NCBI GenBank assembly: GCA_026023565.1
Contig: JAPETS010000014.1
Coordinates: 186,001-250,000 of the forward strand
Reading direction: 5' to 3'
Origin: Cirrosporium novae-zelandiae
Lineage: Eukaryota
Length of the DNA stretch: 64,000 nt
This document shows positions 1 to 64,000 of the stretch, one piece after another. The notes under the pieces are model-generated. The model was not told the origin of the DNA and searched no databases. It was given only the letters and a program-made list of their open reading frames with translations. Every line of letters begins with the position of its first letter. The first letter of the stretch is position 1. The position numbers were made by a program, and so were the translations under genes.

Positions 1-389
1 GATTTCAAATGATATATCTGCATGGTAAGGCCCTGTAAAGCAAAGAGGAGTAAAGATGAAGTTGCTGGCATGGAAAGGTTTATAATATAAAGGGCTCTGG
101 TTTAGGTGCTATCTGCCGATTTGTGACACTGAATGAGGATAGCGAGCCGTCTTCTTTCGGTTACCGTAATTCAATACCCGCAGCCCACACGAACACACAA
201 GTTTAATCATCCATGATGAGCTGCATTCTGTGACATTCTACCCCATTTATCAATCTTTGATTACTTCAACGTTGTACAATCATTTTTACCTAGAAATTTG
301 CTAGTATATTTATAATTCATCATTATATTCAATGGATGCTCACTCATATCAAGAAATTCATCCACAACAACAGCAGAAAAATACTCGTA

Positions 390-2367
390 ATGGATTCAAT
401 TGGAAAAGCCGACGGCCAGCTCCCTAGCGAACGCACACCATTACTCGCAACCCCGAATAGTGATCGCAGACTCGCCTCGGCCTACAGTCAGCAGTTATCT
501 TCGGCTCACGAACAATTGGACTCTGATATCGAGGATGGTCAATTAGATCTCGACCTTGCGAGAATAGTCTCTGGTTCAAGTGGCATCGGGATCGAGCCCC
601 AAGTGGAAGAATTCATATACCCGACAATTGATGTTCCTCGGAAGAGGAACTCAGACAGCACATTGTGTGATGCTGCAAAACATTACGAGGAAGAGTCACA
701 AAGTGACGGCGATACTCTTCATTATGAATCCAGATATATAGGAATAGGCGTTTTCAAGTTCTGGACCATTTTCATTTGTGTTTTGTTAGGCTACTTCGTG
801 CGTCCTTGATGGCCTCCTGCTAAGGTTTTTACATGCTAACGAAGAAAGATTGCTTGTTTCGACTCTACCCTCATGGCATCCAGCCACCCGGTGATAACCT
901 CATACTTCCATGCTTCGAATTCAGCTTCTTGGCTCTCTACTGCCTTCTTGTTGACATCGACTGCCTTCCAGCCATTATTTGGAAGGGTTTCCGACACTGT
1001 AGGTCGTCGGCCGATCTACCTATTTGTTTTGATAATTTTCTCCTTAACAACTTCATGGTGTGCTTTGGCCCAGAGCATTGGCAGTTTCATTGCAGCACGT
1101 GCTATTTCTGGGCTTGGAGCTGGGGGTACCATGTCGCTAGGGATGATCATAATCAGCGATTTAGTACCAATTGAAGATCGTGGTATATACCAATCGTATC
1201 TCAATCTTGCCTTTGGAACCGGTTCGGTAAGCGGCGCTGCCTTTGGAGGTTTCTTATGCGATCAACTTGGATGGCGATGGGCGTTCGGCATCCAGGTCCC
1301 ATATATCCTTATACTTTTTATTATAGCTTTCATCGCAACTCCAAGTGATCTTGGTCCAAATCTAGCAAAGTCGTCAGAGAAGACAACTTGGGAGATAATC
1401 AAAGGATTTGACATTGCGGGATCATTTGCGATTACTACTACCGTTGCACTACTTATTCTAGGTGTTAACCTTGGTGGAAACGTCCTCTCTTGGAGTCATC
1501 CCGTCGTCATATGCTCTTTAATTTTATCGATTATCACCATGGGTTTCGTTGTGAAGATCGAGTCGCATGCTGCACGGCCTGTCATGCCTTTATCGTTGCT
1601 TATGAGCAAACCTCGGGGAAATTTGATGTTTGGTAACTTTTTTGGAGCTATTGCTGGCAACGCTGTCATGTTCAACGTGCCCCTCTTCTTCCAAGCTGTG
1701 ACACTGGATAGCCCGACTAATTCTGGTCTTCGCCTTGCAATTCCATCAATATTTGTGACAATTGCTGCAGTTTCAACTGGATTCATTATCACATGGAGTC
1801 GTCGGTTAATGCCGATGGTGAGAGTAGGGGCAGGGTGCTTTTTGGTCGGTTCTATCTGCATGTCATGCATTTGGAAAGATATTCCGGAGTGGGCATCTAT
1901 GCTTTTCATTACAATTTCAAGCTCAGGGCAGGGATTTGGTTTTCCAGCCTCTACCATGTGCCTATTGGCGGCAAGTGCGCAAGAGGAGCAAGCTGTTGTT
2001 TCAACAACACTTGCCCTATGGAGAAATCTTGGAACTGTTATGGGAGTAGCACTTAGCAGCCTCATTCTGCAAAACACTCTCATTGCCTATTTAAATCAAA
2101 AGGTAACGGGAGAGGACAAAGCTGAGATCATCTCAACAGTACGAAAGTCGGTCCAATCTATCCTAAAACTTGATAAGATACATCAAGTACAAGGTTAGTG
2201 AATCTACCCTAGATGGAAAGTTTTTGTAAGTCACTAATATTACTCAAGTGATTGATGCCTATGCAGCAGCATTACGAATGACCTTTCTGTTCTCTGTCTT
2301 AGCTTCTATCATCTTCATATTGCTAATCATACCTGTGAAACTTCCACGGCTCAGGAAGCGCCGTTGA
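390..2367 (+). CDS. MFS transporter, DHA2/14-TM (Vba/azole-efflux-like) family
   Basis: ATG 390; introns 798-848 and 2194-2248 join ...LLGYF|IACFDSTLMASSHP...; motif A-like GRVSDTVGRR, WLSTAFLL, GWRWAF; many hydrophobic helices; N-terminal ERTPLL dileucine-type vacuolar sorting motif. Confidence 0.9.
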
Positions 2368-4413
2368 TAGGACGCCAAAAATGATACCGATTGGTATCAC
2401 CGTGTCAACCTTATTATGCCTTGTTTGAAGCATATGGGTGCCAGAGTATTTTCTTCCTCCCCTTTTTTGCACATTGACGCTTAACTCAATTTTTCAACCC
2501 AGTTGGGGTGCTTAGCTTTGCAACCAATACTGTAAGATGGAGAGTTTAGGGGGTGTGGAATTGGAATTGGTAACGTATCACACCAACCTGAAGACCCAAA
2601 TAGTTTCAGGGCGATAGCAGGTGTCAATGCATTATATTTCGGCTTCTTTGATATGCTTGGGCGTTCTTCGGATTACTTTTTCTGATCCTCTGTAGCAGTT
2701 CGGGCTAATTGACAGTTGAATTGAAGCCTGGGGATTGGCAAGAGTCGGAAATATAGACCGAAGTGAGACAGCGAAAAACTTAAATAGAGAAGGATACTTA
2801 GGTCGTAACTGGCCGAGGAAAGTCATATCTACAAAACATAGAATAAGAGAGCCTTGAGGGGGGATGGGAAGTGCATTATTATTGCAATTTGTAAGGATTC
2901 CTTGGCCATTTAACTTTAGTACTAGGTTTCTTTTCCGGGGTGAAATAGTAGAAGGGCGCCACCAGATATAGTTTAAATTGATAGCTTGCATGTTTAAACA
3001 GTAAGAGAGCTTGTTGGAGTACACGGAGCCTTGGGGGGGAGTGCTGAAAGGTGGAAAAAAACTATGTATCCAGGTGATTAGGGGAAGCAGGGACAGGTAT
3101 GTTTTGGTGCCGACAACAGGGCTCAGGGGAAAGCCGAACTGTCAGTCACAGAGTGAAGTTAGATGAGCTTATTGGGGGGCTCTCAGTGCTCTCAGTGCTC
3201 TCAGTGGCTGCTACTTGTGGTAATGTCAGTTAGAGTCAGTTAGACCAACATCGGTGAGGTCGGCGTCGGCTGTTTTGGACCCAGACCTCAGTCAAGTCTA
3301 CTCGAGTTAGGTAACAAGGAAAGAAAAGCTATGCGCCTCTTACACCATTGGAGAAAATGCTCTTGCACCTTCTATTTCCGTCTCAACTCATTTTTCCCCT
3401 TGTCTGTTGTTGTCCTTTTCCCTGTGTGTTAATTAATCATTGTTTATTTTCCATCTTTTTCATCCCATCTTCGACATCTTTCTCTAGTGGAATTAATTCA
3501 ACGCAGTTGAGTAATTTGACGTTGTCATTCTATACTGTGTGCTGATTGATGATAATTACTTGGACAAGAGCGACAAGACCCCAGCAATTCGGCACGGGAA
3601 AATCTACCCAGACTGCAGTGCGATCTTCACTCGTAGCCTTTTCCTGCTCTTTTCTCCAACGACCCTCGCCCAAACCTGCCCTTCTCATCCCCCATCTTGT
3701 CGCAAACCCATCTCAACATTAAAAATCCTCCAACATCTTCACCTCACCCTCCTAACTCGAATTATATTAAATATCCAAAGTGTCGAGAAGTTCCAGAGCC
3801 CCCCAGCAACATTTCCGTCTCGACATCCCCACTTCTCCTAGATTACCCCCCCTGTGCTGTTGAAAATAAGTTTATTGAGTATCACCAGAGACCTTAGGCT
3901 GAGAAGGTTCGAACTCGACCTTTCTGCGCCTTGACCTTGACGGACCTTGACGGACCTTACTTGGGCCAGCCACCGCAACTCGATTCGGGTTTCCTTTCTG
4001 GAGTATCCCCAAAACTCATCATCCAACATCACCAATTCATCTCCCCTAAATCATCACAACACGTGTATGGAGCGAAGTCACACTCTACGGTGCTGTCAAC
4101 GTTGCCTTGCGAAGGCCAAAACCTGGGGTTGCTGGCATCAAAGTGCAGTGACAGTAGCACGAGCTGAAGACAACACTACCAGTTGTCATATCTAGAATTA
4201 AGATTCTGCCAGCCGACTGACATAGTGGAAAAATTATAATCGAAATTTTTATTCACGAATGTGATTTTTTTTGTTGATTTGTGGAGCTGAAGAGGTGTCT
4301 TTGAGTTGCCAGTGTTCATCCCGTTGAATTTATATGAATCAACCCTGTTCTGGTGGTCGTGCTATCAGCTGATAACTGGGTGTTCCGAACGAGTGTCCCT
4401 TCAGAATATATTC

Positions 4414-6542
4414 ATGGCTCTGGTGGATGCTAGTAGTAACGTGGCATCTGCGACTGCCCCTGCCGCTGCAAGTAAGCCAAAAAGAGTTCGTACAGGATGC
4501 TTAACTTGCAGAGAGAGACACTTGAAGTGCGATGAAGCACAACCAGAATGCCAGAATTGCCGGAAGTCAAACAGAGAATGCAAACGTGGTGTTCGTCTCA
4601 ATTTTATCGATACCCAGGTACAAAACCCTCCGATCATAATACCATCGTTGGACTGGCGCATTGAATTTCGCGATGAATCTCGGGATATCGCTTCCGAATA
4701 TAAAGGAGGTTTAGGACGATATGCCAATATAGCAGCAATCGAATGTCAAAGCATGAACATGCCTCAATACGGATTCACTAACACGAATGTAGCTCCGCCC
4801 CCGATTCCCCAACATTCTCTCCCACCTATTCACCCCATGTTGCAAGATTTCTCGGAGCAGTCACAGATGGCCTTGCCTCAACATCTTCGCGAGATCCAGC
4901 ATCAGCAAGCACCGTCCAATGGTGATTCTGCATACTCTTCTCAAATGTTAGATCCGTCGAGTCGGTCGTCATTTAGTAATCCCGAGCAGCCTCTAACCCC
5001 GTTATCTACGAGACGTGATTATCTAGCCACCCAAGAAGAAACCCTCTTTATGCAGGTATTTGTGGAGGAGGTTGGAGTCTGGATGGATAGCATGGATTCG
5101 GATAAACATGTGTGTGACATGTCCGACCCTTTATGTGCGCGCCTATGTTAACTATTTAGTTCTCCCGTCTGCTTCCCTTCCATGCCCTCGACAACTCCAT
5201 GCTTTTGAACGCCTTCTTGGCATGTGGTGCACGGCATCTTTCTCTAGTCAACTCATTATACACCGAAGAGAAAGCTTTAAACTATTACGATACTGCCACG
5301 AGAACATTGTTACAATCGTTGCAGAATCCAAATCGTGATGCAGTCATTTGCGCAACTACTGCTGTCATCTTGAATGTTTATGAAGTCATGTCTGAAAGAC
5401 CGTTACAACGGATGAATCACATTGCAGGAGCTCGTGCTCTTATAAAAGAATGTGGCTGGAATGCTCGATCAACGGGAGTTGGTGCTGCTTGCTTTTGGCT
5501 TAATGTGGGTTTGGAGTTATTGAGTTGCCTTCATTTCAACTGGCAGGTTGCTTGGGATCCTGATGAGTGGGGTGTTGATCTAGATTGGGGAAGAGAGACT
5601 GAGTCTGGAAAAGAAGAGCTGTGGTGCCACCGGATGTTGTATCTCTTAGGTAAGGTCGCGAACTTCCGTGCTACCGTGCCACGACTTCATGAGTCAAACC
5701 ATGCAGCTGTGCAATCACGATTCAACAACCGATGTAATGAATGGAAAGGGCTGAAGGAATGGTGTGACTCTTGGAATAATTGTATTCCTCGAACAATGCA
5801 TCCTGTTGCTTACCTCCATACCAATCAGACGGCCTCGAAATCTTCGTTCCCGGAAATCTGGTGCGCTTCCATCTACTAATGGCAATAATATAAAATCTCA
5901 TGTTTTATAGGTTGATCAAACGGGCTACAATTGTCGCGCGCCTTTTCTTCCATACTGCCATGTGTCTCTTATCTCAAATTAACCCGATGGAGTCAGTGTG
6001 TGTTGAAGAGATGCAGGAAATGCGAATTGTCCACTCACGTACAATATGCGGTATAGTCGCGCATGTCAAGGATAGGTATGTAACCAATGTGTTATAGTAC
6101 CTTACGCTAATAGCGTAGTAGGGGGGTAGCAAGTGTGGCCCTAAGAACACTAGCAATTGCAGCGGAATGTCTAAATACTCGTCGAGAGCAAGAAGAAATT
6201 CTCAATATTTTTGCACGCATCAGGAAAGAAACTGGTTGGCGAATTAGTTTTCTTAATAAAGAATTAAAAGAAAAATGGGGTTGGGTCGAAGACACTTCAA
6301 TTCAACAACAACCAGTTCCCACGGCAAATATGCGAACGACTTCTCACCTAAACTCAGTTTACTCGCAGAATCCTTCTATATCACCGCCGGTTTCTTCAAT
6401 TTCATTCCAGAAGCAACGGACAAATAACCCTCTCTTATCAACTGCGACTGATTTTTCGGCTCCCAGTCATCCTTATCAGAACCACTACGTTGCTCCAAAC
6501 CAGCAACCTCCAGTGCAGTCGCAGTACAGTCTTAATTACTAG
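4414..6542 (+). CDS. Zn(II)2Cys6 transcription factor with C-terminal fungal TF domain
   Basis: RTGCLTCRERHLKCDEAQPECQNCRKSNREC binuclear cluster; three GT-AG introns (~5110-5159, ~5862-5910, ~6076-6121) join the ORF pieces; Q/P/S-rich tail. Confidence 0.93.
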
Positions 6543-7693
6543 TAATTACTTCACGACATGAGCACAAGTGGCGTTTCACATTTAGCTACAATGATTTGCA
6601 TGAGCATAGCTTACATTTTAAGGCCCGTTCTGAACCGGAGTTGCGTATTTGGGGCATTTCTTGAGTTTTGGATCGAATTTGAAATTCGTGGTTGATCTTA
6701 CCGGTGCAGAATGCAACCATATACTAGATGACTATTTTAAAGCCGATTCATGGCGTTCGGGGCCGGTTTTAGAGGATGTAGCATTATCTCACGATAATTA
6801 AACCCTTTCTAAATGTTATAATTGACTTTGACTTAGGTAGAACCAATCTGCATGGGACTTTTTTGGAACAAAGGCTGAACAGAAGCTTCGTTCGGGTATA
6901 CTAGAGCAAAAACATTTGAGGTGGTGATTAAGACATAATGCCGCTTCGGTGCTATATGAGCTTTGCATTTCTCTATGATCTAAAAATAATTATTAAATGT
7001 TTACCCTACTTTATATACGTACATGTACATATGCTGTAACATAATGCCCAGGTTTTTTTATGGTGATGCCCCCTTTCCATGCATAGATAAACACTTTTTA
7101 CTTTATTTTCAATTAGGTTACCTACCTAGCACGTGCCTAGGTAGCTCTAAAACAAAGAACCAAATGGATCACTGCTTTCACGTACAGTACAAACAAGCGG
7201 GAAGGAATGACGTAGTCGGTATTACCGTAATTATTAGCGGCCCACTCACTTGCTCGGTAATCTTGAATCTGTGAATCTTGAATCAATTATCGATCTAATC
7301 AACTGAACTATGATCCCTTTGCAGAAATATTGATGCTTGTGATCGACCTTTAGCCAGGAACTACTGTAGTTTCAGCTTCCCCCCGGATTATTTTCTGTTA
7401 TATTTTCCTCCTACTACTCTCAGAAACCCTTTTTATCTTTTGTTTTATTTCTTCTTGGTAATTACTGGAATGATAAGTGTTCCCCAGCGTTTGCACTTGG
7501 GCTTATGCTATTCTAATAAATTGCCACACGTGCAATCCGCCGCGCCTATACATATACATTATTATTCTCTTGTTGCTTCTTCCTTTATACTTCCTCCTCC
7601 TCTTCTTCTTATCCTTCCTAGTTGTCAGTATTTTTTTTATTACCTCCTCTGCCGCCGAAAAGAAGAATATCATTTATTATTATTGATACAATA

Positions 7694-9925
7694 ATGATGA
7701 CAAACCGGAAGAGATTCGGTACTACTGCTGCTGCGGACTGCTCTGAATCGAGAATCGTGAAGTCAAATAAAGACGGGATACGGCAGCCTAGACTTAGACC
7801 TCAGAATATTGAACAGAGCTCAATGACAAATCCACAAATCGGGGATGGCTGTGAGGCGATGCGACCTTCGCCGGATGCGGAAGATAAAGACGGGGAATAT
7901 TGCATCAAAGGAGGAGCAAGATCCCAGGGGAATAGGAAGATTAAAATGGGGGATAAAGCTTCTGGAATTGTTCCAGAAACATCGAATAGTTCGAACTACT
8001 CTCTATTGTCCGAACTTTCGGATGTTAAACTCTCCAAAAAGCTAAAGGCCATAGAAAAAGAAAGTGCAAAGGGAGATGGCATTCAGGAACGACAGAACTT
8101 TGGCGATAGGGATGCTGTAACAGGAGAAGATGAGGAATTTGATGAAGTAGAGGTCAAAGAAGCCTCGACTAGACCCCCACCTGTGAATAGCAGTTACCTT
8201 CCTCTGCCCTGGAAAGGAAGATTGGGTTATGTACGCTTGGTCTTATTCAATATTTCCAATCACAGTTCTAATCAGATTTAGGCATGCCTATGTACCTATC
8301 TCCGCTCCTCGAACCCGCCTGTTTTCAGCTCCAGGACATGTCGCATTGCATCCATCATCGAAAATCGACATCCCCTAAAAGATCCTACACAGCCACCGCA
8401 TCCGACCAAGAATCGACCTGATCGGAATCAACCAGCGAATATTGCTCGGGGGCAAGCTTACGTCGAGGAGCTTGGGCTAGCAAATGCTAGGGACGTTGTG
8501 AAAATGCTAAAATGGAACGACAAATACGGCATTAAGTTCATGCGACTAAGTAGCGAGATGTTTCCGTTTGCTAGCCATGAAGTTTATGGATATAGGCTGG
8601 CCCCCTTCGCTTCTGAAGTTTTGGCTGAAGCCGGCAAAGTTGCTGCAGACTTTGGTCACCGATTAACCACACATCCGGGGCAGTTCACTCAATTAGGCTC
8701 CCCAAGGAAGGAAGTTATCAAAAACGCGATTCGGGATCTCGAATACCATGCCGAGATGTTGGATCTTCTCAAACTTCCGGACCAACAAAACCGCGATGCA
8801 GTCATGATTCTTCATATGGGAGGGACCTTTGGGGATAAACAGGCCACCTTAGATCGATTTCGAGTGAATTATAAGCATCTATCCCAGAATATTAAGGATA
8901 GACTAGTTCTTGAGAATGATGATATGTCTTGGTCTGTGCATGACTTATTGCCCATTTGTGAAGAACTTAACATTCCACTGGTGTTAGATTATCACCATAA
9001 CAATATTGTGTTTGACTCGGAAAAGATCAGAGAAGGGACTTTGGATATCATGAATTACTATGACCGCATCAAGGCTACATGGACTCGGAAGCGTATAACC
9101 CAGAAGATGCATTACTCCGAGCCAACTCCAGGAGCGGTCACAGGTCAGCAGCGACGAAAGCATAGCCCTCGTGTCGCAACCCTTCCACCCTGTCCTCCGG
9201 ATATGGACCTCATGATTGAAGCGAAAAACAAAGAACAGGCGGTTTTCGAGCTAATGAGAAACTTTAAATTACCCGGATACGACCTTTTTAATGATATCAT
9301 ACCTCATGTCAGAAGTGACGAGAACAAGCTTTGGAAACCATCATCAAACAAGAAAACGAAGAAAAGCAAGGTAAAGAAATTGGCTGACGTCATTGGAGAA
9401 ATCGAAACTGCAGTAGGTGTTGCTGAACAGGAAGTTGAGAAAGGCCCGCCTCCTATAATTCCGGACGATGAAGTTGGAATGGGTGGACCGGAGAGAAGAG
9501 TGTATTGGCCACCCGGCATGGAAGAATGGCTTAGGCCACCGAAAAGGCTTATTAAGAAGAAAGAGGAAAACAAAGAAGAAGAAGAAGAAGAGGCAGGGAC
9601 AAAAACTCGTGAAACACTTACAACCGCCAAAAAGCGTAAAGGCGCTAACACAAGCACCAAGAATGAGGAGGTTAATAGTTTGAGCACACGTGAGAAGAAA
9701 ATTAATGTAAATCCTAAGAAAACTAATAGCACTAACAAACGGAACGGGAGGAGAATACTGAAAACAGCGCCAACCCCGACGACATCTGAAGAAGAGGTTT
9801 CGGAGCTGGGGGATATGACTGACGAAAGTATTCCGACAGCAAAGAGACGGAAAACTACTGTTCGACGGCAAAGTGGTCGAGCAAGGAAGGTTAATTATGC
9901 GGAGTTGAGTGATGAGGATATCTAA
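7694..9925 (+). CDS. uve1: UV-damage endonuclease (UvdE/Uve1, Neurospora mus-18 family)
   Basis: Intron 8231-8281 gives WKGRLGY|ACLCTYLR; motifs FMRLSSEMFPFASH, HPGQFTQLGSP, ILHMGG, LVLENDD, DYHH, KMHYSE, DLMIEAK; basic/acidic NLS-rich tail. Confidence 0.95.
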
Positions 9926-10691
9926 GATGGGAGCGTGAAGGCTTGTATAACATGTACTATAAATAGGATCTCATGAATTAGTTGTTGAAAGCGGAAGACT
10001 TGGAATTGGATGGCGTTACACTGATGACGACATACTACTTGAAACAATTGTCCTCTGATTCCATTTTGGTGATACCAATAAATGATTCAATTAATGGCGC
10101 ATCGAATATGTTTGTCATAACCTAGAGGCGGCATAGACAATGAAATGAGTCATCATCATAGCGGATCGGATATGAAGGAAAGTTCGGAAGTTCGGAAGTT
10201 GAGGGCCTTTGATGTGGAGAAGAGGAGAAGAGACGAACCCCACGTCACAGGCTTAAGTTTAGGATTCAGCGATGACGTCTCTTGGCATCCTCCTTGGCAA
10301 AGCTTAGCTAAAAGCTTGGTTTTAGCCGATAGCATTAATCAATCATCATCATTTCCTTTTCAGTACATCTTCCTAGTACCCCTAGGAACCCTCGGAACCA
10401 CGCGTCGACTTGCAAGAACCGCCACATTTCTTTGATTATAACCAAGCCTCCTCGCTCAATCAAGGCTAGACTTGCTAAATTTGTTGGCAATGTACTTTTC
10501 GTTCAATATAATAACTTGGCAGGAACCCAAGCTTATTATCTTTCCCACATAAGACCATGGATGCCTCCCACTTACCCCATTTTTCATCCCCCATTCCCCT
10601 TATTTTATCTTTAATTTTTCCAGCAGTCGGTGTTTTATTATATCTCGCTTATCTGTGGCAACCTACATCAGTGCATCGGATAGTTAATAAG

Positions 10692-12918
10692 ATGTTGTCC
10701 CAGAAGGTTTATGACTTATGTCAAACCCAGACTAGCTTAAGTTCGGAATATGCCAAAAGCCCTTCTGAGGCTCCCGAGAAGATCATTAAGAAATTATATG
10801 GAGACGAGGAACTTCATGATGGCGAGAAGAAGTTCGAGGAGCAACCTAACGATGACAAAGAGTTACAAAAAGCCTTCGAATGTGGGAAATGGGGAAGCAC
10901 AAGACCTAGTGACCTCTTCTTGCAGGTGCGCGATCTCGCTGTTAATTTGCTGTACCTGTCGCCGGAAGAACTCTAACCTCTAGAATCCATTAGATATACC
11001 ATGACGCTCTTTGTACTCTCGAAAAAGACCCAATGGTCGGTATGACTTCACCTTCGCTCATGGGGAGTTCGGGAGTGCTTCCACTTACAATTATTGCACC
11101 CTTGCCGGATATCTGTCGCCACATGTCCAACTGCATTGCGCGTGCCGAGAAAGAAGTCTTTCTGGCAACAAACTACTGGATTTTTTCAGACGCCTCAACA
11201 CTAATTACAAACTCCTTCAGGGAACTTTCACGTCGAGCTGGCGAAAGAGGAGAGAAAGTGGTCGTCAAAATGATCTATGATCGAGGAAACCCGAAGCAGG
11301 TAGGTTCAGACGAAAACTTCTAGTTCAAAGGCCATGTTATTGATCTCTTGGTGAGGTCTAGGTATTCAACAATCATCAACCTGTGGATGTTCAAGGCTAT
11401 ACTAGCGAGAAGATCAAGATCCCATCTCCAGAAGAAATTCCCAATATCGATATGCAGGTCGTCAATTACCACAAGCCACCTCTTGGAACATTCCATTCCA
11501 AGTATATGGTAGTGGATCGCAAGATTGGCATTATCAGTAGCAACAATATTCAGGACAACGATAACATGGAAATGATGACGCATGTCGAGGGACCAATTGT
11601 TGATTCTCTCTACGATGTCTGCTTGGCCTCCTGGTTCCACGAATTTAAGCCTCCTTTACCATTCCATAATACACCTGCTACTCTGGGTGGATTCCCTTCC
11701 TTCGAGCAAAAATCATTTGCCGAAATGTTTGATCAGAATGGTAAGCTGAGAGACCTCTGGAGCGATGCTGGCCAGGACCAGTCAATACTAGCGAATGGTC
11801 CGGAGATCGGGTATCAAGGCCAAGATGTCACGACAAGTGATGAATCACGCACTTTACAACAAGTCGCAGAAGATGGCCATCAAGAATTTCTCCCAGAGCA
11901 TACATCCAAGGATCCGCATTACGACCATGACATTAAAGGCGAGGTTTCTAGAATGCAATGCTCGTTGTATCCTAAGTCTGGAGAAACCAGGATGCAAGCG
12001 GTGACTCGACATCTTAGTAGGTCTTCCTGGTTAACGCGATAATGAACACTCCTAATTTACATTGTAAGACACAACTATCCAACCAGATACCAAGGGTACT
12101 GCTCCCGAAAGCACTCAAGACGATGAAATGGCACCCTACATTCCTCATTTGATGCATGAACCGTTCCCAATGGCAATGGTCTGTCGAAAACCTTGGGGCA
12201 GTGAGTCATGATCAATTCTCACTATTCAAGAATACCACCCTGACTAGTCTCATCAGTACCAAACCACTCCTGCGTCCACACACCTCAAAATGCAGCGTTT
12301 CTGTCCGCACTCAGAAATGCCCGCAAAAGTGTCTTTATCCAAACCCCTGACCTAAATGCCGAGCCTTTGATACCGGCAATTCTCTCCGCTGTCCGTCGCG
12401 GCGTCAACGTGACATATTATGTCTGTTTAGGTTACAATGATGCTGGAGAACTCTTGCCATTCCAAGGGGGTACTAATGAGATGATTGCCAATAAACTATA
12501 CACTTCTCTCACGGCATCGGAAAAAAAGAATCTCAATATTTTTAATTATGTGGCTAAAGATCAGGTTCGACCAATCCACAATAAATTCAAGCAGCGCAGT
12601 TGTCATGTCAAACTCATGATTGTGGACGAACATATCGGTATCCAAGGAAATGGAAACCAGGATACCCAATCTTGGTATCATAGCCAGGAAATCAACATCA
12701 TGATTGATTCTCCTACAGTGGTTCGGGGATGGCTGGAAGGAATTAGACGAAACCAGAATACTCATCTTTATGGGGCAGTCAGCAAGGAGGATGGATGTTG
12801 GTATGATGAGCAGGGAAAGATGGCTGAAGGCGCTATTGGTATAGATCCGGGAAGACTTTCATGGATAAAGGGATTTGTCGGGGCGATCCAGAGAGTGAGA
12901 GGTGTCGGCGGCTTCTAA
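10692..12918 (+). CDS. Phospholipase D-superfamily protein with two HKD motifs (fungal, function unassigned)
   Basis: HSKYMVVDRKIGIISSNN and HVKLMIVDEHIGIQGNGN (HxKxxxxD); four introns (~10926-10993, ~11300-11361, ~12017-12068, ~12201-12256) restore one frame. Confidence 0.88.
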
Positions 12919-13453
12919 AGTGGAACATTCGAATTGGGAAGGTAGCACGGCGTCCACGGGTAGTACATGGGATGATAACTGTTAAGCGGTTTTTAATAGA
13001 TGACCAATCTATCAACAATTTACGCCAATGGTTCATGTTGGTTTAGTCAGAGTTCTCTAAATTGTGGGGTAAACTCTACTCGAGTAGATATCTTCGGTCC
13101 CTAGATATCCATCCCGCACTAATTCTCCATTACCCTAACATCTTCTCCACACATCGTACCTATGTCTTATAGCAAAATAGTTCCGGTCATATCGGCCACT
13201 AATTTAATGCCGGAAGAGTTCCGCTAATCCATGACATTGCGGTTTTTTAGTGTTTATACCAACGGCATTTCAAAACCGGCAGTATAGTTTTGATATACTT
13301 GAGCAATGGCAATTCCGCAGGACTTTTTATCTATATAATAATGGTTTCATTATTGTCCTATCTTCCCGCCACATTCTCCAGAACTTTCCCCCATCACCTA
13401 AAAACTCGTTTCTTTTATCACTATATTTTCGTAAGGGTTTCAAAGGAAATAAC

Positions 13454-14819
13454 ATGTCTCGTGAAGAACAAGCACACTTGAGTCGTCTACACACCAATGA
13501 CCTCGAGCTTGGCTACACCGAGGCTATTCAAAAACATGTTTCGAGGCATGTTGTCCCACCGAAGGCGGTCTCGCAGCGCAAACTTGATTATGAGCATTGG
13601 AGACCAAGATTCCTTCGAGAATGCATAGCCGAAGCAACTGGAGTCTTCTTTTACGTGTTGGTGCTTTCTTTCTTTTGTCCCAAGCCCGCAATCCCTTTTT
13701 GTTCTGATGGTGGGGCTTTCTCCAACTAAGGCATATTGGCCCATAGTTTCCCAGGGATAGCTGCGATAGCAACATTTACGATCAATAGCACCGACTCCCT
13801 TGGTGTGGCGGCATTTGGGAGTATCCTACAGATCGGTTGGGCATTTTCACTCGGCATTGCCTTTGCCATCATTACCTGCGCTCCAACATCTGGAGGTCAT
13901 TTTAACCCAGCTGTCACGATCTGTTTGGCTATATGGTCCGTCAATTGCCCACGATATCGTAGTTCAGTGCTGACATGAGTAAAAGGCAAGGATTTCCATG
14001 GAAAAAAGTACCTCATTGTGAGTCCATTTCCCCTGCTCCTTTCTTGTAGGTAGAGCCAGTTACTAAAAGTCGCTGTTAGACATATTCTCCCAGATCTTCG
14101 GCTCCTTTGCCGCAGGCTTGCTCATGGTTGGTATGTACTGGCCAGAGCTCTCAGCCTTTAAAGCAGAAACGCTTGCAAAAGGTGGCTCCCTGACCGGATT
14201 TGGCTCCCCTGCCAGTACGCTTTGCACATTTCCCCTGCGGACCCAAACAAATCAGGGATATCTATTCATGACCGAATTTTTCGTCGATAGTTTTATTGTC
14301 AGTCATCCTTGCTGTGGACCTTCATCTTGGTGATTCTGACTAATGTCTGTATGATCTCAATAGGGAATTGTAATTTGGTCCTGTCTCGACCCGGCAAACC
14401 CTTTTGTAACTCCCGCCTCGGTCCCCTTCACCATCGGTCTCGCGTACGGTACTATGATTTGGGGGTTCGCTGGCATCTCCGTCTCCACCAACTTGGCCCG
14501 TGACCTTGGTACTCGAATTGTGGCTGCCATCTTTTTTGGCTCAGGAGCCTTTACAGATGATAATGGGTACTGCTGGATCGCGATTCTTGTGAATGTGCCT
14601 GCAACCCTTTTTGCGACATCCTTTTATGAGGCGGTGCTAAGGGACAGTTTGAAGATGATTGGGAATGGGAGAGCAATGCATAAGGAAGGGGAAGAAGGAC
14701 TGAAGAGACATCTGAGCAAGGTGGGGGCAATTAATAAAGCGGGAATGGAGAATTCGCCTTCGAGGGATTTGAAAAAGGAGGAAACAAATGACAGCAGCTA
14801 CAACGGGAGCACTTCATAG
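13454..14819 (+). CDS. Aquaglyceroporin (MIP family)
   Basis: SGGHFNPAVT and STNLARDLGTR boxes (Asp after the second box is the glyceroporin mark); LRECIAEATG in TM1; four introns join exons in frame. Confidence 0.92.
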
Positions 14820-15562
14820 ACTGAAGACAGGGATTACGCCTCGTGAGCTGACATCCTCGGTTACCAATAAAGGAAGACTCGGATTGAGGGGGGTCTTTTT
14901 TATACAAGATTTTGTGAATATATACCTAGGTACATACGATCTTAGTTTCTAATTTTCTCATCATCTCGAGCGTTGGCTTTCTATCGACAGAGACGTTAAT
15001 GCTGTCACTATCAACAATGTCAAAGATTGGCTGCTGAAGCGGACCAGATAGTCTGGCACCACGTATCGTTGTCAGTCAATATATCAACATGAAGGATGCT
15101 GAGAGATATGATAATTTCTTTAATAGTAGATGATATAGAAAGTAAAGATAGATATCCCTTCCTCCGAAGATGTCGACCCCACAACAAGAGGCAAGCGGCG
15201 GTCGGTGGATGTTCCAAGCTCGAAAGAGACCAAAATTCAAAGGAAAGAATAGGCGAGAAAGTGACATCAACTCGGCTTCAAAAGTAAAGGTAGGTAGTTA
15301 TAACCCAACAAAGCAAAAAAAAAAAGCCCTACTTATTCTAGTACTTTGGTAGAGTCATACTTTAATTCTTTCCAACTGCGACAAGTCTTTCATGCCATGC
15401 TCAACCCTGCATCCTACCATTTTTGCCCAAGCCTTTCCAAGACCCCCCTTGAGAATACTGCTGCCGTCAATTGCCCTCAAGTCCAGAAACAGAGACAAGT
15501 CGTATGTCCATAGCTTGGTGGAGGAATCGAGAATATCATCACAAACTGCTGTTGGCGCAAAC

Positions 15563-16869
15563 ATGACGAGAGAAGGTGAGCACCCTACTATGGATATCTA
15601 TAGCTCTGTACCCCGATTAGGATTTACTAATAGTACCTCTATTTCCTTTAATTCATTTGTCATATTAGCTAATTCTCTCGGACAGACTCTTCCCCCACTA
15701 CTCCCACAGGGGCCACTCCAACCCCCTCTACCCAACCAGATGGCTTCGATATCGTCAACACCTACAGCCATCTCCTCCTCACAGACCCAGATCTGACAAT
15801 GCCCGTGGCAGCCATCGAATCCCTCATAACGCTCCTCTCTACAACCCCTCTAACGACCATTTCGGAAACTCTTTCCCTCCTCTCCTCAGCCTCCACAACC
15901 CTCAAGAACTCGGTCCCAAACCCAATCTCCCTCTCCGCCGGAACCGACCTCTTCCAGCGCTATCTAATCACCCAGCTGCAGGCGCACAGGAACGCAATAG
16001 GTCGCGCAGGTGGTGCCGATCCCGCGGGCGACTTCAGAGCCATCCGAAATCACCTCCTCACAAACGGCCGTCTCTTCGTGCAGCGGGCGAAAGCTTCGCG
16101 CGAGAAAATTGCCCGTTTCGGTCGCGGCTTTATCCGCGACGGGACCACGGTTCTCACAAACGGCGGTAGTAGGGTCGTCGGTGCACTTCTAAAAGCCGCG
16201 GCCACGAGCTCAGGCTCCGCCCATTCGACACCTGGCTCTGGTCCCGGAGGCCCACGGTTCAGGGTAATCTACGTGGCGCCAGACCTCCCGTCCTTGTCGG
16301 ATCCATCATCCAACTCCACACTCACCCCAGGCCACACACGCCTAAGCCTTGACCCCACCATCTCCACCCTCCGCGCTCTTCATGTCCCCGTAGCCGTAAT
16401 ACCCTTCTCCGCCATTGCATCTACCCTCCCTATGATCTCAATGGTCATTGTCGGCGCCGAAGGCGTCGTCGAAAACGGTGGCATCATAAACCGCCTCGGC
16501 ACGTACCAGCTAGGCCTCCTAGCCAAGAGCGCAGGAAAACCATTCTATGTCGTTGCCGAAAGCCACAAGTTCGTGCGGATGTACCCACTCGGACAGGGGG
16601 ATTTGGGACTGCAGCAACGGGTTGTGGAGTTCATGACGGGAGTAGAGGAGGAGGGGAAGGGGTTAGAGGTGGTGAGGGATGAGGGGGGTGTTAAAAAGGT
16701 CGCGACGGCGAACGGGGAGACGATGGCTGAGAAAGATGTCAAGCCCGAAGCTAGGTTAGAGGAGGCGGTTGATTTCACCCCGCCGGATTTGATTTCGGCG
16801 TTGATTACTGAAGGTGGCGTTTTGACGCCCAGCGCCGTTTCTGAGGAACTTATTAAGATATGGTTTTGA
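15563..16869 (+). CDS. GCN3: Translation initiation factor eIF2B alpha subunit
   Basis: ATG 15563, one intron (~15576-15685) gives MTREDS...FDIVNTY...DPDLTMPVAAIESL; VGAEGVVENGGIINRLGTYQ, KPFYVVAESHKFVRMYPL, VDFTPPDLI, LTPSAVSEELIK. Confidence 0.95.
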
Positions 16870-17475
16870 TCCTTCTGTTCCTCGGAGTCTATATTTTGAC
16901 TTGGGGGGGAGGTATAGGAAAGTGAGGGGCAAAAAAAAAGAGAAAAGCTTCTCGTCGGGATATAAGGTGCTTTGAGATGGGATGATGAAATCCTTATGTT
17001 ATGAATGCATTTACGAGGCGTTTTTTTGAATGAATCAGCGTGTTAGAGTTCAAGGAAATATGGAGATCTAAACCATTGGGCTGATATGGATGGTGGAATA
17101 CTATAGGGATTTTTCCAAGCAACTTGATTTGAGGTCAGAACCAAGTGCAAATGAACAGATTATAAGATGGCTAGCTGCAAGCGTTCTTGGCCTGTTCTAA
17201 AATACCTACATACATAAGGTATGTGGGATGCGGCTGCATATCTTTTCCTGTTTTTATTCCTTGCAATAATCTAGGCCCATGCTCCCTTTGAATGCGCTTC
17301 ATAGCAGCCATTCTAATGCAGTTAAGTTAATCCATGGTGGTATCATCCTTGCGCCCCTTCCAAGATCATATTTTCACTTCCTTGATCGGAATAATCCAAC
17401 GCCTAGTTCAAAGTAGCCACCGTTATACCAATGCTAGTATTAACAGCACCTAATTCCTTATTCGTCCAGAACCTA

Positions 17476-18820
17476 CTAATATCCTTTTAGTTGCACAATC
17501 TTTGTCACATCCTCCCTAGCTTCCGCGATCCTGCCTGCCATACGGACAATGGCGCCCTCCACCTCTGAAAACGCCATTCCTAACTCTTTGATTTGATTTT
17601 GCGCAGGGAGATGTCCACCTGAGATGGCTAGCTGTTGAGCCTCGTATCGCATTGTCTGCTCGCGGGCTTGTAGATGGTTCTCCACATTTAGGAGAATCTT
17701 CTTATAATCTTCAATTGACTTGCCCATCTTCTCGAGTTCTTTGTTGAAGTATGCAATAATTTCAGGGGAGGGATCCTCACCGTCTGAAGTGGGTAGACGG
17801 GAGCCCGTAACTGTAGCTGCTTGGGCGGCAGGGTGATTCCAGAGACCTTGAGTTTGGTATTGCTGGGGGAAGCGGAGCGCATCTATCGCCCTGAAGATTT
17901 TCTGGGCATCATCGACATCGCCTTTCATTAGGAACCGAACGTTATCTATAGACGCAGCGTCGTTCTCGAGGGCGTGTTGCATGTTTTGAACCTTATAAGT
18001 TAGGTACTCGACCTCCACAGGAATGTTGTCGATTGTGCTGCCAATTCTTTGCATCAGAACATCACATTCCTCCTTGTTCTTGATCTGAGACTGAATGTAT
18101 TCATCAATTTTCTCGAGGTCTTTCTGCAGGTTTTCGTCAAGGTCGTTGAAGCGAGTGGTAGGCTTTATGTTGCTAAGGTCGATGCGGACACCGGGAATCA
18201 TGCCCTGGACAAATTGGGCAGGTGTCATATTGGAGCCATATTGGAGTGGAGGGGCTGCGATAGGCTGCGACGGGGCTGCTTGAGCAAAAAGGGAAGCCCG
18301 TTGATTTTGGGCAAGTGGTTGCTGGGTGTTCAGGCTTTGGGAACTGTAAATAGCGTTAATACGTATTTTCTTTCTAACTGGAGATACGTACAAGATGGAT
18401 GGCTTGTTCTGAGCATTCATACTTCCAAGGAGACCTTGTCCTTGATTTTGACTTTGACCAAACAGGCCTCCGCCCTGGGTTTGGTTCGAGCTTTGCTGCT
18501 GCTGACTCTGGCCGAAAAGACCTCCTGGTTGTTGTGACTGGGATTGATTGTTCACATTTCCAAATATTCCTCCTCCTGATGGGTTGTTTTGAGTATTGCC
18601 GAAAAGACTACTACCACCAGCATTTGATTGAGCATTTCCAAAGAGCCCCCCACCCTGCTGTGGTTGAGGTTTGGTGGAAGTGCCACTTTTTTTTTTAAAA
18701 TAGAGCGGCCTCATCAGTACTGATCATATGAGTTTAGATAGCAAATCCAAAAACTTACAAAGCATTCGCAGCTCCAGTATTCAGGCTAAGACCAGGAGCT
18801 TTATTTCCAAATAGTGACAT
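17476..18820 (-). CDS. NUP49: FG-nucleoporin Nup49/Nup58 family
   Basis: N-terminal GGLFG/SLFG repeats, RIDLSNIKPTTRFNDL, then coiled coils; first exon MSLFGNKAPGLSLNTGAANA followed by gtaagt donor. Confidence 0.85.
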
Positions 18821-19173
18821 GGTCGCCACTTGTTCTTGAATGACTGAACTTGAGGGTAGAGTGATTGGAGAAGAGCTTGGTATAGGAAGGCAGGCAGAGT
18901 TGGCAGTAGAAACGGGGATTGTAAAAGCGACCTTCTTCTTCTTCCCAGTATTGTTTCCGTCCTTGGGGTCTTTACTGGATTTCATCTTGATCGGTAATTT
19001 TATCTTCCGAGGGCGGTGAAAATATCAGCCAATCGGCTCATTCTAGAAACTGCCGACGCTGAGAGCTTCAACCACAGCTTGAGAATTGGCTTAGTACCTA
19101 ATACCGAATATATCGGCACGTCTGAGGCCTTACTCACAAATATTTTCTTTGTTCGTTTATTCACCTGCACAAC

Positions 19174-20374
19174 ATGGATGAAGATGACGACGATATGTAT
19201 GCTCCTAGTGAGACTGTAACGCCAATTCCTGACCCTGCGCAACCAAAGCCTGCTCAAACCGGAACAAATGAAGGTGCAGAAAACAAACTGCACGACGAGC
19301 TTGAGGAAGGCGAAGAGGAAGAGGAAGAAGAAGAAGAAGAAGAAGAAGAAGTTGAAGAAAGTGATTCTGTAGGTTTCAAATGCTCGGCATAGACTGCGGA
19401 GAATTCAACGTTTGCTAAATGTTCAAATAGGATATCGATATTATCACAGAGCACAAAGATGGATCTATGCCAGAGCCCCCGCCGTATGTTACTCTCCATC
19501 CTGCATCAGACCCCATAGCTCACAATATCTAGAAATTCAAGACTTGGTCACGGCAGAGTCCCACCAGCAAGACCTGCATCCACGGATATGTCTTTCAAAT
19601 CCCAAACTCCAGCAGTCAAACCAGAACCATTGTCTAAAGCTACCCCAACATCTGGCATGTCTTTTCAGTCGGGCACAGAGTATCCCCCTGTTAAGGTCTC
19701 AACAATTGATATCGATGCAAACCCGACCCATGATGCGACCGGAAAACCGATTACTGAAGTAGATCTTGATGCCGGTAAGTGTATTTGTTCCATTCTATGA
19801 TACTACGACATCTGATGGATATTTAGATTTTGGAGAAAATGATAAGCCTTGGCGACGCCCAGGTTCCGACATAACTGATTACTTCAATTATGGCTTCGAT
19901 GAATTTACTTGGGCAAGTTACTGCCTTAAACAGAAAAATATTCGGAAAGATGTAGGAGACCAGAAAAAACAGATGGAAGAGATGCAGGCTTTCCTTACTA
20001 TGCCCGGGATGCCTGGTTTACCTGCCATGCCTGGGGCTCAAGGGAGTATGTCTGCTATCCCCGGAATGCCAGATCCTGCAAATATGCCGCCAGAGATGAT
20101 GCAGCAAATGATGACTCAAATGATGCCTCAGGGACAAGGTATGGATCCAGCACAGATGGACCCGGCAATGTTTATGCAGCAGATGTCGCAAATGATGCAA
20201 CAGGGTGGGCAAAACGGCGCCCCAAATACGGCACAAGGTTTCAATCAAGGAGGGCCAGGCCAAGGGCAACAGCAGATGGGTTATGGCTACGAGAACATGG
20301 GCCGAGATGGTCCTCGGATGCAGCAGGGCAACTTTACTGGGAGAGGCAGAGGAACCGGGAGACGGAACTGGTAA
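19174..20374 (+). CDS. FIP1: Pre-mRNA polyadenylation factor Fip1
   Basis: Acidic N-terminus; Fip1 motif [30 protein letters not shown]-rich tail; three short introns. Confidence 0.93.
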
Positions 20375-22685
20375 TCATATCGTAGTCATTTTCGATGCAT
20401 GGAATGGATGGTCAATCTGGGGAACAATCAGTCATCAACGGGAGTGACTTTTGCCTTTTGGAACGGCGAATAGGGGTATGGGAACCCTAAGGATACGAAT
20501 CCTACCTTCAAGGATTACAAATAGGTTATTCAAGATATACCCTGATACACTGGTAATAATGGCTCTTTATCTAAGAGAAGTAATGATTTTCATGAAGGCA
20601 CAAATGATTACTCCAGGCATTCAATATCTTTTATAGGTACTCAAATAGTATATCTATAGTACCTGCAGACTTTGAAAAGGCACATAGTGATCAGACTTTC
20701 AACCGGCTGTATATTTCAGAATGGCTTGGCGAACTTTCTTTAGACAACAAAACCGGACGCCCTATATCTACCTACATTCCCTCCAGTCCTTTCTCTAAAA
20801 TATTTCCCAGCCATAGAAATCTAGGGTTCTTACAACGAGTCCAGAGGGTGATATTTTCTCTCCACTTCTTATCAACTTTGCAGACTCCCTGCTAAGAGAA
20901 TGAATGGAATCCATTCACTTACAATCCTTTAGATAATGGAGGTAACATCGACGCATGTGTGTCATAATTTTTCATTATATTAAATTTGAATATCTTTCCT
21001 GCGACTGTATCTTTCTTCAGGGAATCATCAATCTGTGAATACTCAATGCCATTCTATGTTTGTTTTTAAAAGTGAATCCAGTGACCCTTTCCCTCTATAT
21101 TATATTTAGATGTTGTTTTCGTCCGCTTGCAAGATCCCCCTTCATTTGGAAAAAAATTTCAATTTCGGAATACCACCATGCTCCCATATGTTTCAAACAT
21201 CATAAGGAGGTTTTGTATCAATCATTCTAGAACTAACACTCAGCCCGTGCCTATTTCTAGCTTGAGAAATACTTATATCCTTTCCTCCGATAGTCGATAC
21301 GAATCGTTTCCACGATGGCAAATGGCTAGCCCTCTGAAGAATGATATAAGTATCGATCGGTGACATGTTAGGAACCTAGCAAGAGCCCAAAAACTGGAAC
21401 CAAAGCGAATACGCTCCAAGGATTTGTACTTGACTAGATCGGGGCCTATTATTCCAAGAATTAATATCTTCCTAATTATTCTGGGGTATGATGAACTGAC
21501 TCAACTTTTGTGCCACCATTTGTCCTCCAGATATCTTCTATTTCCTAAACATGCCAGTAGACATTGTGTCTTTATGCGATATGACTCTATGTAAGCGGTG
21601 AACTTCTTCCTGGACTCCGGTTATTTCCCCCACCTCTTAACTTGTATTGATATTGGCCCTGAAGAATGTTAGCACACAAATTCCATGTTCTCAGGTATCT
21701 CAAAAGGAAAGCAGCCAGGGAAGTCGATATGTAAAAGTCTTGATACGATGGCAAGTGACCGGGAACCGATACTTTGAATAGAGGGCTCGGGCGTTGGTTC
21801 AAGTGAAAGTAAGGACGACTTCATGGATATACTCAGTACACATTCTATATGTTGGTTAAGAGAGATTTGCTGGTTTATGATAGAGTGACAATAGGCTAAC
21901 TTCATTTCTATCAATGGTCACATTCAACCATGACAATAGGTTTGTATTAGTATATAGCGTCTTACCCACTTCTTACCTACTGCTCAGCTTTCCCTCTGCT
22001 ATTAAGCACGGACCTAAAGGTTCGTGAATGTGAATATATGCTATGTGATAGTTGCCAAGGCTATCAATAGAAGAACGGTGAATTCTTCGCACCTCTTCTT
22101 AGGCCTTTTTCTATCGAGATTGAGAATCATCTAACCTTTACTTCGAAACACACTCGAAAGATACTACAAAAAATATTTTATTTACAGACTGCCTCCTATC
22201 ATACCTGCCCGTTTCTAAATCTGATATTTACCAGCGTCGAAATTAGTGATATCTCTGCGCACCAGGTTTGTGCGCATACGAACAGCGACATATTTAAATA
22301 CAGGTATGTCTGTTTAAATTATCACCTTCCAGCAAGACTTTCGTGTCAATCTAAACATGGCTGACTATTTCTGAGAAGTTATAGGTGCTAAGTTTTGTGC
22401 TCCTTGTATCAATAGATAGATAACACTACAGTACGTCGCCCCATCAATGTTACTCTCTATCGTGCGTTTTTTACACTATCCATTACAATGATCATTTTGT
22501 GAATCAACAGGACTAGTGAGTGTTGGCTTGCTCCTGAAAGTAAACCGATGCTTCATGAAAAGAGTCTAATCATGTATTATACCCATGTCGCACTTTGATG
22601 CATTGAAATATATTTGACATTTTGTAATAGCTATGCTATCAATGCTTAGCGCTTTATACTGACTTAAATTCATGGTTGAAAAGTT

Positions 22686-24740
22686 ATGGAACAACAGGAC
22701 ATGAAACATGAACTGGGTAGTGAAGATACCAAACATCAAGTGCTCAAACCTACCGAAAGACCACCTTTCGAGGGTTTAGCTTTACCCACCATCCCGAATA
22801 ATCCTGCGTTAAAGATACAAAGCGTGCGACAAGCCGAGGAATGGCTTTCAAGGCATGCTCGAGTAGGTTCCCAGCAAACCATCAGGGCCGACGATGAAAC
22901 CATTCCAAGAAGCCCTAGACAACAAGCCTACTTCGTAGCTTTGATGGTGGCCTCTTTAGAAGACATGGCCACCGCAGAAGACAACCAAAAAGCACAGGAA
23001 ACTTACAAGAGAGGACAAAAGGGCAAAGAATTTTTGGAAGCTCATAGTTGGCGCATGCTGGTAATTATAGCAATTGTGGTATGTCGTATTATCTCCTCGT
23101 ACTAACCTTTGATTCTTAGGATTTTATGATGAAGAAGTTTGAGGTTGGAATGGGCAGTTTGTTATCTATCCCTAGAGGTGAGAATGGGAACACGTTCAAA
23201 GAAAGATGGTACAACATGTGCAGAGTAGTCAAGGTAAGGTCAATGATTTTATTTGAAAAACCTAGAACCTGAAATACATGTTGGTGTTGTGTTAGTTCTG
23301 AATAACTGATTTGGTTTGTTCTAGGCACGGAAGAGCATTGCTAGGCGCTTGCTTGATGAACCAATGTTGGAATCATTTGTGCAGGATCCTCTCCATCATG
23401 GATGGAGAGCAAGGAATAATCAGTCACTAAATGGATCTAAAGCGGAAATATTTAAGCTCGGCACTCAAGTCAGGTTGGAGCAAGAAAAACAGCAGCCGGA
23501 AGGAGGAGGTCCTAAGAAGAGGGTTTCTAAAAAAAGAAAAAGGGCCGTGGTATCCAGTGGCCGTCATCCTCCACCTTGTTCTATATCAACTCCTGCTCCG
23601 GATACCCCGCCCCTTATCTCTACCCCAGCCCCGATTATGATGAGACCAGACAGCTACGACCCGATTTCTAACACTCCAATTGATCCTGCGCTAGAGCCCG
23701 AGAATTCCATGCTAGCAGTCAACAGTGTTGACACGAATAATCGACCAGCAATTTCTCATGTTGAACATGATCATAACAAATATAATTTGAACTTGTTCGG
23801 AAATCAGGTTGGTGGATATTCAGGGAATTTTTACAATACACCCGCTACACAATTATCGTACAATACTCCAGCGGTCGAAACTGAACAAAACTACCGATGT
23901 CCTTACTGTCAGCTACCAACGTCATTTGCAAATATTGCTTCCTTGGTAAATCATACGCAATTAGCCCATGTCCAGCAGCTTGCACAGAACGATACCTTGA
24001 TAAAGAATGTACAAACCGAAATGGGGAATAATTTTCTTACCGATCATGCAATCTCTTTGGAAGCACCTACATACCCATTGACCGGTCCTGAAAATTATGG
24101 CAATGGTTTATCAGACCACATTTCCAATGCATTCACCAATCATTCAGGAACAAACTACAGTGTACGCAATAATTTAATTCCTCAAAATATCAACAATGAT
24201 ATTAATGCATTTCCCATGGTTCAAGCCGGAAACGGGGGATATCTTGGAAGTGATATCTCCGATATCGATGACAATACTATGTCTGACAGTGATTTGGAGC
24301 TCTCTAGACTCCTACAAGCAGCAATTAATGACGATGGAACGTTAAAGACACCTCAACCCCTGCCACAAAGTATTCCCATGGATGGGAATAGTCAATATCT
24401 ATCACAGATGGCTACTCCGCAGACACAGCCAACCACTTCTGCATACTCTACTCCATCCGGGAACAACTACAGCCAAGGGTATTCTATGAAACCACTCCAA
24501 GATGCTTATAACGAATCATCTCTCGCTCTAACATTGAATCCCGACCACCAACAAATTTCAAGCCAGGTATTCAATGGTTCTATGGGTATCCAGAACGTTC
24601 AAGATCTAGAACCCTCATTTTACGGTCAGCCTGGATTTTACAATTCATGGGCAGCAAACACTCATCAAAATGGAGGGTCTTATGAATGTGATAGCTATGA
24701 TGCAATGAAGTATGGAGAAAATAAGAGGCGGAGGTGTTAG
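22686..24740 (+). CDS. Uncharacterised fungal protein: N-terminal helical domain, basic NLS, single C2H2-like finger, long N/S/Q-rich disordered tail
   Basis: Introns 23061-23119 and 23234-23324 give a continuous frame (..HSWRML|DFMMKK..NMCRVVK|ARKSIARRLLDE..); PKKRVSKKRKR; CPYCQLPTSFANIASLVNHTQLAH. Confidence 0.75.
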
Positions 24741-25777
24741 TGAACACCTCAACCAATTGTGAAATTGACTTGTTTTGAAAGTCGTTCACACACGTTTACT
24801 TCTGCCCTCTATTTGCGTTTCTTGCCTTATTTATGCATATGAATAGCTCTTACTGCTTATTTTTCAGGGGAAATTCCCCTTGTTCTCCCCATTCGCTATC
24901 TTTAGCGATAGGGCTAGCATGTACTATTGCTAGGATCATATTTATTGATCGAAACAGCAACTGCGGCAGGCTATGAAAGCCGGATTCATATCTGTCCGCT
25001 TAACGTTGGAGAATCTTATTGTTGGACACAATGAACACGTTGGAAGGCTACAGCAGATTAGCAGATTCAGGTTTTTCTGTGTATCTGTTAGAGTATGCTG
25101 TACTCTCAAGCCTGCCTTCCTACATTGCATTGCTCCCACATTCTCCCTCTTTCCTAGTGTATCAAACCTCACATGAATTATGGCGATTTGCAAATTCTAC
25201 CCTTACCCTGCATGCTAGCTTGAATTGGAAATTTATGGCCTTTAGCAGAGTCAAGTCTTTATGTGTATCTCTTGAGGTGCACTATGGCGTGAAACCATTT
25301 GACATCTGCATTTCTTTTTCTAAGCAGTTATTTGCCTATAGCGTTTCACATATTTTTGTTTTTATGTGGATTATTTACCATAGCTAGTTGGATACCTTAA
25401 GCAAGGAGTTTTGATAATTTGCTTTTAGGATAGAAAATGAATAGTTACGACTACCAAATTTGTTGGCCTTAGAGTAAATTCCAATGTAAATTCAGGTACA
25501 TGTAGGTCGTAGGGCTACCCATGTAAGGCAAGCCGTCACAAACTCCGCAAATCTCCGTCACCCCCTCCCCCCACATACTCCCCTCCCTTTAGCTCTAACC
25601 ACATTGCCCCCCACCTTGGAACTTGACCATCAATAAATATCTGTGCAATTTCATTCCTATCTAGAAAGACTAGAAAGAAAGAAACCTCCGCATAACAATT
25701 TTGATATTGTTGAAATTCATCTTGCCAACTGATGTGAAGTATCATCAAGCAAATTTAGAACTTAAATTCCTTTCAAA

Positions 25778-27123
25778 ATGACTGAGAAGAAAGGGGACGC
25801 TTCCCCACCACAGAAAAAAGCAGAGTATGTTACTCTTCCCTTAGCAAGATACATTTCCCTGCAGCACTTACAGGAAAGGAACAAAAGAAGAAAACTAGAG
25901 AGCTAACATGTCCCCTTTCTTTCCCTCCTCTGTAGCTTCCCTCCCGTGCGAGCCTGTCTCTTTGACATGGATGGCCTCCTCATCGATTCCGAAGACATAT
26001 ATACACTTGTTACAAATATCATACTGAGAGAGCACGGAAGACCTGATTTGCCATGGCACATCAAGGCGCAATTGCAAGGACGACCTGGCCCCGAAGTGAG
26101 AGGCCCACATAAAACCGACAGAAAAAAAAAGAACCTCAGGAAAACCCGCTAACTACCATCACCTTCCCCCAACAGGCCTCAAAAATATTCCACACCTGGG
26201 CACAGCTTCCTCTCGATCTATCGGAGTATAACTCCCGCCTCGCCTACCTCCAACAGCAACATTTCCCATCCACTGCCCCTCTCCCAGGCGTTCCTTCCCT
26301 CCTACAGACTCTTTCCACCTCCCCTAGCAAAGTCAATCTCGCCCTCGCCACATCCTCGCATGCTAAAAACTTCACCCTCAAAACCACCCATCTACAAGAT
26401 CTGTTCAGTGTATTTCAGGGAGAGCAACGAGTGTTGGGTGACGATCCACGTGTGGAACGCGGCCGCGGAAAGCCCTGTCCAGATATCTACCTCCTCGCAC
26501 TCGAAACTATCAACGCCCCGATTCGCAGGCGAAACGCTACAAGAAAAGAGAAGAATCAGGGAGAAGAGCTGGAGAAAGAAGTATCTCCCCACGAATGTCT
26601 CGTTTTTGAAGATAGCGTCCCTGGAGTTGAAGCTGGCCGTCGTGCTGGCATGCGCGTGATCTGGTGTCCCCATCCAGGACTGCGGAAAGAATACGCAGGG
26701 CGAGAGCGCGAGGTCCTTACAGGAACATCTACACCTTCTAGCAAGGAAGCAATGGAAGCTGTTAATGCGCTCAACGAAGATGCGCTTAAGGGCATCAAAG
26801 ATGTTTCAATTGATGACGTGTTGAAAGCACAAACGGCGGGCACGAACGAGACGTTGAAGAGTTGGTCTGGAAATGTCACCCCTGGAGGGGGAAGCGCTAC
26901 TCTTAAGAGTTTTGCAGCAGGGCTGGGAGATGGGAGCAGCGGGACTGGGATGGAGACACCACGGCCAGATGTCAGCGAAGAGGAGATCGAGAAGGCAATA
27001 GATGGCACCATAAGCGCGCTAGATGATGGGTGGGCTGAATTGCTCGATACACTAGGGGACTTTAATTATACGAAATATGGGATCGCAGTACCAACATGCG
27101 CGGATGTTAAGCAAAAGTCATGA
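25778..27123 (+). CDS. HAD-superfamily hydrolase, HDHD1/pseudouridine-5'-phosphatase (YKL033W-A)-like
   Basis: Motif I ACLFDMDGLLIDSE, ALATSS, RGKPCPDIY, CLVFEDSVPGVEAGRRAGM; two introns (~25825-25935, ~26096-26175). Confidence 0.88.
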
Positions 27124-27750
27124 GAAATATTTGTGAGCAACTATAGGCTATGGAGAAGAGATCATCGGGTATTTGGTTGCAGGGACATTAAGCCAGGTTA
27201 TTCCCAGAGAGTCTAGGGAGGTATATCGACACTCCTACGACAGCTACTAGACTTTGCATGAAGATACTATGAGATACCCAAAAGTCAAACAGGTTTTAAA
27301 ATCAGCATATTTCAAAAACGCTACTTTCATCTTGAAACCTTCCCCGTATACTCTTATGATGTGTTATTAAATATCCATTCCATATCGAGAGCCAGGCTTG
27401 AATATCTTCCTTCATATTCATACCTGACCTATCCAAACGCCCGGTTATTGTGACATGCCCCAGAAATTAAGCAGCCACTCCAAAGATTAATCACTCCAAT
27501 TAGAAAGTAAAAAAACTCGGATACTTCGCGAGCGAAGGTCCAAAGAGAAATCAATGCCCTCCCAGTCCAATCGATAGAACAACGCCGCTACGCCGCGCTT
27601 GTGCCATATTAATAGAATAATGGTATGATTGTGCTGGCTGTTCATTGAAGCTACCAGTCATAGGTAATTGAGCAATGGCTTTGAGTGCTTCACATAGTGA
27701 ATTGGCAACATCACAACAATCTCATGCCGAGATTATTAGAGCGTCGTAAG

Positions 27751-29251
27751 TTAGTAGTCTATTGCGTTAGAAGATCCGAGTCGCTCAGTTGAATCCACAA
27801 TCCTAAGAATTTGTTCATCAATGCAAGTCTCAGAGAATTTATCGGAGAATCATTAAATGGATAATGACTTACATATACTGCTTTGTCAACGTCCCCTCTC
27901 CACCATTTTCCAAATCAATACTGAAAACCAAGAAACTTCCCTCGCTCGTCACAACCATGACCTGAGGGCTATTACTACACATGGCCACTTCGCTTCTCAT
28001 TGGTGCAGTGCTTCCTCCAACCGCTCCACCCTGTGCCCCATGTCTGGGCAATTTAAACCACGCGAAGTCTCTTGAAGGTTCCCACATTTCGGTAACACCT
28101 TTAGGCAGGTAGCCGCCAACGGTCGCAGCGAAAGTAGAACCAACGGTTTGAGACGTGCGTCGAATCATACCAAAAAGTGTACCATTGGGTTTGCGGGCGC
28201 TAAGCAAAGTCTGGTCGGAAGGGTCGGGATCTTGTGTACCATAAGAGGGTGAAAGATTCCGACCGCCACTGTGGCTACCATCATCTCTTGTAGGTTCATG
28301 GGATGAGGATGAAGAGCCTGGGGCCATTCTATCATGAGGTTGACCGAGTTTAAAAACATGTATAGTTTCTGTGGCTGAAGAAACACAGAGGAGAGTTGAA
28401 GCAGTATTGAAGCTCATGCTATATATGCGCGCGGGCATAGAGCCTCTTCTGAATTGGTAAAGTTTATTGGCGCCGGGGACGGAAAATACGCGGATAATTG
28501 TACCTTTGTCCGAGGCTGTAGCTATTAGAGTCCCATCATTATTGAATTTTATGCAAGAAAGAGGTGAGCGGTGCGCTTCAACAACATTGACAGCCTCGAG
28601 ATTTACAGCGTCAAAAAGAAGGACATCGCCCGTTGTAGGAGTAACATGGGCATTATGGGTAGGTGGAGCATGTGATGGTGGGTTGAAGGAGGACGGAGGG
28701 GCCTTTTGAGGGAGAGGGTAAGCTAGGTAGCAGTTTTCGGCCGATGGTGAGAGGGCGCATATCGCGGCAGGATTTGGTGATGTCTCAATCGTGTAAAGGA
28801 GTTTCATGTTGCTAATGTCATATAGGTATATCTGGTCCTCGAGGACCACCACCAGACGTTTCCGGTTTAGCCGCACAGCCAGTACTTTCGTCGGGAAGGT
28901 GAGTTCGCATATGGTAGAATTGCGCTAGATTCCGATCAACATAATGTGTTATTATACAGGCAGGGTGGAGAAAAGGCAAGTTATATTAACCTTGGTATTG
29001 GTGATCTGTAGCCGTCTTGGGGAAGTTATGAGTGCCACGAGGGAAGTCGAGAAGAGCATCTCCAGCATAGAGATATTGCCCTCTTTCGTTTCGAAACATT
29101 TCGAGAAAGGGTCGGTGGTATAGATGCGGAAGCCTCGCTGGGTGCCTGAGACTTTATCAGTATCAGTAGACAGTATGCTACTGGGAAGACAGTACTCACC
29201 AACAGCCAGGTGGCTGTAATCCTGGTTGAAGGTCACAAAATTCATAGCCAT
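27751..29251 (-). CDS. ATG18: Autophagy PROPPIN WD40 protein Atg18
   Basis: [42 protein letters not shown], phosphoinositide-binding FRRG (LYQFRRGS), RDFAW; three introns; last exon ends ...NAIDY*. Confidence 0.96.
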
Positions 29252-29806
29252 CTTAGCGAGGAGAATCACAGCAGGTTACAATGGCCCAGTTGTTCAAGGT
29301 AGGCAGACGGTAATTTTAGGTTATCGTTGTAGCTTAACAGTCCAATCTAGGATAGGGCCAAAAACCAAGGGTTGAATATTCTGGGGTTTTGGATTTCCTG
29401 CGACAAGGTCCCAAGGTAATGGGTATCAACGGCATCTAACATGGTAATTCCTAAATGAATCTGCGGGAAAAGAAGGGATGGTTAGGTAATTTAAGAGGAT
29501 GTTGATGCAAGGTCACAGAGACAAGAGTTGAAAAAGGCACAGATGCCCGAAGGTCAATGAATGGTCCCGATACCATGTCATAGCGCGGTTAGAACAGGAG
29601 GATGATGCACTTCAACCTACACAGCAAGGCACCTGAGGCACTAAGGCAACATCACACTTATGACACTAAAGCACTTGCACAATTAGGGTCCAATTAGGGC
29701 AACACAGGGCTCCACATAAAGCAGGGACCACACCTTAATTTTCTATCTAGAAAAACATCTGGAAATCCATCCAAACTTATAAGATATCATCCCCTTCCCC
29801 AATATC

Positions 29807-32800
29807 ATGGTTCCAAATAAGGATTCAGTCCATCCAATGCCATCAATGAATTCAAAAAAAGCTCAGCAAGATGCCTCAATTATGGGTGTAGGCAAATCTA
29901 GTTCTATCTAGTATCCAGTCATTCGCTAACTAGATTCTCTACTGTTTTACTTGCAGACAAATAATAGCAGCATTGTCTCTAAACGTGCTGTTGAACGTCT
30001 GTACTATCCCGAACCACATTTTTTCCGCTACTTCGTAAAGAAACCGCAAAGACGTTCTCCTTTGATCAATCGCGGTTACTGGCTGCGAATGCAGGCTGTT
30101 GAACATGCAGTGTGCCAATTTCTGCAAGTACCAACAGATAAGACCAAAGTTGTCATAAATCTGGGGTGCGGATAGTGAGTATGATTGTCTTCTGCTGTTT
30201 GTTAAGGAGATCAATTTGTTCAACTCCATACAGTGATCCTTTACCGTTTCATTTCCTCTCAAAACACTCTAATATCTGCGACAATGCAATATTCATTGAT
30301 GTTGATTACCCTGATCTCATCAAGAAGAAATATGATATGCTCTCTCAGACTAGTCCTCTACAACAATCTTTAACAGGCATTGATCTGAACCCAAACACCG
30401 AACATGTAACCTTCAAAAGTGATCAATATGTTGCTATCGCTTGCGATTTGCGAGAACTTGAGAAATTGGAAAGCACTCTTGAAAGGGCGATAGACCTCCC
30501 AAACTCTTGGCTTTATTTTACAGCAGAGGTCTCAGTAACATATATGGATATTGATGCTGCAAATAATCTCTTCAAATGGGCCTCTAAATTTCAAAATGGT
30601 CGGTGTATTGGAGATACTGGCCTATCAACTTTTGCTAACCTAAAGATATGGAATAGCAAAATTTTGTCTCCTTGAGCAATTCCTGCCAGACGGGCCTGAA
30701 AACCCCTTCTCAAAAACCATGCTTAAGCATTTCGAAAAAATTCAGACTCCGCTAAAGTCTGTTTATACGTATATGTCCCTAGAGGACCACCGCCAGCGCT
30801 TCCTGGAAGCTGGTTGGAGGTCTGCGTCCATTCAAAACTTATGGGATCTATGGCAAGACGAATCATTCCTCACTGCTAAGCAGCGAACAGATCTTGATCA
30901 AGTTGAGCCTTTCGATGAGTGGGAAGAGTTTGCATTATTTGCATCACACTACTTCTTATTGCTTGCTGAGAATATTGACCATCCTTTAGAAGCTAACCCG
31001 AGCGTAGAACAGCTTTTATCACTTTCTACCATCAGAATTAATTCAAGCTACAGAGAAAACCCAAAGCTTCTAGGAAGGCGGAGATATGGTGCCGCCATTC
31101 CTTTTAGTTCTGATCTGGTTGGTCTTCATGGAGGTTTCGGGTTAAAGACTCGTATGAATTCTATTGATTTCTATACCCTTTCTGACAAAAACACGAAACC
31201 TCCAAGACTAAATCCGTCATACATCCATCCACGCATGTGTCACACGATTGCTTCCCTTGACAATAGATTTAGCTTACTAGTTGGTGGTAGAGAATCACCG
31301 GAAAAGGCTTTTGCTGATTGTTGGCTTTACAACGGCAACGCATGGTCTCGAGTGGATGACTTGCCCGTAGGAAGATACCGACATTCTGCTATTGCCATTC
31401 GAAAATCCGACGGGTCACCAGCAGTCCTGGTAGGTGGCGGCAAAGACAGCTCTGGACAGATTCTTGATGACTGGCTCCTATGGTCCGCCTCCAAGGGCTG
31501 GGAAGTTTTAGATGTTACCGGCTCAAAACCTACGCCACGATTTGGAGCGTCCATGGCTATAGTTGGACAACACTCTGGAATACTAACCGGAGGCATTACG
31601 AAGAATGGCATTGTATGCCCCAAACATAACATATGGAATATCTCTTGGGATGGTGATAGGTCCTCCATCCATTTCAGCAACTTCTCTTTGGGGCTAAACG
31701 AAAGTAATGCTTATGAAAACGTGATATCCAGGTTTGGTTCGATGCTGGCTTGGTCGAGATGGGGCTTGTTGTTAGTAGGGGGAATTGGAATACATGGAGT
31801 ATTAACCAAAGACGTCGAAATTATCTGTATCGATAAGGGAAGGTTGATTGAAAGTATATCAGAACCCAGCAAGAGTCTCCCAGACGTCGCCATATACCAA
31901 TGTGTGGGAGCATTCGAAAAGAGATGTCGACCACTGCTTATAGGCCATTCTATATCAACTAGTAATTTAGATGCAGTCCAAGTCTTAGGAGGGGGGGCAG
32001 TATGCTTTTCCTTTGGCTGTTCATGGAATGAAGGGACTTGGACTTTAACAGACGATCAGGCCGACTCTGGAAAGTCATGGACATTGGTTTCACCAGAGCC
32101 AACGATTACGTCAACTGATGAAGATCATCCAGTTCAAGGTCTTGATACGGCGAGTACAGCAGGGCCAGTCCGCTTCAAAGTACGCAGAGTTAGGCTGGCT
32201 TCACCCAGAGATTTTGAAAAAATTATACACGAGAGCCACCCTGTCATCCTTGAGGGTTTATGTATTGGGGATTGCACCAAAAAGTGGACGATAAATTATC
32301 TCAAGCAAGCCGTTGGAATTGATAAGCAGGTAAGATAGCGAAAGGATAATTTTGTTTCGACGAAGCCTGACCTGTAACAGGTAACCGTTCATGAAGCATC
32401 CGCTGGGCAACTGGATTTCCAGACCAAGAACTTCTCTTATGTTGTGAAACCATTCGGGGTATTTCTAGACCAGATAAGCCATGCTCAAGGCAAACAGTAT
32501 CAATACATGCGATCAATGGCATCAGAGCAGCCGGCTGAACAGGCTACACGTCTGATTCAAGATTATCCAGAGCTTGCAGCAGACTTCAAATTACCTCCAG
32601 AATTGGAACGGGTTTCAGTGCATGAGCATAGCTCACCATTGAGAATCTCCGGGCCCGTGACACTCTGGCTACATTACGATGTGAGTTCAGAATGAATAGA
32701 ATAGCCATAAGGGCAGAGCTAACGATCTAGGTAATGGCAAACGTATATTGCCAAGTTCGAGGGACCAAGGACTGGCTCCTCTTTCCACCATCAGATATCA

Positions 32801-33189
32801 GTCATTTACAGTTTCCTCCTGGGTATACAACGTCTCGATTGGATGCATTTGCCAGGCCACCGAAGGTGCATCCATCTCTAGCTCATACGCATTCATACGA
32901 AGCCTCGTTGTCTTCTGGTGACGTCCTTTTCTTCCCTCCCCTTTGGGCACATACGACATCGACGACGTCAGGGTTTAGCATTGGGGTCAATGTGTTCTTC
33001 AGAGATTTGGAAAAAGGATATGCAGCCGGGAGAGACGTGTATGCCAATCGAGACATCCAGGCATATGAAAAAGGAAGGAAGGATATCGACAAGATGGCGA
33101 GGGCGTTTCAGGGAATTCCAGTGGAGATGCGACGATTCTACTTGGAGAGGCTAGCGGACGAACTACGGATGAAAGCGAAGGAAAATTAA
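29807..33189 (+). CDS. PPM2: tRNA wybutosine-synthesis protein Tyw4/Ppm2 (LCM methyltransferase + Kelch) fused to C-terminal JmjC (Tyw5-like) domain
   Basis: [44 protein letters not shown]; Kelch GG repeats; JmjC LWLHYD|VMAN...PPLWAH; five introns. Confidence 0.92.
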
Positions 33190-34962
33190 GGTTTCGATTG
33201 ATTTCGATGATCGGAAGCATCACATCAACGGCTGAAGGAAGAGGTCAATTTAGACTACATTAGCTGCACGGCGGGGGGGGAAGCAAATAAGGTTGGCACG
33301 AAATTGATCAGTGGCGAGTAGGAGCGAAGCACCAAAGGTAGACATTCGGCCAGGGTATGACAGTGAGTGTGTGGGGACTGGGAAGAGAGAGGGATGGGCG
33401 AGATGATATACAAAGAAGATTCTACATAATTCTCCAACCTCCAGGTACTTTTAGATGTTTGGGCTCAAAACTTTCTAATATTTCCCCATTCATTTTGAAG
33501 GGTGGTGGAGAAGTGCGAACGTGGCAGAATGACAGAAAGATGGCAGACTGGCAGAACAAAATAGGATGGGCAGGATGAGCAGGATGGATGGGATGGGACA
33601 GACGAACAGATGAACACATGCAGTTTTGGGAGAATAGGAAAGGCCAACCTAATGCAGGCAACCTCAACCTCGGATTAAGTGGCAAGGGTGTTTTGGGAAC
33701 CCCGCTTTCGTCAGAGGTGTCTTGAGGATCAACTTGAACTTCAACCTTCAACTTTACTACACAGTGCATGTTAGTTAAAGGTAACACAAGCCCTACGCAA
33801 CAGTACCCAGCAGTGCCCAATCTTCCAGTGTCTTAGGTTAACGACTAGATGGAATGATGGAATGGTTTCAGATAGATAAGATAGGTGAAGATCGAATAAT
33901 ACAAGTTAGAAGGGAGAAGGAGATAGTGGTGATAACTAGTCTAGTCTAGCAAAAAGAAATGCTTGGGTTCAGTTTGTGCTTGGCATCATGCAGAGTTTCA
34001 CAACATCTGGTTCTACTCGAGTAGTCGATGAACGCAGAAGAGAAAGCAGAGACAGAGACAGGGAGGAGTTCAGTGATTGGCACAAGATTTTGTAGAGGGG
34101 GGTAGAGGGGTGGTAGGGTCATGCATGGGCTCCTCGGAACCGGGTGTCAGCAAAGCCCCGACACCAAAGACAAAAAAAATGTGACGAATCAGAAGGAGTC
34201 GTTTAGATAGTTTAGAGCAACTAGGCTAATGCAAAATGGATGGCAGACGCGGGGCAAGGTCGCCCCATCTCTCCCTGTAAAGTTTGCCTACTTGAAAGTG
34301 GAGGAAGCACACTTGAGCGAAATTGATAACGGCCAGATAATAATAAGAACTTCCTAGCACACATATATCTGCCTGTATTTATTCCTAACTGATTAAATCT
34401 CGAGTAATCTCCAATTGATTATTCCACTTCTTTTTTTTTTTTTGGAGAAATTGTTCAACCACTGCTTTCGCCCCTTGTAACTAACTAAATATTTCATCCT
34501 CCTCTTACCTCTTACCTGTTTGAACCGACCCCCTCCTTGAACGTCTCCCTTGCCTCTAATCTTTGCAACTTTAAAGACTGTGTTCCAGCTGCGTCCACCA
34601 AAGTGCCCACTATCCCACTATCGCATGACACCTTTGGTTCTGCCTCTACAACCCCCCCCCCGCCCCCCCCGTGAGTTTCACGCTCTAACATTTCCAGAAA
34701 TTGATATTATGTGGGCCTCCCTCAAATATCTTTATTTCTCTTTCTTTTCCTCCTATTTTCCTCTTCCTCCTCCTTCTTTTATCGAAATTGATGCTAACAA
34801 TTCATCTGGTTCTATAGATTCTTGTACAACAGCAACAACAGCAACTTTGGCGTTCAACACGTTTGAGGTCCGAATGGAAATGTAGTTCATTCATATCCAA
34901 AGGCTTTCTTCGAATCTGTTCAGCTCTATAAAAAGTGGCACAAAAAGCAAACTTGGATAGCC

Positions 34963-37141
34963 ATGATGGCAACAGTCATTGTTGAACAACCTCCGTTTCG
35001 GCAGTCTCCGACACCTCCTCCATTGACGTCCCCCATCAAACTTGATGCCTCGATGAGATCTCTTCCGAGCCCAGTCCCCAATAAGCATCTCCCTAAATGT
35101 CCTACTGGACCAGCTCCGGCTTTGAGACCATCTTTGGTCACTCCCCCCGCATCCCCACCTTCTAAATACCCCACCATTCAGACCACCTCTATTCTTTATC
35201 CTCCAGATGACTATCTGAAGGTACATGATTTGCCGCCAATCTATGTCATTGACGCCAAGACCCTTGCATCTGCGCTTGATCATCTAGCAACACAGCCACT
35301 CCCAGAAGCGAAGCAAGTCTTCCCATGGTTACATGGACTTCATCCAGAAAACCATGTCCAACTGTCCTTTTTCATCGCGAGGCGGAGATCATTACGCAGA
35401 ACTCCAAAATGTGTACGGGGAATCACTGTGGTTAAATGTGGAGGAGATCTAACTTGTTCGAAACTGAAGGGTGCTATATCCCCAGAAGAGATCTTGGTAT
35501 CATCAAACGATGAACCACCTGCATTAATGCAAGTTGATCCAAAAGACGGCTTCTCGGTGAGGAACTTTCAGATACAGACTGGGAAAATGGCAACATTATC
35601 AGACATTGTTATCTATGGCGACCAATATGCCACCAAAGAACGGCTTTTGATGCTTGCAAAGCAGTTTTCAGAAGCACAGTTGGCATTGAAACTTCGTTCA
35701 GACTCACTAGATCCTGTAACTTACAATACTTTCATCGTATCAACTCCTTTTAGCGAGTTTGAAAGGCGTTTTCCTGAACTGGTGGCAATTGACTCTCGAG
35801 GTCAAATGACTGATCGGATCATGGATTTTTTCCATTGGGAACGGTTTGAAATGTGTGATATGTCCAAAGCATCAGAGATAGCACCAAATATCTGGCAAGG
35901 GCCAACTCCTGGCGACTTTACTACAGATGATGAAAGCTTTGATATACTCATTGAAGCCAGTGATCTAGCCCAGATTCCCAGTCCACAGTTACTCAAGCAG
36001 ATTAGCGAAGAGAGTCAAACATCTCCCAGTCGATTGGAGTTTCCATCATCAGGAAGTATCATGCCCCCTACATGGTCTCAAGCAGAAGTTGATGGTTTGC
36101 TTGATACATGTCGATGGATGTATGAATTAGCGAACCCTGATTCTGTTCAAGACAGCAATCTCCCCGAAACGGATCAAGACGGAGACATTCACATGAAGAT
36201 ATTGTCGAAGACACCTCGGAAACTTTTGATCCATTGTACTGATGGATATACGGAAAGTTCGCTGCTTGCTTTGACGTATCTCATGTACTCGGAAGGAATA
36301 CCCGCGCATGAAGCCTGGTTAACACTTCATCGGGATAAAAAACGGAATTTTTTCGCCTACCCGTCTGATGTTGCTCTCCTTACTAGCATACAACCAAGAA
36401 TCATGCAAGAAAGTCCTAAGAAGCGTGCGCTTGATCTGAGCACCATCTCTGAGCCTGGATGGCTATCACACATGGATGGGTCTCTGCCTAGTCGAATCCT
36501 TCCATACATGTACCTAGGCAATCTCACACATGCTAATAATCCCGAATTATTAAGGGAACTTAATATCAGGCGAGTCCTCAGTATTGGCGAATACGTCAGC
36601 TGGCCAGAGGATGAGATGATGAGATGGGGAAAGGAGAATGTTCTTTTTATTAGACGAGTACAGGATAATGGCGTCGACCCTTTAACAGAAGAATTTGATA
36701 GGTGTTTGGAGTTTATTGGTTCGTATTTGTTTAACTGCCTGGTCGGCATACATGACGCTAATCGTATCCCAATACAGAAAAAGGAAAATCAGATGGTATG
36801 GCAACGCTGGTACATTGTCGGGTCGGTGTTTCACGATCTGCGACCATCTGCATTGCAGAAGTTATGAACGAGCTGGGTCTCTCATTTCCCAGGGCATAGT
36901 AAGATATTTCCAGTCGCGTCTCAAGTAGCATACTAACCACAACCTTTTCCATTGTAGTTGTTTTGTGCGTGCTCGTCGCCTAAACGTAATAATCCAACCC
37001 CATCTCCGCTTCGCGTACGAGCTTCTCAAATGGGAAGAGTACCAACAGCAGCGGCGCGGGCAGCCTCTGCGACGTGAACTTGAATGGGCAACCATTGCGA
37101 GAGAGATCGCGTTGATGAACAAACCATATTCGAGGCAATAG
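34963..37141 (+). CDS. PPS1: Dual-specificity protein phosphatase Pps1
   Basis: VFPWLHGLHPEN, GFSVRNFQIQ, SLPSRILPYMYLGNL, VQDNGVD; spliced catalytic motif VHCRVGVSRSA (intron 36719-36777); second intron ~36899-36957. Confidence 0.93.
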
Positions 37142-38370
37142 AATGCCAATTGCTACCCCTGGAGGGAATATAAGAAAAACTAGGATGGGGTCTAGTTGTC
37201 TATTATGATACTTACGTAGAATCATGATGCTATGATATTTGATGACGGACGACCGGGTCGGATCAAAGAATTCATGTGATATTCATGGTCTTGTTCTTGT
37301 TCTTGTTTTGCTGGGGAAATAGGATGATATATGAAAGGAGGTGGCTTTGATGTGGGGAAAGAGGGATTAACAGCTATTGCTGCCCACATACTCTATTCTT
37401 GCTCCGTGTGTTCTGAGTTTTTTTTTTTTTCCTCTTCTTCGTATACCTGGCGATTTGCTTCAGGCTAAATTTTCTTTCGCTTCTTGCTCGAAACAACTCT
37501 CTAGATGGGATAGGAATATGTAGTCTTGTTGCATTTGATGTTTTTGAAATGAAAGAATTCTATTTACTGGTGATGTTGAAGTCTTGAATGTGAACAGTAA
37601 ACATCTACAAAAGTTGTAATTAGTGGAATGCGGAGATGAATTTCTGTAAGTTGCGAGCCTAAAAAAGCCTTCAAACAAAATTAATTTGTATCCTTTAGGC
37701 TTTAAAAACCCTTCAAATGAAATTATGATTGAAAACTGATTTTATTTAAAAATTTGAGAGTAGGTTGCTCGAGGGTAGTTCGCATGTTTGATGGTGCATT
37801 ATACTTTTGGATATCAAACATGCGACTCACCTCTTGGGCTCTCATTCTCTCGGCCTCCGAAAAATCATTAACTGCTGTTTTGCCTTTCCTGTTAATTGTA
37901 GTTACCATTAGAATTAATTCTGAGCACAAAGTTTTTTTGCTGAGTATATAACTAGTACTTTTTTCTCTACAAATCCACATCCTTTTTACATCACATTTTT
38001 AATCCCCAATACAAATACCTATTCAACGTAAGCTGGTGATTTGCACTTACTAGGCATTCCTCTATACACGAGTATTACCCTACACTTTAAGGGTAGTGTC
38101 CAGTGTTGAAAAAAATCACCACTACCATTGCAATACTCTATCCCCAGCACGACAGGGTTTAACAAGATTACCCAGAGTGGAGTTTGTAAGTCCCCTAGAT
38201 CGTTTAACGCGAGTCAGCAAACTTCTGGGACCAGCGTGGCGCCTAAGGCACTGAAGGCTGATAAGATAAGCGTTGCGCTTAATTTTTCTCAAGATCGCGA
38301 AATCGCAAAACGTCTTTCGAGCTTTCAACACACGACGTCACAGCAAACAAACAAACAACCCACCGTCAAG

Positions 38371-38981
38371 ATGTCCGACGCCCAGCTCTACTCCGACACC
38401 TTCACCATCGACAGCATCAACTCGAGCAAATACGACCGCGTCTCCCGCCTCATGTGTCACTCCCTCGACAACACTGTTACCCTATCCCTTGACGTGAACA
38501 CCGAGCTCTACCCCTGCACTTCGCAGGAGTCATTCTCCCTCGTTCTCGCAAGCACCCTAAGTCTTGATGGGACCAAGGACGCCGAGGGCGAGGCCGCCAA
38601 GGCGTGGAGGGATGTAGGAAAAGGAACAGGCATGGGAGGCCAGGCCACATTGGCGGATATGTATGAGTATGTTTGCTACGGGAAAATCTATCGGTTTGAC
38701 GAAGGGGATGGAGAAACGATGTAAGTATTTTCTTGTTTTTTCTTTACTTGTTTTTCGCTATAGCTTGCCACCCCCTCACATTACCTTGGTCATTTCGAGA
38801 AACTCGAAGAGATTTGAAAAAAAAAAAAAAAGATTCGCTGTTTGCTAACAGTTGAACCTTGTTGCAAACTTACAGTAAAGTCTACGTCTCCTTTGGTGGT
38901 CTCCTGCTCCAGATCCAAGGCCCTTACAAGAAACTGACACCTCTACGGATCGATCACGTCTACCTATTGATGAAGAAATGA
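38371..38981 (+). CDS. RPB8: RNA polymerase I/II/III shared subunit RPABC3
   Basis: KYDRVSR, LDVNTELYP, LADMYEYVCYGKIYRF, intron 38721-38875 then IKVYVSFGGLLL. Confidence 0.96.
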
Positions 38982-39491
38982 GGAATTTTTTTTATCGATG
39001 ATTTCAAATATCTGGTTACAAGGGTTACCTTTTTTTCTTCTTCGGAAATACAATATCCCTAGCCTTTGCGATATAACTCATATAGCGCCGAACAAAAGAA
39101 GGCTGCTCCAAGTATTTTTATATGGGCTTAGAAAAAAAATTATTTCCGAGGGGAGTGGGGGGGGGGGGAAGGGGAGGATATCCTAGTGGCTTGGATTTTG
39201 AAAAAGAAAAGAGCGGATGTTTCCCTGTGTGAGGGTGTCCATGCCAATACTTTTGAAGGATACAATGTGGGATAAAGTGACTGGTTAGCTGGATAGAATA
39301 ACTAGATGGACAAGAAGGATGTGGACAATTGCATTCGGCGGTGGCGTTGGGGGTATCACATGCAGTCAATAAAAGCACATTCTATCAATCCACATCCATA
39401 TCATATCTCATCATCCCATAATATCATCAGCCCAGATCTATAACCTATAATCCACATACCCCCCTTCAGCCTAGCCCCACCCCCCCACCCA

Positions 39492-40574
39492 TCACGGCCA
39501 GGTCCCCCCCATAATAGGAAACTCCAACCGCCTATGCAACCTCCTCACGATCTCCAAATAGCTCCTCTCACCCTCGGGCACAATCTTGCCATGCCTGACT
39601 AAAAAGTCCACCAACACAAGCGCACAATTCGGCTTAAACTCCCCTTTACCCATACGCAGCTTAACCTCGTCTACATCCATGAGCTCAAACCCCTCGGCCT
39701 CCCCGTCCCCAGGCTTCGGGATCACGTCCTCCGGAAGCGGCAGGTCATACACGAACTGGTTCTCCGGCATCGGCAGGCCCGTCTCCCCGCCGGCGCGGGA
39801 GTCCCGTAGATGAAAGTACGTCACGACACCCACGGCACGTGCGAGACCACGTACGAGGGCTGGGGGCAGGGAGGCCTCCTCCTCGCTCTCCCGGACCATG
39901 GTCTCGAAGGGAGACTCCACAACGCCGGAGGCGCTGATGGAAATCCCGCCTGCGACTGAGTTGTCTAGCATAGATGGATATGTCTGCTTCGTGGCGGAGC
40001 GCCGGGGCACCCAGATGCGCAGACGAGGTGCACTCCCGCTCTCGTTTGCGCTACCTGCCACGTACGCTGTCATGTGCACGCCGTAGGTCACGACCCCGAA
40101 GAGCGGCGCCGCCGAGCGCTCGATGCTAAAGAGGAGTTCCCCCGACCGTCCGTACACCGGGAATAGCTCATTGCGCCAACCCTTGAGGAGTTCAAACGTC
40201 CCGCATTTGCGCGCTAAGCTGGTGGTTTCGGCGATTAAGGCGGAGGTTTTAGCGGGTGTGGAGGTCAGCGGTGAAGGGAGGGTCAGGGTGAGAGTGTGGC
40301 TGGTGTGGTCGATCATCCAGTAGGAGGGCCAGGGCAGGTCGTTGATTGTGCGTGTAGTTAGGTAGCCTAGGGGTACGGTGGGGTCTGAGGATAAATGGAG
40401 CGTGTAGAGTTTTGAGATGGTGAGAGTGTGGAGGGGGCTTGGGGCATAGGGGAATCTAGGAGGGGGAGAAGAGGGTTAATTAAATGAGAGGGAGGAAGGT
40501 GGGGGATGTGGGGGGGGGAGGGTGGAACGTTACTTATCGCATTCGTTTATAAGATCTAGAGAAGATTTCATCAT
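39492..40574 (-). CDS. Nudix hydrolase, thiamine-pyrophosphokinase-related (YJR142W-like)
   Basis: MKSSLDLINECD exon + intron; GWRNELFPVY, ERSAAPLFGVVTYGVHM, WVPRRSATKQTYPSMLDNSVAGG, Nudix RESEEEASL, FKPNCALV. Confidence 0.9.
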
Positions 40575-40853
40575 GAAGGTGGGGGTTCGTTCGGGTAGAC
40601 CGTCGTATATACTTACTTACCTAGGTACTATACTCGGGGCGGGGGGAAGAAGTCAGTAGCTTAATGGATTTTTGACTGCTAGATATCAAAAAATATAAAG
40701 TAGGTAAATAGATAGGTCGATGGATCGATAGGTTGATAGCTAGATAGCTAGTCCTTCTAGCGTAGCTTCTTCCTCTTGTCCTTATTCTTTTTTTTCTCAC
40801 ACCCTCAGCCTATAATAATTAATTAATTAATTTCCCCAAAACCAAAAGATTTA

Positions 40854-40877
40854 TTCTTCTTCTTCTTCTTCTTCTTT
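40854..40877. repeat. (TTC)n microsatellite in a low-complexity intergenic tract
   Basis: ttcttcttcttcttcttcttcttt, near (ACTT)n and (TAGA)n-like runs at 40610-40750. Confidence 0.85.
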
Positions 40878-41886
40878 CGAAATCTTCAAAACAGCGGAGT
40901 TCTTCCTCCTTTTAAATATTTTTAAAAGGAATCTTTATCTGTTTGTTACAATCAAATCGCCTTGTGTACTTGTTGTAATCGTCATTATGTATGCCTGCAT
41001 GTATGTATGATATTCTTCACCTTAGGGATCCCTATTAGAGGTGTATGTGTGTGTGTACTGTAGGCCTGAGGGATGCCTACAGTACTGTGGCGCGATTAAG
41101 GTGTCTATTTTCTACTGAGGCACCGATTTAGGCCTTTAACCGAGGGTCTTGGCTCTGCCGCCCTCAACAGCCCTCCCTCTTACTTGAGCATCCGTAAGTC
41201 AGGTCTACTACAATAGTCTTTTTGGGTTATTCCTATGAAAGGGGAAGATATTTGTTTTATGTAATTATTAAAGCGTAAAGAATCGATAGAACCCTTAGAC
41301 TATGGATAATAGTAGTTCCGGCTTGCGCCAAGCCAGGCGCGTGCTACGCAAGAACAACTTCCTTCCTTTCTTCGTAGATCAGAACTCTTCGGTGGCAATC
41401 TTTTGCATATATCATACATCTTACTTGCATACCCCAGTTCTCGCCTCACACGTAACATATACCCCCCTGAGATTGCAACCGCAATCTTATTATCAGACAG
41501 TGTAGTAAGGATAGCTGATTACTATCTAGCAGCTACAGGAGGGCCGGCAGTCGAAAAAATATCTCCCTCCTGGCTCACAAGTTTGACTCGTTGGGAATAC
41601 CGCCAGCCAAGCACCATGTTGTTTTCAAGTTCAAAAGAATACAAACAGGCGAAAATCGACAACGTTAGGATGAGTATGCGAGATGAATGGGTAAGTGTCT
41701 TCGATAGTTCTGAGGGAACTCGTGTAGGAGGGCATTAAACTTGAATGGTAATCATAAGATTACAAACAGGCAACCCTAGTTTGAACGGAAAAAGGAGAGA
41801 TCGCAATACAATTTAGCTGTTATGGAACGGCTGTGGAGACAGTATGCCTTAATGCATAGAGGTGATGTGTCATTCGAAGGTCATTC

Positions 41887-44800
41887 TCACGCGCCCGCTG
41901 CTTTCAATCTTTCCACAATTTCTAAGTGATCTCTTTCAGCAGCTTCTTGGAGCGCAGTTCGTCCACCAAATCCAGTAGCAGCAGCATTAACATCCGCTTT
42001 TGCTGCTAATAATTTTTCCACAATTTCTAAATATCCTCCTGCAGCAGCTGCTTGGAGCGCAGTTCGTCCATAATTTCCAGTAGCGGCAGCATTAACGTCC
42101 GCTTTCGCTACTAATAGTTTTTCCACAATTTCTAAATATCCTCCTGCAGCAGCTGCTTGGAGCGCAGTTCGTTTATAATTTCCACCAGCAACAGCATTAA
42201 CATCCGCTTTCGCTGCTAACAGTTTTTCCACGATTTCTAGATTACCTGTTTCAACAGCTATTTGGAGCGCAGTTCGTTCATAACTTCCAGTAGCAATAGT
42301 ATTAACATCCGCTTTCGCTGCTAATAATTTTTCCACAATTTCTAAATATCCTTCTGCAACAGCTGCTTGGAGCGCAGTTCGTTCATAATTTCTAGTAGTA
42401 GCAGCATTAATATCCGCTTTCGCTGCTAACAGTTTTTCCACGATTTCCAGATTACCTGTTTCAACAGCTGCTTGGAGCGCAGTTCGTCCATAATTTCCAC
42501 CAGCAGCAGCATTAACATCCGCTTTCGCTGCTAACAGTTTTTCCACGATTTCCAGATTACCTGTTTCAATAACTGCTTGGAGCGCAGTTCGTCCATAACT
42601 TCCAGTAGCAGCAGCATTAACATCCGCTTTTGCTGCTAATAATTTTTCCACAATTTCTAAATATCCTCCTGCAGCAGCTGCTTGGAGTGCAGTCCATCTA
42701 CTATGTTCATCAAAAGTAGCAGTATTGACATCAACGTTTGCCGCTAGCAGTTTTTCCACAATTTTTAGGTCACCTCTTCCAGCAGCTTCTTGGAGCACTA
42801 TAGCTGTATCTGCTGTTAAAACATTACCTATTTCAAGAAAAATTTCAAATAGTGCCATGTTGCCTTCTGCAGCAGTAGATTTCATGAGTCCCGTTTTGAT
42901 TTTCCCTGAAAAAGGTCTATCGCTGCTCTCAATGAAACGCAACAAAGCTTTATGTTGTGTATCACAGATCCATTCTCCAACATTGCGATCGCGTTGGATG
43001 AATTGCTTGTAAGTCCATGGGGTCTGACCTAGACAATGTTCGCTAAGTATCAATTTCTTCCATTGATTCCAGGTCGTGGAATATTTTTCTTCGAACCTAG
43101 TACTGTGCAATAACCAGTATTTTGATGCGTACTTGAGAAATGGGTACCCAAGCTGGAGCTTGTTCGTGGAGTCTCCATCGCTAGCCTCGCTGCAACCAAT
43201 TAATCCCTTCATTGGATTGATTTTATTAGCTTTTTGAGAATTTTTTGCCATGAATGGGTGGAGCAAAGACGCTGCAATCGTTGATTCCAATCCAGATCCT
43301 AGGGCCGTTTTTACAATTGCCCTAGGTGTTATAGAACGGTTAGGTTTGGTTCGTCTGGTCAATTGAGTCTTGAAATCGTTGAAATTAAGATACGTGACAC
43401 AAATCTCACCGATTTCATGGTCTGCTACTGATGACTGAATGTGAAAATCGTTGGGTGATGTGTCCGGAGGCCCCGAAAGAAAAAATTGCTTCACTGTATG
43501 ATGTGCAAACTGGACAGCCTCTGTTTCTTCATCTATCAAGATTAGATTTTCGCACCATGCGTTGATACGATTCACACCATTCATAAGTCTCTCTGGCTTC
43601 GAATAAGGTTGACCAGGCTCAATGGCAATAGCCTCGCGAAGCTCCTCAAGAGATAATGGTCGTTTTGCCCCTGCTACCCAACGAAACACTTGCTTGGCAA
43701 TCTGTGCATGTCCACGGGTAAGGATTCGCAATAACGCACGATTGAATGTCTCTTTCAAGTCCTTAGGAAGGGTTTTAAGGGTTTTACGGATATCCTCATC
43801 ACAGCATTGTGCGCATATATCGTCAAGCTGGAAAGCAACCCAGAGGAACCTAACAGAATGAGCTTAAACGTAGACGCATTGCAGAGAAACCACTGACATT
43901 CCTTGCGCACCTTGGACAAGTGCATTTTGGATATTTTCGACTAGATCTATGTCCCCGACAACAAGGTCTTCGGTGCTTAACCTTTCATCTATTACCTCCC
44001 GGGTATATGTTACTATATCGGAATGGGCCTCAGGAGAACCCATCGAAACGTGCTGTCGGGATGTGAACCATCTCTTTATCTCTTTATCTATACTCTCACG
44101 GCCCGCAAGGAACACCTTTGCATTCGATTGAGGTGACGCAATAACAGATGAGAGAATACTGAAAATGATCTCGCGTTCGCTCTTTTCGCATTCATCTAAT
44201 GCATCAATGATAATATAGAATGTCCGAGATATGGCAATTCGTTTTTGCAACAAAGTTTGCAGATCTTTGATTCCAGTTATGGGACTCTTTGTGATATTTA
44301 TCAAACAGGACTCGAGATCGTTGGGAAAGGTGGCATCATCCAGATTCTCCAAAGACTGTCGGATAATAGATCTAAGTATTGTTTCTGCCTGCAAGGAAGC
44401 ATCTTCATCAAAACGAGGGAAAAAGTATACAATGCACACTTCAGGGCCAGGCGGGTTCAGGAAGAGATGGCTAATAACGTTCGCTCTACGATCTAATCGT
44501 CAGCAAATGTTTTATTGGTCATCACAGGAACAACCAACGTGAGTATTGTTTTGCCAGATCCAACTAGAAAGTAACGATTAGCACTGGATAGACCGACTGA
44601 AAACTTGTTTTCCTTACTTTTTCCAGAGCACCAAAATACGGCAGATCCAGTCTCTTTGTGCCATCTATCAAATCTCGAGGTTTGAACTAGCCATTGCGCT
44701 GTACCAACATGACATTTCTTACGAGCCTGCTTAAAGGCTGTACAATGGTCATAATCAGAGAGGGAATCCAAAAGCTTCTGCTTTCGGGCTCCTAAAGGAT

Positions 44801-45722
44801 CGTAAGTCTACTGACTATTACCTCATATTGATACTTACTAGAGCTCCACTCATCCTTTTGTAGCCGTCGTTCTGAAGAATCATCGATGTTTTTATTGATC
44901 CGTGAAAAAATAGATATCGCTGTGCTTCTATGGCTGGATGCTGCTTTTTGTTCTAGAGAAATCGCCTGCGCTTTGGCAAAAGATATTTCTCTCTTCACTT
45001 TTTCGCTACATCCCCGAATTTCAGCCTTAAAAGGCTCAATCTCTGCCTCGAACGAACGACATAACGCATTCATAACTTGTTTTGGCCCTGGTTTCTATTA
45101 ATGAGTATGCTTTTCGAAATTTAGCGTTGCGATGATATTTGACTTGCATGGCCTTTCAATTAACTGCAGGGCTTTCTTGCAGCAGCGAATGATTGATGCA
45201 TAGAAATCGCAGAGCGCATCCTGCAGTCGAATAGAATGTGGATATAAGCTCTGATATTCAGAAAATCGGGGACAAAGCTCCGTGAAGCCCATGAACAATA
45301 TAGAAAGCTTGTCAAAGTAGGAAATAAAGTTTGCGACGATCTGACCCCAGGATTAGTAGTTATTATGGATTGGGTGATTATAGAAAGTACGGGAAAAGAC
45401 TAACAAGCATAGTAAGCTTCACGCCTCCCCACACTAGCGCGCCGATATTCGGGTGTGATGAGATAAAGGTGTCAGAAATGGAGGTAAATTGTTGGACCGA
45501 CTGAAGGAAAGAGTGAAAGCGACTAGCAATACTAGGTCCTCTTCTTTTCATGTTTGCAAGGTCAAGTTGGGCGGTAAAGGTGACCACTGAGCCAACATCA
45601 GGTACAGCTTTAATTTTTCGAAGCTCGTTATTCTGATCAGGGGTGAGAGAGTCCTGGAATTCTTGCATCGCATTTTGAAGTGATTGGCCGATACTGCCAG
45701 GCGTGATTAATTGAAGAGACAT
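41887..45722 (-). CDS. Fungal NLR: N-terminal helical (Goodbye/SesA-like) domain, NACHT NTPase, ankyrin repeats
   Basis: Six introns splice to one open frame; Walker A WCSGK|IGSGKTILT, Walker B IIIDALDEC, GM|FLWV, winged helix (RPLSLEELREA, FAHHTVKQF), about 9 ANK repeats TALQAA..G.LEIVEKLLAAKADVN. Confidence 0.92.
41947..42681. repeat. Seven tandem 105-bp coding repeats (35-aa ankyrin units) with high internal identity
   Basis: Anchor ttggagcgcagttcgt recurs at 41947, 42052, 42157, 42262, 42367, 42472, 42577, with degenerate copies at 42682 and 42790. Confidence 0.97.
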
Positions 45723-46221
45723 AATTCTGTTATGGATAGGTGAATGTGCTAGAAATGAGGATGAGGACCAGGTGTGGAGAAGTTAAGGAAGAAGGTCGCC
45801 TTTCAGCCTTGTACTACTTCAAACCTCCCAGTCATATTTTTATATCATGTTCCACACAGCAGTGGAGCCTAGATTGTGCCAGCTACGCTTTCAGGAACGA
45901 CCTCCAACAATCAAACTATAGATATAACTATTTAGGTACATCATTGCCAGAAAAAACCGCACTCACAAATCGTTTCCTCACCATTTCCCCCACAGAATGA
46001 GTTATATTGACCTATCATTCGCTCAGCTCGGCTGACCTGGTTCCCTCAGATTCGCTCCAAGGCTGCCAATCACACACCAAACCTGTCTGGAGGGGCACCT
46101 GGATTGGTTGATATAGAAAGAAGACTTTGTGGGTATGTATATGGAAGATTGAATTCTAATCTCCAAGCTACCTAGGTACCTTATCTGATCTATCTAAATT
46201 TCGATATAAATAACCCCTGTC

Positions 46222-46276
46222 CAGTGTTGTGAATAGACCAGACGGACCCCCTAGGTCTGGTCTATTCACAACACTG
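46222..46276. mobile_element. 55-bp hAT-like mini-element / internally deleted TIR transposon remnant
   Basis: Perfect 22-bp inverted repeat cagtgttgtgaatagaccagac (46222-46243) / gtctggtctattcacaacactg (46255-46276), 11-nt spacer; flanks cccctgtc (46214-46221) and ctcctgtc (46277-46284) match 7/8. Confidence 0.7.
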
Positions 46277-46915
46277 CTCCTGTCACGCAGTCTCTCCTCT
46301 CTGGACTCTCAACACCATGCCAAGACTAGCGTAAGAATTTTTTTTGCTACCTAGTCTTGTTGTTATTTTTGTTCGTCATCTTGCAAAACCTACAGTCCCA
46401 TTAAGCCTAAAAAAAATTCAATATCCATTTATTATATTTTGAGGGTTAGGGGGGGGAGGGGGGAGTTAGAAGCAGAAAATCCAAAGTGCCCAAATGCATA
46501 TATACCTAGCTATTTATATAGGCAGGTAGGTGAGTTGGCCCTCCTTGGCAGAGTAAAGATTCAATGGGCTTCTATTACTCTAACTACAGTATTATATATC
46601 AAATCCTACTCTCCATTTCCCACCCAATAATTAATAGAATCTAATATAGATAGATAACCGACGAGTTATCACATATTAGAGGAGGCTCCAGACAAGGACA
46701 TAAAGCTAACGATATGATTTGCCTTCCCTACCCCACACATCTTCAACTCTCTTTCATAATGCCAAATATTGAAAATTAAACATTAAACATTAAAGAATTT
46801 TCATGATAAAGATAACGTGAAGCATAATAATCGAATCAGAAGCCCGTTTTTTTTCGGCTTTGTGTTTGTATTTGCTTTTTGCTTTTGCTGGCTGGAGGGA
46901 TGGAGAAAGGAAAAT

Positions 46916-47026
46916 GAAAGGGAAAGGGAAAGGGAAAGGGAAAGGGAAAGGGAAAGGGAAAGGGAAAGGGAAAGGGAAAGGGAAAGGGAAAGGGAAAGGG
47001 AAAGGGAAAGGAAAGGAAAGGAAAGG
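46916..47026. repeat. (GAAAGG)n microsatellite, about 16 copies, decaying into (GAAAG)n
   Basis: Directly visible polypurine tract. Confidence 0.97.
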
Positions 47027-47331
47027 ATAGTTATGGGAAAGGGGGGGTGGGATTGGAATGGGGATGGAAGGATGTCTATAGGATGGAGGAAAACGGATAT
47101 AGGGGATGGGATGGAATAGATAGATAGCTATACAAAGTTATATTTTTATTTTTTCTGGAATTGTGGTATTTCATCCCCCACCCCCCCTCCCTCTCCTTCG
47201 TTAATTATCTACCAACCGTGGAAACCTTTGGGACTCGCTGACTGACTAACTAGGTATAATAAATACTCATCCTGCTACCATCCCCTCCCTCTCTCCCTTG
47301 CTCACATCCATCCCAAAAATACCGGAGGTTT

Positions 47332-47361
47332 GATGATGATGATGATGATGATGACGATGAT
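47332..47361. repeat. (GAT)n microsatellite
   Basis: gatgatgatgatgatgatgatgacgatgat. Confidence 0.9.
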
Positions 47362-47971
47362 TCATTTTATTGCCCGCATGTCGCCTTCAGGTTATGGCAG
47401 ACATATACTAGGGGTTAGTAATCAGAAGCCCACTTACATATAACTATTTAAATCAATGCTTCCTTTTTTTCATTTAACATCATGTATATAAAAACTTACT
47501 CTCAAGCTAAAATATATTAGTCTAATAAAACACACACACACATAAATAAAATAAAAAGTGATACCAGTTCATGGCGGCAGCGGTCGGTGGAAAGGGGGGT
47601 TTCCAAATTCAAAATCAAAAATCCCAAAATTTAAAACTTCCAAGCGCTAATGATTTTGTTTTCCCTTTCCTCCCCTTTCATTTTTCCATTCCATTCCTTA
47701 ACCCTCTCTCCTCGCACACTTCATGCAAATGCTAAACATGAAAGAAAAGAAAAAGCCCGATGTAGGTATGTAGGGGGGGTATCTTAATTAGTATCTCTAA
47801 AAGAAAAAATGCTTCTGCCAGCCACCCATTCGTTCATCCAGAAACGCCCACTTCTATCTCAACCTCTTCATTCACCATCATCATCATCATCATCTCAAGA
47901 ACGATCTAGCATGATGAGGTAGGTCTAATCAAGTTTTATCCAATTTTTTTTCAGCCAATATTCTTATAGGT

Positions 47972-50900
47972 TTAATCTTCCACCGGAACTGGTGAACGTA
48001 TTTCAAGGTCGCCATTCTCGTCCTCCTCCGTAGTAGACGTAAGTTCATCATTTTGTTCCTCTGTTGCAGTAGTAACAGCTCCATTTACCTCATCCACCTG
48101 TTTGGAAGAACCGTTATTGTCCGCGCCTTTTCTTTTGTTCTTCCACCTCTCTTCTCTAGCCAACTCCCTCTGCCTCATAATCTCTCGCTCCTTCTCCACA
48201 GAGGCTTTCCGTCTTTGTTCAAGTTCACCCCTTACAATTTCTTTTCTCAATCCGTCACTCGCCTGAATTAACCCATCGATACTGATAGCGTGGCTGGTCA
48301 TCTGGTGATTTATATACGTGTACACGGCCGCTGGGGTATCACACTCCAATAAACTTTTCTCATTGATTTTAAGGAGAGCAAGTGCAACCTGGAATAGGAA
48401 TGTGCTGCCATCGTTAGTGCAGAACACAACATCCCAGACTCTGTATAAAGCTTCTGCGGAGAGGCAGTCCGTGAAGAGAGATAGGAACCATTGGAAAGTC
48501 AGGGCTTCAAGTTCAATGGAGAGAATATCAAGGTGTGAGGAAAGGCGAGGGAGAACCTCGGCTACATATTGCCGGAGGACTTGTTGGTCGGCACGAGACG
48601 CAAGAAGCGAATGGTCGTAGTATTGTAGAGGAAGAATATTTTCAATGATGCTAGTCAAGACCCAAAATACATCTTCATTGGTTGGAATGATGAGGAGGAG
48701 AGAGGCTGTAATGAGATTCATGCCTTGGCAGTAACCGACATCTCGATTGCGACGGGAGTAGGCAATAAGAATTTCCTTCAGTTTTGCTACACCAGGCCCT
48801 TGCCGGAAGAATACGTTGTCAGTAAGAGTTCGATGAATATCCATTTCAATCTGAGAGATAATCGTTGGATCATCATCACCGCCGTTGACGAGATCAGCAT
48901 AGTATCCAGGAACTCTCGAAGCGTTGGCACCAGTGCACTCTGCCCAAATCTTCGCTCTGTAGGTGACAGGGATTCCCCCCAGTACGAGATGCTTAAACTC
49001 ATTCCATTTTGCGCGGCCCACTTTCCCTTTGTTCCCGAGCCCTGATACTCCAACAATTTCACCATCAGCAATAGATACTTCTGGAGTAGCGATAGCCTTG
49101 GCCTTGGCTTCATTATTTGCGTTCATCGACCCTTCCTTCTTCCTTTCAGCCCTAACTTTGCGCAAGAACTCATTCCATTTCATATTCCTCTCCTTTTGGT
49201 GAGCAGCATGCAGCTCAGTCAGCTGATCAAGAAGCAACTTGACGGGCTCTTGCTCAGGTCCGGAAGATTGATTCTGCTCCATTGTCTGTGGCACTCCCGA
49301 AGACCGAGTGAACTCGGCAACAACTGTAGAAGGCGTTGGGTCTGGGTTGAGGCTAGCTAGAGGGAGAGACCCACGCTTCTTCACGGATATCTGTAGGGGA
49401 TTAGAAGGGGTGTCGGAGCTGGCTTCTGTCAGAGTCATTATGGGAGGAACCGTTGGGGTGTGCGAGAGTAGTTCTGTTGGGAAGGTCGCAATTTTGAGAT
49501 AATCCTGCCACTTTTTTGTGGGCTTTTCTTCATATTGTTCCTCAGTTGAAAGAGGTGTATCAGGCCTTGTCGTAGATTGCCGAAGACTTGTAGGCACCAA
49601 TCCTTCGAGAGATGTTACTTCTAAAACATCACGATCGCTGCCAATTGTTTCGACATTACTGGAATGTTTAGCTCGTTTAATGCCTTCCGCAGCTTCCCTT
49701 TGCTTGTTTCTCCGTCGCTGGTCGTAAATAAAGCCAAAATGATCCACAAGAAGATCAGTTGGGTGATAACTATAGTACAATTCACTCAAGGTAGGGGGGC
49801 GAGTATCATGAGGAAGGATTGTATCCATTTCCACTGGGCCAAGGTTGGTGCTTGGCTCTAGAGATGGTGATTGAGGAGCTTCGGTTTGAGATAAGTTTAC
49901 AGACATTCGAGACCGCGCCGAGACACTTTGTCCTCGAATGCTCCCATTTGCAGTTCTATTCAGAGGATTTGTAGCAAACCGGGGCAAGGAACTAGAAGAC
50001 GCATTTCTGTTTAGCCTCAGAAGTGAAGCCTTTGCTGCCGTCATAGAGCCTTTCCTTGAATTACTTCCTAGGCTGTCTCCACCGGTCACTACTCGTCCCC
50101 TTAGGGACTTCTGGGGATCATTATCTCGACCTGCATTGGGGTTTCCCGCAAATAGCCTCAAAGTCCAAGAACTGACCGACATCGAAGATTTTCGGGAGTG
50201 AGAATCAGAGTCGTCATTGTGCCCATTGATCTCCTGGCTTTTCACGCTTCCGTTGTCTTCTGTTGACACAGGAGGTTGGAATAGATTAGTTTCAAGTCGT
50301 TTTCGTCGTACGCTCGCTCCACTAAAAGCCCTAGGTCTTGCTGCTAGGTCCGAGTCTGCATCTTCACTGAAAACACTGCTTGATTTGCTCGTTTTGCGAT
50401 ATGTTTGACTGCCCCATAAGTATTCTTGCCAGCCTCTTGAAGCGCCATGCCTCTTCCTAGTATCATTTTCGACGCTTGATTCAACTGATCTAGTCCCGCT
50501 ACCATTCCGAAGCTTTGAGCCTCTAGGTTTGAGGGTGGCCTGAAGATCATGGTGTTCAACTGTATCCAGGTCCTCGTCATCAGATACATGTCGAGAACTA
50601 ACCGTATCAGACATTGCCTCGTTCATAAGTGTATTGACGATATTCCCATCCTGCATATCTAAAGTATTTGCTTCGGACGATGCGCTATTGGGATCATCAA
50701 ATGTAGCCCGTACGCCGTTAGCCTTCTCGAGGTTTCGTAAACGAGTTTCAATATCAAGATTTGAGACTTCAACTTCTCGCAGCATTTTTTTCAACTCTCT
50801 TTCTCGCTCATCCGCACGGCGTCTTAAAGTCGACATCTCAGAATCCCTCTGCGCAAGGTCTTCTGCTAATTGTCGCACGACGACGACTGCGCCATTTTTG

Positions 50901-51325
50901 GATATCAGACGCTGCAGGTGTTCATCGCTCGCATGGTGGAGTGTTCCAGGTACAAATCTGGTATCTGTGGTTGTGTCATCGAAGAGCGCTGGTCGTCCGC
51001 CAAAAGCTGAAGAGGTAGTAAGAGTAGCGAATGTTGAGGGTACTTGAGTAGACCGTACTTGGGACCTTGAGCCTACATTGTCGGGAATAGGAGTTCTGGA
51101 TCGATTCCTGAACCGTTCGATTTCTGGGGATATTTCTGGCGACAGGGACGGAAAGGAGGTGAGGGATTTGTCTTCGGATGGAGAAGTACTACTCGAGACA
51201 ATAGAGACGGTAGAGACAGGTCGTCTTGGTTTCACTCTGACGGTGCCAGACTTATGACTTCTCGTGGAGGCTTGTGACCGCTGCGAAGAGGTACGCCGGA
51301 GGAAAGCATCTTTCGAAGTTTCCAT
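47972..51325 (-). CDS. TBC-domain Rab GTPase-activating protein
   Basis: Single long ORF; LVLGGIPVTYRAKIW, QIEMDIHRT (Arg finger), GYCQGMN (Gln finger), WFLSLF, LYRVWD; N-terminal coiled coil and S-rich region; first ATG at 51325. Confidence 0.92.
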   Translation of the reverse strand: METSKDAFLRRTSSQRSQASTRSHKSGTVRVKPRRPVSTVSIVSSSTSPSEDKSLTSFPSLSPEISPEIERFRNRSRTPIPDNVGSRSQVRSTQVPSTFATLTTSSAFGGRPALFDDTTTDTRFVPGTLHHASDEHLQRLISKNGAVVVVRQLAEDLAQRDSEMSTLRRRADERERELKKMLREVEVSNLDIETRLRNLEKANGVRATFDDPNSASSEANTLDMQDGNIVNTLMNEAMSDTVSSRHVSDDEDLDTVEHHDLQATLKPRGSKLRNGSGTRSVESSVENDTRKRHGASRGWQEYLWGSQTYRKTSKSSSVFSEDADSDLAARPRAFSGASVRRKRLETNLFQPPVSTEDNGSVKSQEINGHNDDSDSHSRKSSMSVSSWTLRLFAGNPNAGRDNDPQKSLRGRVVTGGDSLGSNSRKGSMTAAKASLLRLNRNASSSSLPRFATNPLNRTANGSIRGQSVSARSRMSVNLSQTEAPQSPSLEPSTNLGPVEMDTILPHDTRPPTLSELYYSYHPTDLLVDHFGFIYDQRRRNKQREAAEGIKRAKHSSNVETIGSDRDVLEVTSLEGLVPTSLRQSTTRPDTPLSTEEQYEEKPTKKWQDYLKIATFPTELLSHTPTVPPIMTLTEASSDTPSNPLQISVKKRGSLPLASLNPDPTPSTVVAEFTRSSGVPQTMEQNQSSGPEQEPVKLLLDQLTELHAAHQKERNMKWNEFLRKVRAERKKEGSMNANNEAKAKAIATPEVSIADGEIVGVSGLGNKGKVGRAKWNEFKHLVLGGIPVTYRAKIWAECTGANASRVPGYYADLVNGGDDDPTIISQIEMDIHRTLTDNVFFRQGPGVAKLKEILIAYSRRNRDVGYCQGMNLITASLLLIIPTNEDVFWVLTSIIENILPLQYYDHSLLASRADQQVLRQYVAEVLPRLSSHLDILSIELEALTFQWFLSLFTDCLSAEALYRVWDVVFCTNDGSTFLFQVALALLKINEKSLLECDTPAAVYTYINHQMTSHAISIDGLIQASDGLRKEIVRGELEQRRKASVEKEREIMRQRELAREERWKNKRKGADNNGSSKQVDEVNGAVTTATEEQNDELTSTTEEDENGDLEIRSPVPVED

Positions 51326-54300
51326 CCCTTGCTTCACGATGATTTGTCCAAAGTAGCATGAGTAGAGATGCTAAACCTCGATGGGAGTTATTATGCTTTG
51401 AAAAAAACCTCGTATGTGGCGCCGTGATATTTGTAAATACTTTAGTAATCTAGTATATTGAGCGAAAAAGGGCGGCGAGTGTTTTATATTGTTTTAAACC
51501 AGGAGACTAGGGTATGAGTAGACGTGTGATATTATGCATGTATCGTCAACTGGACCGAATGTAGAGAGTTGTGGGGGTTCAGAGTGGAGTTTCTTTTACT
51601 TTGATGGGATGAAAAAGGTAAGTCAAAGAGTTTAAGGTAATTTCTTTGCAATGAGAAGGGAATATTGTGATATGAGACAGAATGTTGACAACTTCACGCG
51701 CTGGAGGAGGACGTGGGGGGGGGGATGTTGGGCGATGTGTATTTGCACTGACGGAACGATGACACAACCATGGACAAACGAAACAACCACAACCCAACTT
51801 CACCTAACTTTACCTAACTTCGACCACTTCAACCACACGAAAAACTCTTAATCATTATTTTCTTTCTTCCATTCTTCCGTATAGTTAACTAATCGTAGAG
51901 CAACTAAAATTTTGATAAGATAGGTTGACTATTATGGTGGGTGTACCGAGGTATGTTACAATCATATTTTTTCTCTGCATTCCTATCAAGTTTTTTCTTT
52001 ATCTTTACTAAGGTTAATATATAGACTATTTGACTAGGCAGTCTTTTATTCTTTTCTATTCCACTTTTTTAATATCAGGTCTTGTAAATATTCAACCAAT
52101 GATATACAAAGGTGTGCACCTACATGGTGATAATGAGCACTGATAAATGGTCTATGCCAAGGGGAAAGATCTGCAAAGATTACCAACGCTAGACATTCAT
52201 TTCCTCTGACCAGCAAGCGCAACACATGGGAGATAGCTACTATCAAGGGAGGTGTCAAAACCCCAGGGGCATAGCAAGCTATCAAGAAACGAATGTTTAC
52301 TTAGTGAATCGATATTTGATTGGGTTACAAAAAAAATAAAGAAATAGATTCAAATCTTTTATCTAATTTTTGACTGGTGATGAGAACTAGCGTAGTTAAT
52401 ATATTTTGATAATTTTTTTGATATTTTGAAGCTTGTCAGTAATTATGTCAAATCTTGTTACTTATCTTGTTATGCTAACGAGGATAAGGTACAAAGTATT
52501 ATTTTAAAACGAGGTCCGTGAGTCCTGTGGATTACTATCTCTGTAAATAAAGAGGTGTTTGTTTCCATTTTCGGAAAATTGGTCAAAGTAGTGGGTGGTA
52601 AATCTGTAACTAATTAATTGCGACAGGCCAAATGCTTGAAGTGGACCGTAATATGCAGATATCTATGTACTCGAGTAAGTGAGTTCCCGGGGTTTTTGCC
52701 ATCCAAGTCCCTTCCCTGAAAGTTCTCCCGCTTTGACTTGTTCCAGTACTTTTTAGTTAGGGGGGATTGAATTAATATCAGATGTGAGATGGTTAGATGG
52801 ATAGTGATAATCTTAATAATAACACTTATATCAACCAAAGACCCATTCCCAAGTTACTACTATCTTTTGTTATCCCTTCACCCTGCTTCAGATTTGAGTT
52901 AGGTGCTTACATTAATTAGCTAACTGCATTGTTTACTTTTTTATTTTGATTTGATTTTTTTTATCTTACATGAGTATATAGCTATGTAACTACATCGAAG
53001 TGACTGTCCGTCAGTCATCACCCTTCAACCAACTATGGATTTTATGCGATCAGCAGAGCATTACCAATTGAAGATTTTGATCCACAAATTTCACTTTTGA
53101 CCATCCAAATTTCTAAGACTTACCAAGTTACCACCTACTCCCTGAGGTTAACGCTTCTAGGTAATTAACTAATTAGTTGGGCTGCTTGTTGAAGGCTGAA
53201 GGCTTGTCCGAAAATTACAATTCTGTTCCTGGAAACCTTCCCCTCGAGGGCAACCGTGGGGTGAGACAGGTATCTGAGTATCTTCCATTATCAAAACCCA
53301 ACGAACGCGGTTACGCGTCATCTTGCAGCAAGGAGGCGTTCTTCCTCAGTTGTTAATTGTTAGGGCGAACAATGTTTTTGTCTAACAGTAGACTTGAAAA
53401 TAATTTAGATAATTTGGTTAAAACAAGTGTAGCACAACATCCGAGATATCATATATCGAATCAATGAAAAATTCTTTTTTCCTTTCAAGGATTTTGTATT
53501 TTGTACCTCCAAGTGCTTGCATTTGTGGAACCGGTGGAACCAGACCACGAACGACCTTCGGTCTCTTTCAGGGATGTTTGCGACTTGTATCGCATAGAGT
53601 GGCTATGGTTATATACCTAGGTACTATGTGCTTGATATCATATCGTGGCAGAGAGCGATAAGTGTTTACAGTTCAGATGGGCAAATGCAGGAAAGGAGCT
53701 TGTCAGCAGTTGTCACCTTTGACTTAGCCGTTATGAGGTTAAAGTAAAGTAGCGGCGAGACTACGTTAAGTTTGGAGTCTTTCGGAGTTCTTTTGGGGAG
53801 TCTTGGGAGTCTTTTTAAGATACTGTAGCTATCTTCATTCGTTGTGGTTCACAGCCGTGACAACCTCCGCCCAAGTTCCCCCTGAAGACTAACCGCAATA
53901 GCCCAACTCGCTTGGTCCTGCCCAGCTAACAAACCAGCTAACACCCAGCAGGCCCCGAGTTCTCCCCTGGCCCTTCTACCTCTCCTCTTTAAGGCTTTTT
54001 TATCCTCTCCCCATACTCTCCTAAATAATACAATCTCTATCCGATATGTATTCGGCGCGCGCGCGTCGTTAAGGCCCTCTATTCTTCTCTGCAACTTCCT
54101 CTCGACAATCCACTTCGCCTGACTGAGGCCTTTGTTCCGCCAAAGAAAAAAAATTAATCATTTCTGCGATTCGTGTCTCCCTTTTTTTAATTTATCTTTT
54201 CGGTGAATTTACGGCCGCCGAATGTGTGTTTATGTTTCTACGGATGATTAAATCAAGCCTCAATATTTTTCATATTCAGCCCCATATTTCGCTTCACCTT

Positions 54301-54356
54301 CTTGGAATCCTTGGTCACAACTACATACATCTTGGCCTGCGAGGGCTGCTGAAGCC

Positions 54357-57300
54357 ATGACCACATCTCCTCCGCTTTCGCCTTCGGGGCCTGCCAAAAG
54401 ACCAGCGTCCATGATGTTGAACTCGAGGCCTTCGCGAAGCTCAAGTCGGATGAGCATGAGCAAGGGCAGCAGAGCTTCTGATGAGGATACCAAAACATCA
54501 GTCAAAGTTGGTGCGTCACAGTAACTACACACTTGGAAAAAAAAAGAGAGACGACTAATACATCTAATATAGCTGTCCGTGTTCGTCCACCGCTGGGCCC
54601 TTCAGATCCTGGGTACGAGCTGATCCCGCAGCGCTTTCAGCGATCAATGGTACAAGTAACTTCACCTACCAATCTTGCTGTTGATTCTCCACAAGGTCGA
54701 AAACTTTTTGTGTTTGACCGTATTTTTGGGGAGGATGTAACACAGGAAGGCTTATGGGAATATCTTTGTGAAAGTGTTCGAGCTTTCGTGCAAGGATATA
54801 ATGTCTCGGTGCTGGCATATGGCCAATCCGGATCTGGCAAATCTTACACTATGGGAACTTCAGCCACAGAGCAGACCGATCCTCACGTTATGGGTATGTC
54901 ACTTCTTAAGCCCTATTCACGGCTTCTCGGGAGAAAGCCACTACTTGAGACATGGGCTAACAAGGCGTATTTTAGGCGTTGTCCCACGGGCTGCATATGC
55001 GCTTTTTGATGTATTGGAAGGTAATGCACAGCACAATCGCAATGGCTCTAACGGACCGGGTACCTTGCGCACGCCTACACGATACTCCACAAGCTCAAGT
55101 AGTGCTATTCCATCACTGAAAAGCCATGATAAGGGAAGCTCAGATAAAACTTGGGAAATGAAGGCCACATACGTCGAGGTGCGTTCTCCTCCGGTGACAT
55201 TGAAACTGTAAATGCTAACTCCCTCTCTCAGATCTACAATGAGCAGCTTCGTGATTTGCTTTTACCCGAGACAGTGCCACAAGGCGAAAGAAATTCCGTC
55301 ACCATTCGCGAGGACCCCAGAGGCCGTATTCTTCTGACCGGTTTGCATCAAATTACCATCAACTCCGTCAGTGATCTTTTGGATGCTCTGAATTTTGGTT
55401 CATCGATCCGCCAAACAGATGCCACGAACATCAATGCCAAATCATCACGTTCGCATGCAGTTTTTAGTTTGAACCTTGTTCAACGAAAGACAAAATCATC
55501 TACAATGTCTCCACATGAGAAACGAATGTCTGTTCCTATCGAGGCCATGAGCGGAACAGAAGGTTGGGTTACCGTTGACAGCAAATTACATTTTGTGGAT
55601 CTTGCAGGAAGTGAAAGACTCAAGAACACTGGCGCCGTAGGTGAGCGTGCCAGGGAAGGTATTTCTATCAATGCCGGTCTCGCAAGTTTAGGAAAGGTCA
55701 TCTCTCAGCTTTCTTCTCGAAACTCTGGTTCTCACGTTTCTTACCGAGACTCGAAACTCACTCGCCTTCTACAAGATTCCCTAGGTGGGAATGCAATCAC
55801 ATATATGATAGCTTGCGTCACCCCCGCTGAATTCCATTTGAGCGAGACTTTGAATACGGTGCAGTATGCTCAACGAGCTCGTGCTATTCAGAGTAAGCCT
55901 AGGATCCAACAAGTCAATGATGACAGCGATAAGCAAGCTGTAATCGATAGACTCAAAGCTGAAATTGCATTCCTTCGTGACCAAATTCGGAACTCTGAGC
56001 GCAACGACCGACGGACGAACGCTCCTCAAGAACGGGCAGAACGGCAGAACGAACGCGAGATCGAGCTGCAGAACCATCTGCTTGATATCCAAGAAAGTTA
56101 CACTGCTCTTAGCCAGCGTCATGCAAAATTGATATCGGAGATATCGAAAGCACAGCAGGATCATTCGGAAGAGACGCCTACCTTGAATGATGCAATTGGA
56201 GACAACGCTGTCGAGCGATTGAAGCGATCCAACTCCTTTGCCGAAGCCGTAGAGAAAGTGGTTTTGGAATATGAAAAGACTATACAAACATTGGAATCTT
56301 CGCTCTCGAATACTCGTTCATCCTTGGCAACTACAGAAAGCAGTCTACTGGAAAGAGAAAGCAAGTGTGCTTATATTGAAACTGTCAACACCCAACTTCA
56401 GACTCGAGTTCAAAAGCTGATGGATCGAGAATCAAGCACAGAAAACTACCTTCATGATCTCGAAGCTAAACTTGATGGTCACACTTCAGGTGAGGAGAAG
56501 AATGCCGCCATAATAACGGAGCTTCGTAAGGAAATCGCTCGTGCACGGGAAAATGAGGCTAGCTGCGAAGACTATATATCCACCCTCGAGGAGCGTCTCG
56601 CTGAGTCGGATCAAGATATGGAGCTAATGCAGCGTGAAGTTGAGCGGCTGGAACACGTTGTAGAACGGCAGCGAAGTCTTGGCAAACTGGATAACCTTCT
56701 CTATGAACTTGACCATCTTCCACAAAATGGTAAACCTTCTACAGAGGAAGATGCCTCCAACGGGGTTTCAAGCAGCGAACAGAAACCTATCCGTAGTCGT
56801 TCTAAGTCTAGGGATCGCCTCGCAGAAGCTGCAGGTATTGCTATCCCTGGGCTCGATGACGATCTCGGAGACCATCCGCCGATGCCAAGCCCCATCCGAG
56901 AAGAAACCGAAGTTACCGAGGATGCTCAAGTCCAAACCGAGAATGATAGCCTTCAGACCCTAGAATCCCAATCTCTCAAGCATGTTGTTGAGTCCCAGGA
57001 ACAAGCTGTGGATCAATATCCCCAAAGTCCTGCACAATCTAGATTTGTTCAGGATAAACTTGAGTCTGTTACCCAAGAGTTGTTTGATCTACGTGTGGAA
57101 CATGAGGGTGCTGTGACTGAATACGATTTATTGTCAGCAAAGTATGAGGAGGCGTTGAGAACGCTGGCAGAGCTTCAGGATGTGGTTGATGAAGCCCGTC
57201 ACCCTGCGGCTTTGCCGAATGTTGCATCTCCAGCATCGACAAGGCCGCAATCTTTTTTAGCTGTCGCGAGGGTGGAAGAGCCGAAAGAGGAAGGACACTT

Positions 57301-59980
57301 GTCATCCTCGCGGTCGCTCTTGTCGGAATTGTCCTTAGCTGGGGAATCACCCAATATCACCGAGTCGTCCGATATCGAGATTGAAACACCTGTCAAGGAA
57401 TCTGATTCTGCAGGTGTGGATCGAGTAATGCAGAAGGAGGGGGTGTTGGTCCAGGAGATGGAAGTCCTGAAAAAACTCCAGACTGAGAAGGAGTCAGGAA
57501 TGGCTGCTCTGACAGAACAGTATGCGCATTTGCAGGAGCAGCACCGAGAGGCGCTAGACATGGTCGAGGAACTCAAGATAGAGGTCCAGAAAGCCCGAAT
57601 GATGGCTCCTCCGACTACACCAACCACACCAGTTATTCGACGCAAATCAAGTCAGAATGTAATGACGATTGACCGTGCCCATCGATCATTGGCTTCCTTA
57701 CGAAACATTGCAGCCGAAGAATTTGAGCACAAGCCGGAGGTCATACAAAATTTCGAGCTCAACCTCAGTACAGCAATGCACGAATTGCATTCGCGTTCTG
57801 AACGCATCGAAGCTTTGGAAGTAGAGATTACAGCGGTCAAGAAGGAGATGGAAACGAAGACAACCATCATTTCCGGCCTTACTAGAGAAAGATCAAGTTT
57901 ACATGGGCAATCGCCTGTAGATCTTTCGATGGTATCTTCCATGCGTGATCAACTTCTACAGAGTGAGAATGAGATCCGTGTCTTACGTGAGCAGAGCGCT
58001 GGTCGGGAGAAGGAACTTCTTGATAAGATAGAGGCTTTACGTGAATCCCTTGCGGTTCATGAAACGCCGAGCCTGCTCCCGGTGCCAGGATACTTCCCCA
58101 AAACTCCGGCAGAAGATATATCAGAATCAGGTAGCGCCATAGATGTCGAAAAGGAGAAGAGACTCGCAGAACTGCAAGAGGAACTTACCGAATGGCAAGA
58201 TCGACATAAATCGGCGTATGACTCTCTACAGGAGACGCAGGATAAACTCAACGAAACATTGGCGGAGCTTGAGAAAGCAAATGTAAATATGGAGGTGATG
58301 CGCACGGAGCGGGAAGATTCTGTTGGGAACGAAGACGCGGAGGAAAAAGCGGCTCTTGCTGCTGAGCTTGAGAGTGAACGCAGGAAGCACCAGGAAACTG
58401 TGGAGGCGTTGCAGAAGGAGATTGCTGACCAAGCAACGTCATTGAACTCACGGGAGAATAGAGTTGCCGAGCTCGAGGCATCATATGCATCGGCCCGCGA
58501 GGAACTTGAAAAGGGTTTGAAGTCGCATGATACGGACCAAACTGAAATAGCGGCCCAAAGCGAACTTGTCTCGGCACTTGAAAAACAACTTGAAGAACAC
58601 AAGTCTATCACCGAAACTTACAAACAGGAGCTCCAATCATTACAGGATTCTCATACACGTGAACTTGAGGACCTTAAACTCTCTACTGCCGCTGCTGCTG
58701 AAGCCGACCTGCAAGCTCGCCTTGCAGAGGAAGCTACCAAGCACCAGGAGGCCCTCAACAGCCTTCAAGTTGAACTTGACAACTCCAAACAAGAAATCGA
58801 GGCAGCAAAGCAGGAAATGGTCCAGCTACTCGATGAAGCTTCGCGTATTCTTCAAGAACCTACTGCAGTAGGCAAGCTGCAAGGCCAGATTCACAACTTG
58901 ATTCTGGAAAAAAGTCAAGCTCTTTCAGAGGTCTCCTCGGCCATTGAGTTTAGGGAAGCTGCCGAGAACAAGTTAGCTATTGCCAATGCAGCTATAGAAG
59001 AACTTAATGATACCAAGTCTACTCTCGAATGTCGGATCAAGGAGATTGAGGAGAAAGCTGGAGAGAGCGAGAAATCGGCTATAGAACTTAAGGAACTTGA
59101 AGAATCTAATGACCAGTTGAAGAGTCGGAATCAAGAGCTTGAAGATGTTGTCAAGGACCAGGTCAAGACCATTGACGTCATGTCAAAGAAGATTGAACAG
59201 ATCACAACGAAGGAACAGAAGCTCTCTCGTCTTGTCGACGAACTTGAGGAACAAATCGCCAACAGCTTCGATCAACATCAAGCTGTTACCAATCGTCAAT
59301 CATTGCTACAAGCTGAACGGACGCATCAATTAGAGGAGGCAAATAGTGCCAAAGCCTATCTTGAGAAAGATCTCGAGGAAGCGCGCCAACGTATCGGTGA
59401 ACTCGAGGTATGGACAGTTGAACCACTGTACGGTTTTGTCACGGCTAATAAAACGCAGATACAACTCACTTCGGCTGATGGCGATCGTCCAACTTCTCCA
59501 CTACGCAAGAGCACATCTGTTGCCAATCTACCTTCTCCTCCCCCAGCGATACCTCTACCGCCGCTTCCAAACATTGCAAATAATGCCAACAGCACCTCTC
59601 CTCCCAACTCTCGACATGTGAGCAGGGACATGGCGAATGCCCAACTCACGGAAGACCAGGAAGCTCGGATCAAAACCATGGAGAAACATCTCCATGCCGA
59701 GAAACAACTTACGGCTACACTTGAAGAGGCTTTGGTTGACCTAGAGACGCAAAGTAACAAGCTCAAGGCTGACATAGAGTCATGGAAAAAGAAGGCATGG
59801 ACATACGAAGATGAGCTTCAAATTCTAAGAAAGGAAAGGAATTCTCAAAGGCTTTCTGTACAACAGATGGAGACGGAGAGGAATGCAAGAAGAGAGGCAG
59901 AAGCAGCTAGAGCGCATCTAGAAGAGAAGATGAATGCGCTAAATAAGAAAAAGAAGAAGGGAACGCTGAACTGCTTCTAG
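54357..59980 (+). CDS. Kinesin-4 family motor (KIF21/KIF4-like) with long coiled-coil stalk
   Basis: SVKV|AVRVRPP, P-loop AYGQSGSGKSYT, SSRSHAVF, FVDLAGSER, HVSYRDSKLTRLLQDSLGGN; introns near 54511-54571, 54894-54975, 55179-55231, 59408-59458. Confidence 0.94.
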
Positions 59981-60948
59981 GCTCAGGGAGGGGATGGGGA
60001 TGAAGACGATTTTTTATTACGGCGTAACTGGCTGGCTCCCATCTACTTCTTCGACTTTGCTAACTGGCTAACTTGACTTACATACCCCTTTCGCAATGTT
60101 TGTCGCCATAACTCTTTACATGATTCGATGTTCTCCTTCGCTGCTTTGTATGCTGAGATACCTCCCACATGGCTCACGGCTCTTTTTCCCTGTACTTATT
60201 CTTTTTACTATTCCGAGGGAGCGCTTTTTATATACTGCGCCTTCCCTTCATACTTATTTACCTAGTGGCTAAAGTATTTTTGAACCATGGTCATGTGTAT
60301 CATAAAAATCTCTCTTCCTGTACTTGTTTGTATGCGACGCGCTCCTCTAAATATGAGACTATCCGCCTTCATTTTACGCTAGCTAGGTCTGCCCTAAGGA
60401 GAATGATGGATTGTTAAGGTTGTGAGTCGAGGTCGGGTCTCATCTCTAGGATTATTGAGGGCTGGGAACGAAGACAACCCCTAGATTCAGATGTATATCA
60501 GAGCTAAGATTTTTCAATGTGAATTGTGATGCTGCCTTACATTCCAACTGTTCGCGTCGTCATATATAACCCAGAACTATGCCTATTTCGGCGTTTATGA
60601 TGGGTTTATGACGCCTATACTTAGGTAGAGCGTGGATGAGTTACGCGGAAGGATTCCCGATTTCCAAGGCCATGAAGTTTGATATGGCCAAGGAAAGTGA
60701 AAGCTGTTGAATTTAGAGAGGCAACCGTGGCAACTCTTATACTTTATTCTAGTAAAGGAATATGAATTCAATTGAGTTGAGGGGACTTGGAAAGTAATAT
60801 GCTTCCCAACCGTCGTTCCTTACCCAACTTCCTAGTCAGGACAGCCATAAACTTTGTTCCTCTCGGGAACCTGTAACCCCACAAATTACGATGTACGCGA
60901 GTAGAGTATACATTTCATTTGTCACCGACATGCTTCTCCCTCAAGAAC

Positions 60949-62631
60949 ATGTCCGCCTCCACCCCTACCGACAAAAAAAGTGATAGGAAGAACATAGTCT
61001 TCTTCCACCCCGACCTTGGTATCGGTGGTGCCGAGCGTCTCGTTGTTGATGCCGCTGTGGGGCTTCAGAATCGTGGCCATAAAGTCACCATTTTCACAAA
61101 CCATTGCGATCCAGGGCATTGTTTTGATGAAACGCGCGATGGTAAGTCTACGGTCGCTACAACCCTTCTCTTCTAAATAAGTTTGGAAAATAGTCTAACC
61201 TTGCCGCTCGTGGGGGTTGGTGTGTCTAGGCACTCTTGACGTGAGAGTTAGAGCTGATATCCTTCCCCCGCACCTCTTTTCCCGCCTCTCTATATTTTTT
61301 GCGACACTCCGCCAGCTACATCTCCTCCTCATCATCCTTCACAATGGCGAACTCAGCTCTCTTAACCCTAACATATTCATCGCCGATCAACTTGCTACAT
61401 GCGTCCCTATCCTCTGCTGGCTCTACCCCGCCACGCGCATACTTTTCTACTGCCATTTTCCAGACTTGCTATTGGTGAAGGGGAGGAAGACAAGCATAAT
61501 TAAGAGAGCATATAGAGTTCCGTTCGATTGGGCTGAAGAGTTTTGTCTAGGAGGTTCTGATGCGGTGGTAGTGAACAGCAAGTTTACGAGGGGAATTGTG
61601 GAAAGAGAATTCCCTGGACTGATGAAGCAAATTCGTTTGGAGAAAAAAGAGATCAAGGTTGTATACCCGTGCGTTACGAATGCTGTCGAAAGCAAAGAAG
61701 AAGAAGGTGATCTGTGGAGGGATAAAAAGATCATCTTGAGTATTAATCGCTTTGAACGGAAGAAAGATGTTGATCTAGCTATTCGTGCTTTCGCGGGACT
61801 GGACGAGAATGAAAGGAAGGGCTGTAGGTTGGTCTGCGCAGGTATGTCAATTGAACTTAACCTTATCTTGCCCACGACGAAAACCAGTATTCTCGCATTT
61901 CTGCTTTATCCACCTTCCTCTTGGGATACTAACATCCCGTCCCGCGTTCAGGTGGCTACGACAGCCGCGTCCCCGAGAACGTTGCATACCACAAAGAGCT
62001 CGTTACCCTAGCAGAATCCTACAATCTCAAAACAGCAACCCAGCACAACCTAGCCACAGCATTAAAAGTCCCCTCGGACATCAACGTCCTCTTCCTCCTC
62101 TCTGTCCCCTCGGCCCTCAAATCTACGCTCCTCCGGACCGCAAAACTTCTTACCTACACCCCCACCAACGAGCACTTCGGCATCGTGCCCGTAGAAGCAA
62201 TGCAAGTCGGCCTTCCCGTACTCGCAGCCGATAGCGGCGGCCCCCTAGAAACAATCGAAGAGAATATTACGGGCTGGCACCGCGACCCGCAGGACACCAA
62301 AGCCTGGACGGCTATCATGCGGAAGGTCCTGCACGAAATGAGCGAGGAGGATCTCAGAACCATGGGCCAGAAGGGAAAAGAAAAGGTTCAGCGCGAGTTC
62401 ACGGAGGAGATGATGGCGGGGCGGTTGGATGGGTATATTGAGGAGATGGTGCGGAGGCCCAGGAGTCAGGCTATGGGTCTTCCGGACCTTTTGTTGATAA
62501 TCGGCGCGCTGGGGGTCGTGGCCATCGCCTTCATCTCCATCGCTACTAAGTTCCTACTCGGGGGGTTTAGGGATCAGAGGGTGTGGTGGCAATCGCCGCC
62601 AAAAGACGGAGCCGCGAGGAGCGAGTTATAG
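60949..62631 (+). CDS. ALG2: Alpha-1,3/1,6-mannosyltransferase Alg2
   Basis: FFHPDLGIGGAERLVVDAA, FYCHFPD, LSINRFERKK, GGYDSRV.EN, YTPTNEHFGIVPVEAM; introns ~61142-61230 and ~61842-61951; C-terminal TM. Confidence 0.96.
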
Positions 62632-62956
62632 ATCCCTTGAGCAAGAAAGAGAGAGAGAGAGAAAGAGAGAATGGAAATACTAGAGATTAGAATATGAAAG
62701 TCAGGATATCCTAGCCTGTCAGTCCGTCAACAAGAAGCGAGCCCTTTTTGACTCGGTTCTTACAGCTACTGCTGTTGTAGGTGTATATAATTAACACATT
62801 TTTCGTTCCAATTCCTTGCTTGCTTGCAGACATGCTATGCATATGATGATGACTGATGATTCAAATACAACGAATCCACCACCTCCTCCTTCCCCCCTCT
62901 CCCCAATCCCTTCTCGGCCTAGACTAAGGAGTTTCAATTCCGGTTTTCATATACTC

Positions 62957-63022
62957 TATATATATATATATATATGTGTGTGTATGTGTGTGTGTGTGTA
63001 TGTGTGTGTATGTGTATGTATA
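62957..63022. repeat. Compound (TA)n-(TG)n/(TATG)n microsatellite
   Basis: Directly visible between the convergent ALG2 and EME1-like 3' ends. Confidence 0.95.
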
Positions 63023-63167
63023 CGCATCTGCATGATTTCTTTCATGTAGAAGCAAAAGAGAAGAAAGAAAGAAAAAAACAAGAATAGTAAAATAAAAACC
63101 GAAACGCAAACGCAACTCCATAAACTATACAATCATCGATCCTTCCCCCCCCCTTCTAAAAAATAAA

Positions 63168-64000
63168 TCAAATATTTGTAGCCTCCTCGTCCTCCCCCAA
63201 AAATACCCTCGCGATCCTCCTCGCCAGCGCGGGTCCGATTCTCGCATCCGTTCGTCCTCCATTAGCATTCGAGCACTTCTCTAGGTTCTCTAGCAGCGCC
63301 GGCCCCTTCTCCCTCAACCCCTTTACCAATCCCATAACCCCCCCGACCTCCGCGGCAACCGCATGCGCCACCCCCGGCGTCACGCGCATAATCTCCTGCA
63401 GCATGCGTACGAACGTGTCGTTCGCATCATCACCCGTTCGTACCTGACCGGTTTCCATGCAGAAGCCGATGGCGAGGTTGGCGTTTATCCTGGCGCGTCG
63501 GTAGGGGATCGTGGATATGTGTGACGTGAAGTGGGTTATCCATTCGGAGGTGGAGAGGGGGTTGGGGGTGTGGTGGATGAGACAGTTGTAGTGGATTTGG
63601 AGGCGGAGGAGGGAGTCAGAGATTAGATCTGGGTTGGTGTATTTTGTGGGTTTGGCGGGGATCGGGGTTTGAGAGGATGATGGGGTGGTGGTGGAGGTGG
63701 GGCATTTGCGGCGGTGGGCTGTTAAGGCGACGGTGTTGGCGTTGCTGTCATCGAGAGTTGTGGAGGGGATCTGGGCACGGACGGCCGCTTGGTAGGAGCG
63801 GTTGAGTGCATTTTTGTTTTTGCGCAGCCAGATGTCGAGGCCTTCGATGAGGTAGATGGGCTTACGGTTGGGGAAGGTTGAGCTCAGTGTGTAGACATGC
63901 GCGTCAAGGGCTTTGTTGGGATCAGCAGATGTAGAGTCTGGGACTACAAGATCAACGAATTCCTTTGCGGTTAGGAGAACCAAGATGTGCTCTTCGTCTT
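63168..64000 (-). CDS. EME1: ERCC4-domain crossover-junction endonuclease subunit Eme1/Mms4, 3' part only
   Basis: IYLIEGL, LLRLQIHYNCLIHH, HISTIPYR, FCMETGQVRTG, MLQEIMRVT, RIGPALARRI (HhH); runs off the window edge. Confidence 0.8.
   Translation of the reverse strand, partial: DEEHILVLLTAKEFVDLVVPDSTSADPNKALDAHVYTLSSTFPNRKPIYLIEGLDIWLRKNKNALNRSYQAAVRAQIPSTTLDDSNANTVALTAHRRKCPTSTTTPSSSQTPIPAKPTKYTNPDLISDSLLRLQIHYNCLIHHTPNPLSTSEWITHFTSHISTIPYRRARINANLAIGFCMETGQVRTGDDANDTFVRMLQEIMRVTPGVAHAVAAEVGGVMGLVKGLREKGPALLENLEKCSNANGGRTDARIGPALARRIARVFLGEDEEATNI

Follow-up and report, generated by a model that had tools for sequence, protein, structure and literature searches.

In Cirrosporium novae-zelandiae we found an intact fungal NLR gene of the NACHT-ankyrin type whose sensor array shows high internal conservation (HIC). 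In this array the substitutions private to single ankyrin units are rich in GC>AT changes and, once positions of ambiguous polarity are masked, consist of transitions only. The reading which we judge most likely, and which we hold tentatively, is a light footprint of a RIP-type process on the HIC ankyrin array that was filtered by selection. RIP as a diversifier of NLR repeats is already in print (2007, 2014, 2026); new in the present case are the host lineage and the signal between the units of one ankyrin sensor.

The NLR gene, its ankyrin array and its surroundings

The gene is located in a window of 64 kb, i.e., the whole stretch of DNA that was analysed, and its features are compiled in Table 1. 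The first-pass annotation of this DNA had described the NLR as intact, and this description holds. The reading frame is open across all ankyrin units. At the N-terminus the match to PF24809 (E=0.0039, 17.5 bits) stays below the Pfam cut-off of 25; the same family is present in many homologues of the NLR. The nucleotide-binding domain was recognized weakly by the model PF05729 NACHT (23.2 bits vs a cut-off of 26.7). Its Walker A motif, which is predicted to be split by an intron, reads GKIGSGKT in the protein P0047, and its Walker B motif is DALDE. The C-terminal ankyrin repeats match PF00023 Ank with E=5.2e-51. P0047 (1107 aa), which carries the NCBI name hypothetical protein, Cirrosporium novae-zelandiae, is 100% identical over the array. 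The source record of P0047 is labelled MAG. The nearest non-repeat homologues of the NLR, from Coniosporium and Endocarpon, show 54-58% identity, so that there is no close paralogue or orthologue which could serve as outgroup or as RIP duplicate partner. The unit type GRTALQAAxxGGxLExVExLLAAxADVNA also occurs in NLRs of many Pezizomycotina.

Table 1. Features of the NACHT-ankyrin NLR gene (positions within the window).
Feature	Position	Strand	Remarks
Whole NLR gene	41887..45722	-	predicted start codon ~45722-45720, stop 41887-41889; several introns (ORF pieces)
First exon, N-terminal domain	45381..45722	-	weak DUF7708-like match PF24809
NACHT-type nucleotide-binding domain	43867..44700	-	PF24883 NPHP3_N, E=2.4e-31, P0047 residues 221-387
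Winged-helix domain, after NACHT	43474..43722	-	PF22939 GPIID_WHD, E=9.1e-10, last-exon ORF residues 48-130
Degenerate leading ankyrin units u-1, u0	42697..42890	-	u0 = 42801-42697
Seven full 105-nt (35-aa) ankyrin units u1-u7	41959..42693	-	u1 42693-42589 ... u7 42063-41959, codon register
Terminal partial ankyrin unit u8 and stop codon	41887..41958	-	

The array is part of the last exon of this multi-exon gene on the minus strand. A tandem period of 105 nt was detected by TRF at 41896-42796 (8.6 copies, 83% matches), together with a super-period of 315 nt (88% matches). The seven 105-nt units which had been annotated in the first pass were retained, but the codon register shifts the array by 12 nt. 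Two classes of units can be distinguished: Class A comprises u1, u4, u6 and u7 (AAAAGGYLE) and class B comprises u2, u3 and u5 (AVETGNLE). Pairwise identity of the units amounts to 79-95%, and to 89-95% within a class; self-identity of the array is 86.0% over 630 nt at a shift of 105 nt and 89.5% over 420 nt at a shift of 315 nt. Five silent class-defining transitions, with A/T always in class A, had suggested that class A might be a “more mutated” form of class B. This idea of a mutation order between the classes was dropped, the unit sequences of u0 and u8 giving mixed polarity.

The window is otherwise gene-dense and of housekeeping character, with genes encoding UvdE, eIF2B, Nup49, Fip1, Rpb8, a RabGAP, a kinesin and others. 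Transposon families gave no Pfam match in the 58 ORFs that were scanned (of 102 ORFs of at least 100 aa in the window), and an AT-rich or RIP-like tract was not found in the 64 kb. The stretch 40181-40915, which has the highest composite index of the window (0.36), was considered as a possible leakage of RIP into the 3' flank and rejected as RIP evidence: It is ordinary low-complexity intergenic DNA, and other intergenic stretches score similarly.

Spectrum of the unit-private substitutions

Among the seven units 34 of the 105 alignment columns vary. If only strict 6:1 singletons are taken (n=17), there are 12 GC>AT transitions, three AT>GC transitions and two transversions, both of which are located in the last loop of u7. 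For a class-wise polarisation, the columns 62, 87, 88 and 94 (ambiguous polarity, or mosaic in u3) and the columns 93, 94, 96 and 97 of u7 were masked. After masking, 20 columns with 24 unit events were left (13 G>A, six C>T, three T>C, two A>G), with polarity set by majority rule in a small sample. Counted per column, 16 of the 20 are GC>AT and four are reverse transitions; no transversion is left, a count which hinges on the masking, since the eight masked cells contain four transversions and four transitions.

The observation of private changes that are GC>AT-rich and transition-only was thereby confirmed with small corrections. The first-pass annotation had counted about 21 changes, and its numbers of C>T or G>A changes (about 19) and of A>G changes (two) agree with ours; the total is 24, as three T>C changes in u6 had been missed. 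Its statement that transversions are absent holds for all 20 columns once the eight cells are masked, about half of the GC>AT unit events (9/19) are in CpA or TpG context as it had said, and most changes do alter the protein, 15 of the 16 GC>AT columns being amino-acid-changing. Two further claims carried less weight than had been assumed. The events do accumulate in the units 3-6 (20/24 in u3-u6), but the deviation from a uniform spread is not significant (chi-square P=0.16-0.22). Likewise, the stop-generating targets are spared, with no CAA or CGA mutated, but this is uninformative (P(0)=0.53), as about 0.60 events would be expected for the seven CAA codons and 0.13 for the CGA codons. Strand asymmetry is absent (G>A in 11/16 columns vs 62% G, P=0.80).

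For comparison with chance, null models were set up from every single-base path open to the inferred ancestral units, with kappa (the per-path transition/transversion rate ratio) ranging from 1 to 6 and a GC>AT bias ranging from 1 to 3. Across these models the probability of at least 16 GC>AT columns among 20 was 1.6e-10 to 0.019, and that of no transversion among 20 was 4e-9 to 0.014 (non-synonymous changes allowed at variable codons only). A transition-only, GC>AT-rich spectrum is unlikely under ordinary mutation spectra.

The private changes also differ from older changes in the same domain. Class-defining columns show eight transitions and five transversions vs 20 and none for the private changes (Fisher P=0.0054). 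Compared with the invariant columns, u0 shows nine transitions and seven transversions, and u8 shows five and three; in sum, the older differences in the ankyrin domain comprise 22 transitions and 15 transversions. As an external control the same singleton procedure was applied to 10 tandem ankyrin arrays, namely those with at least four units among 31 TRF rows, which derived from nine of 59 metagenome loci. These loci had been considered as relatives; with identities of only 26-54% they were used just as unrelated ankyrin-array controls. The control arrays, which are older and more diverged (66-88% unit identity), contain 60 GC>AT changes, 49 AT>GC changes and 75 transversions (41%; n=184). 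Against this background the singletons of the NLR array are enriched in GC>AT changes (12/17 vs 60/184, P=0.0029) and poor in transversions (2/17 vs 75/184, P=0.019). The control spectrum indicates that ankyrin coding constraints alone do not yield a GC>AT-rich spectrum, and nothing beyond that.

All amino-acid-changing events begin at Ala, Gly or Val codons. At the variable codons of these three amino acids 141 of the 154 non-synonymous transition paths are GC>AT, so that the codons largely dictate the bias in direction. What is left as a signal is that transversions are missing; the probability of 15/15 is 3.4e-8 to 0.011. Silent events are distributed as expected, with one GC>AT (40 paths) vs four AT>GC (219 paths); GC>AT hypermutation is not visible at neutral sites of the array.

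Position in the repeat, silent sites and RIP-specific tests

DARPin chains can be aligned with the array (5le2_A, E=8.2e-76), and the unit positions were mapped via this alignment. Like DARPins and Ankyrin-1 the array has the framework TxLx / GxLEIVExLL / ADVNA. It differs from them in TALQ for TPLH, in two extra loop residues and in the Gly before RTALQ, a residue kept in the relatives inspected, for which u3, u4 and u5 have E, E and K, respectively. Thirteen of the 15 amino-acid-changing columns fall into the inner helix (unit positions 5, 6, 7, 9) or the hairpin loop (27-34), and the other two are position 20 (A>V) and position 25 (V>I). Conservative replacements (A>V, V>I, A>T) account for many of the remaining changes, and the relatives vary too at LQ[A/I/T]A[A/V/I]. 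GC>AT changes occupy 15 of 257 non-synonymous and one of 40 synonymous paths. Purifying selection on the LEIVEKLL core fits the pattern as well as adaptive diversification does. The changes may generate receptor diversity, as the first-pass annotation had proposed. A single-sequence AlphaFold model (mean pLDDT 70, loops <50), which was tried for the mapping, returned a helical solenoid only and added nothing.

Silent sites in the ankyrin domain show a shift to A/T. The array has a GC3 of 0.171, compared with 0.395 and 0.417 for the remainder of the NLR gene and 0.37-0.73 for 11 further ORFs of the window; the drop from ~0.40 to ~0.20 occurs near 42890, where the ankyrin domain begins, with the degenerate units included. 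For a single unit, GC3 corresponds to 4/35 codons in class A (P=0.0002 vs 0.40) and to 8/35 codons in class B (P=0.026). Such a low GC3 fits a long-standing AT-ward pressure limited to the repeat domain, and the amplification of a founder unit rich in AT3 would be equally compatible with it. GC-biased gene conversion, which was considered as the cause of the AT private variants, is contradicted by a GC3 of 0.17.

In the 16 GC>AT columns the context on the C strand is CpA in nine, CpT in four, CpC in two and CpG in one. CpA thus makes up 9/16, with 34% expected from the available C/G sites (P=0.054 per column, P=0.16 per unit event), and CpA and CpT together make up 13/16 vs 67.5% expected (P=0.18); CpA sites show about 2.5 times the mutation frequency of the other C sites (9/105 vs 7/206). 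The first-pass annotation had named a lack of CpA enrichment after composition correction as evidence against its own reading. The excess over expectation is present, but at P=0.054 the result comes close to such a lack. It had also proposed RIP indices, for which the usual cut-offs are 0.89 for TpA/ApT, 1.03 for the substrate index and above 0 for the composite index. With 0.94 the TpA/ApT of the array passes, a value that is reached or exceeded in 31 of 259 windows, but the substrate index (CpA+TpG)/(ApC+GpT) of 1.70, which exceeds that of 255 of 259 windows, and the composite index of -0.76 are both negative for RIP. The observed/expected ratio of CpG is 0.94, and the pattern is therefore not one of CpG decay.

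RIP is a premeiotic process and requires a sexual cycle. The entry on the Cirrosporiaceae in PMC6712537 states “Sexual morphs unknown”, and a report on RIP in Cirrosporium was not found in the literature searched. According to the passage on RIP substrates in PMC1805685, a linked duplication of at least ~400 bp with at least 80% identity is acted upon, and with 86% self-identity over 630 nt the array qualifies as such a substrate.

Origin of the substitutions and comparison with known systems

The RIP reading, which had been put forward in the first pass, is partly supported. It is favoured by the excess of GC>AT transitions, by the AT-rich silent sites of the ankyrin domain and by an array which qualifies as substrate; the non-significant CpA enrichment (P=0.054), the negative substrate and composite indices, the codon-forced direction and the silent events (one GC>AT vs four AT>GC) stand against it. 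We infer that RIP was the mutator and that the process was specific for the array. A RIP-type process that is directed at repeats and turns cytosine into thymine would probably have acted lightly on the array, and selection would then have purged stops and changes in the outer-helix core, by which the surviving changes may have been left in the inner helix and the hairpin loop.

A serious rival, and one that we regard as possible, is ordinary mutation which is transition-biased and mildly AT-biased, combined with small numbers and with a purifying selection that in an Ala/Gly-rich repeat mainly tolerates conservative replacements (A>T, A>V, V>I). By necessity it would produce mostly GC>AT changes at the variable codons (141/154 transition paths), and with kappa=6 the chance of 15/15 is ~0.004-0.011, which would presumably become higher if every second transversion product were also lost to selection. 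The private changes include no conservative replacements of the transversion type (A>S, A>G, G>A), however, and the older differences in the ankyrin domain, at 22:15 vs 20:0, as well as the ten other ankyrin arrays with 41% transversions by the same procedure, are not what this explanation predicts; neither is a GC3 of 0.17 that is limited to the ankyrin domain. Silent events without a GC>AT excess (1/40 paths vs 4/219), the negative substrate and composite indices and the non-significant outcome for CpA enrichment, unit clustering and spared stop targets agree with it.

Deamination associated with repeats may also proceed without a RID-driven premeiotic step, either through 5mC of the repeats and subsequent deamination or through ssDNA during unequal crossover or gene conversion, and its expected spectrum is the same as that of RIP. 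We consider this explanation improbable. The dinucleotide preference is weak, strand asymmetry beyond the G/C content is lacking (P=0.80), and the entry in PMC6712537 gives no sexual morph for the Cirrosporiaceae; moreover, the wording of the 2026 study on Podospora is “methylation- or RIP-induced”, and recombination and repair are also named there as possible sources (PMC13449251). CpG is, however, not depleted in the array (observed/expected 0.94), and the relevant passages of PMC1805685, PMC4986451 and PMC13449251 contain no demonstration of such a process for arrays of this kind. That the array was mis-built from short reads, or that the changes reflect damage (C>T) of the sample DNA, is highly improbable, even if the source record is labelled MAG and read contigs break inside the array. 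Fourteen of the 24 unit-private events lie inside independently built read contigs of the sequencing run X1, at 353-363x, with 0 differences and no alternative letters, which places these variants in the reads themselves; the depth of the flank in X1 is 350x, so that the array has the depth of a single copy. Damage would neither be limited to one array nor outlast a consensus of 350x, and the reading frame is open through all units. The locus is contained in one sequencing run only (share 0.97), and X1 may be the source sample; two further runs of the same study are from other organisms and contain next to none of the locus.

The interpretation as such is already in print. For the WD40 arrays of NWD NLRs, RIP was proposed in Paoletti 2007 as a process which “might further enhance mutation supply” (PMC1805685). 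In Dyrka 2014 the proposal is restated for HIC repeats generally, and variation of ankyrin NLRs from Podospora and Chaetomium is described for the inner helix and the hairpin loop (PMC4986451). For the Podospora species complex, the polymorphism of HIC NLRs is characterized in parts of a study in Genome Biology and Evolution 2026 as “overwhelmingly dominated by C>T and G>A” and partly RIP-driven, with the speculation that HIC plus RIP leads to a faster creation of diversity (PMC13449251).

The HIC NLRs of Podospora anserina comprise the NWD/HNWD WD40 genes (het-d, het-e) and ANK/TPR NLRs such as Pa_3_8560 and Pa_2_8180. As far as these are described in the passages drawn on here, they share with the present gene the combination of a NACHT domain and a superstructure-forming array with units near-identical in DNA, a variation in the inner helix and hairpin loop that is mostly C>T and G>A, and an array whose length and similarity suffice as RIP substrate; RIP is proposed for the sensor there. 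Unlike in Podospora, the host is a member of the Xylobotryomycetes from a family without known sexual morph, the units have 35 aa with a loop that is two residues longer, no flanking transposon was seen in the 64-kb window, and the nearest non-repeat homologue is 54-58% identical. The evidence derives from one allele, compared unit vs unit and not strain vs strain. According to the counting procedure described in the 2026 study, most sensor domains were removed beforehand, whereas here the signal is inside the sensor.

With RIP of Neurospora crassa, as outlined in passages of PMC1805685 and PMC13449251, the array has in common C:G->T:A transitions in linked repeats above ~400 bp and 80% identity. 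CpA is the most-mutated context, and TpA/ApT is raised, here to 0.94. In contrast to Neurospora crassa, the footprint is very light (~19 events in 735 nt) and the gene intact, CpA/TpG targets are still abundant (index 1.70), and the composite index is negative.

A more far-reaching version of the favoured reading, which we consider unlikely, would be that a RIP-type deaminating process is active in the Xylobotryomycetes, an isolated class, in a genus without known sexual stage, and has long acted on an intact NLR sensor array, where it would have driven the ankyrin silent sites to A/T and would still supply variants of the inner helix and loop. The sensor array itself would then be the standing target, vs the flanking domains in Podospora.

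Should RIP-type mutation really act on the array, the idea from Podospora that a genome-defence mutator feeds variation into the repeats of immune receptors would also apply to ankyrin sensors and to a class of ascomycetes which is distant and little studied, and the array would provide indirect evidence for cryptic sex in a fungus known only in its asexual form. As one allele from one genome, the array adds a candidate case and is not a test of this idea.

Gene model of the NLR and its flanks

Between exon 1 of the NACHT-ankyrin gene (NLR) and the next exon lies an open frame which is missing from the deposited protein model P0047 (1107 aa). The homologue P0121 contains a segment matching this frame (…NFTSYFDKLSTLFMGFNKLCPRF…); on this comparison of sequences, an exon may have been left out of P0047 here. 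The start of the gene is preceded by a microsatellite of the GAAAGG type. On the 3' side, intergenic DNA holds the maxima of the window for two composition measures of a RIP footprint, TpA/ApT (1.22) and the composite RIP index (0.36). Short motifs of this DNA recur elsewhere in the genome, and it looks like an ordinary low-complexity spacer.

Features of the window (positions in the window)
Feature	Position	Strand	Location	Details
Short stretch of high depth	38023-38176		Directly upstream of and overlapping start of Rpb8-like ORF	Read-contig matches
Intergenic DNA	40181-41405		3' of NLR	Highest TpA/ApT and composite RIP index
GCA>ATA	42261-42260		Unit u5	Two adjacent transitions
GGA>AAA	42174-42173		Unit u5	Two adjacent transitions
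GCT>ATT	42297-42296		Unit u4	Two adjacent transitions
Open frame	45098-45352	minus	Between NLR exon 1 and next exon	84 aa
Microsatellite	46905-47026		~1.2 kb upstream of NLR start	~21 copies

A deeply covered stretch near the Rpb8-like ORF

Very deep read contigs matched the short stretch at the Rpb8-like ORF in all three sequencing runs. In X1, the run holding the locus, the bin depth was 19,686 compared with ~350 elsewhere, and matching contigs of X2 and X3 reached depths in the thousands. The stretch therefore resembles a conserved multi-copy sequence. It looks like a pair of minus-strand fragments from the 3' portion of 18S rRNA; an Rfam search of the stretch returned no match.

Double transitions within codons of the array

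Paired adjacent transitions within one codon were found in three codons of the ankyrin array, in the full-length units u4 and u5. These twice-changed codons suggest hot spots or selection at the respective positions.
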